DNA from: the human T2T-CHM13v2.0 reference genome, Homo sapiens
Assembly: GCF_009914755.1 (NCBI RefSeq)
Contig: NC_060931.1
DNA length: 64,000 bases
Strand: one strand, 5' to 3'
In this document: in pieces, positions 1 through 64,000 of the stretch
Layout: the number at the start of each line of letters is the position of its first letter
How positions within the stretch are numbered: the stretch's first letter is position 1
Position numbers and translations under genes: made by a program
Notes under the pieces: generated by a model
Seen by the model: only the letters and a program-made list of their open reading frames with translations
What the model was told of the DNA's origin: nothing
Databases searched by the model: none

Positions 1-1548
1 GATTCAACACTAACAGCACAATCCATAAGTAATGAATTAGTAAATAATACTTTATTAAGAAAACCAAACTTCTGCTTTTTGAAAGACACTATTAAGAGTC
101 TAAAAAGACAAGCCATATACAGGAGAAAATTTTCCAAAACGTATAGCCAATGAAGGGTGCATCCAGAACATATAAAGAAGTCCCAAAATTCAAAAATAAG
201 AAAACGAAAATTCAACTAAAAAGTGGAATAAATATTTGAACAGTAATTTCAAATCATATATATATATATATATATGTCTAGCAAAGAAGGACACTAGTCA
301 TTAGGAAAATGTAAATTATAATGACAATCACTATGTATGCCAAGTGCTGGTGAGGGTGTGGAGCAACTGGCTCTTTCTTATGCTGCTGTGGGAATGTAAA
401 AGGGTTCAGCCATTCTGGAAACAGTTTGGCCATTTCTTAGAAAATTAAGCATGCACTCACCATATAATCTAGCCATTCCACTCCTTAAAGGAAAATTTAA
501 GGCTGCACAAAAGTCTTAAACAAGTGTTTATAGAGGCTTTATCCAAAATCAACAAAAAGCCTGGAAAGCAACACAAATGCCCTTCAACAGGTGAGTGGAC
601 AAACTGTGGTGCGTCCCAAAGAATGGAGTATTACTCAGCAATGAAGACTGGATGATTGACACATGCAGCATTGATAAATCTCAAATGCATGATGCTAAGT
701 GAAGGAAGCCAGACTCAAAAGGCTTCAAACAGTACGTGTCCATTTATATGGAATCCTGGAAAGGGCAAAAGTTTCCTTGACAGAAACAAATCAGTAGTTG
801 CTCGGGGCTGTGGATCAGGAGTGGTGGCTACAAAGGAGTGACAACAGGGAATTTTGGAGTGTGGTGCAATTCTGTGTTTCGATTGTGGTGGTGGTTATGC
901 CATTAGGTGTATTTGTCAAAACCCACAGACTTGTTTACTAAAAAAGGTGAATTTTAGCAGAAAAATTAAAAATCAACTCCTGTTCATTAAAAGACACTGT
1001 AATGACAGGACAAGCCATAAAGATCTCTGCTCTATATAACCAACAAAGAAGAGATATCCAGAATACATAAAAGGTTTTATGAGTTAAAAACTGAAGAGCA
1101 AAATTGGCAAAAACTTGAACAATCACCCTACGGAGAGAGATAGAAACATCCATTAAATATGAAACGGTGCAAAATCACCTCAAAATGGCTTACAAACTTA
1201 AATGTAAGACCTGAAACTGTAAAACTCCTAGAAAAAAAAAAAACAGGGGAAATGCTCCAAGACATTGATTTGGGCAAGGATTTCTTGGAAATGATCCCAA
1301 AAACGCAAGTAACAAAAGCAAAAATAAACAAATGGAATTGCATTAAACGAAAAAGCATCCGCAGAGCAAAGAAAACAAGTAACAGAGTGAAAAAACAACC
1401 ACAACCACAGACGGGGAGAAAATATTTGCAAACCTCACATCTGATAAAAAAATTAACACCCCCAAATACATCAAGGGCTCAAAGGACTCAACAGCAAAAA
1501 ACCAAAGAACTCAATTTAAAAATGGGTAAAGGGCCCAAATAGACATTG
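1..1548 (+). mobile_element. Old L1 (L1M-type) ORF2/3' fragments
   Basis: L1 ORF2 C-terminal-like translation at 1159-1542 (LNVRPETVKLLE...DIDLGKDFL); degraded L1 3' motifs upstream. Confidence 0.75.
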
Positions 1549-1832
1549 TCCTGTAATCCCAGCACTTTTGGAGGCTGAGGCAGGCAGATAACTCGAGGTC
1601 AGGAGTTCTAGACCAGCCTGGTCAACATGGTGAAACCCTGTCTCCCCAAAAAATACAAAAATTAGCTGGGTTTGGTGGTGGGCACCTGTAATCCCAGCTA
1701 CTTGGGAGGCTGAGGCAGAATTGCTTGAACCCAGGAGAGGCGGAGGTTGCTGTGAGCTGAGATCATGCCACTGCACTCCAGCCTGGGTGATGGAGTGACA
1801 CTTCATTTCAAAAGAAAACAACAACAAAAAGG
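1549..1832 (+). mobile_element. Alu (5'-truncated, AluS-like)
   Basis: Alu dimer with A-rich tail. Confidence 0.9.
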
Positions 1833-1844
1833 AAAATACAGTAT

Positions 1845-2987
1845 ACTTACTCCTGCAAGAATGGCCATTATCAAAAAATCAAAAAATAATAGATGTTGGT
1901 GTGGATGCAGTGAAAAGGGAGCACCTCTACACTGCTGGTGGGAATGTAAACTAGTACAACCACCATGGAAAACAGTGTGGAGATTCCTTAAAGAACTAAA
2001 AGTAGAACTACCATTCGATCCAGCAATCCCACTACTGGGTATCTACCCAAAGGAAAAGAAGTCATTTTGAGAGGTGAAGCCTGCTGGGTGGGGACTTGGA
2101 GAACTTTTCTGTCTAGCTTAAGGATTGTAAACACACCAATCAGTGTTCTGTGTCTAGCTAAAGGTTTGTAAACGCACCAATCAGCACTCTGTAAAAACAC
2201 ACCAATCAGCGCTCTGTGTCTAGCTAAATGTTTGTAAATGCACCAATCAGCACTCTGTAAAAACGCACCAATCAGTGCTCTGTGTCTAAAGGTTTGTAAA
2301 CACACCAGTCAGCACTCTGTAAAAAACACACCAATCAGCACTCTGTAAAAACGGACCAATCAGCACTCTGTAAAATGGACCAATCAGCAGGACGTGGGCA
2401 GGGCCAAATAAAGGACTAAAAGTTGGCCACCCAAGCCAGCAGCAGCAACCTGCTCAGGTCCCCTTCCATGCTGTGGAAGCTTTGTTCTTTTGCTCTTCAC
2501 AATAAATCGTGCTGCTGCTCACTCTTTGGGTCCACACTACCTTTATGAGCTGTAACACTCACCAAGAGGGTCTGTGGCTTCATTCCTGAAGTCAGCCAGA
2601 CCACGAACCACCGGGGAGGAAAAAACCACTCCGGATGTGCCACCTTTAAGAGCTGTAACACTCACTGCGAGGGTCTGCAGCTTCACTCCTGAAGTCAAGC
2701 GAGACCACAGAACCACTGGAAGGAAGAAACTCTGGACACATCTGAACATCTGAAGGAACAAACTTTGGACACACCATCTTTATGAACTGTAACACTCACC
2801 GCAAGGGTCCGCAGCTTCATTCTTGAAGTCAGTGAGATCAAGAACCCCCTGGAAGGAACAAATTCCGAACACAATTTTACTAAAAAGATACCTGCACATG
2901 CATGTGTATAGCAGCACAATTCACAATTGCAAAAACGCAGAACCAGCCCAAATGCTCATCAGTCAGTGAATGGATAAAGAAACTGTG

Positions 2988-3034
<47 letters not shown>

Positions 3035-3400
3035 CGTACAATGGAATACTACTCAGCCATAAAAAGGAATAAATTAATGGCATTCACAGCAATCTGGATG
3101 AGATTGGAGACTATTATTCTAAGTGAAATAATTCAGGAATGGAAAACCAAACAGCATATATTCTCACTCATAAGTGGGGGCTAAGCTATAAGGATGCAAA
3201 GGCATAAGAATAACCTGATGGATTTTGAGACCTCGGTGGGAAAGGGTGGGAATGGGGTGAGGGATAAAAGACTACAAATTGGGTTCAGTGTACGCTGCTT
3301 GGGTGATGGGTGAACCAAAATCTCACAAATCACCACCAAAGAACTTACTCATGTAACTAAATACCACCTGTTTCCCAATAACCTATGGAAATAATTTTTT
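1845..3400 (+). mobile_element. L1PB-type 3' end, split by LTR12 and containing (TG)n at ~2992-3031
   Basis: L1 ORF2 end ([12 protein letters not shown]...[11 protein letters not shown]) resumes after the LTR; L1PB-like 3'UTR. Confidence 0.8.
2068..2873 (+). mobile_element. Solo LTR12-family (ERV9) LTR
   Basis: TGAGAGGTGAAG...GAACACA termini; ATTT TSD (2064-2067/2874-2877); tandem CCAATCAG repeats; repeated GTAACACTCAC U5 units. Confidence 0.92.
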
Positions 3401-3627
3401 TAATGGTATATATACACAGTGGAATACCATTCAGCCTTTAAAAAGAAGGAAATTCTGTCATTTGTAACAACATGGATAAACCTGAAAAACTTACTAAATG
3501 CAATAAGCCAGGCACAGAAAGACAAACATTGCATGTTCTCACTTATATGTGGAATCTCAGAAAGTCAAATTCATAGAGGTAGAGAGTAAAATGGTAGTTA
3601 TCAGAGACTGGGAATAGGGGTGGATGG

Positions 3628-4043
3628 TGTCTTAGTGCATTTTGGTTTGCTATAAAGGAATACCTGAGGGTGCGTCACTTATAAAGAAAAGAGGTTTATT
3701 TGGCTCACAGTTCTGCAGGCTGTACAAGAAGCATGGAGCCAACATCTGCTTCTGGTGAGGACCTCAGGAAGCTTCCACTCACTGTGGAAGGCAAAGTGAA
3801 GCTGGCACCACATTGCAAGAGAGAGAGCAAGAGAGAGGAGAGGAGGTGCTAAGCTCTTCTAAACAACCAGCTCTTGTATGAACTAACAAATGAGAACTCA
3901 CTCATTACCATGTAGATGAGACCAAACCATTCATGAGGGATCTGTCCCTGTGACCCAAACACCTCCCACCAGGCCCCACCTCCAACACTGGGGACCACAT
4001 TTCAACATGAGATTTGGAGGGGACAAACATCCAAACAATATCA
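3628..4043 (-). mobile_element. MSTB-type MaLR LTR inside an L1MA 3' end
   Basis: TG...CA termini, GATGG TSD (3623-3627/4044-4048). Confidence 0.88.
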
Positions 4044-4200
4044 GATGGGGAAAAGGGAGATGTTGATCAAAGGATACAAAATTTCAGTTAGACAAGAGGA
4101 GGATGCTTTAGTGGCCTATTTGCACCACATTGTGGCTGTAATAAATAATAATGCACTGTGTATTTCCAAAGACATGAAATGGCACAAGCCTCATTAGTCA

Positions 4201-4587
<387 letters not shown>

Positions 4588-5090
4588 CTAGAGATAAGCA
4601 CAGAGGTGATGAACTACAAAGAGAAACAAGCGCTGTAGAAAGCATGGTCTCTCGTGGAGCAGTGGAGGGCTTAAAGTTGGGAGGGTGATGTGTGGGGCTG
4701 CCAAGATGCCAGCTGTGGTCTTTTACTTGACTTTAACGGTGGTTACCTAAGTGTCTGTTTTACAGCCCTACGTATGTTTTTTTGCATGCAACAACAAAAA
4801 AAATTCAAGTCATGTCATCCCTCTGCTCAAAACCTTCCAGAGATTCCCTCTCAGCTAGAAGGCAAAGCTCTTCAGACCCTGTGACCTGCACTGTCCACCC
4901 CTGACTTTTTCACTCGCACAGATCCAGCTGCATTGGCCTCCAGACATGCTCCTACCTCAGGGCCTTTGCATGTGCTATTCTCTCTGCCGGACCAGTCCTA
5001 CCCTCAGACATTTTCACAGATCTCTCTGCTTCATTATTTCAGATCTTTACTAAAAACATGTCCTCCTTAGTGGGGACTTCCTTGGCCACC

Positions 5091-5790
<700 letters not shown>

Positions 5791-6122
5791 CCACCCTAAC
5801 TAAATGGTCTGCTCCTTCCCCCAAACGCACAGAACACACAGCCACTTCCTTTCTCTTTCCCTGCTGTCTCTTCCCTTTGGCACAATTACCACTTAGTGTA
5901 CTACGTATTTTGTCTAACAACATCTTGTTCATTGACTGATTTTCCTCTCTAAATCTAAGCTCTACAAGGACAGAAGTTTTGCCTCCCCCCTCCCACTGTT
6001 TTGTCCTCAACACTTACAACAGTGCCTGGCACATAATAGGTGCTCAGAAAAAAATGGTCAAATTCATCATCGTAAGGATGATTTTGATCTGATATGTGAA
6101 ACTCCTTTCCTCTCCTCAATAA

Positions 6123-6409
<287 letters not shown>

Positions 6410-6739
6410 TCAATAAGAAGTTTTGAAATGAAATTTACATAACATAAATGAACCATTTGAAAGTGTACAGTTCAGTGACATTCAGTACATTCACAACTTT
6501 GTGCAGCCACCACCTCTATGATTCCAAAATATTTCATCACCCTAAAAGGGGACCCTGTCCCCATTAAGCAGTCACTGCAAATCTCCTCTCTCCAGCCCCC
6601 AGCAACCATTAATCTGCTTTGCATCTATATGGGTTTGCCAATTCTGGATATTTCATATAAATATTATACATTTCACAGATGATATGTGACCTTCTTGTCT
6701 GGCTTATTTCACTTAGCATGTTTTTCTTTTTCTCTCTTT

Positions 6740-7560
6740 TTAAAAATAATTTCAACTGTTATTTTAAATTCAGAGGGTGCATGTGTAAGTTTGTTGCCTG
6801 GGTATATTGCACGATGTTGACGTTGGGGGTATGAATGATCCCATCACTCAGGTAGTGAGCATGGTACCCAATAGGTAGTTTTTCAATACTTGCCCCCATC
6901 TTCCTTCCACCCTCTAGTAATCCCCAGTGTCTATGGTTGCCATCTTTATGTCCATGTGAACCCAATGTTTATATCCCACTTACAAGTAAGAACATGTGCT
7001 ATTTGGTTTTCTGCTCCTGCATTAATTCACTTAGGTTGATGGTCTCCAGGTGCACCCATGTTGCTGCCAAGAACATGATTTCATTCTTTTTCATGGCTGC
7101 ATAGTATTCCATGGTGTTCCATGAATCTATATACCATATTCATTGTGGTATATATATATATATATATGTATGTATGTGTATATATGTGTGTATGTATACA
7201 TACAGATACACATATATACATGCGTATATACATATATACATATGTATCTGTATGTGTATATATATACACATACACACACACACACGTATATATCTGCATA
7301 TGTACACATGTATATACACACATATACACATATACATATATACATGCATATATACACATATGTATATCTGTATTTATATATACACATAGGCACACACATG
7401 TGTATATCTGTATATATACATGTGTGTATATACACACACACACCATGGTATACTATGCAAAAAGAATGAAATCATGGTGTGTATATATCACATTTTCTTT
7501 ATCCAGTCTACCATTGATGGGCACTTAAGTTGATTCCATGTCTTTGCTATTGTGAATAGT
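6740..7560 (-). mobile_element. L1PA/PB 3' end nested in older L1M, with (TA/CA/TG)n expansion at 7149-7441
   Basis: Reverse L1 3'UTR motifs; alternating purine-pyrimidine tract. Confidence 0.8.
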
Positions 7561-7800
7561 GTCACTTAGCATGTTTTCAAGGTTCATCCACATTGTAGCA
7601 CATATCAACACTCCATTCCTTTTTATGGCTTGACTAATAACAACTGTGTGTATAAAGCACATTTTGTTTATCCATTATTCAGCTGCTGGGCAGACATGTG
7701 GTTGCTTCCAACTTTTGGCTGTTGTGGAAAACATGGCTATGAACATTCATGTACAAACATTTCTCTGAATACTTGTTTTCAATTCTTTTGGGGGAATCTC

Positions 7801-8104
7801 TTTTTTTTTTTTTTTTTTTTTGAGATGGAGTCTTACTCTGTTGCCCAGGATGGAGTACAGTGGTGTGATCTCGGCTCACTGCAACCTCTGCATCCTGGGT
7901 TCAAGCGTTTCTCCTGCCTCAGCCTCCTGAGCAGCTGGGATTACAGGTGCTCACCACTGCACCCAGCTAATTTTTGTATTTTTTTAGTGGAGATGGGTTT
8001 CACCACGTTGGCCAGGTTGATCTTGGACTCCTGACCTCAGGTGATCTGCCCGCCTCGGCCTCCCAAAGCCCTGGGATTACAGGTGTGAGCCAGCTCACCT
8101 GGCC
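7801..8104 (-). mobile_element. AluS
   Basis: Reverse Alu with poly-T. Confidence 0.92.
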
Positions 8105-8340
8105 AAAGGCATCTCTTCTTAATACTGATGTCAGGAGCCTGCACCAGCTCCTTAACAAACACTTCACTAGGAGTTAGCATTATGTGGCTGAGGGATGTGG
8201 GAGTCAACTAGCATTGGCCTCAAATTCCAGCTCCGTGCTTATAACTTGTTCTCTGAGCCTGCCATTCCTCGGCTGTCCAGTGCAAAGAGGAAAGCTGTAA
8301 GGATTAGGGTTCCTGAACACAAAGTGTCTGCAGCATTTAC

Positions 8341-8377
<37 letters not shown>

Positions 8378-8389
8378 TTCTGTGTATGT

Positions 8390-8677
8390 TTTAGAGAGAC
8401 AAGGTCTTGTTCTGTTGCCCAGACTGGAGTGAGTACAGTGGCGTAGCTCACTGCAGCCTCGAATTCCTGGGCTGAGGCAATCCTCTGGTTTCAGCCTCCC
8501 AAGTAGCTGGAATTCTAGGCACCTGACACCATGCTAGACAATTTTTAAAATTTTTGTGTAGAGACGGGGTCTCCCTACATGGCCCAGGCTAGTCTCAAAC
8601 TCATGGCCTCAAGCAATCCTCCTGCCTCGGCCTCCCAAAGCGCTGGGATTACAAGCATGAGCCACCACGCTCAGCCG
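8390..8677 (-). mobile_element. AluJ preceded by (TG)n at 8344-8375
   Basis: Reverse Alu dimer. Confidence 0.88.
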
Positions 8678-10016
8678 AATTTTTCCTTCTATTATTATAA
8701 TTTGAAGGAGGATGATCTAATAGAAACCTTCCCTGACCTGAGCTGACACCGGTGATGTACCCCTGGATAAAGCATCTCTGGACCCATTTGCACAACTAGG
8801 ACCTCAGCCCTACATCCTCATCTCAGCACAGTTGGGATCTGAGAACATATGTAAGGGTTAGCGTGGCTGAGGCACCCCGGCAACCAAGGCTTGGGCGATG
8901 GTGTGATTGCAGGGAAGCGCCTTTGCAGAGGAACCGTCCGGGCTTCCTGCTATTGCACGGTCTGGACACCAGAGGGAGCCATGAGAACAGATTTTTAGCA
9001 GGACCCGCTGTGTGCGCTCCCGCGCAAGCCTGTTTGGATGGGAACGTGGTTTTGGGCAACCCCTGTGCAAAACCGCTGCCTCTGTTCAGGGGCATCCCTC
9101 CAGAAATGAGTGGCTTAGCTCTGAAGGTGACGATGCATGTGGGCTAGCTCTCCAGAAATCAGGCCGACTTGCTATAAACGCCCCATTCCGTCCAGCTCAA
9201 TGAATGGCCTTCCTTCTTTTCTCTCCCCATTCCCTTCCTTCTCGTTCTCCCTCCTTTCCTTCCTCTGTTTTTCCTTCCTAATGTGGACAGTTGCTGCTCT
9301 CATTCGTCTGCTTCCTCTAAGCTTGCATGGTTGGCATGCACATGTTTCTTACAGTAGAGTCATTCTGAAATGCGCCTTAAACTCTTGCGAGTTCATTTCC
9401 TATTGCCATCCACAGAAACCCCAAGTTGCTACATCCGTTTGCACTCAGAGGAAGCATTCCAGGCAGTGGAGTGTTCCTAGCGACCAGCGCGGGGCTCCTC
9501 CATGGTTTCTCATTAGGGGTCGTCTCGGGCTTAGCAGGCTCACTTGCAATATGGGGGTGAATTGTGCAGAAATGCATGGGCTGTTCAAGTTGACGGGGTG
9601 GGAGTGTTTCTGTTTTTCTCTCCAGCTGTGCTGCCAAGAGCCAGGGTTGGTCCCCGGTCTCAGATTCTATGTCTGACCCAACTCTAAGCTCCTGAGAGTC
9701 TGCCCCGGGAAAGTCACAGAACAGCGACAGGCGGGTCGCCCGGTCTGACCTCAGCCTGGTACTGAGTGCTTCTGACCCATTTCCTCGTTCACCCCTGCTG
9801 ATGCCCCAGCTGCACCTCCCCCCTCCCCCACCCCACAACAGCTGTCCCAGAGCCACCAGCATCAGGTTTCCAAGTTCTACTCCCCTCCCTTCACCATCTG
9901 CTTCACAAGGCCAGGAAGCCATTATGGTCCCTCCTTCCCATCTCCCCGAACTCTGGGAAGAAACATGGTTATATTGCCCAGGACATATGAAAGATGAATT
10001 TTAAACAACACACCCA

Positions 10017-10730
<714 letters not shown>

Positions 10731-11094
10731 CCCCTATGCAGGCTTGCACAGGGTGGTCAGGAATGGACTTCCAGCCCTCAGGTGACACCCATCTGCAGCC
10801 TCTAGCAAGCAGCTAGAAATCAGGAGAGATGGTCTTTTGTGAAAGATGTTGGGGTGCTATGGACGCCACACCCCTCAGGCCCTTATAAGGGGACAGAGGC
10901 GTGCTCCCTCTTGTCTCAAGCCCAGCTGGGGAGTGGGCTGCTTCTAGGACACCATGTAAAGGATTTGATATGTGTTCCTGGAGCAGGGGACCCTGTGGAC
11001 TGGTGTCTATTTTTTTTTTTTTTTTTTGACAATTTGATTCAACTTTATTATTTCTTTAGTTATTTAAACCTGAGTACTACAGCAACATTATTCT

Positions 11095-12850
<1,756 letters not shown>

Positions 12851-12853
12851 TTC

Positions 12854-13154
<301 letters not shown>

Positions 13155-13373
13155 TGCGTAGTTCTTTTATAATGCAAATTTTCCATGAACTTTTTGAAGA
13201 CCTCTCATGTATATATTCCTTGTGAAATGTGGAACTAATTTACATATTTGCCTATTTTTGGATAATTCTTATAAATCAAATCATAAACAATGTGTCATCT
13301 TTTTAAATATGGCTTCTTTCACTTAAAGTCATGCTTTAGGTTTACCCACACTCTACCTTATATTACATTAGTA

Positions 13374-13712
13374 CAGTAGTCCCTCTTTATCTGGAGTTTT
13401 GCTTTCTGGGGTTTCAATTACCTGCAGTCATCTGTGGTCTAAATATATTAAATGAAAAATTCCAACAATACACAATTCATAAGTTTCAAATACCATGCCA
13501 TTGTGAGTAGTATGCTGAAGTCTCATGCAGTCCCACTCCATCCTGCCCAGGTGGTGAGTCATTCCCTGGTCCATTATATTCACACTGTAGGTGGACATTA
13601 TCTGCCTATGAATCATTTAGTAGCTGGCTCAGGGATCCGATTGAAGAAAAGCATTTCAGGCTTCCACTGGGATTCTTGAAACATATCCCCCAAGGACAAA
13701 GGGGGATTACTG
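13374..13712 (+). mobile_element. MER44-type Tigger MITE
   Basis: TA|CAGTAGTCCCTCTTTATC...GGGGGATTACTG|TA terminal inverted repeats. Confidence 0.82.
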
Positions 13713-13790
13713 TACCTCATTCCTTTACTATATATATATATATAGTGTATAAATATACACTATATATATATATACTATATAGTATATATA

Positions 13791-14136
<346 letters not shown>

Positions 14137-14427
14137 CTCCTTTACTATATTTTTATCCATTAATTTATATTGTGGTAAAATATATATAACATACAATCTA
14201 TCATTTTAACCATGTTTGAGTCTGTAGTTCAGTGACGTTAAGTACATTCACAATGTTGTGCAATCACTATGTCCAGAACTTTTTCACCATCCCAACCAGA
14301 AACACTGTACCCAACAGACAATAACTCCTCATCCTCCCCTCCCCCTGTCCCCTGGTAACCTCTACTCTACTTACTATCTCTATGAATTTGCCTATTCTAG
14401 GTACCTTACATAAGTGGAATTATATAG

Positions 14428-14842
14428 TGCATTAGTTGGTTTTTGCATTGCTATAAAGAAATACCTGAGACTGGGTAATCAATAAGAAAAGAGGTGTAAT
14501 TGGCTCACAGTTCTTCAGGCTGTACAGAAAGCATGGCAGTATCTGCTTCTGGGAAGGCCTCAGGGAGCTTGCAATGATGGTGGAAGGTGGGGGAGTGGGG
14601 GAGCAGGCATCTCACACAGTGAAAAGCAGGAGCAGGAGAGTGAGGGGGGTGATACAAACTTTTAAACAACCAGATCTCATGAGAATTCACTCACTGTTGC
14701 AAGGACAGTACCAAGGGCTAAATCCTCCATGAGAAAGGTCTGCTTCCATGATCCACTCACCTTCCACCAGGCCCCATCTCCAAAACTGGAAATTACAATT
14801 CAATATGAGATTTGAGTGGGGACACAGATCCAAACTATATCA
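14428..14842 (-). mobile_element. MST MaLR LTR inside L1MB
   Basis: TATAG TSD (14423-14427/14843-14847). Confidence 0.85.
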
Positions 14843-15980
14843 TATAGTGTGTGTCCTTTTGTGTCTGGCTGATTCCACTTAGCATAATGTCCTCAGGGTT
14901 CGTCCATGTCGTTCCATGGATCAGAATTTCATTTCTTTTTATGGTGAATGGTGCTGCATTGTAGGGATAGGCCACATTTTTCTTATTCATTCCTCAGTGG
15001 ATGGACATTTGGGTAGTTTCCACTTCCTGGCTATCGTGACTAGTGCTGCTATGAATGTTTGGGCACATGTGTTTGTTTGAGTTCGTATTTTCAGTTCTCC
15101 AGGGCATAGCCCTAGGAGCGGAATTGCTGGATCACATAGAAATTCTGTGTCACTTTTTGAGAAACTGCCAAGCTCAGTCATCTGTTTTAATGGGCCCCCA
15201 ACGCCTTCTAGCAACTCTGATTTATTCTCATTTTACATATGAAGGAAAGCCAAGGTTCAGAAACATGTCCGAGGCCACAGCTCATAAAGAACCAGCCAAG
15301 ACAACAACCCAGATCTGTCTTAGGCCCACATCTGAGCTCTTTGCTCCTCCCAATGTCCCCAAGGCATGGCGTGGCTCTTTCTCTAGGTTGGACTGGGCCT
15401 GGTGCTGTGATCTCTGGGCTCCAGAGACAACTCTGTGCACAGTCCCATGTGACCTAGGACCTATCCCTCCTTCCAAATGACCCTTCCCTGAAGAAGAGGA
15501 CAGGACTTTGATTCTGGCCTCCCCTCTGCCTACAGCAGAGCTTGGAGATGGTCCCATGAGAGCTATGTCATGCTTGACCCAATGATCAGGTTACCAGCCT
15601 CGTCTCCTCTCCTTCTTCCCAGGACTTGGGAAAGGGTACCCTGGCTGTCTCACCAACTGAACTACTCTGACCTGAATCCACTGTTGTTCTCACTGTCCAG
15701 AAAACAGCCCTGGCCCATTTCCTTTACCTAGAGCCCACTGGGCACACTTACAGCCTTCCTACCTCTACCAGCAGCTCCCAGTCTCTCTCATCATGGGGCA
15801 GTGAAGGGGGACTTTGAGGTCAGGAACCTCCCACTAGGAGCATCAAGCCCAGTGGACGCAGGGCCCAAGGCCAGAGCTGTTGGGAGCCTGCAGAAATGAG
15901 AATAAAAAGAAGGCCGCAAAACTGAAATGCTATGAAACACTTAATAAAAGTTACAACTTCATTAATTAAACATTCTGGTT

Positions 15981-16477
15981 TGTTAAATACAATTAGGTTC
16001 CCTCTTCAAACAGCTTATCCAGTTTCCCTGTTCTCCATCCTATAATTCCAAACACCCCCTTGCCTTTGTTGCACCCCAACTTGTCTGAATATGCCTAGGC
16101 ATGCCTGAACTTGCTACAACCCCAGTCCACATTCCTTTCCTTATTAGGGAATAGGTTCCCTTCCTAGTACCCCCGTAAGTGACCCCCCTTCTGTCTCTTC
16201 TCACCCCCCTTATGTGCCAACCTTATCTAAGAAAGTTTAAATGTTTAGCCAATTGGGACTAATTTAGACTGTGGGGTCCAACCCTAGCCAACAGGGGAAA
16301 GACACAGCAGAAACTGTGTTAGAGATAATTAAAACCCCTGCTTTTCTTTGTTCTGGGTGCTCTCGCCGTTGGTGCATCTGTGAAACACACCCTCCTATGG
16401 GAGTAAATTGCCTTTCTGAGAGAATTTTTGTCTCAGTGCTGGTTCTTCTTTGCGGCACTGAGCATTTATTTCCAACA
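15981..16477 (+). mobile_element. 5' LTR (LTR10B-like)
   Basis: TGTTAAATAC...TTCCAACA; roughly 89% identical by eye to 29277-29748. Confidence 0.9.
16077..16116 (+). promoter_or_regulatory. p53 response element (4 tandem half-sites) in 5' LTR
   Basis: CAACTTGTCT GAATATGCCT AGGCATGCCT GAACTTGCTA vs RRRCWWGYYY. Confidence 0.75.
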
Positions 16478-16481
16478 AATT

Positions 16482-16499
16482 TAGTGGCCCATATGGGGA
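16482..16499 (+). other. Primer binding site, tRNA-Ile
   Basis: TAGTGGCCCATATGGGGA vs TGGTGGCCCGTACGGGGA (3 transitions, 2 at CpGs), just after the LTR. Confidence 0.85.
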
Positions 16500-16664
16500 A
16501 ACTAATCCTCCCCTGGGAAAGGGTCTCTGATCGCCTCTCGTGAGGAGACACGTCCCGCTGCCTTGTTGTGGCAGCCACAGTGTGATGAATAAACCTGGAC
16601 TGTCAGCAATGCAGGAAGAAAAGGCCTTCAGTTACTGGGGCAATCGGATAACTCTGTGCACAGA

Positions 16665-16871
16665 CCAAGGTAAGAAAGGCCATGGGAGCCGGCAAAGTAT
16701 TTCCTTGGTGGTCAGGACCAAGGCAAGAAAAGCTTCAGGGGCAGTGAAGTATTCTTTGGTTGGGATATACCAAGGCAAGAAAAGCCACCGGGGCGGTGAG
16801 GTATTCTTTGGTCAGGACACACCAAGGCAAGAAAAGCCGTGGGAGTCGTGAAGTATTCTTTGGTGGTCAGG
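16665..16871 (+). repeat. Four ~52-bp tandem repeats in the proviral leader
   Basis: CCAAGG(C/T)AAGAAA...GTATTC(T)TTGGT x4; first copy has AAG|GTAAGA splice-donor motif. Confidence 0.85.
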
Positions 16872-17050
16872 TTATCTTGGAGGTTGAAAGTGTGTGAAGG
16901 TGCAAGGAATCCCCAGTAGTGGGGTTGAGCCTCCAGGAAAAGGGGTACAAGACATGTCTAATATGAGAAATTGAGCCCCCATTAACCTCCAAGAGGGAGG
17001 TGCAAAAAAAATGTCTAATATGAGAGATTGAGCCCCCATTAACTTCCAGG

Positions 17051-17390
17051 ACGGGAAATATCCCTAGTAAAAGAAGAACTACAAAGGATCAAACACAAAA
17101 AAAAGCAACAGATAATAAAATATTGTTGTTTTATTTGGACCCAAGAACCAATCCTCAGATCCTCAGTTTTCTGGCCAAAGTTTGGGTCAAATAAGGAATA
17201 GATTTGTCAGCTTTTAGTAGAACATATTAATGACAAGAGTCCTTTCTCCCAGGAGGAAATAGATTAAGCCCTATGTTGGTAGTAGTGGCCTGACCCTCTT
17301 TACCTCCTAATGACTGCAGGAAGTAAGCCACAAGCCAACTCCTCTAAGCCGCCTAACACTCCTGACCCTAACCTCCCTCCCGCTCAGGCT
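17051..17390 (+). pseudogene. Truncated retroviral gag (MA/Pro-rich) remnant
   Basis: ACGGGAAAT (decayed ATG-Gly-Asn start), VFWPKFGS motif, stops, Pro-rich end. Confidence 0.65.
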
Positions 17391-17392
17391 GA

Positions 17393-17675
17393 AGCAGTCT
17401 GCCTGAGCTGCAGGGCCTGCCGGAGGTGCACAAACAGTGTGAGGGGAACCTCCCCTATGCTAGGAAACTCCCAGCCCAAAGGAGGGCATCCACAGTTTCC
17501 AGTGTTACTCAGGTAGAAGTTAATGAAAATGCTTACAAAAGTGGCTCTGGCATGCAGATGGCAGAGGACAGCAAGAGGGTAAGACACACCAGACACTGCC
17601 CGGCATCCAGAGAGTGAAGGACAAAGCCCAGTCTGGTGGCAAATGGAAAGTTTAGTGTAGAAAAGGCTCTGTGTG
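17393..17675 (+). pseudogene. NET1: NET1 (ARHGEF8) mRNA fragment: C-terminal coding region and stop
   Basis: PELQGLPEVHKQCEGNLPYARKLPAQRRASTVSSVTQVEVNENAYKSGSGMQMAEDSK/KTHQTLPGIQRVKDKAQSGGKWK/LV* matches the recalled NET1 C-terminus (...RRASTVSSVTQVEVDENAY...GGKRKETLV) with two frameshifts; TAG at 17658-17660. Confidence 0.85.
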
Positions 17676-18846
17676 GGACTTGCTGGCAAGATGGCCAAAT
17701 AGGAACAGCTCTAGTCTGCAGCTCCCAGTGAGATCAACACAGAAAGCGGGTGATTTCTGCATTTCCAAGTGAGGTACCCAGTTCATCTCAATGGGACTGG
17801 TTGGACAGTGGGTACAGCCCACGGAGGGTGAGACGAAGCAGGGTGAGGTGTCGCCTCACCTTGGAAGTGCAAGGGGTCGGGTGATTTCCCTTTCCTAGCC
17901 AAGGGAAGCTTTGAGAGACTGGATCAGGAGGAATAGTGCAATCCGGCCCAGATACTGCACTTTTCCCATGGTCTTCACAACTGGCAGACCAGGAGATTGC
18001 CTCCATAGCCTGTCTCAGCAGGTCCCACTCCCACGGAGCCCAGCAAGCTAAGGTCCACTGGCTTGAAATTCTCGCTGCTAGCACAGCAGTCTGAGGTCGA
18101 CCTGGGACACTCGAGCTTGGTGCGGGGAGGGCGTTCGCCATTGCTGAGGCTTAAGTAGGTGGTTTTACCCTCACAGTGTAAACAAAGCCCTGGGAAGTTC
18201 AAACCGGGCGGAGCCCACTGCAGCTCAACAAGGCGGCTGAAGGCACACTGCCTGTCTAGATTTCCTCCTCTCTGGGCAGGGGATCTCTGAAAAAAAGGCA
18301 GCAGCCCCAGTCTGGGACTTATAGATAAAACCCTTAGCTCCCTGGGACAGAGCACCTGGGGGAAGGGGCGGCTGTGGGCGCAGCTTCAGCAGACTTAAAC
18401 GTCCCTGCCTGACAGTTCTTAAGAGAGCAGTGGATCTCCCAGCACAGTGTTCAAGGTCTGATAAGGGACAGGCTGTCTTCTCAAGTGGGTCCCTGATCCC
18501 CGTGTATCCTGCCTGGGAGACACCTCCCAGTAGGGGCCAACAGACACATCATACAAAAGAGTTCTCGCTGACATCTGGTGGGCACCCCTCTTGGATGAAG
18601 CTTCCAGAGGAAGGAACAGGCAGCAATCTTTGCTATTCTGCAGCCTCCACTGGTGATACCTGGGAAAACAGGGTCTGGAGTGGACCTCTAGCAAACTCCA
18701 GCAGACCTGCAGAAGAGGGGCCTGTTAGAAGGAAAACTAACAAAACAGAAAAGAATAGTAGCAACATCAACAAAAAGGACGTCTACTCCGAGACCCCATC
18801 TGAAGGTCACCAACATCAAAGGCCAAAGGTAGATAAATCCACGAAG

Positions 18847-19869
18847 ATGGGGAGAAACCAGCGCAAAAAGGCTGAAAACTCCAAAAACCAGAACGCCTCT
18901 TCTCCTCCAAAGGATCACAACTCCTTGTCAGCAAGGGAACAAAACTGGATGGAGAATGAGTTTGACGAATTGACAGAAGTAGGCTTCCGAAGGTGGGTAA
19001 TAACAAACTCCTCTGAGCTAAAGGAGCATGTTCTAACCCAATCCAAGGAAGCTAAGAACCTTGAGAAAAGGTTAGACAAATTGCTAACTAGAATATCCAG
19101 TTTAGAGAAGAACATAAATGACCTGATGGAGCTGAAAAACACAGCACGAGAACTTCTTGAAGCATACACAAGTATCAATAGACGAATTGATCAAGTGGAA
19201 GAAAAGATACCAGAGATTGAAGATCAACTCAATGAAATAAAGCAAGAAAACAAGATTAGAGAAAAAAGAGTGAAAAGAAAGGAACAAAGCCTCCAAGAAA
19301 TATGGGACTATGTGAAAAGGCCAAATATACATTTGATTGCTGTTCCTGAAAGTGACGGGGAGAATGGAACCAAGTTGGAAAACACTCTTCAGGATATTAT
19401 CCAGGAGAACCTCCCCAACCTAGCAAGGCAGGCCAACATTCAAATTCAGGAAATACAGAGAACACCACAAAGATATTCCTCAAGAAGAGCAACCCCAAGA
19501 CATATAATCGTCAGATTCTCCAAGGTTGAAATGAAGGAAAAAATGTTAAGATCAGTCAGAGAGAAAGGTCAGGTTACCCACAAAGGGAAGCCCATCAGAC
19601 TAACAGCAGATCTCTTGGCAGAAACCCTACAAGCCAGAAGAGAGTGGGGGCCAATATTCAACATTCTTAAAAGAATTTTCAACCCAGAATTTCCTATCCA
19701 GCCAAACTAAGCTTCATAAGTGAAGGAGAAATAAAATCCTTTACAGACAAGAAAATGCTGAGAGATTTTGTCACCACCAGGCCTGCCTTACAAGAGCTCC
19801 TGAAGGAAGCACTAAACATGGAAAGGAATGACCGGTACCAGCCATGGCAAAAAACATGCCAAATTGTAA
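18847..19869 (+). pseudogene. L1 ORF1p, frameshifted near 19670
   Basis: MGRNQRKK...EIWDYVKRPN...TPRHIIVRF...ARREW then frame loss. Confidence 0.9.
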
Positions 19870-19931
19870 AGACCATTGACACCATGAAGAAACTGCATCT
19901 ACTAACGGGCAAAATAACCAGCTAGCGTCAT

Positions 19932-23737
<3,806 letters not shown>

Positions 23738-23972
23738 ACAATGAAAACACATGGACACAGGGAGGGGAACATCACACACTGGGGCCTGTCAGAGGGTGGG
23801 GGTAGGGGAGGGATAGCATTAGGAGAAATACCTAATGTAGATGACAGGTTGATGGGTGGAGCAAACTACCATGGCACATGTATACCTACGTAATAAATCT
23901 GCACATTCTGCACATGTACCCCAGAACTTAAAGTATAATAAAAAAAAAAAAAGAAAGAAAAGGCTCTGTGTG

Positions 23973-24930
23973 TTAACTGGTGGAAAGACTGTTTATAAAT
24001 GTATACAGTTTTGTTTTCTTGTAATAAAAGCCTCATAAGTTTACTTTATACCAGTTGTAACATTCTCATTTTTTTGGTTGTTCTTTTTTCTTTTTTTAAT
24101 GGCAGCTAAAGATATACAGATTACTGTTAAATTGCAGTCCTTTTTAAAAAAATATTTTCTTGAATTATTTAGAACATGCAAGCCTGGTATTTTTAATCAA
24201 ATAAAATATTTATAAAATAGGTGTTCTCTTATTCTGGATTCATCCTGGTTTTCTAATACCAATTGTAATATTTACAATATTCACCAAAACTTAGAATTTT
24301 GCAAATACTGGAATTCTACCAGTGCTTCTTTAATAAGCCTTGCATGTATAATTTGAAATTTTAACACTGGCACTCAAAATCTACATGAAATGTATGTTTA
24401 AAGTATTTCAAAATTTACATTGAAACATAACTTCATTAGAAAATAAACTATAAGCCTAAGTAGGTTTTTAATTTTATCAACTGGAATGCTATTAGTCGGT
24501 TTTTCACCATACATTCCTCATTTTACATTCATTTAACCTGTCAATTAATTTATTTTATTGTAGTTTTTAGCATTTGCTTTTTTTTAATGCTTTTTCAAAT
24601 TAGCAAGTCTTTATTTTTCTTTCTGATTAAAAATGTGTGTGTGTATATATATGTGTGTATATATGTGTATATATGTGTGTGTGTGCATATATATATATAC
24701 ACACACACATATATTTAATCACACCAACTTTACCAAGTAAAACCAAGCCACACTGATTTTAAGCCAATTAAGAAAACTGCCATTTTTAAAGTGTAGCATT
24801 TCAGGGTAAAGACCCATGAAATGACTTAGTGTATTCTAGACTACCAAAAGAAAACCACTTCAAAAATTTTGTTAAAAGTTTTAGTGTTGTCTGAAAAGCA
24901 AGAAGGAAAATGGTAGTAAAAGAAGAAGAG
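23973..24930 (+). pseudogene. NET1: Probable NET1 3'UTR continuation
   Basis: AT-rich non-retroviral sequence contiguous with the NET1 stop once the L1 and one TSD are removed; 3' boundary uncertain; no poly(A). Confidence 0.7.
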
Positions 24931-24974
24931 AGGAAAAGACAGCAGTTTTGTCTGGTTGTGCCAGACATTTCACA

Positions 24975-25470
24975 AGTGTAAAAGGAAATAGGAGAAGCTC
25001 AAAAGTATATGTAAGAAGAGAGGAAAGAGAAACTGGGAGAGATAGGAAGGGAGAAAGTGAGAAGGGAAATCAGAAAGAGAAAGGGGAGGAAACGGCAGAT
25101 GTGGAGAGCCAGAGAGAGAGAGAAAGAGGACGAGACTGAGCATGAGGGAGAGAGGAAACAGGGAGGGGGAGAGAGGAAACAGGGAGGGGGAGAGAGGAAA
25201 CAGGGAGGGGGAGAGAGGAAACAGGGAGGGGGAGAGAGGAAACGGGGGGGAGGGAGAGGGAGGGAGAGGGAGGGAGAGGGAGGGAGGGGGAGGGAGGGGG
25301 AGGGAGGGGGAGGGAGGGGGAGGGAGGGGGAGGGAGGGGAAGGGAGGGGGAGGGAGGGGGAGGGGAGGGAGGGAGCACGAGAGAGAGAGACAGACAGAGA
25401 GAGAGGGAGAGAAATGGGGGAGAGAGGGAGGGGGAGAGAGAGAAAATAAGATAAAGACTTAAGGAAGAGA
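24975..25470 (+). repeat. GA-rich tract with 21-bp (GGAGAGAGGAAACAGGGAGGG) and 10-bp (AGGGAGGGGG) tandem repeats
   Basis: Directly visible at 25147-25375. Confidence 0.9.
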
Positions 25471-25472
25471 CC

Positions 25473-26212
<740 letters not shown>

Positions 26213-26605
26213 CAGTCTGGCAATAAAAGATTTAGACAGAAACAGAAAGATTGGAGAGAGAGAGAGAGAGGAAGAGAATGAGAGACTGGAAGAAACAGAT
26301 TAAAGAGAGATACAGAAGGTGAATCTGGGGAGAGAGATAGTGTAAAAGGAAGAGAGAGGAAGAGACGAGACAGACAAAAAGCGCGAGCGAGAAGGTGAGA
26401 GAAATTAAGAACTATGAAAGACAGCAGCTAGGAGACAAAGGAGGCAGAAGACTGCCTGGGTGCCACAGCACCCACACCGTCCTCTTGCCCCCTGTCATTG
26501 CGACCCCAGAGCTGGTCCTTGATGGAGGAGAGCCGACCTCGCAGCAGCCTGAGCCTGGCCAGCAGCGCCTCCACCATCTCCCCGGTCAGCAGCCTAAGTC
26601 CCAAG
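26213..26605 (+). pseudogene. PLEKHA4: PLEKHA4 (PEPP1) mRNA 5' fragment: putative 5'UTR plus codons 1-28
   Basis: 26522-26605 translates to MEESRPRSSLSLASSASTISPVSSLSPK, 25/28 identical to the recalled PLEKHA4 N-terminus MEGSRPRSSLSLASSASTISSLSSLSPK; assigning the upstream GA-rich part to the UTR is inference. Confidence 0.82.
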
Positions 26606-27540
26606 CTATATGTAATACAGTTCTCAGAGTCTATGGAGGTATAAAAATTTATGCTTTGGCAAAACAAGTTACAGATAGTTGCCTAATATGTAAAAACAAA
26701 AACGAACAAAAAAACTAATAAGCAAACTCTAAGAAGGTCGCCCCTTAAAGGAAAGGACTCAGGATTAAGGCCGTTCCAAAGTGTCCAAATTGATTACACT
26801 GAAATGCCCCAAATAGGTCACCTAAAGTACCTACTAGTGATAGTAGATCACCTTACTCACTGGGTAGAGACTATTCCCTTTTCAAGTGCAACTGCCAGTA
26901 ATGTAGTGAAAGCATTAATTAAAAATATTCTACCCAGGTTTAGATGAATAGAAAATATTGATTCAGATAATAAGACTCATTTCACTGCACGTCATTAAGA
27001 AATTAGCCCAAGTACTAAACATAACATAGGAATACCATACTCCCTGGCACTCACCTTCGTCAGGAAGAGCATAGAGAATGAACCAAACTCTGAGGAGCCA
27101 CTTAAACAAATTAGTTTTAGAGACTCCTCCCCATTGCCTTGTTAAGAGTCAGGACCGCCCCTCGGAAAGATGTCAGCGTATCCCCTTATAAAATAATATG
27201 TAAGTTGCCTTATTTACACTCTACTGCTGACATTCCTACGTTGAAAACAAAAGATCAGTTTCTCAAAAACTATATACTTGGTCTATCTTCCACTTTCTCT
27301 TCCCTCAGAGCTGAAGACCGCCTTTTAGTACAGCTGCCACCCCTGGAGCTCCCAGCACACCTGCGTCAACCTGGAAATCACGTTCTGATTAAGAGCTGGA
27401 GAGAAGGAAAACTCGAACCGGCTTAGGAAGGACCCTACCTAGTGCTTCCAACTACTGAGACCACAGTATGAACAGCAGAAAGAGGGTGGACTCACCATAC
27501 TTGAGTCAAGAAAGTGCCACCATCTTTAGAGTCATAGACC
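26598..27540 (+). pseudogene. Retroviral integrase remnant
   Basis: QAICNTVLRVY...CLIC zinc finger, QIDYTEMP, LLVIVDHLTHWVE, YHTPWHSPSSG, EGPYLV motifs with stops. Confidence 0.88.
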
Positions 27541-27559
27541 ATTGTTCTAGGATCAAGTC

Positions 27560-29255
27560 CCAACAAACTAAAGCTAAGGAAAGTCTCACCCTCTTATATC
27601 TCTTTTATTGTCTCTGCTTCTTCCCTCACTCCACTGTCAGCGCCCCCCACCAAAACTATTGTGTTTGATGCTTAGCCATACCCTGTGGAGACCTACAAAG
27701 TCAAAGGCAACCAGCCTCTTCAGAAAAGTATCTTTGCCCTTAGTACTCACCCCACTCTCAACATAATCCTTGTAAAATTCCTTATCATTGGCTACCTTGC
27801 TATTCCCGGTATGATATTCTCTGGACCACTCAGTCCCAGGGCTAGGCTTCCTCAGAAGGCTGTACCTCCCTAAAACCTTACCTTCATTTTACTAAAGGAA
27901 CTACACCTGTTATTCCTATAACTAATGAGAAAACCAAGGTGTCCATTATAAAAGTAAAAGATCTAAAACAAACCCTAGCAATGGAGACAGGATACCGAAG
28001 TACAAATGCCTGGCTGGAATGGATTAAATATTCCATCCGCACCCTAAGCAAAAGCGACTGTTACACTTGTGTGCACGGTAGACCAGAGGCCCAGATCATC
28101 CCCTTTCAACTTAGTCTCCCCACTGACCAGGCACGAGCTGTAAGGTAGCTCTTTTTCAAGACCCCCACAGCCTGGGAAGACAAATCGGGCCAAGCTCTTT
28201 CTCTGCTGTTCCCAGAAGTTTCGACATCCTGTGGGTCAGGCCCCAAAGGCCATCCAGCCTCCGCCTTCCAATGCCAAGTTTACCTCATGTCTCTGATGAC
28301 AGGGAAGAAACGTAGCATTCCTTGGAGACTTAAAGGGATGCAAAGAGCTTAGGCCCTTCCAATAGCTTACCCATCAGTTTGCCCTTAGCCATCCCCAAGC
28401 GGATATATGGTGGTATTGTGGTGGACCCCTGCTGGACGCTCTGCCAAGCAAATGGAGCGAAACTTGTACTCTAATTCTATTGGCTATCTCTTTCACCCTC
28501 GTATTTCATCAACCTGAGAAAGTAAAAGCAAAGGTCTGTAAGCCGAGAGAGACCCCTTGTGAGTCTTTTGATCCTCAGGTTTATATAAATGCCATCGAGT
28601 TTCCATGAGGAGCACCAAATAAATTTAAAGCTCAAAACCAGTTAGTTGCAGAGTTTGAATTGCATTGTTCTGGTGGGTAACTATTAATAAAAATGTAAAT
28701 TAGATAAATTACATTGACTACAACCAGCAACGATTTGTTAACTATACCAAAGATGCCATTAAAGGAATAGCTGAACAATTAGGATTCACCAGTCAAATGG
28801 CCTGGGAAAATAGGATGGCATTAGCCATGATACTATCAGAGAAAGGTGACGTTTGTGTCGTGATTGGAACCCAGTATTGTACTTTCATCCCTAAAAACAC
28901 AGCCCCCAGTGGACAATCACAAAGGCCGTGTAGGGCCTTGCCTCTCTGTCAGATGAATTGGCTAAAAACTCCAGAATAGATGATCCCTTTACAAGCCTCA
29001 GGGGAAAGTGGTTCGGTGGGTGGAAAAAGCTAGTAACTTCAATAGTTACCTCCCTGGTAATTGTTGTAAGTGTACTAATTCTTGTTGGATGTTGCCTCAG
29101 ATCCTGTGCTCAAGGATGAATACAAAAACTCATTGAGACAACCCTCACTTTCCTCAATTCTCCCCCACTTTATTCAGATAAGCTCTTTCTTTCAGAAGAT
29201 CAAGCAGAACAACAAAGTTAAAACATGTTAGAAAGGTTTGAAGAGGAAAGATTAT
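27560..29255 (+). pseudogene. Retroviral env remnant
   Basis: NAWLEWIKYS...CYTC; TM heptad and ISD (WENRMALAMILSEKGDVC), CX6CC-like CVVIGTQYC, hydrophobic anchor. Confidence 0.88.
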
Positions 29256-29276
29256 AAAAATCAAAAGGGGTGAAAT

Positions 29277-29748
29277 TGTTAAATACAGTTAAGTTCTCTC
29301 TTTAAACAGCTTATCCAAATACCCCCTTGCCTTTGCTATACCCCAACTTGTCTGTACATGCCTAGGCATGCCTGAACTTGCTACAACCCCAGTCCACATT
29401 CCTTTCCTTATTAGGTAATAGGTTACCTTCCTAGTCCCCCTGTAAGTGACCCCCCTTCTCTCTCTTCTCACCCCTCTTACTTGCCTACCTTATATAAGAA
29501 AGTTTAACTGTTTAGCCAATAGGGACTAGTTTAGACTGTGGGTTCCAACCCTAGCCAACAGAGGAAAGACATAGAAGCAGAGGCTGTGTTAGAGATAATA
29601 AAAACCCATGGTTTCCTTTGTTCTGGGTACTCTCGCCATTGCTCCATTCACGAGATGCACCTTCCTATAGGAGCAAATTGCCTTGCTGAGAAATCCTTTG
29701 TCTCAGTGCTGGTTCTTCTTTGCAGCACTGAGCATTTTTTTTCCAACA
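29277..29748 (+). mobile_element. 3' LTR (LTR10B-like), preceded by PPT 29263-29276
   Basis: AAAAGGGGTGAAAT|TGTTAAATAC...TTCCAACA. Confidence 0.9.
29344..29383 (+). promoter_or_regulatory. p53 response element (4 tandem half-sites) in 3' LTR
   Basis: CAACTTGTCT GTACATGCCT AGGCATGCCT GAACTTGCTA; all four CWWG cores intact. Confidence 0.8.
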
Positions 29749-29757
29749 TGTTTATAA

Positions 29758-30426
<669 letters not shown>

Positions 30427-31288
30427 TAAGCTTAATGTTTCTCGCTCTGTAGAATTCACTGGATATGCACAGTGATATGGAGGAGAAATCCTGGCTTTCC
30501 AAAATGTACGATAAAAATGATCTTTCATGTTGGAATGTGGGTGCCTTTGAATATGCTCAGAATGTTAGGTGATGAGACCTTTGGGAGTCAGAGTACCCAA
30601 GCCTTGGAAAGTCAGGGGACACACTGAGGCCCGAAAAATCTCAGGAAAGAGCTGTAGATGCAGCACAGACCCCGTTTGTGCCCTCTGCAGACTCAGTTTC
30701 CCAGAGAGGAGGGATGGGAATGCCTGCAGGGTGCCTGGTCAGCTCCAGACCTAAACTCCAGAGCCTGTAGCTATTAGCAGAGGGCGGCTTTGAGGGGATC
30801 CCATACGCAGTTTCTAGCATCTCTGGTTGCCTCACCAGAGACTGAGGCTCTGGCTTTGTACTTTAAAATTTTTCAGTTCAGAGTCACAAACCTTTACAAA
30901 GTGCCTACTCGGTGCCCGGTTTTATGGTAGACACCAGAGATTGGGAGCTCATGGGTTGAGGGAATGCTGCATGCCAGTACAAATGATAAGTGCTGGGATG
31001 GAGCCTGGAATGGAACTGGCCGAGTCAACACCTGCAGCAAACCCCTGGTGGTGTTCTGGGAGTTAGAAGACCACACAACGTCAGGGGCAAGGCTGGGGCA
31101 GGTGAGAGGGGTCAGGACACATTTGCACTTTAGGTGAATTAATCCAGCCATGCCTGCGGGAGATGCATTTATGAGACTGCAGGCAAGGTGGCCTGTTAAG
31201 AAGATAGTGGAATTGTCAACGTAAGACGCCAAACCAAGGACTTGCAGAAAGGATCGTGGATTAGCTTCCTGGGTGGTCATAAAAATCA

Positions 31289-35044
<3,756 letters not shown>

Positions 35045-35046
35045 TA

Positions 35047-36082
<1,036 letters not shown>

Positions 36083-36417
36083 GCAGATCACGAGGGGAAG
36101 GGGAGTCAGTGTGACTCTGCAGAAGATAGTGGTGTCAGCCCTTGAGGTCAGGAGTACACAGGGAGCCGGCTAGGGGGAAATGATGGGTTCCAGGTGGGGC
36201 ATGTTGAGTCTGAGCTGCCGGTCCATGGAGCTTCTAGGGACAGAAGTCTAGGAGGTGGTCAGATGCATGGTCTAGAGTTCAGGGGAAAGTCAGGCTGGAG
36301 GTGTATGTTCCAAGTTCTTTGTATCTGGGTGGGTGGTAGTTAAAAATCAAAGGTGAGAAGCAGCCAGTGTAGCTGGGGAGTGCAGGAGGTCACGAGGAGA
36401 CAGAAAAACATCCCGGG

Positions 36418-36712
36418 GGCTGGGGGCAGCACCTGTAATCCCAGTAGTTTGTGAGGCGGAGGTGGGAGGATCGCTTGAGGGCAGGAGTTTGAAACCAGCC
36501 TGGCAACATAGCAAGACCCCGTCTCTACAAAAAAATTTTAAAAATAGCTGGGCGTGGTGGCACATAACTGTGGTCCCACCCACTTGGGAGGTTGGGGCAG
36601 GAGGATCGCTTGAGCCCAGGAGTTTCAGGCTGCAGTGAGCCATAATTGCACCACTGCCCTCCAGCCCAGGGCACAGAGTGAGACTCTGACTCAAAAACAA
36701 AACAACAGAAAA
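36418..36712 (+). mobile_element. AluJ
   Basis: Alu dimer. Confidence 0.88.
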
Positions 36713-36768
36713 CCCATAAAATTGTCCTGGAGGGAATCGCTAAGAACACCTGGAGAAAAACTGAACTC

Positions 36769-36787
36769 TGGCCACCAGGGGGCGCTC
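36769..36787 (+). promoter_or_regulatory. CTCF binding motif
   Basis: TGGCCACCAGGGGGCGCTC, 18/19 to the canonical consensus, CpG retained. Confidence 0.85.
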
Positions 36788-37349
36788 TGCACCAGCCCAT
36801 TGGAACAATTTCCATAGGCAGCAGGTGGATAAACTTGATCAGTGAATTTAAGTTTTCTCTGTGCTCTTTTCCTGCAGCAATAGGCTTCTATGTACAAAAA
36901 GTACAATTGCAGGATTGGGTTACTGACTTGAGTGTATTTACAGAGTTATAGAAAAAGGCTGCTCAAATCTCTTTGAGGAGAATCAGTGATCTTGAGATTA
37001 GAATGGTTAAGAAAAGTTGGTTGTGGAGTTGGGAAGAGGAGATATATTTAGGCTACTCCAGGAAGAAACTCTTAGGGGGCGTATGAGCAGACAGATGACT
37101 GTTTCACTTCTCTGGAGAAATGTAAGACTCTAGATGCATTTTTTGGATTTCTAACAAGATGGTGAATGAACACAGACAACTGTCTTCCTCCAACATTTGG
37201 AGAAGTCACAGAAGGAAGAAGTGTTTTATGGATTTCAGAGTCTAATATAAAAAGAGGAGTCAGAGGAGTCAGAGGGTGGTTGGGCCCCACAGGGGAGGGA
37301 AAGGCAGCCACAGAGATTAGGGTGGGGGCCAGGGCTATTGGCCCCCCTA

Positions 37350-37865
37350 TAGGTTAGCTAAAAAATTACTGTCACAAGGCTGATTGAGTTATCGGAGAAA
37401 GGCATACAAATTTATTTAATGTGTATACACGAGAGCCTTCAGTATGAAGATCCAGCTTCCCAATAGGTGGCAGAAGCTAATCTGCCATCTTGAAATTACA
37501 GAAAGAATCCAGACTCAGAATATGTCCAAAATAGGTTTTAGTGGCAAGACAGTTTATGGGAAGAAGAAAGGAAGAGGCTTGGCTCCAAAGGTGGCCTTGT
37601 TATGTAGATGAAGTCTCCCTCAGAGTGACTAGATAGTAAGTTTCTTTTCAAAGGTTTAAAGGTGTCAGATTCTCAATCACTCCTAGATCTAAAAAAGGCA
37701 TAGAAAGGGGGACATGTGGCTATGTTAATGAAGATTCTCTACAGATGCAAATTTTCCCCACAAAGACAGCTTTGCAAGGCCAACTCTATTTGCTGGCTCT
37801 GCAGCAGCTATTTCAAGTTATGCCAAAGAAATATATTTTGGGGTAAAATATTTTTATTTTCTTCA
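37350..37865 (-). mobile_element. MER34/MER39-group ERV1 LTR
   Basis: Minus strand starts TGAAGAAAATAAAAATATTTTACCCCAAAATATATTTCTTTG. Confidence 0.65.
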
Positions 37866-38829
37866 TTAGGTTGGGGTTGAGATCTTTGCTCATTTCCTTT
37901 CTCTTCCCATATTGCTTTCAGCATATTGCTCACCTCCTAGGAACTACCGCAGGGTAGAAAACAGCAGGGCCAGCCATCCCCTCATGACAACTAGAATGAC
38001 AACTACAAGGATGAAGATGGTGGGGCCATGTCAACCTGTGACTCAGCCTGTGAGCCATCAACAGAGAATAAAACCCCCAACCTTATTCCCTGTTGATGGC
38101 TCGGAACTATGGTGGACTGCTGTGTGAGAGAGAAATAAGCTTCTATTGTGTTAAGTCACTTAATACATGTTTGAGTCTATCTGTTACACAGCTCAGCCTG
38201 TGCTAACCAATGCAAAACTCTAAGTTGTAAATCAAAATTAAGAATTTCTATTTAACGAAGAACTTACAGGCAGAGTTAACAGATTAAAAAATATATTTTT
38301 AACATTAAAAACAAACAAGGGATTAATAGTTATTCTAGGTAAGAAATTCCTTTCTAAATGGCATTTTTTTGTCAGAAAAAAAAGAATTTTACATAAGGTT
38401 GGAAAGAAATCCAACTAAAGCCTCCTAGAAATCCATTTGAGAAGTGGGCAAATGATAAGAATTCATTGAGGCAGAAATGCAAATGGCTAATGTGAACATG
38501 AAGAACTGCTCAACATCCCTAGTGATCACAGAATTTATAACATGAGTGAGATACTATTCACACCAATCAGATTTGGCAGATTTAGAAAGGTAGATAAAGC
38601 CAAGTGTTGGTGAGGATAGAGGAACTGGCAATTGATATGTATCCACTGTTGATGGGAGGATATCTTGATGCAGTGTTCAGGGGAGCACCCTGGTAGGAGT
38701 TACTGGAATTAAGAATGGGTAGACTGCATGCCCATCAACCCCACTGTATCTCTACAAGGGAGATCCATGTAACAATGTCATCATGGCATTGGTAGTTGAA
38801 GTGGGGAGGTAGAGAGAGCCAAATCCCCC

Positions 38830-39466
38830 TGTTATTAGAAAGGGGTCCTGATCCAGACCCCAAGAGAGGGTTGTTGGATCTTGCACAAGAAGGAAATCAA
38901 GGTGAATCCATACAGTAAAATGAAAGCAAGTTTATTAAGAAAGTAAAGGGATAAAGAATGGCTACTCCATAGGCAGAGCAGCCCCAAGGGCTGCTGGTTA
39001 ACTATATTTAATGTTATCATTCTTTCTTGATTATATGCTAAACAAGGGGTGGTTTATTCATGAGTTTTCCTGGAAAGGGGTGGGCAGTTCCTGTAACTGA
39101 GGGTTCCTTCCCTTTTTAGACCATATAGGGTAACTTCTTGGTGTTGCCATGGCATTTGCAAACAGTCATGGCACTGCTGGGACTGTCTTTTGCGTGCTCA
39201 TGCATTTTAATTAGCATATAATGAGCAATGAGGACAATCAGAGGTGACCTTAGTCGCCATGTTGGTTTTGACAGGATTTGGCTGGCTTCTTTACTGCAAC
39301 TGTTTTATCAACAAGGTCTTTGCGACCTGTATCGTGTGCTGACCTCCCATCTCATCCTGTGACTTAGAATGCCTTAATTTCCCTGGAATGCAGCCCAGTA
39401 AGCTTCAGTCTTATTTACCCAGCTCTTATTCAAGATGGAGTAGCTCTGTTTCAAACAGCTCTGACA
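38830..39466 (-). mobile_element. MER41B-type solo LTR
   Basis: MER41 termini; CCCC/CTCC flanks; GAS-like TTCCTGGAA (39067) and TTCCTGTAA (39088). Confidence 0.88.
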
Positions 39467-39599
39467 CTCCTGACACAGGATTAATATATAGCACAGAACA
39501 ATAAACCACGCTAAACGACAAGCAGCATTGAGTGAAACAGCACAACAAACAGAAGGAGATACTTACATAAACTGAAGATAAATGCATACACAAAACAGC

Positions 39600-39644
<45 letters not shown>

Positions 39645-39735
39645 GAACATATATCCAAAGATACATTAAACCCATCAGGATGGATGCTTCTGGTGGTGGG
39701 GTCTGGAGAGTGGGAGGGGAGTGAAGAGAGGCCAC

Positions 39736-40167
39736 TGTCAGGCCTCTGAGCCCAAGCTAAGCCATCATATCCCCTGTGACCTGCACGTCTACATCCAGAT
39801 CTCCTAAAGCAACTGAAGATCCACAAAAGAAGTGAAAATAGCCTTAACTGATGACATTCCACCATTGTGATTTGTTTCTTCCCCACCCTAACTGATCAAT
39901 GTACTTTGTAATCTCCCCCACCCTTAAGAAGGTTCTTTGTAATTCTCCCCACCCTTGAGAATGTACTTTGTGAGATCCATCCCCTGCCCGCAAAACATTG
40001 CTCCTAACTCCACTGCCTGTCCCAAAACCTATAAGAAGTAATGATAACCCACCACCCTTTGCTGACTCTCTTTTCGGACTCAGCCAGCCTGCACCCAGGT
40101 GAAATAAACAGCCTTGTTGCTCACACAAAGCCTGTTTGGTGATCTCTTCACACGGACTCGTGAGACA
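39736..40167 (+). mobile_element. Solo HERV-H LTR (LTR7B-like)
   Basis: TGTCAGGCCTCTGAGCCCAAGCTAAG...GAGACA; GCCAC/GCTAC TSD. Confidence 0.92.
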
Positions 40168-41044
40168 GCTACTATGTTACGTCAGAATGATTGCAAGCTG
40201 AATGTTAGGATTGGCTTAACTTTCTGCACCCAATATCCTAAGGGAGGAAAAAACCGGACCCTCTAAGGGGAAATATTATCTGTAGGGCCTGATCCCATCA
40301 TCGGACCCTTCACCCAACGCTGCTGAGTGAGTAGAGGGTTTATTTCATCCTTCCAATTTAGTGATTCAGTAGAGATTTCAAGACTCAAAGCTTAATTAAC
40401 TCCATTTTAATTGAAGTCATCTTCTCAGTCATGGTGTCTGCACGCAGGACAATTCAGCTTGGCCTCCAAGTGCTTCAGTACAAGGCCCAATTTCTGGCTC
40501 AGCCATTAACCAGCCCCAAGTCAGGATAATCAGACAAGTCTTCAATTTGTGGGGATTTTATGGTTGGAATCAGGGTACTTTGACCTCTGGAAGGACAGAC
40601 CTCTGAGGTGCAAGGATGTTTAACGGTTGCACAGAGAAGACAATCCTACAGAAAAGGCAGTAGTTGGGGCAGTGATTAGGACTCATTTTGGGGTGAGGGT
40701 GACAAGCACAGCGATCAACTAGCCTCACAGTCAGCTGTCTGCCTTTCCCGGATGGGTAACTGTCCCTTAATGGGAACTTCTTGTCTTCCAAGGAAGGCTA
40801 AGATAGGCAACTTGCTACAGTTTGCCTTAACATCAAAGCATGTCAAAAGGAGAACAATCCCAGTTTAAGAATCAGCCTGGGAGAAGGCAAGGAAGAATTT
40901 ATAGTTTAGGACAAATTCAAGGACTGTAAATCATCTAATGTGAATATAGCACAGGGAGGTAGTTGGAGACAAGCTTGTCAAATAGGCTGAAGCCAGATTA
41001 GACAGGATTTTGGACTTTTTTTCTAGTAGTAGAGAGCCATGCTA

Positions 41045-43130
<2,086 letters not shown>

Positions 43131-43772
43131 AGTTCAGGGAGCAGGGAGAAGAGAAGGAGGAACCAGTAAAATAATGAGAGTAGGTCGATGGAAAACCAAG
43201 AGAGCATCCACAGTGTCTATGATGCACAGAGAGCTGGTGGGGGAAAGTAGGAAGAAGCAGTAGACAACAGAGCATCAGTTTGGCTTCAAGTTATTCAACA
43301 TCCTCTCAGATTTAAATCATAAAAATTGATTGCTTGCTGGGCATGGTGGCATGTGCCTGTAATCCCAGTTACTTGGGAGGCTTAGGGGAGAGGATGGCTT
43401 GATGCCAGGAGTTCAAGACCAGCCTGGGCAACCTAGCAAGACCCCGTCCCTAAAAAGATAATAATAAAATAAATGGATTTCTGCCATTATCATTGTTTAG
43501 TACCAGCTGTATGCTAGAGACTGGGCTAAGTGTGCTACATGTGTTATTCTGCATACTCTTTATTCTTCTAACATATTTTGCATATTTTATGTTATCCTCA
43601 TAACAGCCCTGTGAGGCTGGGGGTTCTGACTGGTGAGGAATCCAAGGTCCCAAGGTTACATACCAAGTTAGTGCTGGAGCTGGGATTTGAACCTGGCTCT
43701 AGTTGGCACCAAAGCTCTTCTATGTCTCTCTTCTCGTCTACTTATATTTCTCTCTTCTTGCTACAAATATTT

Positions 43773-45075
43773 ACTTCTGTATTCTTCTAAGAGGTTTATG
43801 GTTTCCCCTTATAAATCTAGTTCTTTCATCTATTTGGAGTTAATTCCTGTGAATGATGTGAGATAGGGGTCTAGCTTCATTCTTTTGTTTGTGGACATCC
43901 AGTTGTCCCAGCTTCATTTATTTGTATTAAGGCTTTTAATCTTCTCATCCACTTCCCTCCCTCCCCACTCCAGCCCTTGGCAACCACGAATCCGCTTTCT
44001 GTCTCCATGGATTTTTCCATTTTGGACATTTTATATAAATGAAATCCCACAATATGTGCTCTTTTGTGACTGGCTTCTTTCACTTGGCATGATGTTTTTG
44101 AGGTTCGTTCAGGTTGTTGCATGGGTCCGTACTTTATTCCTTTTCATGGCTGAATAATATTCCATTATGTGGATAGTCTATTATACATTTTGTTTATCCA
44201 CTTAACTGTTGATGGGCATTTGGGTTGTCTCCACTTTTTGGCTATTGTGAGTGGTGGTGCTGTGAACATTTGTGTACAAGTTTTGGTGTGAACATCTCTT
44301 TCAATTTTCTTGGGTACCTAGGAGTGAGATTGCTGGGTCATATGGTAAACTCTATGGTTAACTGTTTGAGGAACTGCCAAGCTGTTTTTCCAAAGCAGCT
44401 GCATCATTTAACATTCCCTCAAGCCATGTAGGAGGGTTTGAATTTATCCGCATCCTTGGCAATGCATCTTATTGTCTGTCTTTTTTATTAGAATCATCCT
44501 GGTGGATATAAAGTGTATCACTGTGGTTTGATTTGCATTTCCCTAATGACTAATGATGCTGAGCATCTTTTCATGTACTTATTGGCCATTTGTATATATT
44601 CTTTGGAAAAATATCTATTCAGATCTTTTGCTTATTTTAAAATTGGGTTAATTGTCTTTTTATTGTCAAGTTGTAAAAATTCATTATATACCAGATGCAA
44701 ACCTCTTATCAGACATATGATTTGCAATTATTTTCTTCTATTCTGTGGGTCATCTTTGCATTTTCTTGATGGTATCATTTGAAGCACAATATTTTAAAAT
44801 TTCAGTAAAGTCCAATTTGTCTGTTTTTTCATTTGTCACTTGTACTTGTGTAGACACATCTAAGGAGGTTTTGCTTAACTCGAGGTCATGAAGATTTGCT
44901 TCTGTATCCTTCTAAAAGTTTTATGGCTTCCATTCTTAAATTGAGCTCTTTCATCCACTTGGAGTCAATTTCTGTGAATGGTGTGAGGTAGGATCCAGCT
45001 TCATTCTTTTGTTTGTGGACATCCAATTGTCCCAGTATCATTTGTTTGTATTAATGCTTTTCATCTTCATATCCA
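43773..45075 (-). mobile_element. L1MB-type fragment with ~175-bp direct duplication (43773-43951 / 44896-45075)
   Basis: Reverse L1M motifs; both copies share AGCTTCATTCTTTTGTTTGTGGACATCCA and the following flank. Confidence 0.8.
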
Positions 45076-45255
45076 TTTTATGTAGAGGTGCATTATTATC
45101 CCATTATATAGATGGGTAAACAGAGATGCATAGCAGTTAAACAACTTCTGCAGTATCATCCCAGCTGGTCAGTGGCAGAGACTGGATTTGAGTCAGGCAG
45201 TTTGTATCTGAGCCTGTGTTATATGGCCTCACAACATGCCTCCTTATCTTTTGTT

Positions 45256-45702
45256 AATTTTTTTTTTTATGTTTTAGTTTTAGAGACAGGGTCTTGCTCT
45301 TTCACTCAGGCTGGAGTGCAGTGGCACAATTATAGCTTACTGTGCCTCAAATCCCTGGGCTCAAGCGATCCTCCAGCCTCAGCCTCCTGAGTAGTTGGGA
45401 CTATAAGCACGTGTCACAACATCTGGGTAATTTAAAATATTTTTTTGTAGAAATGAGTTCTTGGTATGTTGCCTGGGATGGTCTCAAACTCCTGGGCTCA
45501 AATAATCCTCCTACCCTAACCTCCCAAGTAGCTAGGGCTACAGGTGTGCACCACCACCTCCAGCTAGTTTTTTAATTTTTTGTAGAGATAGGGTCTTGCT
45601 ATGTTGCCCAGGCCTCACTCTTGAATTCTGGCCTCAGGTGAGCCTTACCACTTGGCCTTCCAAAGTGCTGGGATTACAGGCATGAGCCTCCACATCTGGC
45701 CC
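45256..45702 (-). mobile_element. AluJ with extra monomer
   Basis: Three consecutive reverse Alu arms. Confidence 0.8.
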
Positions 45703-46412
45703 AACATGCCTTTTTGAATACAGGTACTGGAGGTTGAAAGTAGAGAAGGTGATCTTGTGCCATCCTGCATTGCTGTAGGACTGCAGAAGTGATGGCTACA
45801 GCTTCATCCTTTGAGACCTGGAGTGCCAGGACACCCAGGCTCCCTGCAGCAACAGTGTGTGAGAAATGGCCACAGCCTGACACCCGAGGCCATTGGTGTA
45901 GGAGGCCTGTCCACCATGAAAGTATTGGGCTGGTTTCTGCTCACAAGCAGCTCTGCAGCTTGAGGGGTGAGGGGACAAAGTGGCTGTATTAGGGCCTGGG
46001 GTTGCTTTGGAGGCCCAGGGCCCCATGGAATATCCCCAAACATGGGGAGAAAGGAGACACTCCCCAGAAACAAGGTGCCCAGACAGTGAGGGGAGCAAAT
46101 GAGGAGTGGTGTCATTTAGAGCAAAGGAAGAGATAAAATAAATGCACCCTGTGCCTTCATCTGTTTGTCAGCCCTAGCAGAATCCCTTAGACTGGGTAGT
46201 TTATAAACTATAGATACTTATTGCTCATGGTTCTGGAGGCTGGGAAGTCCAAGATCAAGTCCAGATCATGCCCAAGATCAAGGTGCTTGCAGATTCTGTG
46301 TCTGGTGAGGGCCCACTTTGCAGTTCTGAGATGATGCTTTCTTGCTGTGTCCTTACATGGTGGAAGGGACACAAGCTCCCTCAGGCCTCTTTTACTTTTC
46401 AAAAATTTTTAT

Positions 46413-46492
46413 TTAGGTTGGTGCAAATGTGATTGCAGTGTTTGCAATTACTTTTAATGGCAAAAACCACAATTACATGTGCAGCAACCTAA
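46413..46492. mobile_element. MADE1 (mariner MITE)
   Basis: 80-bp palindrome TTAGGTTGGTGCAAA...GCAACCTAA. Confidence 0.9.
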
Positions 46493-48022
<1,530 letters not shown>

Positions 48023-48706
48023 TGATAGGGATAAGGTTTGAACATACAAATCTGGGGAGATGCAAACATCCAGGCCATGACACCCTGTGATTCAGGAGAT
48101 GGAGACCTGGGCAGTGGCCCCAGCAGAGGCACTTGGCTTGACCCTCCCTGGCTTTGCTGTCCTTATTAGGCTGTTACAAAACTGTTTCCAGGGGGCAGGA
48201 GAAGGATGGGTTATGTGGGTCCACTTCATGTGCACCTGCTTGGGTGATGTTTTCCTCCCATCTTTTGTCATCAATAACCAGCTGGAGTAGAGCGCTGTGG
48301 GCTGCAAGCTGTCACTGGCTGTGGGCTGGAGGCTAACAGAATGCCATTTCCCGGTGAGCAGACCCCTGGTGTTTGGTGCCCCAGGGCAGCCAGAGGCCAG
48401 TGCACGAAGGAAAGGGCAAGGGGTCCTAGGAGCCTCACCCCTCCTGGCAAGGGTTCAATGCTGTGGCTTCCCTAGAATATCTGGCCCTGGACACTTGCTC
48501 CACCCTTTACCAGCTTTGCACCCCGCTTTGTGCCTCTGTTTCGTTACTTCTTCTGCAAAATGGGAAAAATAATTGTAAAAAATAAAAATATTGTACCATG
48601 TAGTATTGTTGTTTGGATTAAATTAGGTAATACACACAAAGCTCTCGAAAAAGTGCTGGACATGGTGCACCTGTGCAATACGTGTTAGCTGTTATTGCTG
48701 ATATAA

Positions 48707-51460
<2,754 letters not shown>

Positions 51461-51470
<10 letters not shown>

Positions 51471-52078
51471 AGAGAGAGAGAGAGAGAGGTGGGGGGGAGG
51501 GAGGGAGGGAGAGAGAGAGAGGGGTGGGAGAGAGAGAGAAAGAAAGAAAGAAAGGAAAGAAAGAAAAAGAAAGAAGGAAGGAAGGAAGGAAAGAAAGGAA
51601 GGAAGGAAGGAAGGAAGAAAGAAAGAGAAAAAGAAAAAGAAAAGAGAAAATTCCAGGCCCCGTTCTAGAGCTATGATTGTGTCACTGTCCTTTAACCTCG
51701 GCAATAGAGAGTGAGACCCTGTCAAAGAAAGAAGGAAGGAAGGAAGCAAGGGCGGAAAGAAGGAAGGAGGGAATAAAAGAAGGAAGGAAGGAAAGAAAGG
51801 AGGGAGGGAGGAAGGGAGGGAGGAAGGGAGGGAGGGAGGGAGGGAGGGAGGGAGGGAGGAAGGGAGGGAGGAAGGGAGGGAGGGAGGAAGGAAGGAAGGG
51901 AGGGAGGGAGGGAGGAAGGAAGGAAGGGAGGGAGGGAGGGAGGAAGGAAGGGAGGGAGGGAGGGAGGGAGGGAGGGAGGGAGGGAGGAAGGGAGGGAGGA
52001 AGGAAGGGAGGGAGGGAGGGAGGGAGGGAGGGAGGGAGGAAGGGAGGGAGGGAGGGAGGGAGGGAAGAAGGAAAAAAA
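51461..52078 (+). repeat. Polypurine (GGAA/GGGA/GAAA)n tracts in two blocks
   Basis: Directly visible at 51461-51650 and 51724-52078. Confidence 0.95.
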
Positions 52079-52984
52079 ATCCTAGGCCCCATTTCAGAGC
52101 TACAGTATCAGTACAACTTTACATTTGACAACTTTACATCTGAAAGGCACTAACCTAGAACAACTTCACTGAAAATCTCCCTAAAATGCAGTTTCTACTA
52201 GTGAATGCATTGTGGAATCTCAACTGTCCCCTTCAAGGGTGACCGAGGGCAGCCAATTTTATGCACCTTAACCCCAATATAAACCTCAGAAATGATACAG
52301 TCCCAGGTCTCCCAGGTTTGTCTTCCCATAAAAGAACCCTGATTGGGATTGGATGTCTTGGTTTTTTTCTACAATAATAATAATAATGTTTAGATATCTA
52401 AATCTCCCTTTTTACAGCTGGAAAATAAAGTTTTGACCCACACCTGCGGAGTGTTTTGAGATGATATAGCAAGAAATGTTGCCCAAAACAATGAAAACTC
52501 AACCTCAAATGATTTTATGTGTTTAATTTGTACTACCTCATTTCCCACCAGTGTTCTCACATCTGAAGGCTATTTTCTGGGCTTTGAAAGATGAAAAGTA
52601 TGGTTAATGAACAGCAAATGTAGTCAAGTGATACCAATGACTTCTAAAATCTCTCAGCTGCCAGGGCAGTCTGGTTTCCAAAGCACTTCCACGTATAAAA
52701 TCCCCGGGAGTCAGAGGCAGCCTCAATTAGCACATTCATTTTCACAGACAAGAGTCTTAGCGTGTTTCAGATTTTGAGAGAGATTATATAGAGGACACAA
52801 AGCTGGCAAGTGTCAAAAGTCGTTGGGAGCCCAGAGCTGTCTGACACCAAATTGGATTAAAAAACATGTATCACTTTTGGAGGTCAAGGTGAGAGGATCA
52901 CTTGAGCCCAGGAATTGAAGGTTACAGGGAGCTATGTCTGCACCATTGTACTCCAGCCTGGGTGACAGAGTGAGACGCTGTCTC

Positions 52985-53016
<32 letters not shown>

Positions 53017-55548
53017 CAGGCAAGGTGACTCACGCCTGTAATCTCAGCACTTTGGGAGCCTAGGTAGGCAGATCACTGGAGGCCAGAAGTTCGAGACCAG
53101 CCTGGGCAACATGGTAAAACCCCATCTCTACTAAAAAAACAAAAATTAGCCAGGTGTGGTGGCGGGCACCTGTAATCCCAGATACTCGGGAGGCTGAGGC
53201 ATGAGAATCGCTTGTACCTGGAAGTAGAGGCTGCAGTGAGCTGAGATTGTGCCACTGCACTCCAGCCTGGGAGAAGAGAGAGACTCTGTCTCAAACAAAA
53301 CAAAACAAATCCAAAAAACAAAAAACCAAACAACCAAACCACACCCCAGGTGTTTGAAACAAACAAACAAAAAAAACAAGTAGAAACAACCCAGTCATCC
53401 ATCAGTGAATGAGTGGATAAACAAAATGTAATACATCCATACAATGGAATAGTATTTATTCTTAAAGGGGAACAAAGTTCTGAGCCATGCTTCAACTCAG
53501 AATGAACCTCAGAAACATACTCAGTGGAAGATGCCACACACAAAAGCCACATATATTACAGGATTCCTTTTCTTACTATGAAATGTCCAGAATAGGCAAA
53601 TCCATGGAGACAGAAAGTGGATTCATGGTTGGCAAGGGTTGGGGGAGAGGGCGTGGCGAGTGTCCACTTATGGGAAGGGGCTTTCCTCTGGGGTTGATGG
53701 AAATGTTCTAGAACTAGAGAGTGGTGATTCATAGTGCACGACACTGTGAATATGCTCAATGTCAGTAATGACATATTTTATGAGTATTTTAATATAATTT
53801 AAATTTTTATTTTTTATAGAGATGGGGTCTTGCTATATTGTCCTGTCCAGTCTTGTCTGGAACTCCTGGCCTCAAGCAATTCTCCTGCCTCAAACTTCCC
53901 AAAGTGCTGGGTTTAAGGTGTAAGGCATCATGCCCAGCCTACCATAATTAAAAAAAGAAAAAGAAATGAGAAACAAAAAGTGTGGGGTCAGAAGGGGTCT
54001 CATCCCCCATGCTGATCTGGGCTCTGGCTTTGTTGTAGCCCTGGCCTCCCCTGTATGGGACGAAGGCCTCTCCTCAGCATCTCAGTTACTGGGTGGGGGG
54101 ATCTGAGTGTGATATTGAGGAAAGACCAGATGAGACACCTCCTAGGCTGAGGGTTCCTGCCACCATCCCAGTGCTCCCAGCACAGAGCCTTTTCTTTGCA
54201 TTTTCAGGCCCTCCCCTTTGAAATGACAGGAGCTCTGATACATGAGGAAGCTGGAAGCCTGGACTTCACACGAGGCTGCCGAGGGTGGTGGTCAGACGGC
54301 TGGAGGTGGTGTCTGGAAGGTGGACTGACTCCTGGATGCAGCTCAAAACTGCATTTTAAATTATTTGTTTATTTATTTATTTAAGACAGGATCTCACTCT
54401 GTTACTCAAGCTGGAGTATAGTGGTGTGATTGTAGCTCACCGCAGCCTCGAACTCCTGGCCTCAAGGGATCCTCATGCCCCAGCCTCCCAAAGTGCTGGG
54501 ATCACAGGTATGAGCCACCACGCCCAGCCAAATTTTATTCTTTATTCAAATTTTGTTCAAATTTTATTCTTAATTCTGATTTATTTTTGTTCATTGTTTT
54601 CCTCTTGGTCTTCTGTGTGTAGAAGATCCATTGTTGGGACAATCACAGCCAAAATTACCCCTTGGACTTGTGTCCCTGGTTTGAAGAGAACGTCCTTCAT
54701 TTGCTAATTCGTTCACCTTGTACCTCTCATGGGGGGCACCTGCCAGGCTCTGGGGCTGCAAGGCAGAGACAAACTACACTTAGCTCCTGCCCTCAGGGCA
54801 TACAGTCTTGTAAATAAAGTTTTCAGTGGAACTAATAATAATGATGCTATTGCTTGACATCTTCTATGTACCTGGCATTGTGGTAAGCACTTTATGTTCA
54901 TCAATTTTTTTATGTTAATTAATTTAATCGTTGAACAGCCATCTCAAGTATGTACTATTTTTAATCCCCATTTTACAGATGGGGAAACTGAGGACCAGAG
55001 TGTTGCAGTAATGTTCTCGAGTTTATACCACAGGTCGTAAGTGGCAGAGCTGGACTTTGTAGAACTGGAATGCAGGACCTTTTCTTTTTTCTTTTTTCTT
55101 TTTTTTTTTTCTATTTTTGAGACGGAGTCTTGCTCTGTCACCTAGGCTGGAGTGCAGTGGCGCAATCTTGGCTTACTGCTGCCTCTGCCTCCCGGGTTAA
55201 GTGATTCTCCTGCCTCAGCTTCCTGAGCAGCAGGGATTACAGGCACCCACCACCACACAAGGTAATTTCTGTATTTTTAGTAGAGAAGAGGGTTTTGCCC
55301 TATTGGCCAGGCTGGTCTTGAACTCCTGACCTCAGGTGATCTACCTGCCTCGGCCTCCCAAAATGCCGAGATTACAGGAGTGAGCCACCATGCCGGGCCA
55401 GAATCCAGGATCTTAATCGCTGCGTTAGACCACCCCACAAAGGGACATTTCTAGCTCTCTGCAGTGAGCACTGGACCTAACAGCGCATCAAGGTATCAGC
55501 GCATCAAGACGTAGGTTTCTTCCTATAATACGTGAGGACATTAGCTGA

Positions 55549-55924
<376 letters not shown>

Positions 55925-55952
55925 TCTGTCTCTTTTTTAACTACAGAGTTTC

Positions 55953-56965
55953 TTTTTTTTTTTTTAAACATTTATTTTAAGTTCAGGGGTACAAGTGCAG
56001 GTTTGTTATGTTGGTAAACTCCTATCACAGGGGTGTGTTGTACAGATTACTTCATCACCCAGGTATTAAGCCTAGTACCCATTAGTTATTTTTTCTGACA
56101 CTCTCCTCCCACCCTCCACCCTTTGACAGACCCCAGTGTATGTTGTTCCCCTCTATGTGTCTGCGTGTTCTCATCATTTAGCTCCCACTTATAAGTGAGA
56201 ATATATGGTATTTGGTTTTCTGTTTCTGTGTTAGTTTGCTAAGGATAATGGCCTCCAGCTCCATCCATGTCCCTGCAAATGACATGATCTCATTCTTTTT
56301 TATGGCTGCATAGTATTCCATGGTGTATATGTACCACATTTTCTTCATCCAGTCTACCATTGATGGGCATTTAGGTTGATTCTTTGTGTTTGCTATTGTG
56401 AAAGCAAAAACTGACAAATGGGATCTAATTAAACTAAAGAGCTTCTGCACAGGAAAAGAAACTATCAACAAGAGTAAATAGATAACCTACAGAATGGGAG
56501 AAAATTTTTGCAAACTATGCATCTGACAAAGGTCTAACGTCCAGGAACTTAAACAAATTTATAAGCAAAACACAAAGGACTCCATAAAAAAGCTGGCAAA
56601 GGACATGAACAGAAACTTTTCCAAAGAATACTTACATGGAGCCAACAATCATATGAAAATAAGCTCAACATCAATGAGCATTAGAGAAATGCAAATTAAA
56701 ACCACCACGGATACGATCTCACACCAGTCAGAATGGCTGTTATTAAAACGTCAAAAAATAACAAATACTGGCAAGGTTGTGAAGTAGAAGGGACATTTAT
56801 ACTCCATTGGCGAAAGTATGAATTAGTTCGACGATTGTGGAAGACAGTGTGGAGATTCCTCAAAGACCTAAAGACAGAAATACTATTTGATCCAGCAGTC
56901 CCATTATTGGGTATATACCCAAATGAATATAAATCATTCTATTATAAAGACACATGCACATGTAT
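55953..56965 (-). mobile_element. L1PA 3' fragment with 5' inversion (twin priming)
   Basis: 55953-56402 is the reverse 3' end; 56401-56965 is the directly upstream L1 segment in opposite orientation. Confidence 0.85.
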
Positions 56966-59077
56966 GGGGGGTTTTTTTTTTTTCTATTTTCATTATTTAT
57001 TTGTGCCAACTTTTTTTTTTGTTCCTATTTTTATAATTATCTCCAGGGGAGTGAAGACTTGTAGAAGAGTTTCTGAGAAGAAACCACATGACTACTTCAT
57101 ACTGACACACCTTCCAGCGACTTCAGCTTTGTCTTCATGTAATCTTGTCATCTTGGAAGATGAGTATTGATTGGATATATCTGGCAAAGAATTCTGAAAA
57201 CGTTTCTGGGCAGGGTGTCTTGGCTGATTACAAAATCATCTCATCCCAAATCCCTTCATGCTTCTAGCCTTGGGGAGACCACTGTACCTTCTGCATTAGA
57301 AGCTGGACATGTTGGGGTCCATATTTGGAATTTGGATCCCGTGATAATAATAGTGACTGTTACGCACTCTTGGGAATTCAGTAATGATGCCTTTTTTTTT
57401 TCCTTTTTTTTCTTAAAGACAGGTTCTTGCCCTATTGCCCAGGCTGGAGTGCAGTGGCACAATCACAGTTCACCACAGCCTCCAACTCCTGGGCTCAAGT
57501 GATCCTCTTACCTCAGCCTCCCGAGTACCTAGGACTACAGGTGGGTGCCACCATGCCCAGCCAATTTGTTTTTAGTTTTTGTAGAGACGGGGTCTCGCTA
57601 TGTTGCTCAGGCTGGTCTCAAACTCTTGGCTTCAAACAATCTTTTTGCTTTAGCCTCCCAAGGTGACCCACTTTTTTTTTTTTAAATCTAATTTGGTGTC
57701 AGACAGCTCTTGGCTCCCAACTAGTTTTGACACTTGCCAGCTTTGTGTCCTTTATATAATCTCTCTAAAAATCTGAAACACTCTAAAACTCTTGTCTGTG
57801 AAAATGCATGTGCTAATTGAGGCTACCTCTGACTCTTAGGGATTTTATAAATGCAACTGCTTTGGAAACCAGACTGCTGGAGGCTGAGAGATTTTAGAAG
57901 TCGTTGCTGGTATCACACGACTGTGTCTGCTATTCATTAACCATATTTTTCACCTTTCAAAGCCCAGAAACTAGCCTTGAGATGTGAGAACACTGGTAGG
58001 AAATGAGAAAATACAAACTAAAAACATAAAATCATTTTGGGTTGAATTTTCATTGTTTGGGGCAATATTTCTTGCTGTGTCATCTTAAAATACTCCACAA
58101 GTATGGGTCAAATTGGTTTTTTTTCTTCAGTTCTAAAAAGGGAGATTTAGATGATATCTAAATTTATTATTTTTGTAAAATAAAAAAGCCACCCAACCCC
58201 AGCGTTCTTTTGTGAGAAGACAGAATTAGGACATATAAAACTATATATTTCTGAGGTTTATATTGGAGGTAAGATGCACAAAATTTGCTGCCCCGGGTCA
58301 TCCATGAAGGGGACAGATGATATTCCATGACGGATTCACTAGTAGAAACTGCATTTTGGGGAGCTTTTTCAGTGAAGCTGCTCTAGGTTAGTGCCTTTCA
58401 GACGTAATGTTGTCAAATATAAAGTTGTGCATGAATCACCTGGAGATCTTACTGAAAGGCAGATTCTGATCCTGTATTGAGACAGCATCTCTCTCTTTCA
58501 CCAAGGCTGGAGTGCAGTGGTGCAATCATGGCTCACTACAACCTCGAGCTCCTGGTCTCAAGCTATCCTCCAGCCTCTGCCCCGCTGAATAACTGGGACT
58601 GCGGTCATGCACCACCAAACCTGGCTAATTTTTAAATTTTTTGTAGAGACAAGGTCTTGCTATGTTGCCCAGGCTGGTCTTGAACTCCTGGCCTCAATCG
58701 ATGCTCGCACCGAAATCTCCCAAAGAGCTGGGACTACAGGTGTGAGCCACCACACTGGATTCTGCATTTCTAATAAACTCCCCAGTGATGCTGAGGCTGC
58801 AGGTTCTCAGCCCAGATTTTGAGTAGCAAGATGATAGAATTGCTTGTACTGAACAATTACAGGTGGTGTTCCATATTGTGAAAATTGTGTTGAGCACATG
58901 CTGAGGTTGGGATTGGCCAAAATGTTAAAGAAAGCAGTTACTCCTATTGAATTGTCTTTAAGAGATACCTTCAGGGAAGACCCAAAGTAAAGTAGAAAAT
59001 CCTGTTGGAAACAAGGTGGGCTTGTCAACTGATGTCTGTCTGTCCAAGTGTGCATGGCTGAAAAAATCTAATCCTGC

Positions 59078-59440
59078 TGTATTAGTCCATTTTCATGCTG
59101 CTGATAAAGACATACCCGAGACTGGGAAGAAAAAGAAGTTTAATGGACTCACAGTTCCACATGGCTGGGGAGGCTTCACAATCATGGCAGAAGACAAGGA
59201 GAAAGTCATGTCTTACATGGATGGCGGCCGGCAAAGAGAGAGAGAGCTTGTGCAGGGGAACTCCTCTTCATAAAACCGTCAGCTCTCATGAGACTTATTC
59301 ACTATCAAGAGAACAGCACAGGAAAGACCTGTCTTCCATGATTCAATTACCTCCCACTAGGTCCCTCCCACAACACATGAGAATTGTGGGAGCTACAATT
59401 GAAGATGAGATTTGGGTGGGAACACAGCCAAACCATGTCA
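59078..59440 (-). mobile_element. THE1B-type MaLR LTR
   Basis: CCTGC TSD (59073-59077/59441-59445). Confidence 0.9.
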
Positions 59441-59477
59441 CCTGCCTAGGAATTGGGCATACAGGTAGGGATCCCAG

Positions 59478-60108
59478 TGTCAGAGGCATTTAACAAGAGG
59501 AACTCCATCTTGAATAGGGGCTGTGTAAAATAAGGCTGAGACCTACTGGGCTGCATTCCCAGGAGGTGAAGGCATTTAAGGCATTCTTAGTCAAAGGATG
59601 AGATAGGAGGCCAGCACAAAATACAGGTAGTAAAGACCTTGCTGATAAAACAAGATGTGGTAAAGAAGCCAGCCAAAACCCAGCAAAACCAAGATGGTGA
59701 TGAGAGTGACCTCTGATGGTCCTCACTGCTCATTATATGCTAATTATAATAAATTAGCATGCTAAAGACACTCCCCTCAGCACCATGACAGTTTACAGGT
59801 GCCATGGCCACATTAGGAAGTTACCCTATATGGTCTAAAAAGGGGAAGAACCCTCAGTTCTGGGAATTGCTCACCCTTTCCTGGAAAACTCATGAATAAT
59901 CCACCTCCTTGTTTAGCATATAATCAAGAAATAACCATAAAAATTGGCCACCAGGGGCCCATGCCACTGCCCTGCCTATGGCATAGCCATTTTTTATTTA
60001 TTTGCTAATAAACTTGCTTTTACTTTATGGATTTGCCTCAAATTCTTTCTTGTGCAAGATCCAAGAATCCTCTCTTGGGGTCTGGATTGGGACCCCTTTC
60101 CAGAAACA
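59478..60108 (+). mobile_element. MER41B-type solo LTR
   Basis: TGTCAGAGGC...GAAACA; CCAG/CCAA flanks; tandem GAS TTCTGGGAA (59858) and TTCCTGGAA (59878). Confidence 0.9.
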
Positions 60109-60583
60109 CCAACAATACATGGGGTGGCTGGCCTCGTTAGGAAGGGCATGTCCCCAACATCACACTCAGATCCCCCTCCCGCACCCAACAACTGTCTCCC
60201 CGATGTGACTTTGTGTTGTTCTCTCACCCCCACCTCCAGCCCACCCCATCCCTGAACCAAGACTGTCCTTTCATGCTTTGCCTTCAACATCCAATTACAG
60301 AATCATTGATCCTGCACTGGCTGTCCTCTATCTCAAGCCATCCATCACTTAGGCATTTGTCAGGGACAGAAGATGGGCCTGGCTGGATGCTGGACCCGCC
60401 GATGTTATTGGAAAACTATGCTTGCTGATTTAAAACAAAATTCTGTTTGTGCTTTTTAATTGCATCTAGCCCAAATGTTGCTGAGATGGATTCCCTGGTC
60501 TCTTTTAACAAATAAGTAAGCATTAATTGATTAATTCATTCTACAAGTATTTGTGGAGTCTCTGCTAGGTGCTAGGGACTTTA

Positions 60584-61908
<1,325 letters not shown>

Positions 61909-61953
61909 GGGGTTAGTTAGGGAGTTCGAGCCCTACCTTTATTCCTTCAGCCA

Positions 61954-62333
61954 CTGTTGTACACTGTGTCCCTCCAAAATTCATCTGCTGAAGTCCTAAC
62001 TTCAGTGGGTCTACTTGTGGAATAGGGCTTTTAAAGACAAAATTAAGGTTGAATGGGGTCGTAAGGGTGGGTCTTAATCCAATAGAACTAGTATCTTTAT
62101 AAGAAGAAAAAAACTTGAGAACAGACATTACTGTGCACAAAGGAAAGGCCATGTGAGGACAGAGCAAGAAGGCGGCTGTCTGCAAGCCAAGGAGAGAGGC
62201 CTTAGCAGGAACCAACCCTGCCAACACCTTGATCTTGGACTTCCAGACTCCAGAACTGGGAGAATATAAATTTCTGTTGTTTAAGCCATCCGGTCTGTGC
62301 TATTATCTTACGGCAACTAGAACAGACTAATAC
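61954..62333 (+). mobile_element. MLT1A/B MaLR LTR
   Basis: TGTGTCCCTCCAAAATTCAT...GACTAATACA. Confidence 0.85.
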
Positions 62334-62429
62334 AGTTCTTCAGAGCCAACAGGACTCTCAGCTTGAGGGGCACCAAGAACACATGTTTGGGACAGACGTG
62401 CTCTTGCACAATGGCAATGGCTCCACTAA

Positions 62430-62696
<267 letters not shown>

Positions 62697-63120
62697 TGAA
62701 CTTAGAAAAGTAACTTAAACTTCTTAGAAACCAAGAACTAAAGAAGTTGCAGGCTGAGTGTGGTGGCTCATGCCTGTAATTTCAGCACTTCAAGAGGCCG
62801 AGGTGGGTGGGCCACTTGAGGTCTGGAGTTCGAGAGCAGCCTGGCCAACATGGTGAAACCCTGTCTTGACCAAAAATAAAAAAGTAGCTAGGTGTGGTGA
62901 TGTATGCCTGTAATCCCAGCTATTCGGGAGGCTGAGGCAAAATAATCGCTTGAACCTGGGAGGTGGAGGTTGCAGATAGCCATGATTACATAATCACTGC
63001 ACTCCAGCCTGGGTGACAAAGTGAGACTATATCTAAAAAAAAAAAAAAAAATGGAAGTTGCAAGGATAGGGTCAGAGGTACGGTTGAAAAAAAAATAACA
63101 GAGGTCATCTGCACCCTGAA

Positions 63121-63815
63121 ACAGTGGTTCTCATTCTTCCAAGCCCTGTCACCTGGAAGACTTGTTAAACGCACATCACTGGGCCCTACCTCCAGAGTTT
63201 CTGATTGAGTAGATCTGAGTTGGGGCCTGAAAATGAGCATTTCTGTTTTTTCAAAAAGAACGTATTTTTTATAGATTCAGGGAGTACATGTGTAGGCTTG
63301 TTCACATGCACATATTGCATGGGGGTGGTGTTTGGGCTTCTGGTGAACCCATCATCCGAATAGTGCACACTGTCCTCAGTAAGTAATTTTTCTTCCCTCT
63401 CCTCCCTCCCAGTCTCCTCCCCTTTGGAGTCTCCAACATGTGTTATTCCCCCCCTGTATGTCCATGTGTATTCATTATTTAGCTCCCACTTATAAGTGAG
63501 AACATACAGTATTTGCTTTTCTGTTTCTGAGTTATTTCACTTAGAATAATGCCCTTCAGCTCCATCCATGTAGCTGCAAATGACAGGATTTCATTCTTTT
63601 TTATGGCTGCATAGTATTCCATGGCATATGTGTACCACATTTTCTTTGCAGAACCCACCACCGATGGACATTTAGGTTGATTCCAGGACTTTGCTATTGT
63701 GAATAGCACGGTGATAAACATGAGTGCAAGTGTCTTTTTGTGAAAACAGGCATTTCTAACAAGTTTCCAGGTGATGCTGAGGTCACAGGTCCTGGGGCCA
63801 CACTTTCAGAACCAC
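63121..63815. mobile_element. MER5A split by reverse L1PB 3' end (~63246-63740)
   Basis: CAGTGGTTCTCA...GCATTTCT / GCATTTCTAACAAG...AGAACCAC. Confidence 0.78.
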
Positions 63816-64000
63816 CATGTGGCCTTGGGTCCATAGTCATTTGAAACTTCCATTAAGATGGCCCCAGGCCCAGAATGGGGGAGGGAAAAATGGAGAGCTT
63901 ATGCTGCAGAGCAACATGACAGAGACAGCCCTGAGCCATGGAGAATGGAATGACTCAGTTATCCTGGCAAATTCAGATAAGGCTGCACAGGGAGGGCATA

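What the first reader, a model, noticed from the sequence alone, without database searches (positions are those of the whole stretch)
15981..29748. HERV-I/LTR10B provirus that appears to have transduced two host mRNAs (NET1 and PLEKHA4)
Seen: LTR - PBS(Ile) - leader - gag stub - NET1 3' CDS and 3'UTR - GA-rich tract/env duplicate - PLEKHA4 N-terminal codons - integrase - env - PPT - LTR. Both inserts are sense to the virus, lie where CA/NC/PR/RT/RNaseH should be, and show no poly(A) or TSD. Established: acutely transforming retroviruses capture host mRNA by co-packaging and RT template switching, losing viral genes; FAM8A1 capture by HERV-K14 is a rare germline precedent; NET1 is a RhoA GEF found as a transforming gene. 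Inference: this is a fossil non-autonomous vector with cis elements retained and two independent captures. I cannot tell from here whether it is already described.
Basis: partly seen in the sequence, partly recalled or inferred. Interest (0 to 1): 0.92.

Follow-up and report, generated by a model that had tools for sequence, protein, structure and literature searches.

The report
Retrovirus fossil carrying two host mRNAs
This is an ancient, defective endogenous retrovirus that picked up pieces of two human gene transcripts (NET1 and PLEKHA4) before it entered the genome and was then copied to other chromosomes, which is a rare event in the human retroviral fossil record.

Summary

**What the window holds.** Window 15981-29748 is a class-I provirus with a tRNA-Ile primer-binding site, paired LTRs and a 5-bp target duplication.
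- About 0.9 kb of gag is replaced by 1.3 kb of the last NET1 exon: 88 C-terminal codons plus about 1.05 kb of 3'UTR, with no DH/PH domain.
- NC, PR, RT, RNase H and the start of IN are replaced by about 0.62 kb of spliced PLEKHA4 exon 1 + exon 2.
About 19-22 nt of gag separate the two inserts.
- All four junctions show 1-7 nt of microhomology, with no poly(A) and no insert-level duplication.

**The decisive evidence.**
- A chr1 provirus has the same four junctions.
- A chr19 provirus has the same PLEKHA4|IN junction but no NET1.
- Flanks differ, and each copy has its own 5-bp duplication (4 of 5 bases matching in 3 of 3 copies).
- So the chimera existed before integration and was mobilised in trans.

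**Later, chr7-only events.** The L1, the Alu, the env duplicate and the GGGAGG expansion are absent from the chr1 copy.

**Novelty.** My literature searches found no description of this element. The closest precedent is FAM8A1 in HERV-K14. I rate it a new member of a known kind and moderately interesting.

The parts
15976..15980 (+). Left copy of the 5-bp target-site duplication (TGGTT)
   Evidence: It matches 29749-29753 (TGTTT) at 4 of 5 bases.
15981..16477 (+). 5' LTR (TG...CA)
   Evidence: K2P 0.134 to the 3' LTR over 469 sites.
16482..16499 (+). Primer-binding site complementary to the tRNA-Ile(AAT) 3' end, 15 of 18 positions
   Evidence: for the sequence. Searches place the motif at the 3' end of 4 of 4 scanned tRNA-Ile genes. 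The 15 of 18 is a hand count.
16500..17391 (+). Leader (with 52-nt x2.8 and 57-nt x2 tandem repeats) and the 5' part of gag (MA to p12-like region). The gag initiation codon is mutated in this copy.
   Evidence: The stretch aligns to canonical chr20 copy L044 831-1770.
17392..17675 (+). NET1 last exon, first part. It starts about 5 nt inside the exon and covers 88 C-terminal codons (now with indels and a stop), the NET1 stop codon at 17658-17660, and the start of the 3'UTR.
   Evidence: plus the RefSeq NET1 pseudogene annotation.
17676..23972 (+). Later full-length L1 insertion (17676-23956, including its poly(A)) plus the second copy of its 16-nt target duplication (23957-23972). It is absent from the chr1 paralogue.
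23973..25002 (+). NET1 3'UTR, continued. It ends inside the UTR with no poly(A).
   Evidence: Parent chr10 homology ends at L033 4405, and the parent sequence runs on about 380 nt to an ATTAAA plus A-run.
25003..25021 (+). Short gag remnant (end of the CA region, upstream of NC) between the two host inserts. It shares CAA with the NET1 side and AGAGA with the PLEKHA4 side.
   Evidence: L044 2694-2720.
25017..25474 (+). PLEKHA4 exon 1 (5'UTR), first part, including a chr7-specific GGGAGG-type tandem expansion at 25160-25442
   Evidence: Parent is L032 4475-4279.
25475..26206 (+). chr7-specific insertion inside PLEKHA4 exon 1: a same-sense copy of env 27845-28330, itself carrying an Alu (25491-25757)
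   Evidence: It is absent from chr1 and from the parent.
26207..26515 (+). PLEKHA4 exon 1, second part
   Evidence: Parent is L032 4275-3944.
26516..26605 (+). PLEKHA4 exon 2, complete: ATG at 26522 and 28 codons. It ends at the exon's natural donor position. CCCAAG (26600-26605) is shared with IN.
   Evidence: The parent gene is identified as PLEKHA4.
26600..27600 (+). Integrase remnant (its N-terminal start is missing). A 20-nt deletion near 27125 is shared with the chr1 copy only.
   Evidence: (rve E 5.9e-7).
27600..29262 (+). env remnant with many stops. The TM part at 28704-28979 resembles Syncytin-1 TM.
   Evidence: E 0.0027. Pfam gave no hit. The boundary with IN is approximate.
29263..29270 (+). 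Polypurine tract (AAAAGGGG), 6 nt upstream of the 3' LTR
   Evidence: read directly.
29277..29748 (+). 3' LTR
29749..29753 (+). Right copy of the target-site duplication (TGTTT)

Best explanation
The window holds one of three surviving copies of a non-autonomous HERV-I-type (tRNA-Ile PBS, gamma-like) retrovirus lineage that carried host mRNA sequence inside its genome before integration.

**Proposed sequence of events**
1. A virus of this lineage acquired the 5' end of spliced PLEKHA4 mRNA (exon 1 + exon 2) in place of NC/PR/RT/RNase H and the start of IN.
2. A descendant acquired the last exon of NET1 in place of about 0.9 kb of gag.
3. The resulting RNA kept the cis elements (LTRs, PBS, leader, PPT, att ends) but no replication enzymes. 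It was therefore packaged, reverse-transcribed and integrated by proteins from helper HERV-I viruses. This gave independent integrations on chr19 (PLEKHA4 only), chr1 and chr7 (both inserts).
4. After integration the chr7 copy took an L1, a local env duplication, an Alu and a GGGAGG expansion.

**Shown**
- The host origin of both inserts, and splicing of the PLEKHA4 piece.
- Identical junctions at different loci, each with its own target duplication.
- Absence of L1 hallmarks at the insert edges.
- Defects shared by chr7 and chr1.

**Inferred**
- The joins were made by reverse-transcriptase template switching at short microhomologies between co-packaged RNAs.
- PLEKHA4 was captured first and NET1 second.
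For: **1. Host origin**
- The NET1 piece matches chr10:5460070-5461405 at K2P about 0.10-0.14. RefSeq labels it a NET1 pseudogene.
- The PLEKHA4 piece matches two exons at chr19:51862398-51863475 (minus strand) with the intron removed.
- A downstream ORF of that gene matches PDB 1upq (PEPP1/PLEKHA4), identical across the gene's exon portion (about 27 residues) of the 31 aligned.

**2. Copy number**
- The gag|NET1 junction query found 3 of 3 scored candidates: chr7, chr1 and the parent.
- The spliced exon1-exon2 query found 5 of 5: chr7, chr1, chr19:9.84 Mb and the two parent exons.

**3. Same junctions in the paralogues**
- chr1 matches across all four junctions.
- chr19 matches across PLEKHA4|IN.

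**4. Independent integration**
- Flanks do not match except for Alus.
- 5-bp duplications are TGGTT/TGTTT, ATCAG/ATGAG and ATAAA/ATAGA, 4 of 5 bases in 3 of 3 copies. Chance of 4 or more of 5 is about 1.6% each (my arithmetic).

**5. Junction features**
- Microhomology of about 1 nt, CAA, AGAGA and CCCAAG in chr7/chr1, and GAGAAAGA at the different gag(NC)|PLEKHA4 join of chr19.
- No poly(A) and no insert-level duplication.
- Neither insert ends at a poly(A) site.

**6. Defects already present in the progenitor**
- chr7 and chr1 share a 20-nt deletion in IN that is absent from chr19 and from 3 of 3 canonical copies examined.

**7. Distances fit the proposed order**
- IN K2P is 0.097 for chr7-chr1, 0.19 for either against chr19, and 0.22-0.32 against the canonical copies.
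- LTR-LTR K2P is 0.134 (chr7), 0.107 (chr1) and 0.19 (chr19).

**8. Later events**
- The chr1 copy lacks the L1, Alu, env duplicate and expansion.
Against: - **PLEKHA4 content:** the chr7/chr1 copies hold about 90 nt more of the 5' end of PLEKHA4 exon 1 than the older-looking chr19 copy. The chr19 form therefore cannot be their direct ancestor. An unseen ancestor or a further recombination must be assumed.
- **Dating tension:** the chr19 LTR-LTR distance (0.19) exceeds its PLEKHA4-to-parent distance (0.11-0.125 over only 153 and 88 sites). Constraint on the parent or non-identical LTRs must be invoked.
- **Exon-border coincidence:** the PLEKHA4 piece ends exactly at the exon 2 donor, and the NET1 piece begins about 5 nt from its exon's acceptor. 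Random template switching does not predict this.
- **Family label:** only three canonical IN copies were compared, and no repeat library was available, so the family label is not verified.
- **Orthologues:** no other primate genome could be searched, so orthology and empty sites are untested.
- **Coding use:** in the present chr7 copy the gag frame and the NET1 frame differ, and the PLEKHA4 ATG frame is out of frame with IN (hand reading). There is no sign of a fusion protein.
Confidence: 0.85

Rival explanations
1. Mechanistic variant for one junction. The PLEKHA4|IN join was made by RNA splicing rather than template switching. A HERV-I provirus sitting in PLEKHA4 intron 2 was read from the PLEKHA4 promoter, and the exon 2 donor was spliced to a cryptic acceptor in IN. 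This chimeric mRNA was then joined to viral 5' halves by separate template switches, which gave the two different gag|PLEKHA4 joins.
For: - The PLEKHA4 piece ends exactly at the exon 2 donor (CCCCAAG|gt in the parent).
- The 3' join is shared by 3 of 3 copies, whereas the 5' join differs between chr19 and chr7/chr1.
- The capture may begin at or near the transcript's 5' end. This is untested.
Against: - The viral side would need an AAG acceptor with a poor pyrimidine tract (read by eye).
- A 6-7 nt microhomology (CCCAAG) is enough to explain a template switch at this point.
- No HERV-I or LTR sequence remains in about 11 kb at and downstream of exon 2. In L058, 0 of 60 BLAST hits lay outside Alu/L1. 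In L032, 8 of 76 did, and all 8 were exon 1/2 matches.
Confidence: 0.15
2. The host pieces entered a master provirus at the DNA level, for example by L1-mediated or repair-mediated insertion of cDNA fragments with deletion of viral sequence. That altered provirus was then transcribed and mobilised in trans to chr1 and chr7.
For: - It explains shared junctions and independent integrations equally well.
- Microhomology also occurs in end-joining.
Against: - The NET1 piece has no poly(A) tail. It ends about 380 nt before the ATTAAA/A-run in the parent, with no AATAAA or ATTAAA within 35 nt.
- The PLEKHA4 piece is a 5' fragment of an mRNA, the opposite of what target-primed reverse transcription yields.
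- There is no insert-level target duplication.
- Two such events in one provirus, both in sense orientation and both replacing viral genes, are unlikely.
Confidence: 0.08
3. The inserts are ordinary processed pseudogenes that landed in the chr7 provirus after it integrated, and the provirus was never chimeric as a virus.
For: - RefSeq annotates the NET1 part simply as a pseudogene.
- Other retroelements (an L1 and an Alu) did land in this provirus.
Against: - The same junctions occur at chr1 and chr19 with different flanks and their own target duplications.
- There is no poly(A) and no duplication at the insert edges.
- Viral sequence is replaced rather than interrupted.
Confidence: 0.01
4. 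The chr1 and chr19 copies are segmental duplications or gene-conversion products of one chimeric locus, not new integrations.
For: Human pericentromeric and subtelomeric regions do spread small pieces of this area. For example, a 240-nt PLEKHA4 exon-1 fragment occurs in many duplicated blocks.
Against: - Homology stops exactly at the LTR ends in all three copies.
- Flanks are unrelated.
- Each copy has its own 5-bp duplication.
- The chr19 LTRs are only about 73-74% identical to the window's.
Confidence: 0.01

Closest known systems
FAM8A1 transduction by HERV-K14 (Jamain et al. 2001). I saw it only as cited in passages and Supplemental Table 8 of Tan et al. 2016, PMC5131818.
   Same: - A germline endogenous retrovirus carries a piece of host mRNA between its LTRs.
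- There is microsimilarity at the fusion points.
- More than one genomic copy exists.
- The product is an untranscribed pseudogene.
   Different: - A different retroviral class (gamma-like, tRNA-Ile PBS, versus beta-like HERV-K).
- Two unrelated host transcripts in one provirus.
- A PLEKHA4-only relative shows stepwise acquisition.
- One piece is the 5' end of an mRNA including its 5'UTR exon, and the other is a last exon with 3'UTR.
LTR-mediated retrocopies (Tan et al. 2016, Genome Res, PMC5131818). I saw passages and Supplemental Table 8.
   Same: - Partial transcripts flanked by LTR-element sequence.
- Microsimilarity at the joins.
- No L1 hallmarks.
- Template switching is the proposed mechanism.
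   Different: - Their human list has 3 entries (FAM8A1 twice with HERVK14, and ENSG00000176788 with MER4) and contains neither NET1 nor PLEKHA4.
- Their screen needed unique exon-exon junction hits and recent origin. This family may have been missed for that reason (my inference).
Acutely transforming (v-onc) retroviruses (textbook knowledge, recalled)
   Same: - Host mRNA sequence replaces viral genes.
- The virus becomes replication-defective and helper-dependent.
- The cis elements are kept.
   Different: - The NET1 piece lacks the DH/PH catalytic module.
- No frame continuity with gag or IN is seen.
- Nothing suggests a transforming product.
- It was fixed in the germline.
Mosaic or recombinant HERVs such as Harlequin (Vargiu et al. 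2016, PMC4724089, passages; Kojima 2018, PMC5753468, passages)
   Same: - They arise from template jumps between co-packaged RNAs.
- HERVI/HERVIP backbones are frequent partners.
- Several copies share the same mosaic pattern with different flanks.
   Different: - Those mosaics join retroviral sequences to each other, whereas here the partners are cellular mRNAs.
- Vargiu et al. contains no occurrence of 'transduc' (0 hits).
L1-mediated processed pseudogenes
   Same: - An intronless copy of host mRNA.
- The NET1 part is annotated as a pseudogene.
   Different: - No poly(A) tail and no flanking duplication.
- The 3' end is not at a poly(A) site.
- The PLEKHA4 piece is a 5' fragment.
- The pieces travelled with LTRs to three loci.

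Membership tests
Class I (gamma-like) endogenous retrovirus of the HERV-I / HERVIP group | Paired LTRs (TG...CA) bounded by a short target-site duplication | tested here: met
   LTRs at 15981-16477 and 29277-29748. The 5-bp duplication matches at 4 of 5 bases.
Class I (gamma-like) endogenous retrovirus of the HERV-I / HERVIP group | Primer-binding site complementary to tRNA-Ile | tested here: met
   16482-16499 matches at 15 of 18 positions (hand count). The reference is the motif at the 3' end of 4 of 4 scanned tRNA-Ile(AAT) genes. Two of the three mismatches are CpG-type transitions.
Class I (gamma-like) endogenous retrovirus of the HERV-I / HERVIP group | gag, IN and env homology to other members | tested here: met
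   - gag stub: 75-82% identity to about 40 genomic copies.
- IN: Pfam rve, E 5.9e-7, below the gathering score.
- env TM: Syncytin-1 TM, E 0.0027.
- No Pfam env hit.
Class I (gamma-like) endogenous retrovirus of the HERV-I / HERVIP group | LTR subfamily LTR10B (Repbase/Dfam) | not testable with these tools
   No repeat library was on hand. Kojima 2018, Table 4, pairs HERVI with LTR10B/LTR10B1. The chr19 copy's LTRs are only about 73-74% identical to the window's, so more than one LTR type is involved.
Host-sequence-transducing retrovirus / LTR-mediated retrocopy | Insert derived from processed RNA | tested here: met
   PLEKHA4 exon 1 is joined to exon 2 with the intron removed in 3 of 3 copies. 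The NET1 piece is a single exon, so splicing cannot be judged for it.
Host-sequence-transducing retrovirus / LTR-mediated retrocopy | Insert lies in sense between the LTRs and replaces viral sequence, with microhomology at the joins and no poly(A) or flanking duplication | tested here: met
   About 890 nt of gag and the whole NC-to-IN-start stretch are missing.
Host-sequence-transducing retrovirus / LTR-mediated retrocopy | The chimera predates integration: the same junctions occur at two or more loci with different flanks and their own target duplications | tested here: met
   chr7, chr1 and chr19:9.84 Mb.
Acutely transforming retrovirus (v-onc type) | The captured segment includes the functional core of a proto-oncogene, expressed as a viral fusion | tested here: not met
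   - Only the last 88 NET1 codons plus UTR are present.
- Pfam found no family match in the NET1 ORF, so no RhoGEF or PH hit.
- The gag and NET1 frames differ in the present copy.
L1-mediated processed pseudogene | A 3' poly(A) tail at the mRNA end and a target-site duplication flanking the insert | tested here: not met
   - The A-run after NET1 is the canonical gag sequence.
- Parent homology stops about 380 nt before the ATTAAA/A-run.
- No duplication is present at the insert edges.

The most novel reading that the evidence does not exclude
A defective, host-sequence-carrying HERV-I lineage persisted for many millions of years as a parasite of replicating HERV-I. The span runs from the chr19 integration at LTR K2P 0.19 to the chr7/chr1 integrations at about 0.11-0.13. 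It picked up host RNA pieces stepwise and kept them because they helped in cis. One piece is the GA-rich PLEKHA4 5'UTR exon. The other is about 1 kb of NET1 3'UTR. From memory, that UTR is reported to carry GA-rich mRNA-localisation signals; no call here checked this. These pieces may have improved RNA stability, localisation or packaging relative to competing genomes. If so, host-RNA capture would be an adaptive route for non-autonomous retroviruses rather than an accident.
Probability: 0.07. Interest if true: 0.75.

Novelty: new member of a known kind. Interest (0 to 1): 0.6.

Why it matters
**How rare this is.** Germline records of retroviral transduction are very scarce in humans. Tan et al. 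2016 state that a single human case (FAM8A1 in HERV-K) had been described, and they add one more parental gene.

**What this family adds**
- It is a gamma-like example carrying two unrelated host transcripts.
- All four joins are preserved.
- An intermediate form survives (PLEKHA4 only).
- Three independent integrations survive.

**What it allows**
- A natural series for studying how reverse transcriptase joins viral and cellular RNAs, including microhomology lengths and the exon-border positions.
- A way to study how long helper-dependent genomes can survive.
- A way to time HERV-I activity in primates.

**Practical point.** The curated 'NET1 pseudogene' at this locus, and by my inference its chr1 twin, are not L1 retrocopies.

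Tried and rejected
- **In-frame Gag-NET1 fusion.** A hand reading of the chr1/canonical alignment suggested frame continuity. However, a 13-nt gap relative to canonical gag lies just upstream, and in chr7 the gag ORF (17286-17516) and the NET1 ORF (17393-17617) are in different frames. I dropped the idea as unresolvable.
- **NET1 piece ending at a poly(A) site.** The parent has only AGTAAA about 56 nt upstream. Its sequence, and a 67-76% identical chr18 relative, run on to about L033 4787, where there is an ATTAAA plus A-run. An internal end is more likely, but this was not checked against a transcript map.
- **Dating the env duplicate against the LTRs.** Total K2P is 0.099 against 0.134, which is not clearly different. 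Non-CpG K2P is 0.063 against 0.126. This leans towards a later event but is not decisive. All that is firm is that the chr1 copy lacks the duplicate.
- **A 9-nt identity (GAGACTTAA) between env and PLEKHA4 exon 1 near the duplicate.** It does not sit at the observed join, so it explains nothing.
- **A source provirus in PLEKHA4 intron 2.** I found none.
- **Other sites matching window 26410-26497.** About 20 places match. In the 4 of them I examined, the match is a 240-nt PLEKHA4 exon-1 fragment in duplicated blocks, closer to the parent (84-89%) than to the provirus (78-81%) and with no viral flanks. They are not further proviruses.
- **Protein-level searches of the NET1 C-terminus.** PDB gave nothing relevant, and Pfam gave nothing for env, gag or NET1 ORFs.
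- **Literature searches that found no description of this element:** (0 papers). Only open full text was searched. The PDF and .doc supplements of Tan et al. were not readable.

Full report
**1. Observation**

The region is a provirus.
- Two LTRs (15981-16477 and 29277-29748) were found as direct repeats. They align with K2P 0.134 over 469 sites.
- They are bounded by TGGTT / TGTTT.
- Four bases after the 5' LTR lies an 18-mer that matches the complement of the tRNA-Ile(AAT) 3' end at 15 of 18 positions. This is my hand count. The motif was located at the 3' end of 4 of 4 ARAGORN-scanned tRNA-Ile genes.
- A purine tract (AAAAGGGG) precedes the 3' LTR.
- The L1 (17676-23956) has an intact 16-nt target duplication and Pfam ORF1, endonuclease and RT domains.
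- Integrase is supported by Pfam rve (E 5.9e-7, below the gathering score).
- The env TM part is supported by a weak match to Syncytin-1 TM (E 0.0027). Pfam found no env family.

**2. Anatomy, junction by junction**

I used the window's own genome, which could be searched.

(a) *gag|NET1*
- Canonical HERV-I-like gag copies match the window up to about 17348 by BLAST. In alignment they match further, to about 17391.
- Homology to the chr10 parent starts at about 17392, roughly 5 nt inside the last exon. The parent reads ...CCAG|TCGGCAGGCAGTCC at that acceptor.

(b) *NET1|gag*
- Parent homology ends at 25002 (L033 4405) inside the 3'UTR.
- The following bases are canonical gag from just upstream of NC. 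The A-run there belongs to gag and is not a poly(A) tail.
- CAA is shared at the join.
- Against a canonical chr20 copy, the window keeps L044 831-1770 and 2694-2720. About 890 nt of gag are replaced by about 1.33 kb of NET1.

(c) *gag|PLEKHA4*
- From 25017 the sequence matches chr19:51863475 downwards (minus strand), sharing AGAGA with gag.
- The whole "GA-rich tract" is therefore PLEKHA4 exon 1. It is contiguous in the parent (L032 4475-3944). In chr7 it is interrupted at 25475-26206 by the env copy plus Alu, and it is inflated by a GGGAGG-type expansion at 25160-25442.

(d) *Exon 1|exon 2*
- The roughly 457-nt intron is missing.

(e) *PLEKHA4|IN*
- Exon 2 ends at its natural donor (CCCCAAG|gt in the parent) and runs into IN at CCCAAG|CTATGTG. 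Those six bases are shared with 2 of the 3 canonical IN copies aligned; the third reads CTCAAG.

(f) *Identity of the parent gene*
- It is PLEKHA4. An ORF about 3.6 kb downstream carries a PH-domain start. It matches PDB 1upq (PEPP1/PLEKHA4), identical across the gene's exon portion of the 31 aligned residues.
- NET1 identity rests on the RefSeq curated pseudogene label supplied with the finding and on the chr10 parent match.

**3. Paralogues**

- The gag|NET1 junction query returned 3 of 3 scored candidates: chr7, chr1:186984967-186985338 (87%, including the viral side) and the parent.
- The spliced exon1-exon2 query returned 5 of 5: chr7, chr1, chr19:9844775-9844916 and the two separate parent exons.

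*chr1 provirus (chr1:186983595-186992219)*
- It is collinear with the window from LTR to LTR through all four junctions.
- It lacks the chr7 L1, Alu, env duplicate and expansion.
- It carries its own different insertions: an L1 3' fragment in the NET1 UTR, an Alu after the PLEKHA4|IN join, and about 200 bp in env.

*chr19 provirus (about chr19:9835432-9848497)*
- It has a PBS-Ile, leader and gag with its own internal deletion (L044 1507-2385), followed by the NC zinc-knuckle region.
- PLEKHA4 exon 1 then starts about 90 nt further in than in chr7/chr1, joined at GAGAAAGA.
- Exon 2 and the same PLEKHA4|IN join follow. It has no NET1.
- It was later hit by an antisense beta-like provirus. Pfam finds RVP with G-patch, zf-CCHC_5, RVT and RNase H, and its LTR segments are 95% alike. 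Two Alus also landed in it.

*Independent integration*
- Flanks of the three loci do not match apart from Alus.
- Each locus has its own 5-bp duplication with 4 of 5 bases matching: TGGTT/TGTTT, ATCAG/ATGAG and ATAAA/ATAGA. I put the chance of 4 or more of 5 at about 1.6% per locus.
- All three keep full LTRs, so they are integrase products. They are neither segmental duplicates nor L1-made copies.

**4. Order and timing**

*Distances*

| Comparison | K2P |
|---|---|
| LTR-LTR, chr7 | 0.134 |
| LTR-LTR, chr1 | 0.107 |
| LTR-LTR, chr19 | 0.19 |
| IN (about 1 kb), chr7-chr1 | 0.097 |
| IN, chr7 or chr1 against chr19 | 0.19 |
| IN, any of the three against 3 canonical copies | 0.22-0.32 |
| NET1, copy against parent | 0.08-0.18 by segment (0.10 over the 650-nt UTR block) |
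| NET1, chr7 against chr1 | 0.08-0.14 |

*Reading*
- chr7 and chr1 share a 20-nt deletion in IN that chr19 and 3 of 3 canonical copies lack. Their common progenitor was already IN-defective, in addition to lacking PR and RT.
- My reading is that PLEKHA4 was captured first (by the time of the chr19 integration) and NET1 later. chr7 and chr1 then integrated close together in time.
- With the rough 2.5 My per % rule quoted by Vargiu et al., chr7 and chr1 date to about 27-33 My. chr19 is older.

*Caveats*
- chr7/chr1 hold more of the PLEKHA4 exon 1 5' end than chr19 does, so chr19 is a side branch and not the ancestor.
- The chr19 PLEKHA4-to-parent distance (0.11-0.125, over few sites) is lower than its LTR distance.

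**5. Mechanism**

*Shown*
- The inserts are RNA-derived and were part of the element before integration.
- The element lacked replication enzymes.

*Inferred*
- The joins arose by reverse-transcriptase template switching between co-packaged viral and cellular RNAs at 1-8 nt microhomologies. This is the pattern Tan et al. describe for LTR-mediated retrocopies.
- Helper HERV-I supplied Gag, PR, RT and IN.

*Unexplained coincidences and a variant*
- The PLEKHA4 piece ends exactly at an exon border, and the NET1 piece begins about 5 nt from one.
- A variant I rate at about 0.15 is that the PLEKHA4|IN join was made by splicing of a read-in transcript from a provirus in PLEKHA4 intron 2.
- That variant would also explain one shared 3' join with two different 5' joins.
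- No viral remnant is present in about 11 kb at and downstream of exon 2, and the putative acceptor looks poor.

*No evidence of a host-derived protein product*
- The NET1 part lacks DH/PH.
- The gag and NET1 frames differ in chr7.
- The PLEKHA4 ATG frame runs into a stop 10 codons into IN sequence (hand reading).

**6. Comparison with known cases**

- It works like FAM8A1-HERV-K14 and the LTR-mediated retrocopies of Tan et al.
- It resembles v-onc viruses only in architecture.
- It fails the tests for an L1 processed pseudogene (no poly(A), no flanking duplication, wrong ends).
- It fails the tests for a transforming virus (no functional oncogene core).
- It meets the tests for a HERV-I-type provirus, except the LTR10B label, which I could not test.

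**7. Novelty**

*Searches of open full text that found nothing on this element*
- NET1 / endogenous retrovirus / HERV-I.
- PLEKHA4 + endogenous retrovirus: 3 unrelated papers.
- HERVIP10 / LTR10B / NET1.
- Capture terms.
- NET1P1 / NET1 pseudogene / LOC100967223: 0 papers.
- LTR-mediated retrocopies.
- NET1 + HERV + pseudogene: 1 unrelated paper.

*What the closest papers contain*
- Tan et al.'s Supplemental Table 8 lists only FAM8A1 (twice) and ENSG00000176788 for human. Their PDF and .doc supplements could not be read.
- Vargiu et al. never use 'transduc'.

*Limits and verdict*
- Subscription journals and repeat-database notes were not searchable, so an earlier description cannot be excluded.
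- I rate it a new member of a known kind, with interest 0.6.

**8. Open points**

- The TSS and poly(A) landmarks of the two parents.
- The LTR subfamily.
- Whether the env duplicate arose at or after integration (one search is ambiguous).
- Orthology in other primates.

Noticed in passing
window 26410-26497; L010, L012, L013, L015 (chr4:9.56 Mb, chr11:71.6 and 67.9 Mb, chr3:128.5 Mb); further hits on chr8p23, chr14:18.17 Mb and chr6:61.8 Mb: A fragment of PLEKHA4 exon 1 occurs at about 20 places, in what I recall to be segmental-duplication clusters. In the 4 loci I examined it spans about 240 nt (parent L032 4193-3957), is closer to the parent (84-89%) than to the provirus (78-81%), and has no viral or intronic flank. 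The chr14 site also matches the 5' end of exon 1. Its origin is unknown.
   Followed up: partly
L020/L023 (chr18:51637280-51640733): A NET1-like stretch 67-76% identical to the chr10 parent over L033 2445-4787. It extends past the point where the proviral NET1 piece stops. It looks like an older paralogous or retrocopied NET1 3' region.
   Followed up: partly
L030 2654-9106 (chr19:9837654-9844106): An antisense beta-like (HERV-K-type) provirus has inserted into the PLEKHA4 exon-1 part of the chr19 chimeric provirus. Pfam finds protease with G-patch, zf-CCHC_5, RT, RNase H and integrase. Its LTR segments are 95% alike.
   Followed up: partly
window 25160-25442: A chr7-specific G-rich tandem expansion (10-nt unit AGGGAGGGAG, about 27 copies; also read as a 20-nt unit) lies inside the PLEKHA4 exon-1 sequence. 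It is absent from the parent and from the chr1 copy. It could form G-quadruplexes; this was not tested.
   Followed up: partly
window 16717-16864 and 16941-17054: Tandem repeats in the proviral leader: a 52-nt unit x2.8 and a 57-nt unit x2. The chr19 copy has similar repeats. The RefSeq 'enhancer' features supplied with the finding (15633-16832, 16125-16625, 16626-17126) overlap the 5' LTR and this leader.
   Followed up: no
window 24634-24694; L028 6040-7626: The (TG)n(TA)n microsatellite in the NET1 3'UTR is where the chr1 copy took an unrelated insertion of about 1.6 kb, which includes an L1 3' fragment.
   Followed up: no

What the first reader, a model, noticed from the sequence alone, without database searches (positions are those of the whole stretch)
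26213..26644. PLEKHA4 start codon and first 28 codons joined to integrase at a microhomology
ATG 26522 opens MEESRPRSSLSLASSASTISPVSSLSPK (PLEKHA4 N-terminus from memory). It passes into viral sequence at GTCCCAAG (26598-26605), which reads as S-P-K in the host frame and as the P/S-Q-A of the integrase zinc-finger region in another frame: a template-switch signature. The result is a 40-aa chimeric mini-ORF (26522-26644) below the ORF-track cutoff. The GA-rich tracts at 24975-25470 and 26220-26450 may be PLEKHA4 5'UTR (inference).
Basis: partly seen in the sequence, partly recalled or inferred. Interest (0 to 1): 0.82.

Follow-up and report, generated by a model that had tools for sequence, protein, structure and literature searches.

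The report
Ancient retrovirus carrying PLEKHA4 and NET1 pieces
This is the fossil of a defective retrovirus that, tens of millions of years ago, swapped most of its own genes for pieces of two host messenger RNAs (PLEKHA4 and NET1) and then copied itself to at least three places in the genome, a rarely documented event in humans.

Summary
Window 26516-26605 is PLEKHA4 exon 2 (84 of 90 bases identical to the gene on chr19). It is joined precisely to exon 1 (25017-25474 and 26214-26515), with the 457-bp intron 1 missing, and it abuts a truncated integrase at 26605/26606 over a shared CAAG.

It lies inside an LTR-bounded HERV-I-like provirus (15981-29748). Protease, reverse transcriptase and most of gag are replaced by spliced PLEKHA4 5' exons and a 1.3-kb piece of the last NET1 exon. 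RefSeq annotates that piece as a NET1 pseudogene.

Two more copies exist, on chr1 and chr19. Each has its own target-site duplication, and all three share the PLEKHA4/integrase junction. The chr19 copy lacks NET1, keeps more gag and has a different env/LTR subtype. At least 31 ordinary family copies lack the insert.

The direction of transfer is host to virus. All junctions show microhomology, as in reverse-transcriptase template switching. This junction also falls exactly on the exon 2 splice donor, so splicing into an intronic provirus is a live rival.

An unrelated HERV-K-type lineage separately carries PLEKHA4 exon 1. I found no report of any of this in the papers searched. The mini-ORF is out of frame with integrase and probably meaningless.

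The parts
15976..15980 (+). 5' copy of the 5-bp target-site duplication (TGGTT; the 3' copy TGTTT is at 29749-29753)
   Evidence: Read; 4 of 5 bases match. The chr1 copy (ATCAG/ATGAG) and the chr19 copy (ATAAA/ATAGA) also match at 4 of 5.
15981..16477 (+). 5' LTR (TG...CA)
   Evidence: 87.8% identical (410/467) to the 3' LTR, K2P 0.134. Colinear with both LTRs of the chr1 copy.
16478..17378 (+). Primer-binding site, leader and 5' end of gag
   Evidence: Window 17083-17348 matches about 38 dispersed family copies at 75-82%. The ordinary copy L050 stays alignable to about 17362.
17379..17675 (+). NET1 last-exon fragment, part 1 (C-terminal coding codons)
   Evidence: Window 17394-17675 matches C10:5460070-5460356 at 89%. 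RefSeq annotates 17379-17665 as a NET1 pseudogene exon. The chr1 copy has the same junction.
17676..23956 (+). Later near-full-length L1 insertion. This is the 'intron' of the annotated NET1 pseudogene.
   Evidence: ORF1- and ORF2-like frames are present, the poly(A) is at 23940-23952, and a 16-bp target duplication flanks it. It is absent from the chr1 copy and from the NET1 gene.
23957..24995 (+). NET1 last-exon fragment, part 2 (3'UTR)
   Evidence: Window 23956-25002 matches C10:5460340-5461405 at 83%, contiguous with part 1 in the gene. The NET1 gene sequence continues differently past the junction.
24996..25016 (+). Short gag remnant between NET1 and PLEKHA4
   Evidence: Aligns to gag of the ordinary copies L055 and L051 and to gag of the chr19 copy.
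25017..25474 (+). PLEKHA4 exon 1, 5' part, with expanded GA/GGGA tandem repeats
   Evidence: Matches C19:51863478 downstream at 81-94%. The repeat expansion is shown.
25475..26212 (+). Duplicate of an env segment (equivalent to 27848-28325) inserted in PLEKHA4 exon 1. It is itself split by an Alu (25491-25757, target duplication GGCTGT). Found in the chr7 copy only.
   Evidence: 89.4% (406/454) identical to the resident env, similar to the LTR-LTR identity. Absent from the chr1 copy and from the gene.
26214..26515 (+). PLEKHA4 exon 1, 3' part, ending at the exon 1 splice donor position
   Evidence: 80.8% over 334 columns to C19:51863275-51862944. The gene has GTAAGT immediately after.
26516..26605 (+). 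PLEKHA4 exon 2, complete (90 nt), with the start codon at 26522
   Evidence: 84 of 90 identical to the gene. The gene has ...CAG before it and GTTTGAG after it.
26522..26644 (+). 40-codon chimeric ORF: 28 PLEKHA4 codons plus 12 out-of-frame integrase codons
   Evidence: Also open in the chr1 copy. The start codon is ATA in the chr19 copy.
26602..26605 (+). CAAG shared by the PLEKHA4 exon 2 end and the integrase: the junction microhomology
   Evidence: Alignment of the gene, the 3 chimeric copies and 2 ordinary copies. In one search, 31 rows for ordinary copies start at query 82-86.
26606..27440 (+). Integrase remnant, lacking the H..H half of its zinc finger and carrying several stops
   Evidence: Pfam rve matches 26768-26932 at E=5.9e-7 (30.1 bits, below the 32.6-bit cut-off). 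Alignment to ordinary copies.
27540..29120 (+). env remnant in many broken frames
   Evidence: ORFs include a membrane-anchor-like frame at 28934-29119. Colinear with env of the chr1 copy at 84.7%. No Pfam hit.
29277..29748 (+). 3' LTR, preceded by a purine tract at 29256-29276

Best explanation
The finding is one junction of a transducing, replication-defective HERV-I-like (gammaretrovirus-like) provirus.

In an anthropoid ancestor, a spliced PLEKHA4 mRNA was present in a virus particle. During minus-strand DNA synthesis, reverse transcriptase copied env and integrase from 3' to 5'. At a CAAG in the integrase zinc-finger region it switched to the CAAG that ends PLEKHA4 exon 2. It then copied exon 2 and exon 1 to near the cap and switched back into a purine-rich stretch of gag.

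The product had the order LTR, partial gag, PLEKHA4 exons 1-2, truncated integrase, env, LTR. It lacked protease and reverse transcriptase, so it could spread only with proteins supplied by intact relatives.

Further switches put a NET1 last-exon piece in place of most of gag (chr7 and chr1 form). They also exchanged env and LTR with another subtype (chr19 form) and duplicated an env piece into the chr7 copy.

The element integrated at least three times and then decayed. The 40-codon ORF is a by-product with no likely function.

Shown: the anatomy, the direction of transfer, three independent integrations, and microhomology at every junction. Inferred: packaging of the host mRNA, the order of switches, and trans-complementation.
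For: Host origin and intron loss:
- Exon 1 and exon 2 are joined exactly where the gene has GTAAGT...CAG.
- The gene is identified as PLEKHA4 by PDB 1upq.

The stretch lies inside an LTR element:
- The LTR pairs are 87.8% (chr7), 90.2% (chr1) and 83.6% (chr19) identical.
- Each copy has its own 5-bp flanking repeat matching at 4 of 5.
- There is no non-Alu similarity outside the LTRs.

One origin for this junction:
- All three copies have the identical PLEKHA4/integrase join.
- In exon 2 they share 4 differences from the gene.

The insert is not part of the family:
- In one search, only C7, C1 and C19:9.84M start at query position 1.
- 31 rows start at query 82-86. That call scored 40 of 129 candidates and returned 43 rows.

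Microhomology at every junction:
- CAAG at this junction.
- CAA plus imperfect flanks at NET1 to gag.
- (A/C)AG at gag to PLEKHA4 in the chr7/chr1 form.
- About 20 nt of roughly 70% purine-rich similarity at gag to PLEKHA4 in the chr19 form.
- 8-13 nt at the HERV-K-type junction.

Recombination between subtypes:
- chr19 is 83-92% identical to chr7/chr1 through PLEKHA4 and integrase.
- It drops to 54-79% from window 27417 onward.

This matches the pattern that Tan et al. 2016 describe for LTR-mediated retrocopies (PMC5131818; I read passages and Supplemental Table 8).
Against: The host part ends exactly on the last base of exon 2, next to the gene's GT donor. A template switch has no reason to land there. 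I estimate about 1% per junction, or roughly 5-10% after allowing for the 8 host-side breakpoints I examined (my arithmetic, not a tool result).

CAAG is only 4 nt.

Packaging of PLEKHA4 mRNA is assumed, not shown.

Pfam recognised only the integrase core, below its cut-off, and none of the 10 other translated frames, including the env frames.

The family name rests on a recalled tRNA-Ile-like primer-binding site. I tried to test this and failed.
Confidence: 0.55

Rival explanations
1. The transduction is the same, but this particular junction was made by splicing.

In this reading a HERV-I provirus sat in sense orientation in PLEKHA4 intron 2. Transcripts from the PLEKHA4 promoter spliced exon 1 to exon 2, and exon 2 to a cryptic acceptor (..CAAG|CT) in integrase, and ended in the 3' LTR.

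That chimeric RNA was packaged. The 5' viral half (LTR, leader, gag) was regained by template switching near the cap.
For: The host part ends exactly at the exon 2 donor, and the whole of exon 2 is present (90 of 90 positions).

Both ordinary copies I aligned have AG immediately before the point where the chimeric copies begin their viral part.

The two independent 5' junctions differ between the chr7/chr1 form and the chr19 form, while the 3' junction is shared. That fits a fixed chimeric RNA that recombined more than once at its 5' side.
Against: The putative acceptor is poor. It is AAG rather than CAG or TAG, and the 20 nt upstream are purine-rich (read by eye; no splice-site scoring tool was available).

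The extra CA match upstream of the AG is not required by splicing.

No LTR or internal sequence of this family lies in the 10 kb around PLEKHA4 exon 2 in this genome. In one search the only non-Alu hits there are the exons themselves.

The seven other junctions I examined, in this lineage and in the HERV-K-type lineage, are ordinary microhomology joins.
Confidence: 0.35
2. The transfer went the other way: PLEKHA4 exon 1 and/or exon 2 descend from an ERV fragment, and the ERV copies simply show the native viral sequence.
For: Exon 1 is purine-rich and resembles the charged, purine-rich end of gag.

Exon 1-like sequence occurs in about 20 other loci.
Against: The ERV copies have exons 1 and 2 joined with the intron precisely absent.

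31 rows for ordinary HERV-I copies and 19 rows for ordinary HERV-K-type copies lack the sequence.

The roughly 20 other loci reduce to two proviral insertions, one of which was amplified by segmental duplication.

The exon 2 coding sequence continues into the PH domain exons of the gene.
Confidence: 0.02
3. Host cDNA pieces were inserted by L1 into a provirus that was already integrated, as ordinary processed pseudogenes. That locus was then copied by DNA-level duplication.
For: RefSeq curates 17379-25002 as a NET1 pseudogene.

L1 and Alu insertions did hit this locus.
Against: Neither the NET1 piece nor the PLEKHA4 piece has a poly(A) tail or flanking target duplication.

The host pieces replace viral sequence rather than interrupting it.

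Similarity between the copies stops at the LTR ends, and each copy has its own 5-bp duplication.

The chr19 form differs in its 5' junction and in its env/LTR subtype.
Confidence: 0.03

Closest known systems
FAM8A1 transduced by HERV-K14 (Jamain et al. 2001, recalled and seen cited in PMC5131818) and the human LTR-mediated retrocopies of Tan et al. 2016
   Same: Host mRNA sequence sits inside an LTR-bounded ERV, there is microsimilarity at the fusion points, there are no L1 hallmarks, and there is more than one genomic copy. Supplemental Table 8 lists FAM8A1 twice in HERVK14 and one other gene in MER4.
   Different: The ERV class is different (HERV-I-like, gamma-type). Two host genes are in one element. 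Only 5' non-coding and first-coding exons, or a 3' exon piece, were taken rather than a near-whole cDNA. The divergence is greater (LTR K2P 0.11-0.19). It is not in that paper's list, which was limited to young retrocopies.
Acutely transforming retroviruses carrying v-onc genes (established textbook knowledge, recalled)
   Same: Viral replication genes are replaced by host sequence, the genome is defective and needs a helper, non-homologous junctions have short microhomology, and spliced host sequence is present.
   Different: No functional host domain is carried. There are 28 PLEKHA4 codons out of frame with integrase. From NET1, by eye against the gene sequence, there is only the C-terminal tail plus 3'UTR of the last exon, not the catalytic domains. 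The element also entered the germ line and was fixed.
L1-made processed pseudogene (the present RefSeq label of 17379-25002)
   Same: It is an intron-free copy of part of an mRNA at a new locus.
   Different: There is no poly(A) tail and no target duplication around the NET1 piece. The piece starts and ends inside the last exon. It is flanked by gag sequence on both sides and copied together with the LTRs to chr1.

Membership tests
LTR-mediated retrocopy / retroviral transduction (criteria as in Tan et al. 2016, PMC5131818) | Host sequence is internal to an LTR element, with viral sequence and LTRs on both sides | tested here: met
   The LTRs are at 15981-16477 and 29277-29748, with gag upstream and integrase-env downstream.
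LTR-mediated retrocopy / retroviral transduction (criteria as in Tan et al. 2016, PMC5131818) | Derived from RNA: introns are absent | tested here: met
   PLEKHA4 intron 1 (457 bp, GT..AG) is precisely missing in all 3 copies. NET1 cannot be tested in this way, because its piece lies within one exon.
LTR-mediated retrocopy / retroviral transduction (criteria as in Tan et al. 2016, PMC5131818) | Short microsimilarity at the fusion points | tested here: met
   CAAG at this junction, and 3 to about 20 nt at the others.
LTR-mediated retrocopy / retroviral transduction (criteria as in Tan et al. 2016, PMC5131818) | No L1 hallmarks around the host piece | tested here: met
   There is no poly(A) tail or target duplication at the ends of the PLEKHA4 or NET1 pieces.
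LTR-mediated retrocopy / retroviral transduction (criteria as in Tan et al. 2016, PMC5131818) | Later mobilisation as a unit: the same structure at several insertion sites | tested here: met
   Copies on chr7, chr1 and chr19 have distinct flanks and their own 5-bp duplications.
HERV-I / HERVIP group (class I, gamma-like) | Primer-binding site complementary to tRNA-Ile | tested here: inconclusive
   The sequence after the 5' LTR in all 3 copies looks Ile-type from recall only. To compare it with a genomic tRNA-Ile I fetched 9 tRNA loci, and all were tRNA-Thr.
HERV-I / HERVIP group (class I, gamma-like) | Similarity to a dispersed family of proviruses with gag, pol and env in gamma-type order | tested here: met
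   About 38 loci match the leader/gag start. At least 31 rows match integrase at 75-81%. One zinc knuckle is present in gag. No Repbase or Dfam model was available to name the subfamily.
HERV-I / HERVIP group (class I, gamma-like) | Retroviral integrase domain | tested here: inconclusive
   Pfam rve E=5.9e-7, 30.1 bits, below the 32.6-bit cut-off; this is a decayed fragment.
Oncogene-carrying acute transforming retrovirus | An expressed, functional host protein domain is fused to or replaces viral genes | tested here: not met
   The PLEKHA4 part is 28 codons, out of frame with integrase, and stops after 12 more codons. The NET1 part is the C-terminal tail and 3'UTR of the last exon only.
L1-processed pseudogene (current annotation of the NET1 piece) | 3' poly(A) tail and flanking target-site duplication | tested here: not met
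   The NET1 similarity ends inside the 3'UTR and runs straight into gag and then PLEKHA4 sequence. The only poly(A) and duplication belong to the L1 inserted within it.

The most novel reading that the evidence does not exclude
The purine-rich 5' leader of PLEKHA4 mRNA may be a preferred substrate for retroviral capture. It was taken up by two unrelated retrovirus lineages, a gamma-like HERV-I and a beta-like HERV-K type.

The proposed reason is that its roughly 450-nt GA-rich tract mimics viral purine-rich packaging or polypurine signals and the charged-region coding sequence of gag. That would favour its packaging and homeologous template switching. It may even have helped defective genomes that carried it to be mobilised.

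If so, these fossils would point to a sequence rule for which host RNAs retroviruses transduce.
Probability: 0.15. Interest if true: 0.75.

Novelty: new member of a known kind. Interest (0 to 1): 0.55.

Why it matters
Documented host-gene transductions by human endogenous retroviruses are very few. Tan et al. 2016 list three loci from two genes. This adds a well-resolved case with two host genes in one element, three integrations, and visible recombination between subtypes.

It also shows that a curated 'NET1 pseudogene' is a passenger of a provirus rather than an L1 retrocopy.

The copies preserve old states of the PLEKHA4 5'UTR. One example is an 8-nt stretch present in copies from both ERV lineages but absent from today's gene.

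The exact exon-end junction offers a concrete test of two capture routes: read-in splicing versus template switching.

The second, independent ERV lineage with PLEKHA4 exon 1 raises a testable question about which host RNAs are prone to capture.

There is no sign of a present-day function for the 40-aa ORF.

Tried and rejected
- Pfam on 11 translated frames gave only a sub-threshold integrase hit; the env and gag frames gave nothing. An earlier try failed because one frame contained stops, and I dropped that frame.

- PBS typing was abandoned. An Rfam tRNA search of the genome listed 63 hits, but its loci could not be cut out. The 9 small stretches I then fetched were all tRNA-Thr.

- Literature searches found no report of this transduction:
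  - PLEKHA4 with 'endogenous retrovirus' or HERV: 3 and 5 papers, from their titles and abstract openings in the search listings, none about transduction (not opened).
  - NET1P1: 0 papers.
  - HERV, transduction, cellular gene, NET1.
  - HERVIP10, host gene, captured.
  - A six-term transduction search.
  - Vargiu et al. 2016, PMC4724089, passages only: no mention of transduction.
  - The PDF and .doc supplements of PMC5131818 could not be read.

- NET1 as an oncogene capture: rejected, because only the last-exon tail and 3'UTR are carried.

- The window 22908-23958 / chr1 similarity as part of the element: rejected. It is the 3' end of independent L1 insertions at different positions.

- Splice-site scoring: no tool was available, so the acceptor quality is judged by eye.

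Full report

A search of the window's own genome with 26440-26660 returned 25 scored matches:
- the window itself;
- two full-length matches, C1:186988358-186988578 (89%) and C19:9844745-9844964 (88%);
- two pieces on the minus strand of chr19: window 26517-26605 against C19:51862398-51862486 (94%), and window 26440-26515 against C19:51862944-51863020 (90%);
- 17 loci matching only the first 58 bases;
- 3 loci matching only from query 161-164 onward.

The chr19 locus at 51.86 Mb is PLEKHA4. The next exon downstream translates to a peptide that matches PDB 1upq_A, PEPP1 / pleckstrin homology domain-containing family A member 4, at E=5e-8.

**Exon structure.** In the gene, the first piece ends ...CAGAGCTGG followed by GTAAGT. 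The second piece begins after ...CCCCCAG, contains the ATG, and ends ...GCCCCAAG followed by GTTTGAG.

So window 26516-26605 is the complete 90-nt exon 2, 84 of 90 identical. It is joined to exon 1 exactly at the splice junction, with the 457-bp intron missing. The host sequence stops on the last base of exon 2.

The GA-rich tracts are exon 1. Window 25017-25474 and 26214-26515 are colinear with C19:51863478-51862944. The first part has been expanded by tandem repeats.

**Junction.** I aligned the gene, the three chimeric copies and two ordinary family copies. The ordinary integrase reads ..CCT(C/T)AAG|CTATATG.., which is P-Q-A-I-C between the H..H and C..C halves of the zinc finger. The gene reads ..GCCCCAAG|GT.

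The strictly shared letters are CAAG (26602-26605). The PLEKHA4 frame is out of register with integrase, so the mini-ORF stops after 12 codons. It is also open in the chr1 copy. The chr19 copy has ATA at the start.

**The whole element.** The finding lies in a provirus bounded by LTRs at 15981-16477 and 29277-29748. The LTRs are 87.8% identical, K2P 0.134. The element is flanked by TGGTT/TGTTT.

From 5' to 3' it contains:
- primer-binding site, leader and the start of gag, to about 17378; window 17083-17348 matches about 38 dispersed loci;
- a piece of the last NET1 exon, 17379-17675 plus 23957-24995, which is contiguous in the gene at C10:5460070-5461405;
- a later, nearly full-length L1 that splits the NET1 piece, with poly(A) and a 16-bp target duplication;
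- about 20 nt of gag;
- PLEKHA4 exon 1, interrupted only in this copy by a 0.5-kb duplicate of env that later received an Alu;
- PLEKHA4 exon 2;
- a 5'-truncated integrase (Pfam rve, E=5.9e-7, below cut-off);
- env, then the 3' LTR.

Protease, reverse transcriptase and most of gag are absent. RefSeq's 'NET1 pseudogene' is therefore cargo of the provirus, and its 'intron' is the L1.

**Other copies.** The chr1 copy (LTRs 90.2% identical, flanks ATCAG/ATGAG) has the same order. It includes both NET1 junctions but lacks the env duplicate and this L1.

The chr19:9.84 Mb copy (LTRs 83.6% identical, flanks ATAAA/ATAGA) differs in several ways:
- It lacks NET1.
- It keeps gag through a zinc knuckle and enters PLEKHA4 exon 1 about 85 nt further in, across roughly 20 nt of imperfect purine-rich similarity.
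- It carries a younger HERV-K-type provirus and two Alus as later insertions.
- It is 83-92% identical to the other two through PLEKHA4 and integrase, but only 54-79% identical from window 27417 onward. Its env and LTRs therefore come from another subtype.

No non-Alu similarity extends beyond the LTRs. The three copies share the identical PLEKHA4/integrase junction and four exon 2 differences from the gene.

A search with window 26517-27100 scored 40 of 129 candidates and returned 43 rows. Only these three loci start at query position 1. 31 rows start at query 82-86, which are ordinary copies without PLEKHA4. 9 rows start further in.

**Direction and mechanism.** Three facts put the transfer from host mRNA to virus: the intron loss, the absence of the insert from ordinary copies, and the continuity of exon 2 with the gene's coding exons.

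Every junction has short similarity between the partners. This is the pattern of reverse-transcriptase template switching described for LTR-mediated retrocopies (PMC5131818, passages and Supplemental Table 8).

The env duplicate is 89.4% identical to the resident env, close to the LTR-LTR value. It probably arose in the same round of reverse transcription that made this copy (inference).

By LTR divergence, the chr19 form integrated first. It holds less of exon 1 than the chr7/chr1 form. Both forms must therefore descend from an unsampled progenitor, or from repeated recombination at the 5' side (inference).

**The open point.** This junction coincides exactly with the exon 2 donor.
- A template switch would land there by chance at roughly 1% per junction, or 5-10% over the 8 host-side breakpoints I examined (my estimate).
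- Splicing of exon 2 into a provirus in intron 2 would give it automatically.
- However, the acceptor would be a poor AAG with a purine-rich upstream tract (by eye), and no trace of the family lies within the 10 kb around exon 2.
- I put template switching at 0.55 and splicing at 0.35.

**Second lineage.** The 17 loci matching only the start of the query are not HERV-I.

A chr14 provirus has a Lys-like primer site as recalled, two gag zinc knuckles, a YVDD reverse transcriptase, and LTRs 94.6% identical. It carries PLEKHA4 exon 1 from C19:51863489 to 51862968, directly after its reverse transcriptase.

Sixteen copies that are 93-100% identical, in duplicated clusters on chr8, chr4, chr11 and chr3, carry a shorter exon 1 piece between the integrase end and the env C-terminus. 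19 family rows match only the downstream viral part.

Their 3' junction lies 13 nt before the exon 1 donor, over an 8-13-nt shared stretch. They extend 16 nt further 5' than the chr7 form. They therefore do not derive from the sampled HERV-I chimeras.

An 8-nt stretch is present in the chr7, chr14 and chr8 copies but absent from today's gene. Either the gene lost it later, or the two lineages share a source. I could not polarise this without other primate genomes.

**What is known.** In the searched library I found no paper linking PLEKHA4 or NET1 to ERV transduction. Vargiu et al. 2016 does not mention transduction in the passages searched. Tan et al. 2016 list only FAM8A1 (twice, in HERVK14) and one gene in MER4 for human.

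**Verdict.** Present function is unlikely.

Noticed in passing
L057/L058 (C14:18164001-18184000, minus strand) and L059/L060 (C8:12298001-12318000); also C8, C4, C11 and C3 loci: A HERV-K-type (beta-like) provirus lineage carries PLEKHA4 exon 1 without exon 2. There is one copy on chr14, and one insertion amplified to 16 copies (93-100% identical) in segmental-duplication clusters. Its junctions differ from those of the HERV-I chimeras, and its 3' junction lies over an 8-13-nt shared stretch.
   Followed up: partly
window 25090-25130, and alignment: An 8-nt stretch is present in the chr7 HERV-I copy and in the chr14 and chr8 HERV-K-type copies, but is missing from the present PLEKHA4 gene. Either the gene lost it after the captures, or the ERV-borne copies share a source.
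   Followed up: no
window 17379-25002: RefSeq's curated NET1 pseudogene (LOC100967223) is a last-exon fragment carried inside the provirus. Its 'intron' is a near-full-length L1 (17676-23956) with a 16-bp target duplication. The chr1 copy holds the same NET1 piece.
   Followed up: yes
window 15633-17126: Three RefSeq 'enhancer' features (15633-16832, 16125-16625, 16626-17126) overlap the 5' LTR and leader of this provirus.
   Followed up: no
window 25144-25375: Tandem expansion inside the captured PLEKHA4 exon 1: about four 21-nt units followed by about thirteen 10-nt GGGAGGGAGG-type units. It more than doubles the length of this part relative to the gene and to the chr1 copy.
   Followed up: partly
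L030:3654-10000 / L031:1-111 (C19:9837654-9844111): A younger HERV-K-type provirus (LTRs 92.8% identical, 6.4 kb, antisense) is inserted in the PLEKHA4 exon 1 part of the chr19 chimeric copy. A further HERV-I-like fragment lies about 13 kb upstream (chr19 concatenated coordinates 6973-8509).
   Followed up: no
C18:51637869-51639233: A separate, more diverged (69-76%) match to the NET1 last exon on chr18, not associated with this ERV in the search. It may be a paralogue or an older retrocopy.
   Followed up: no
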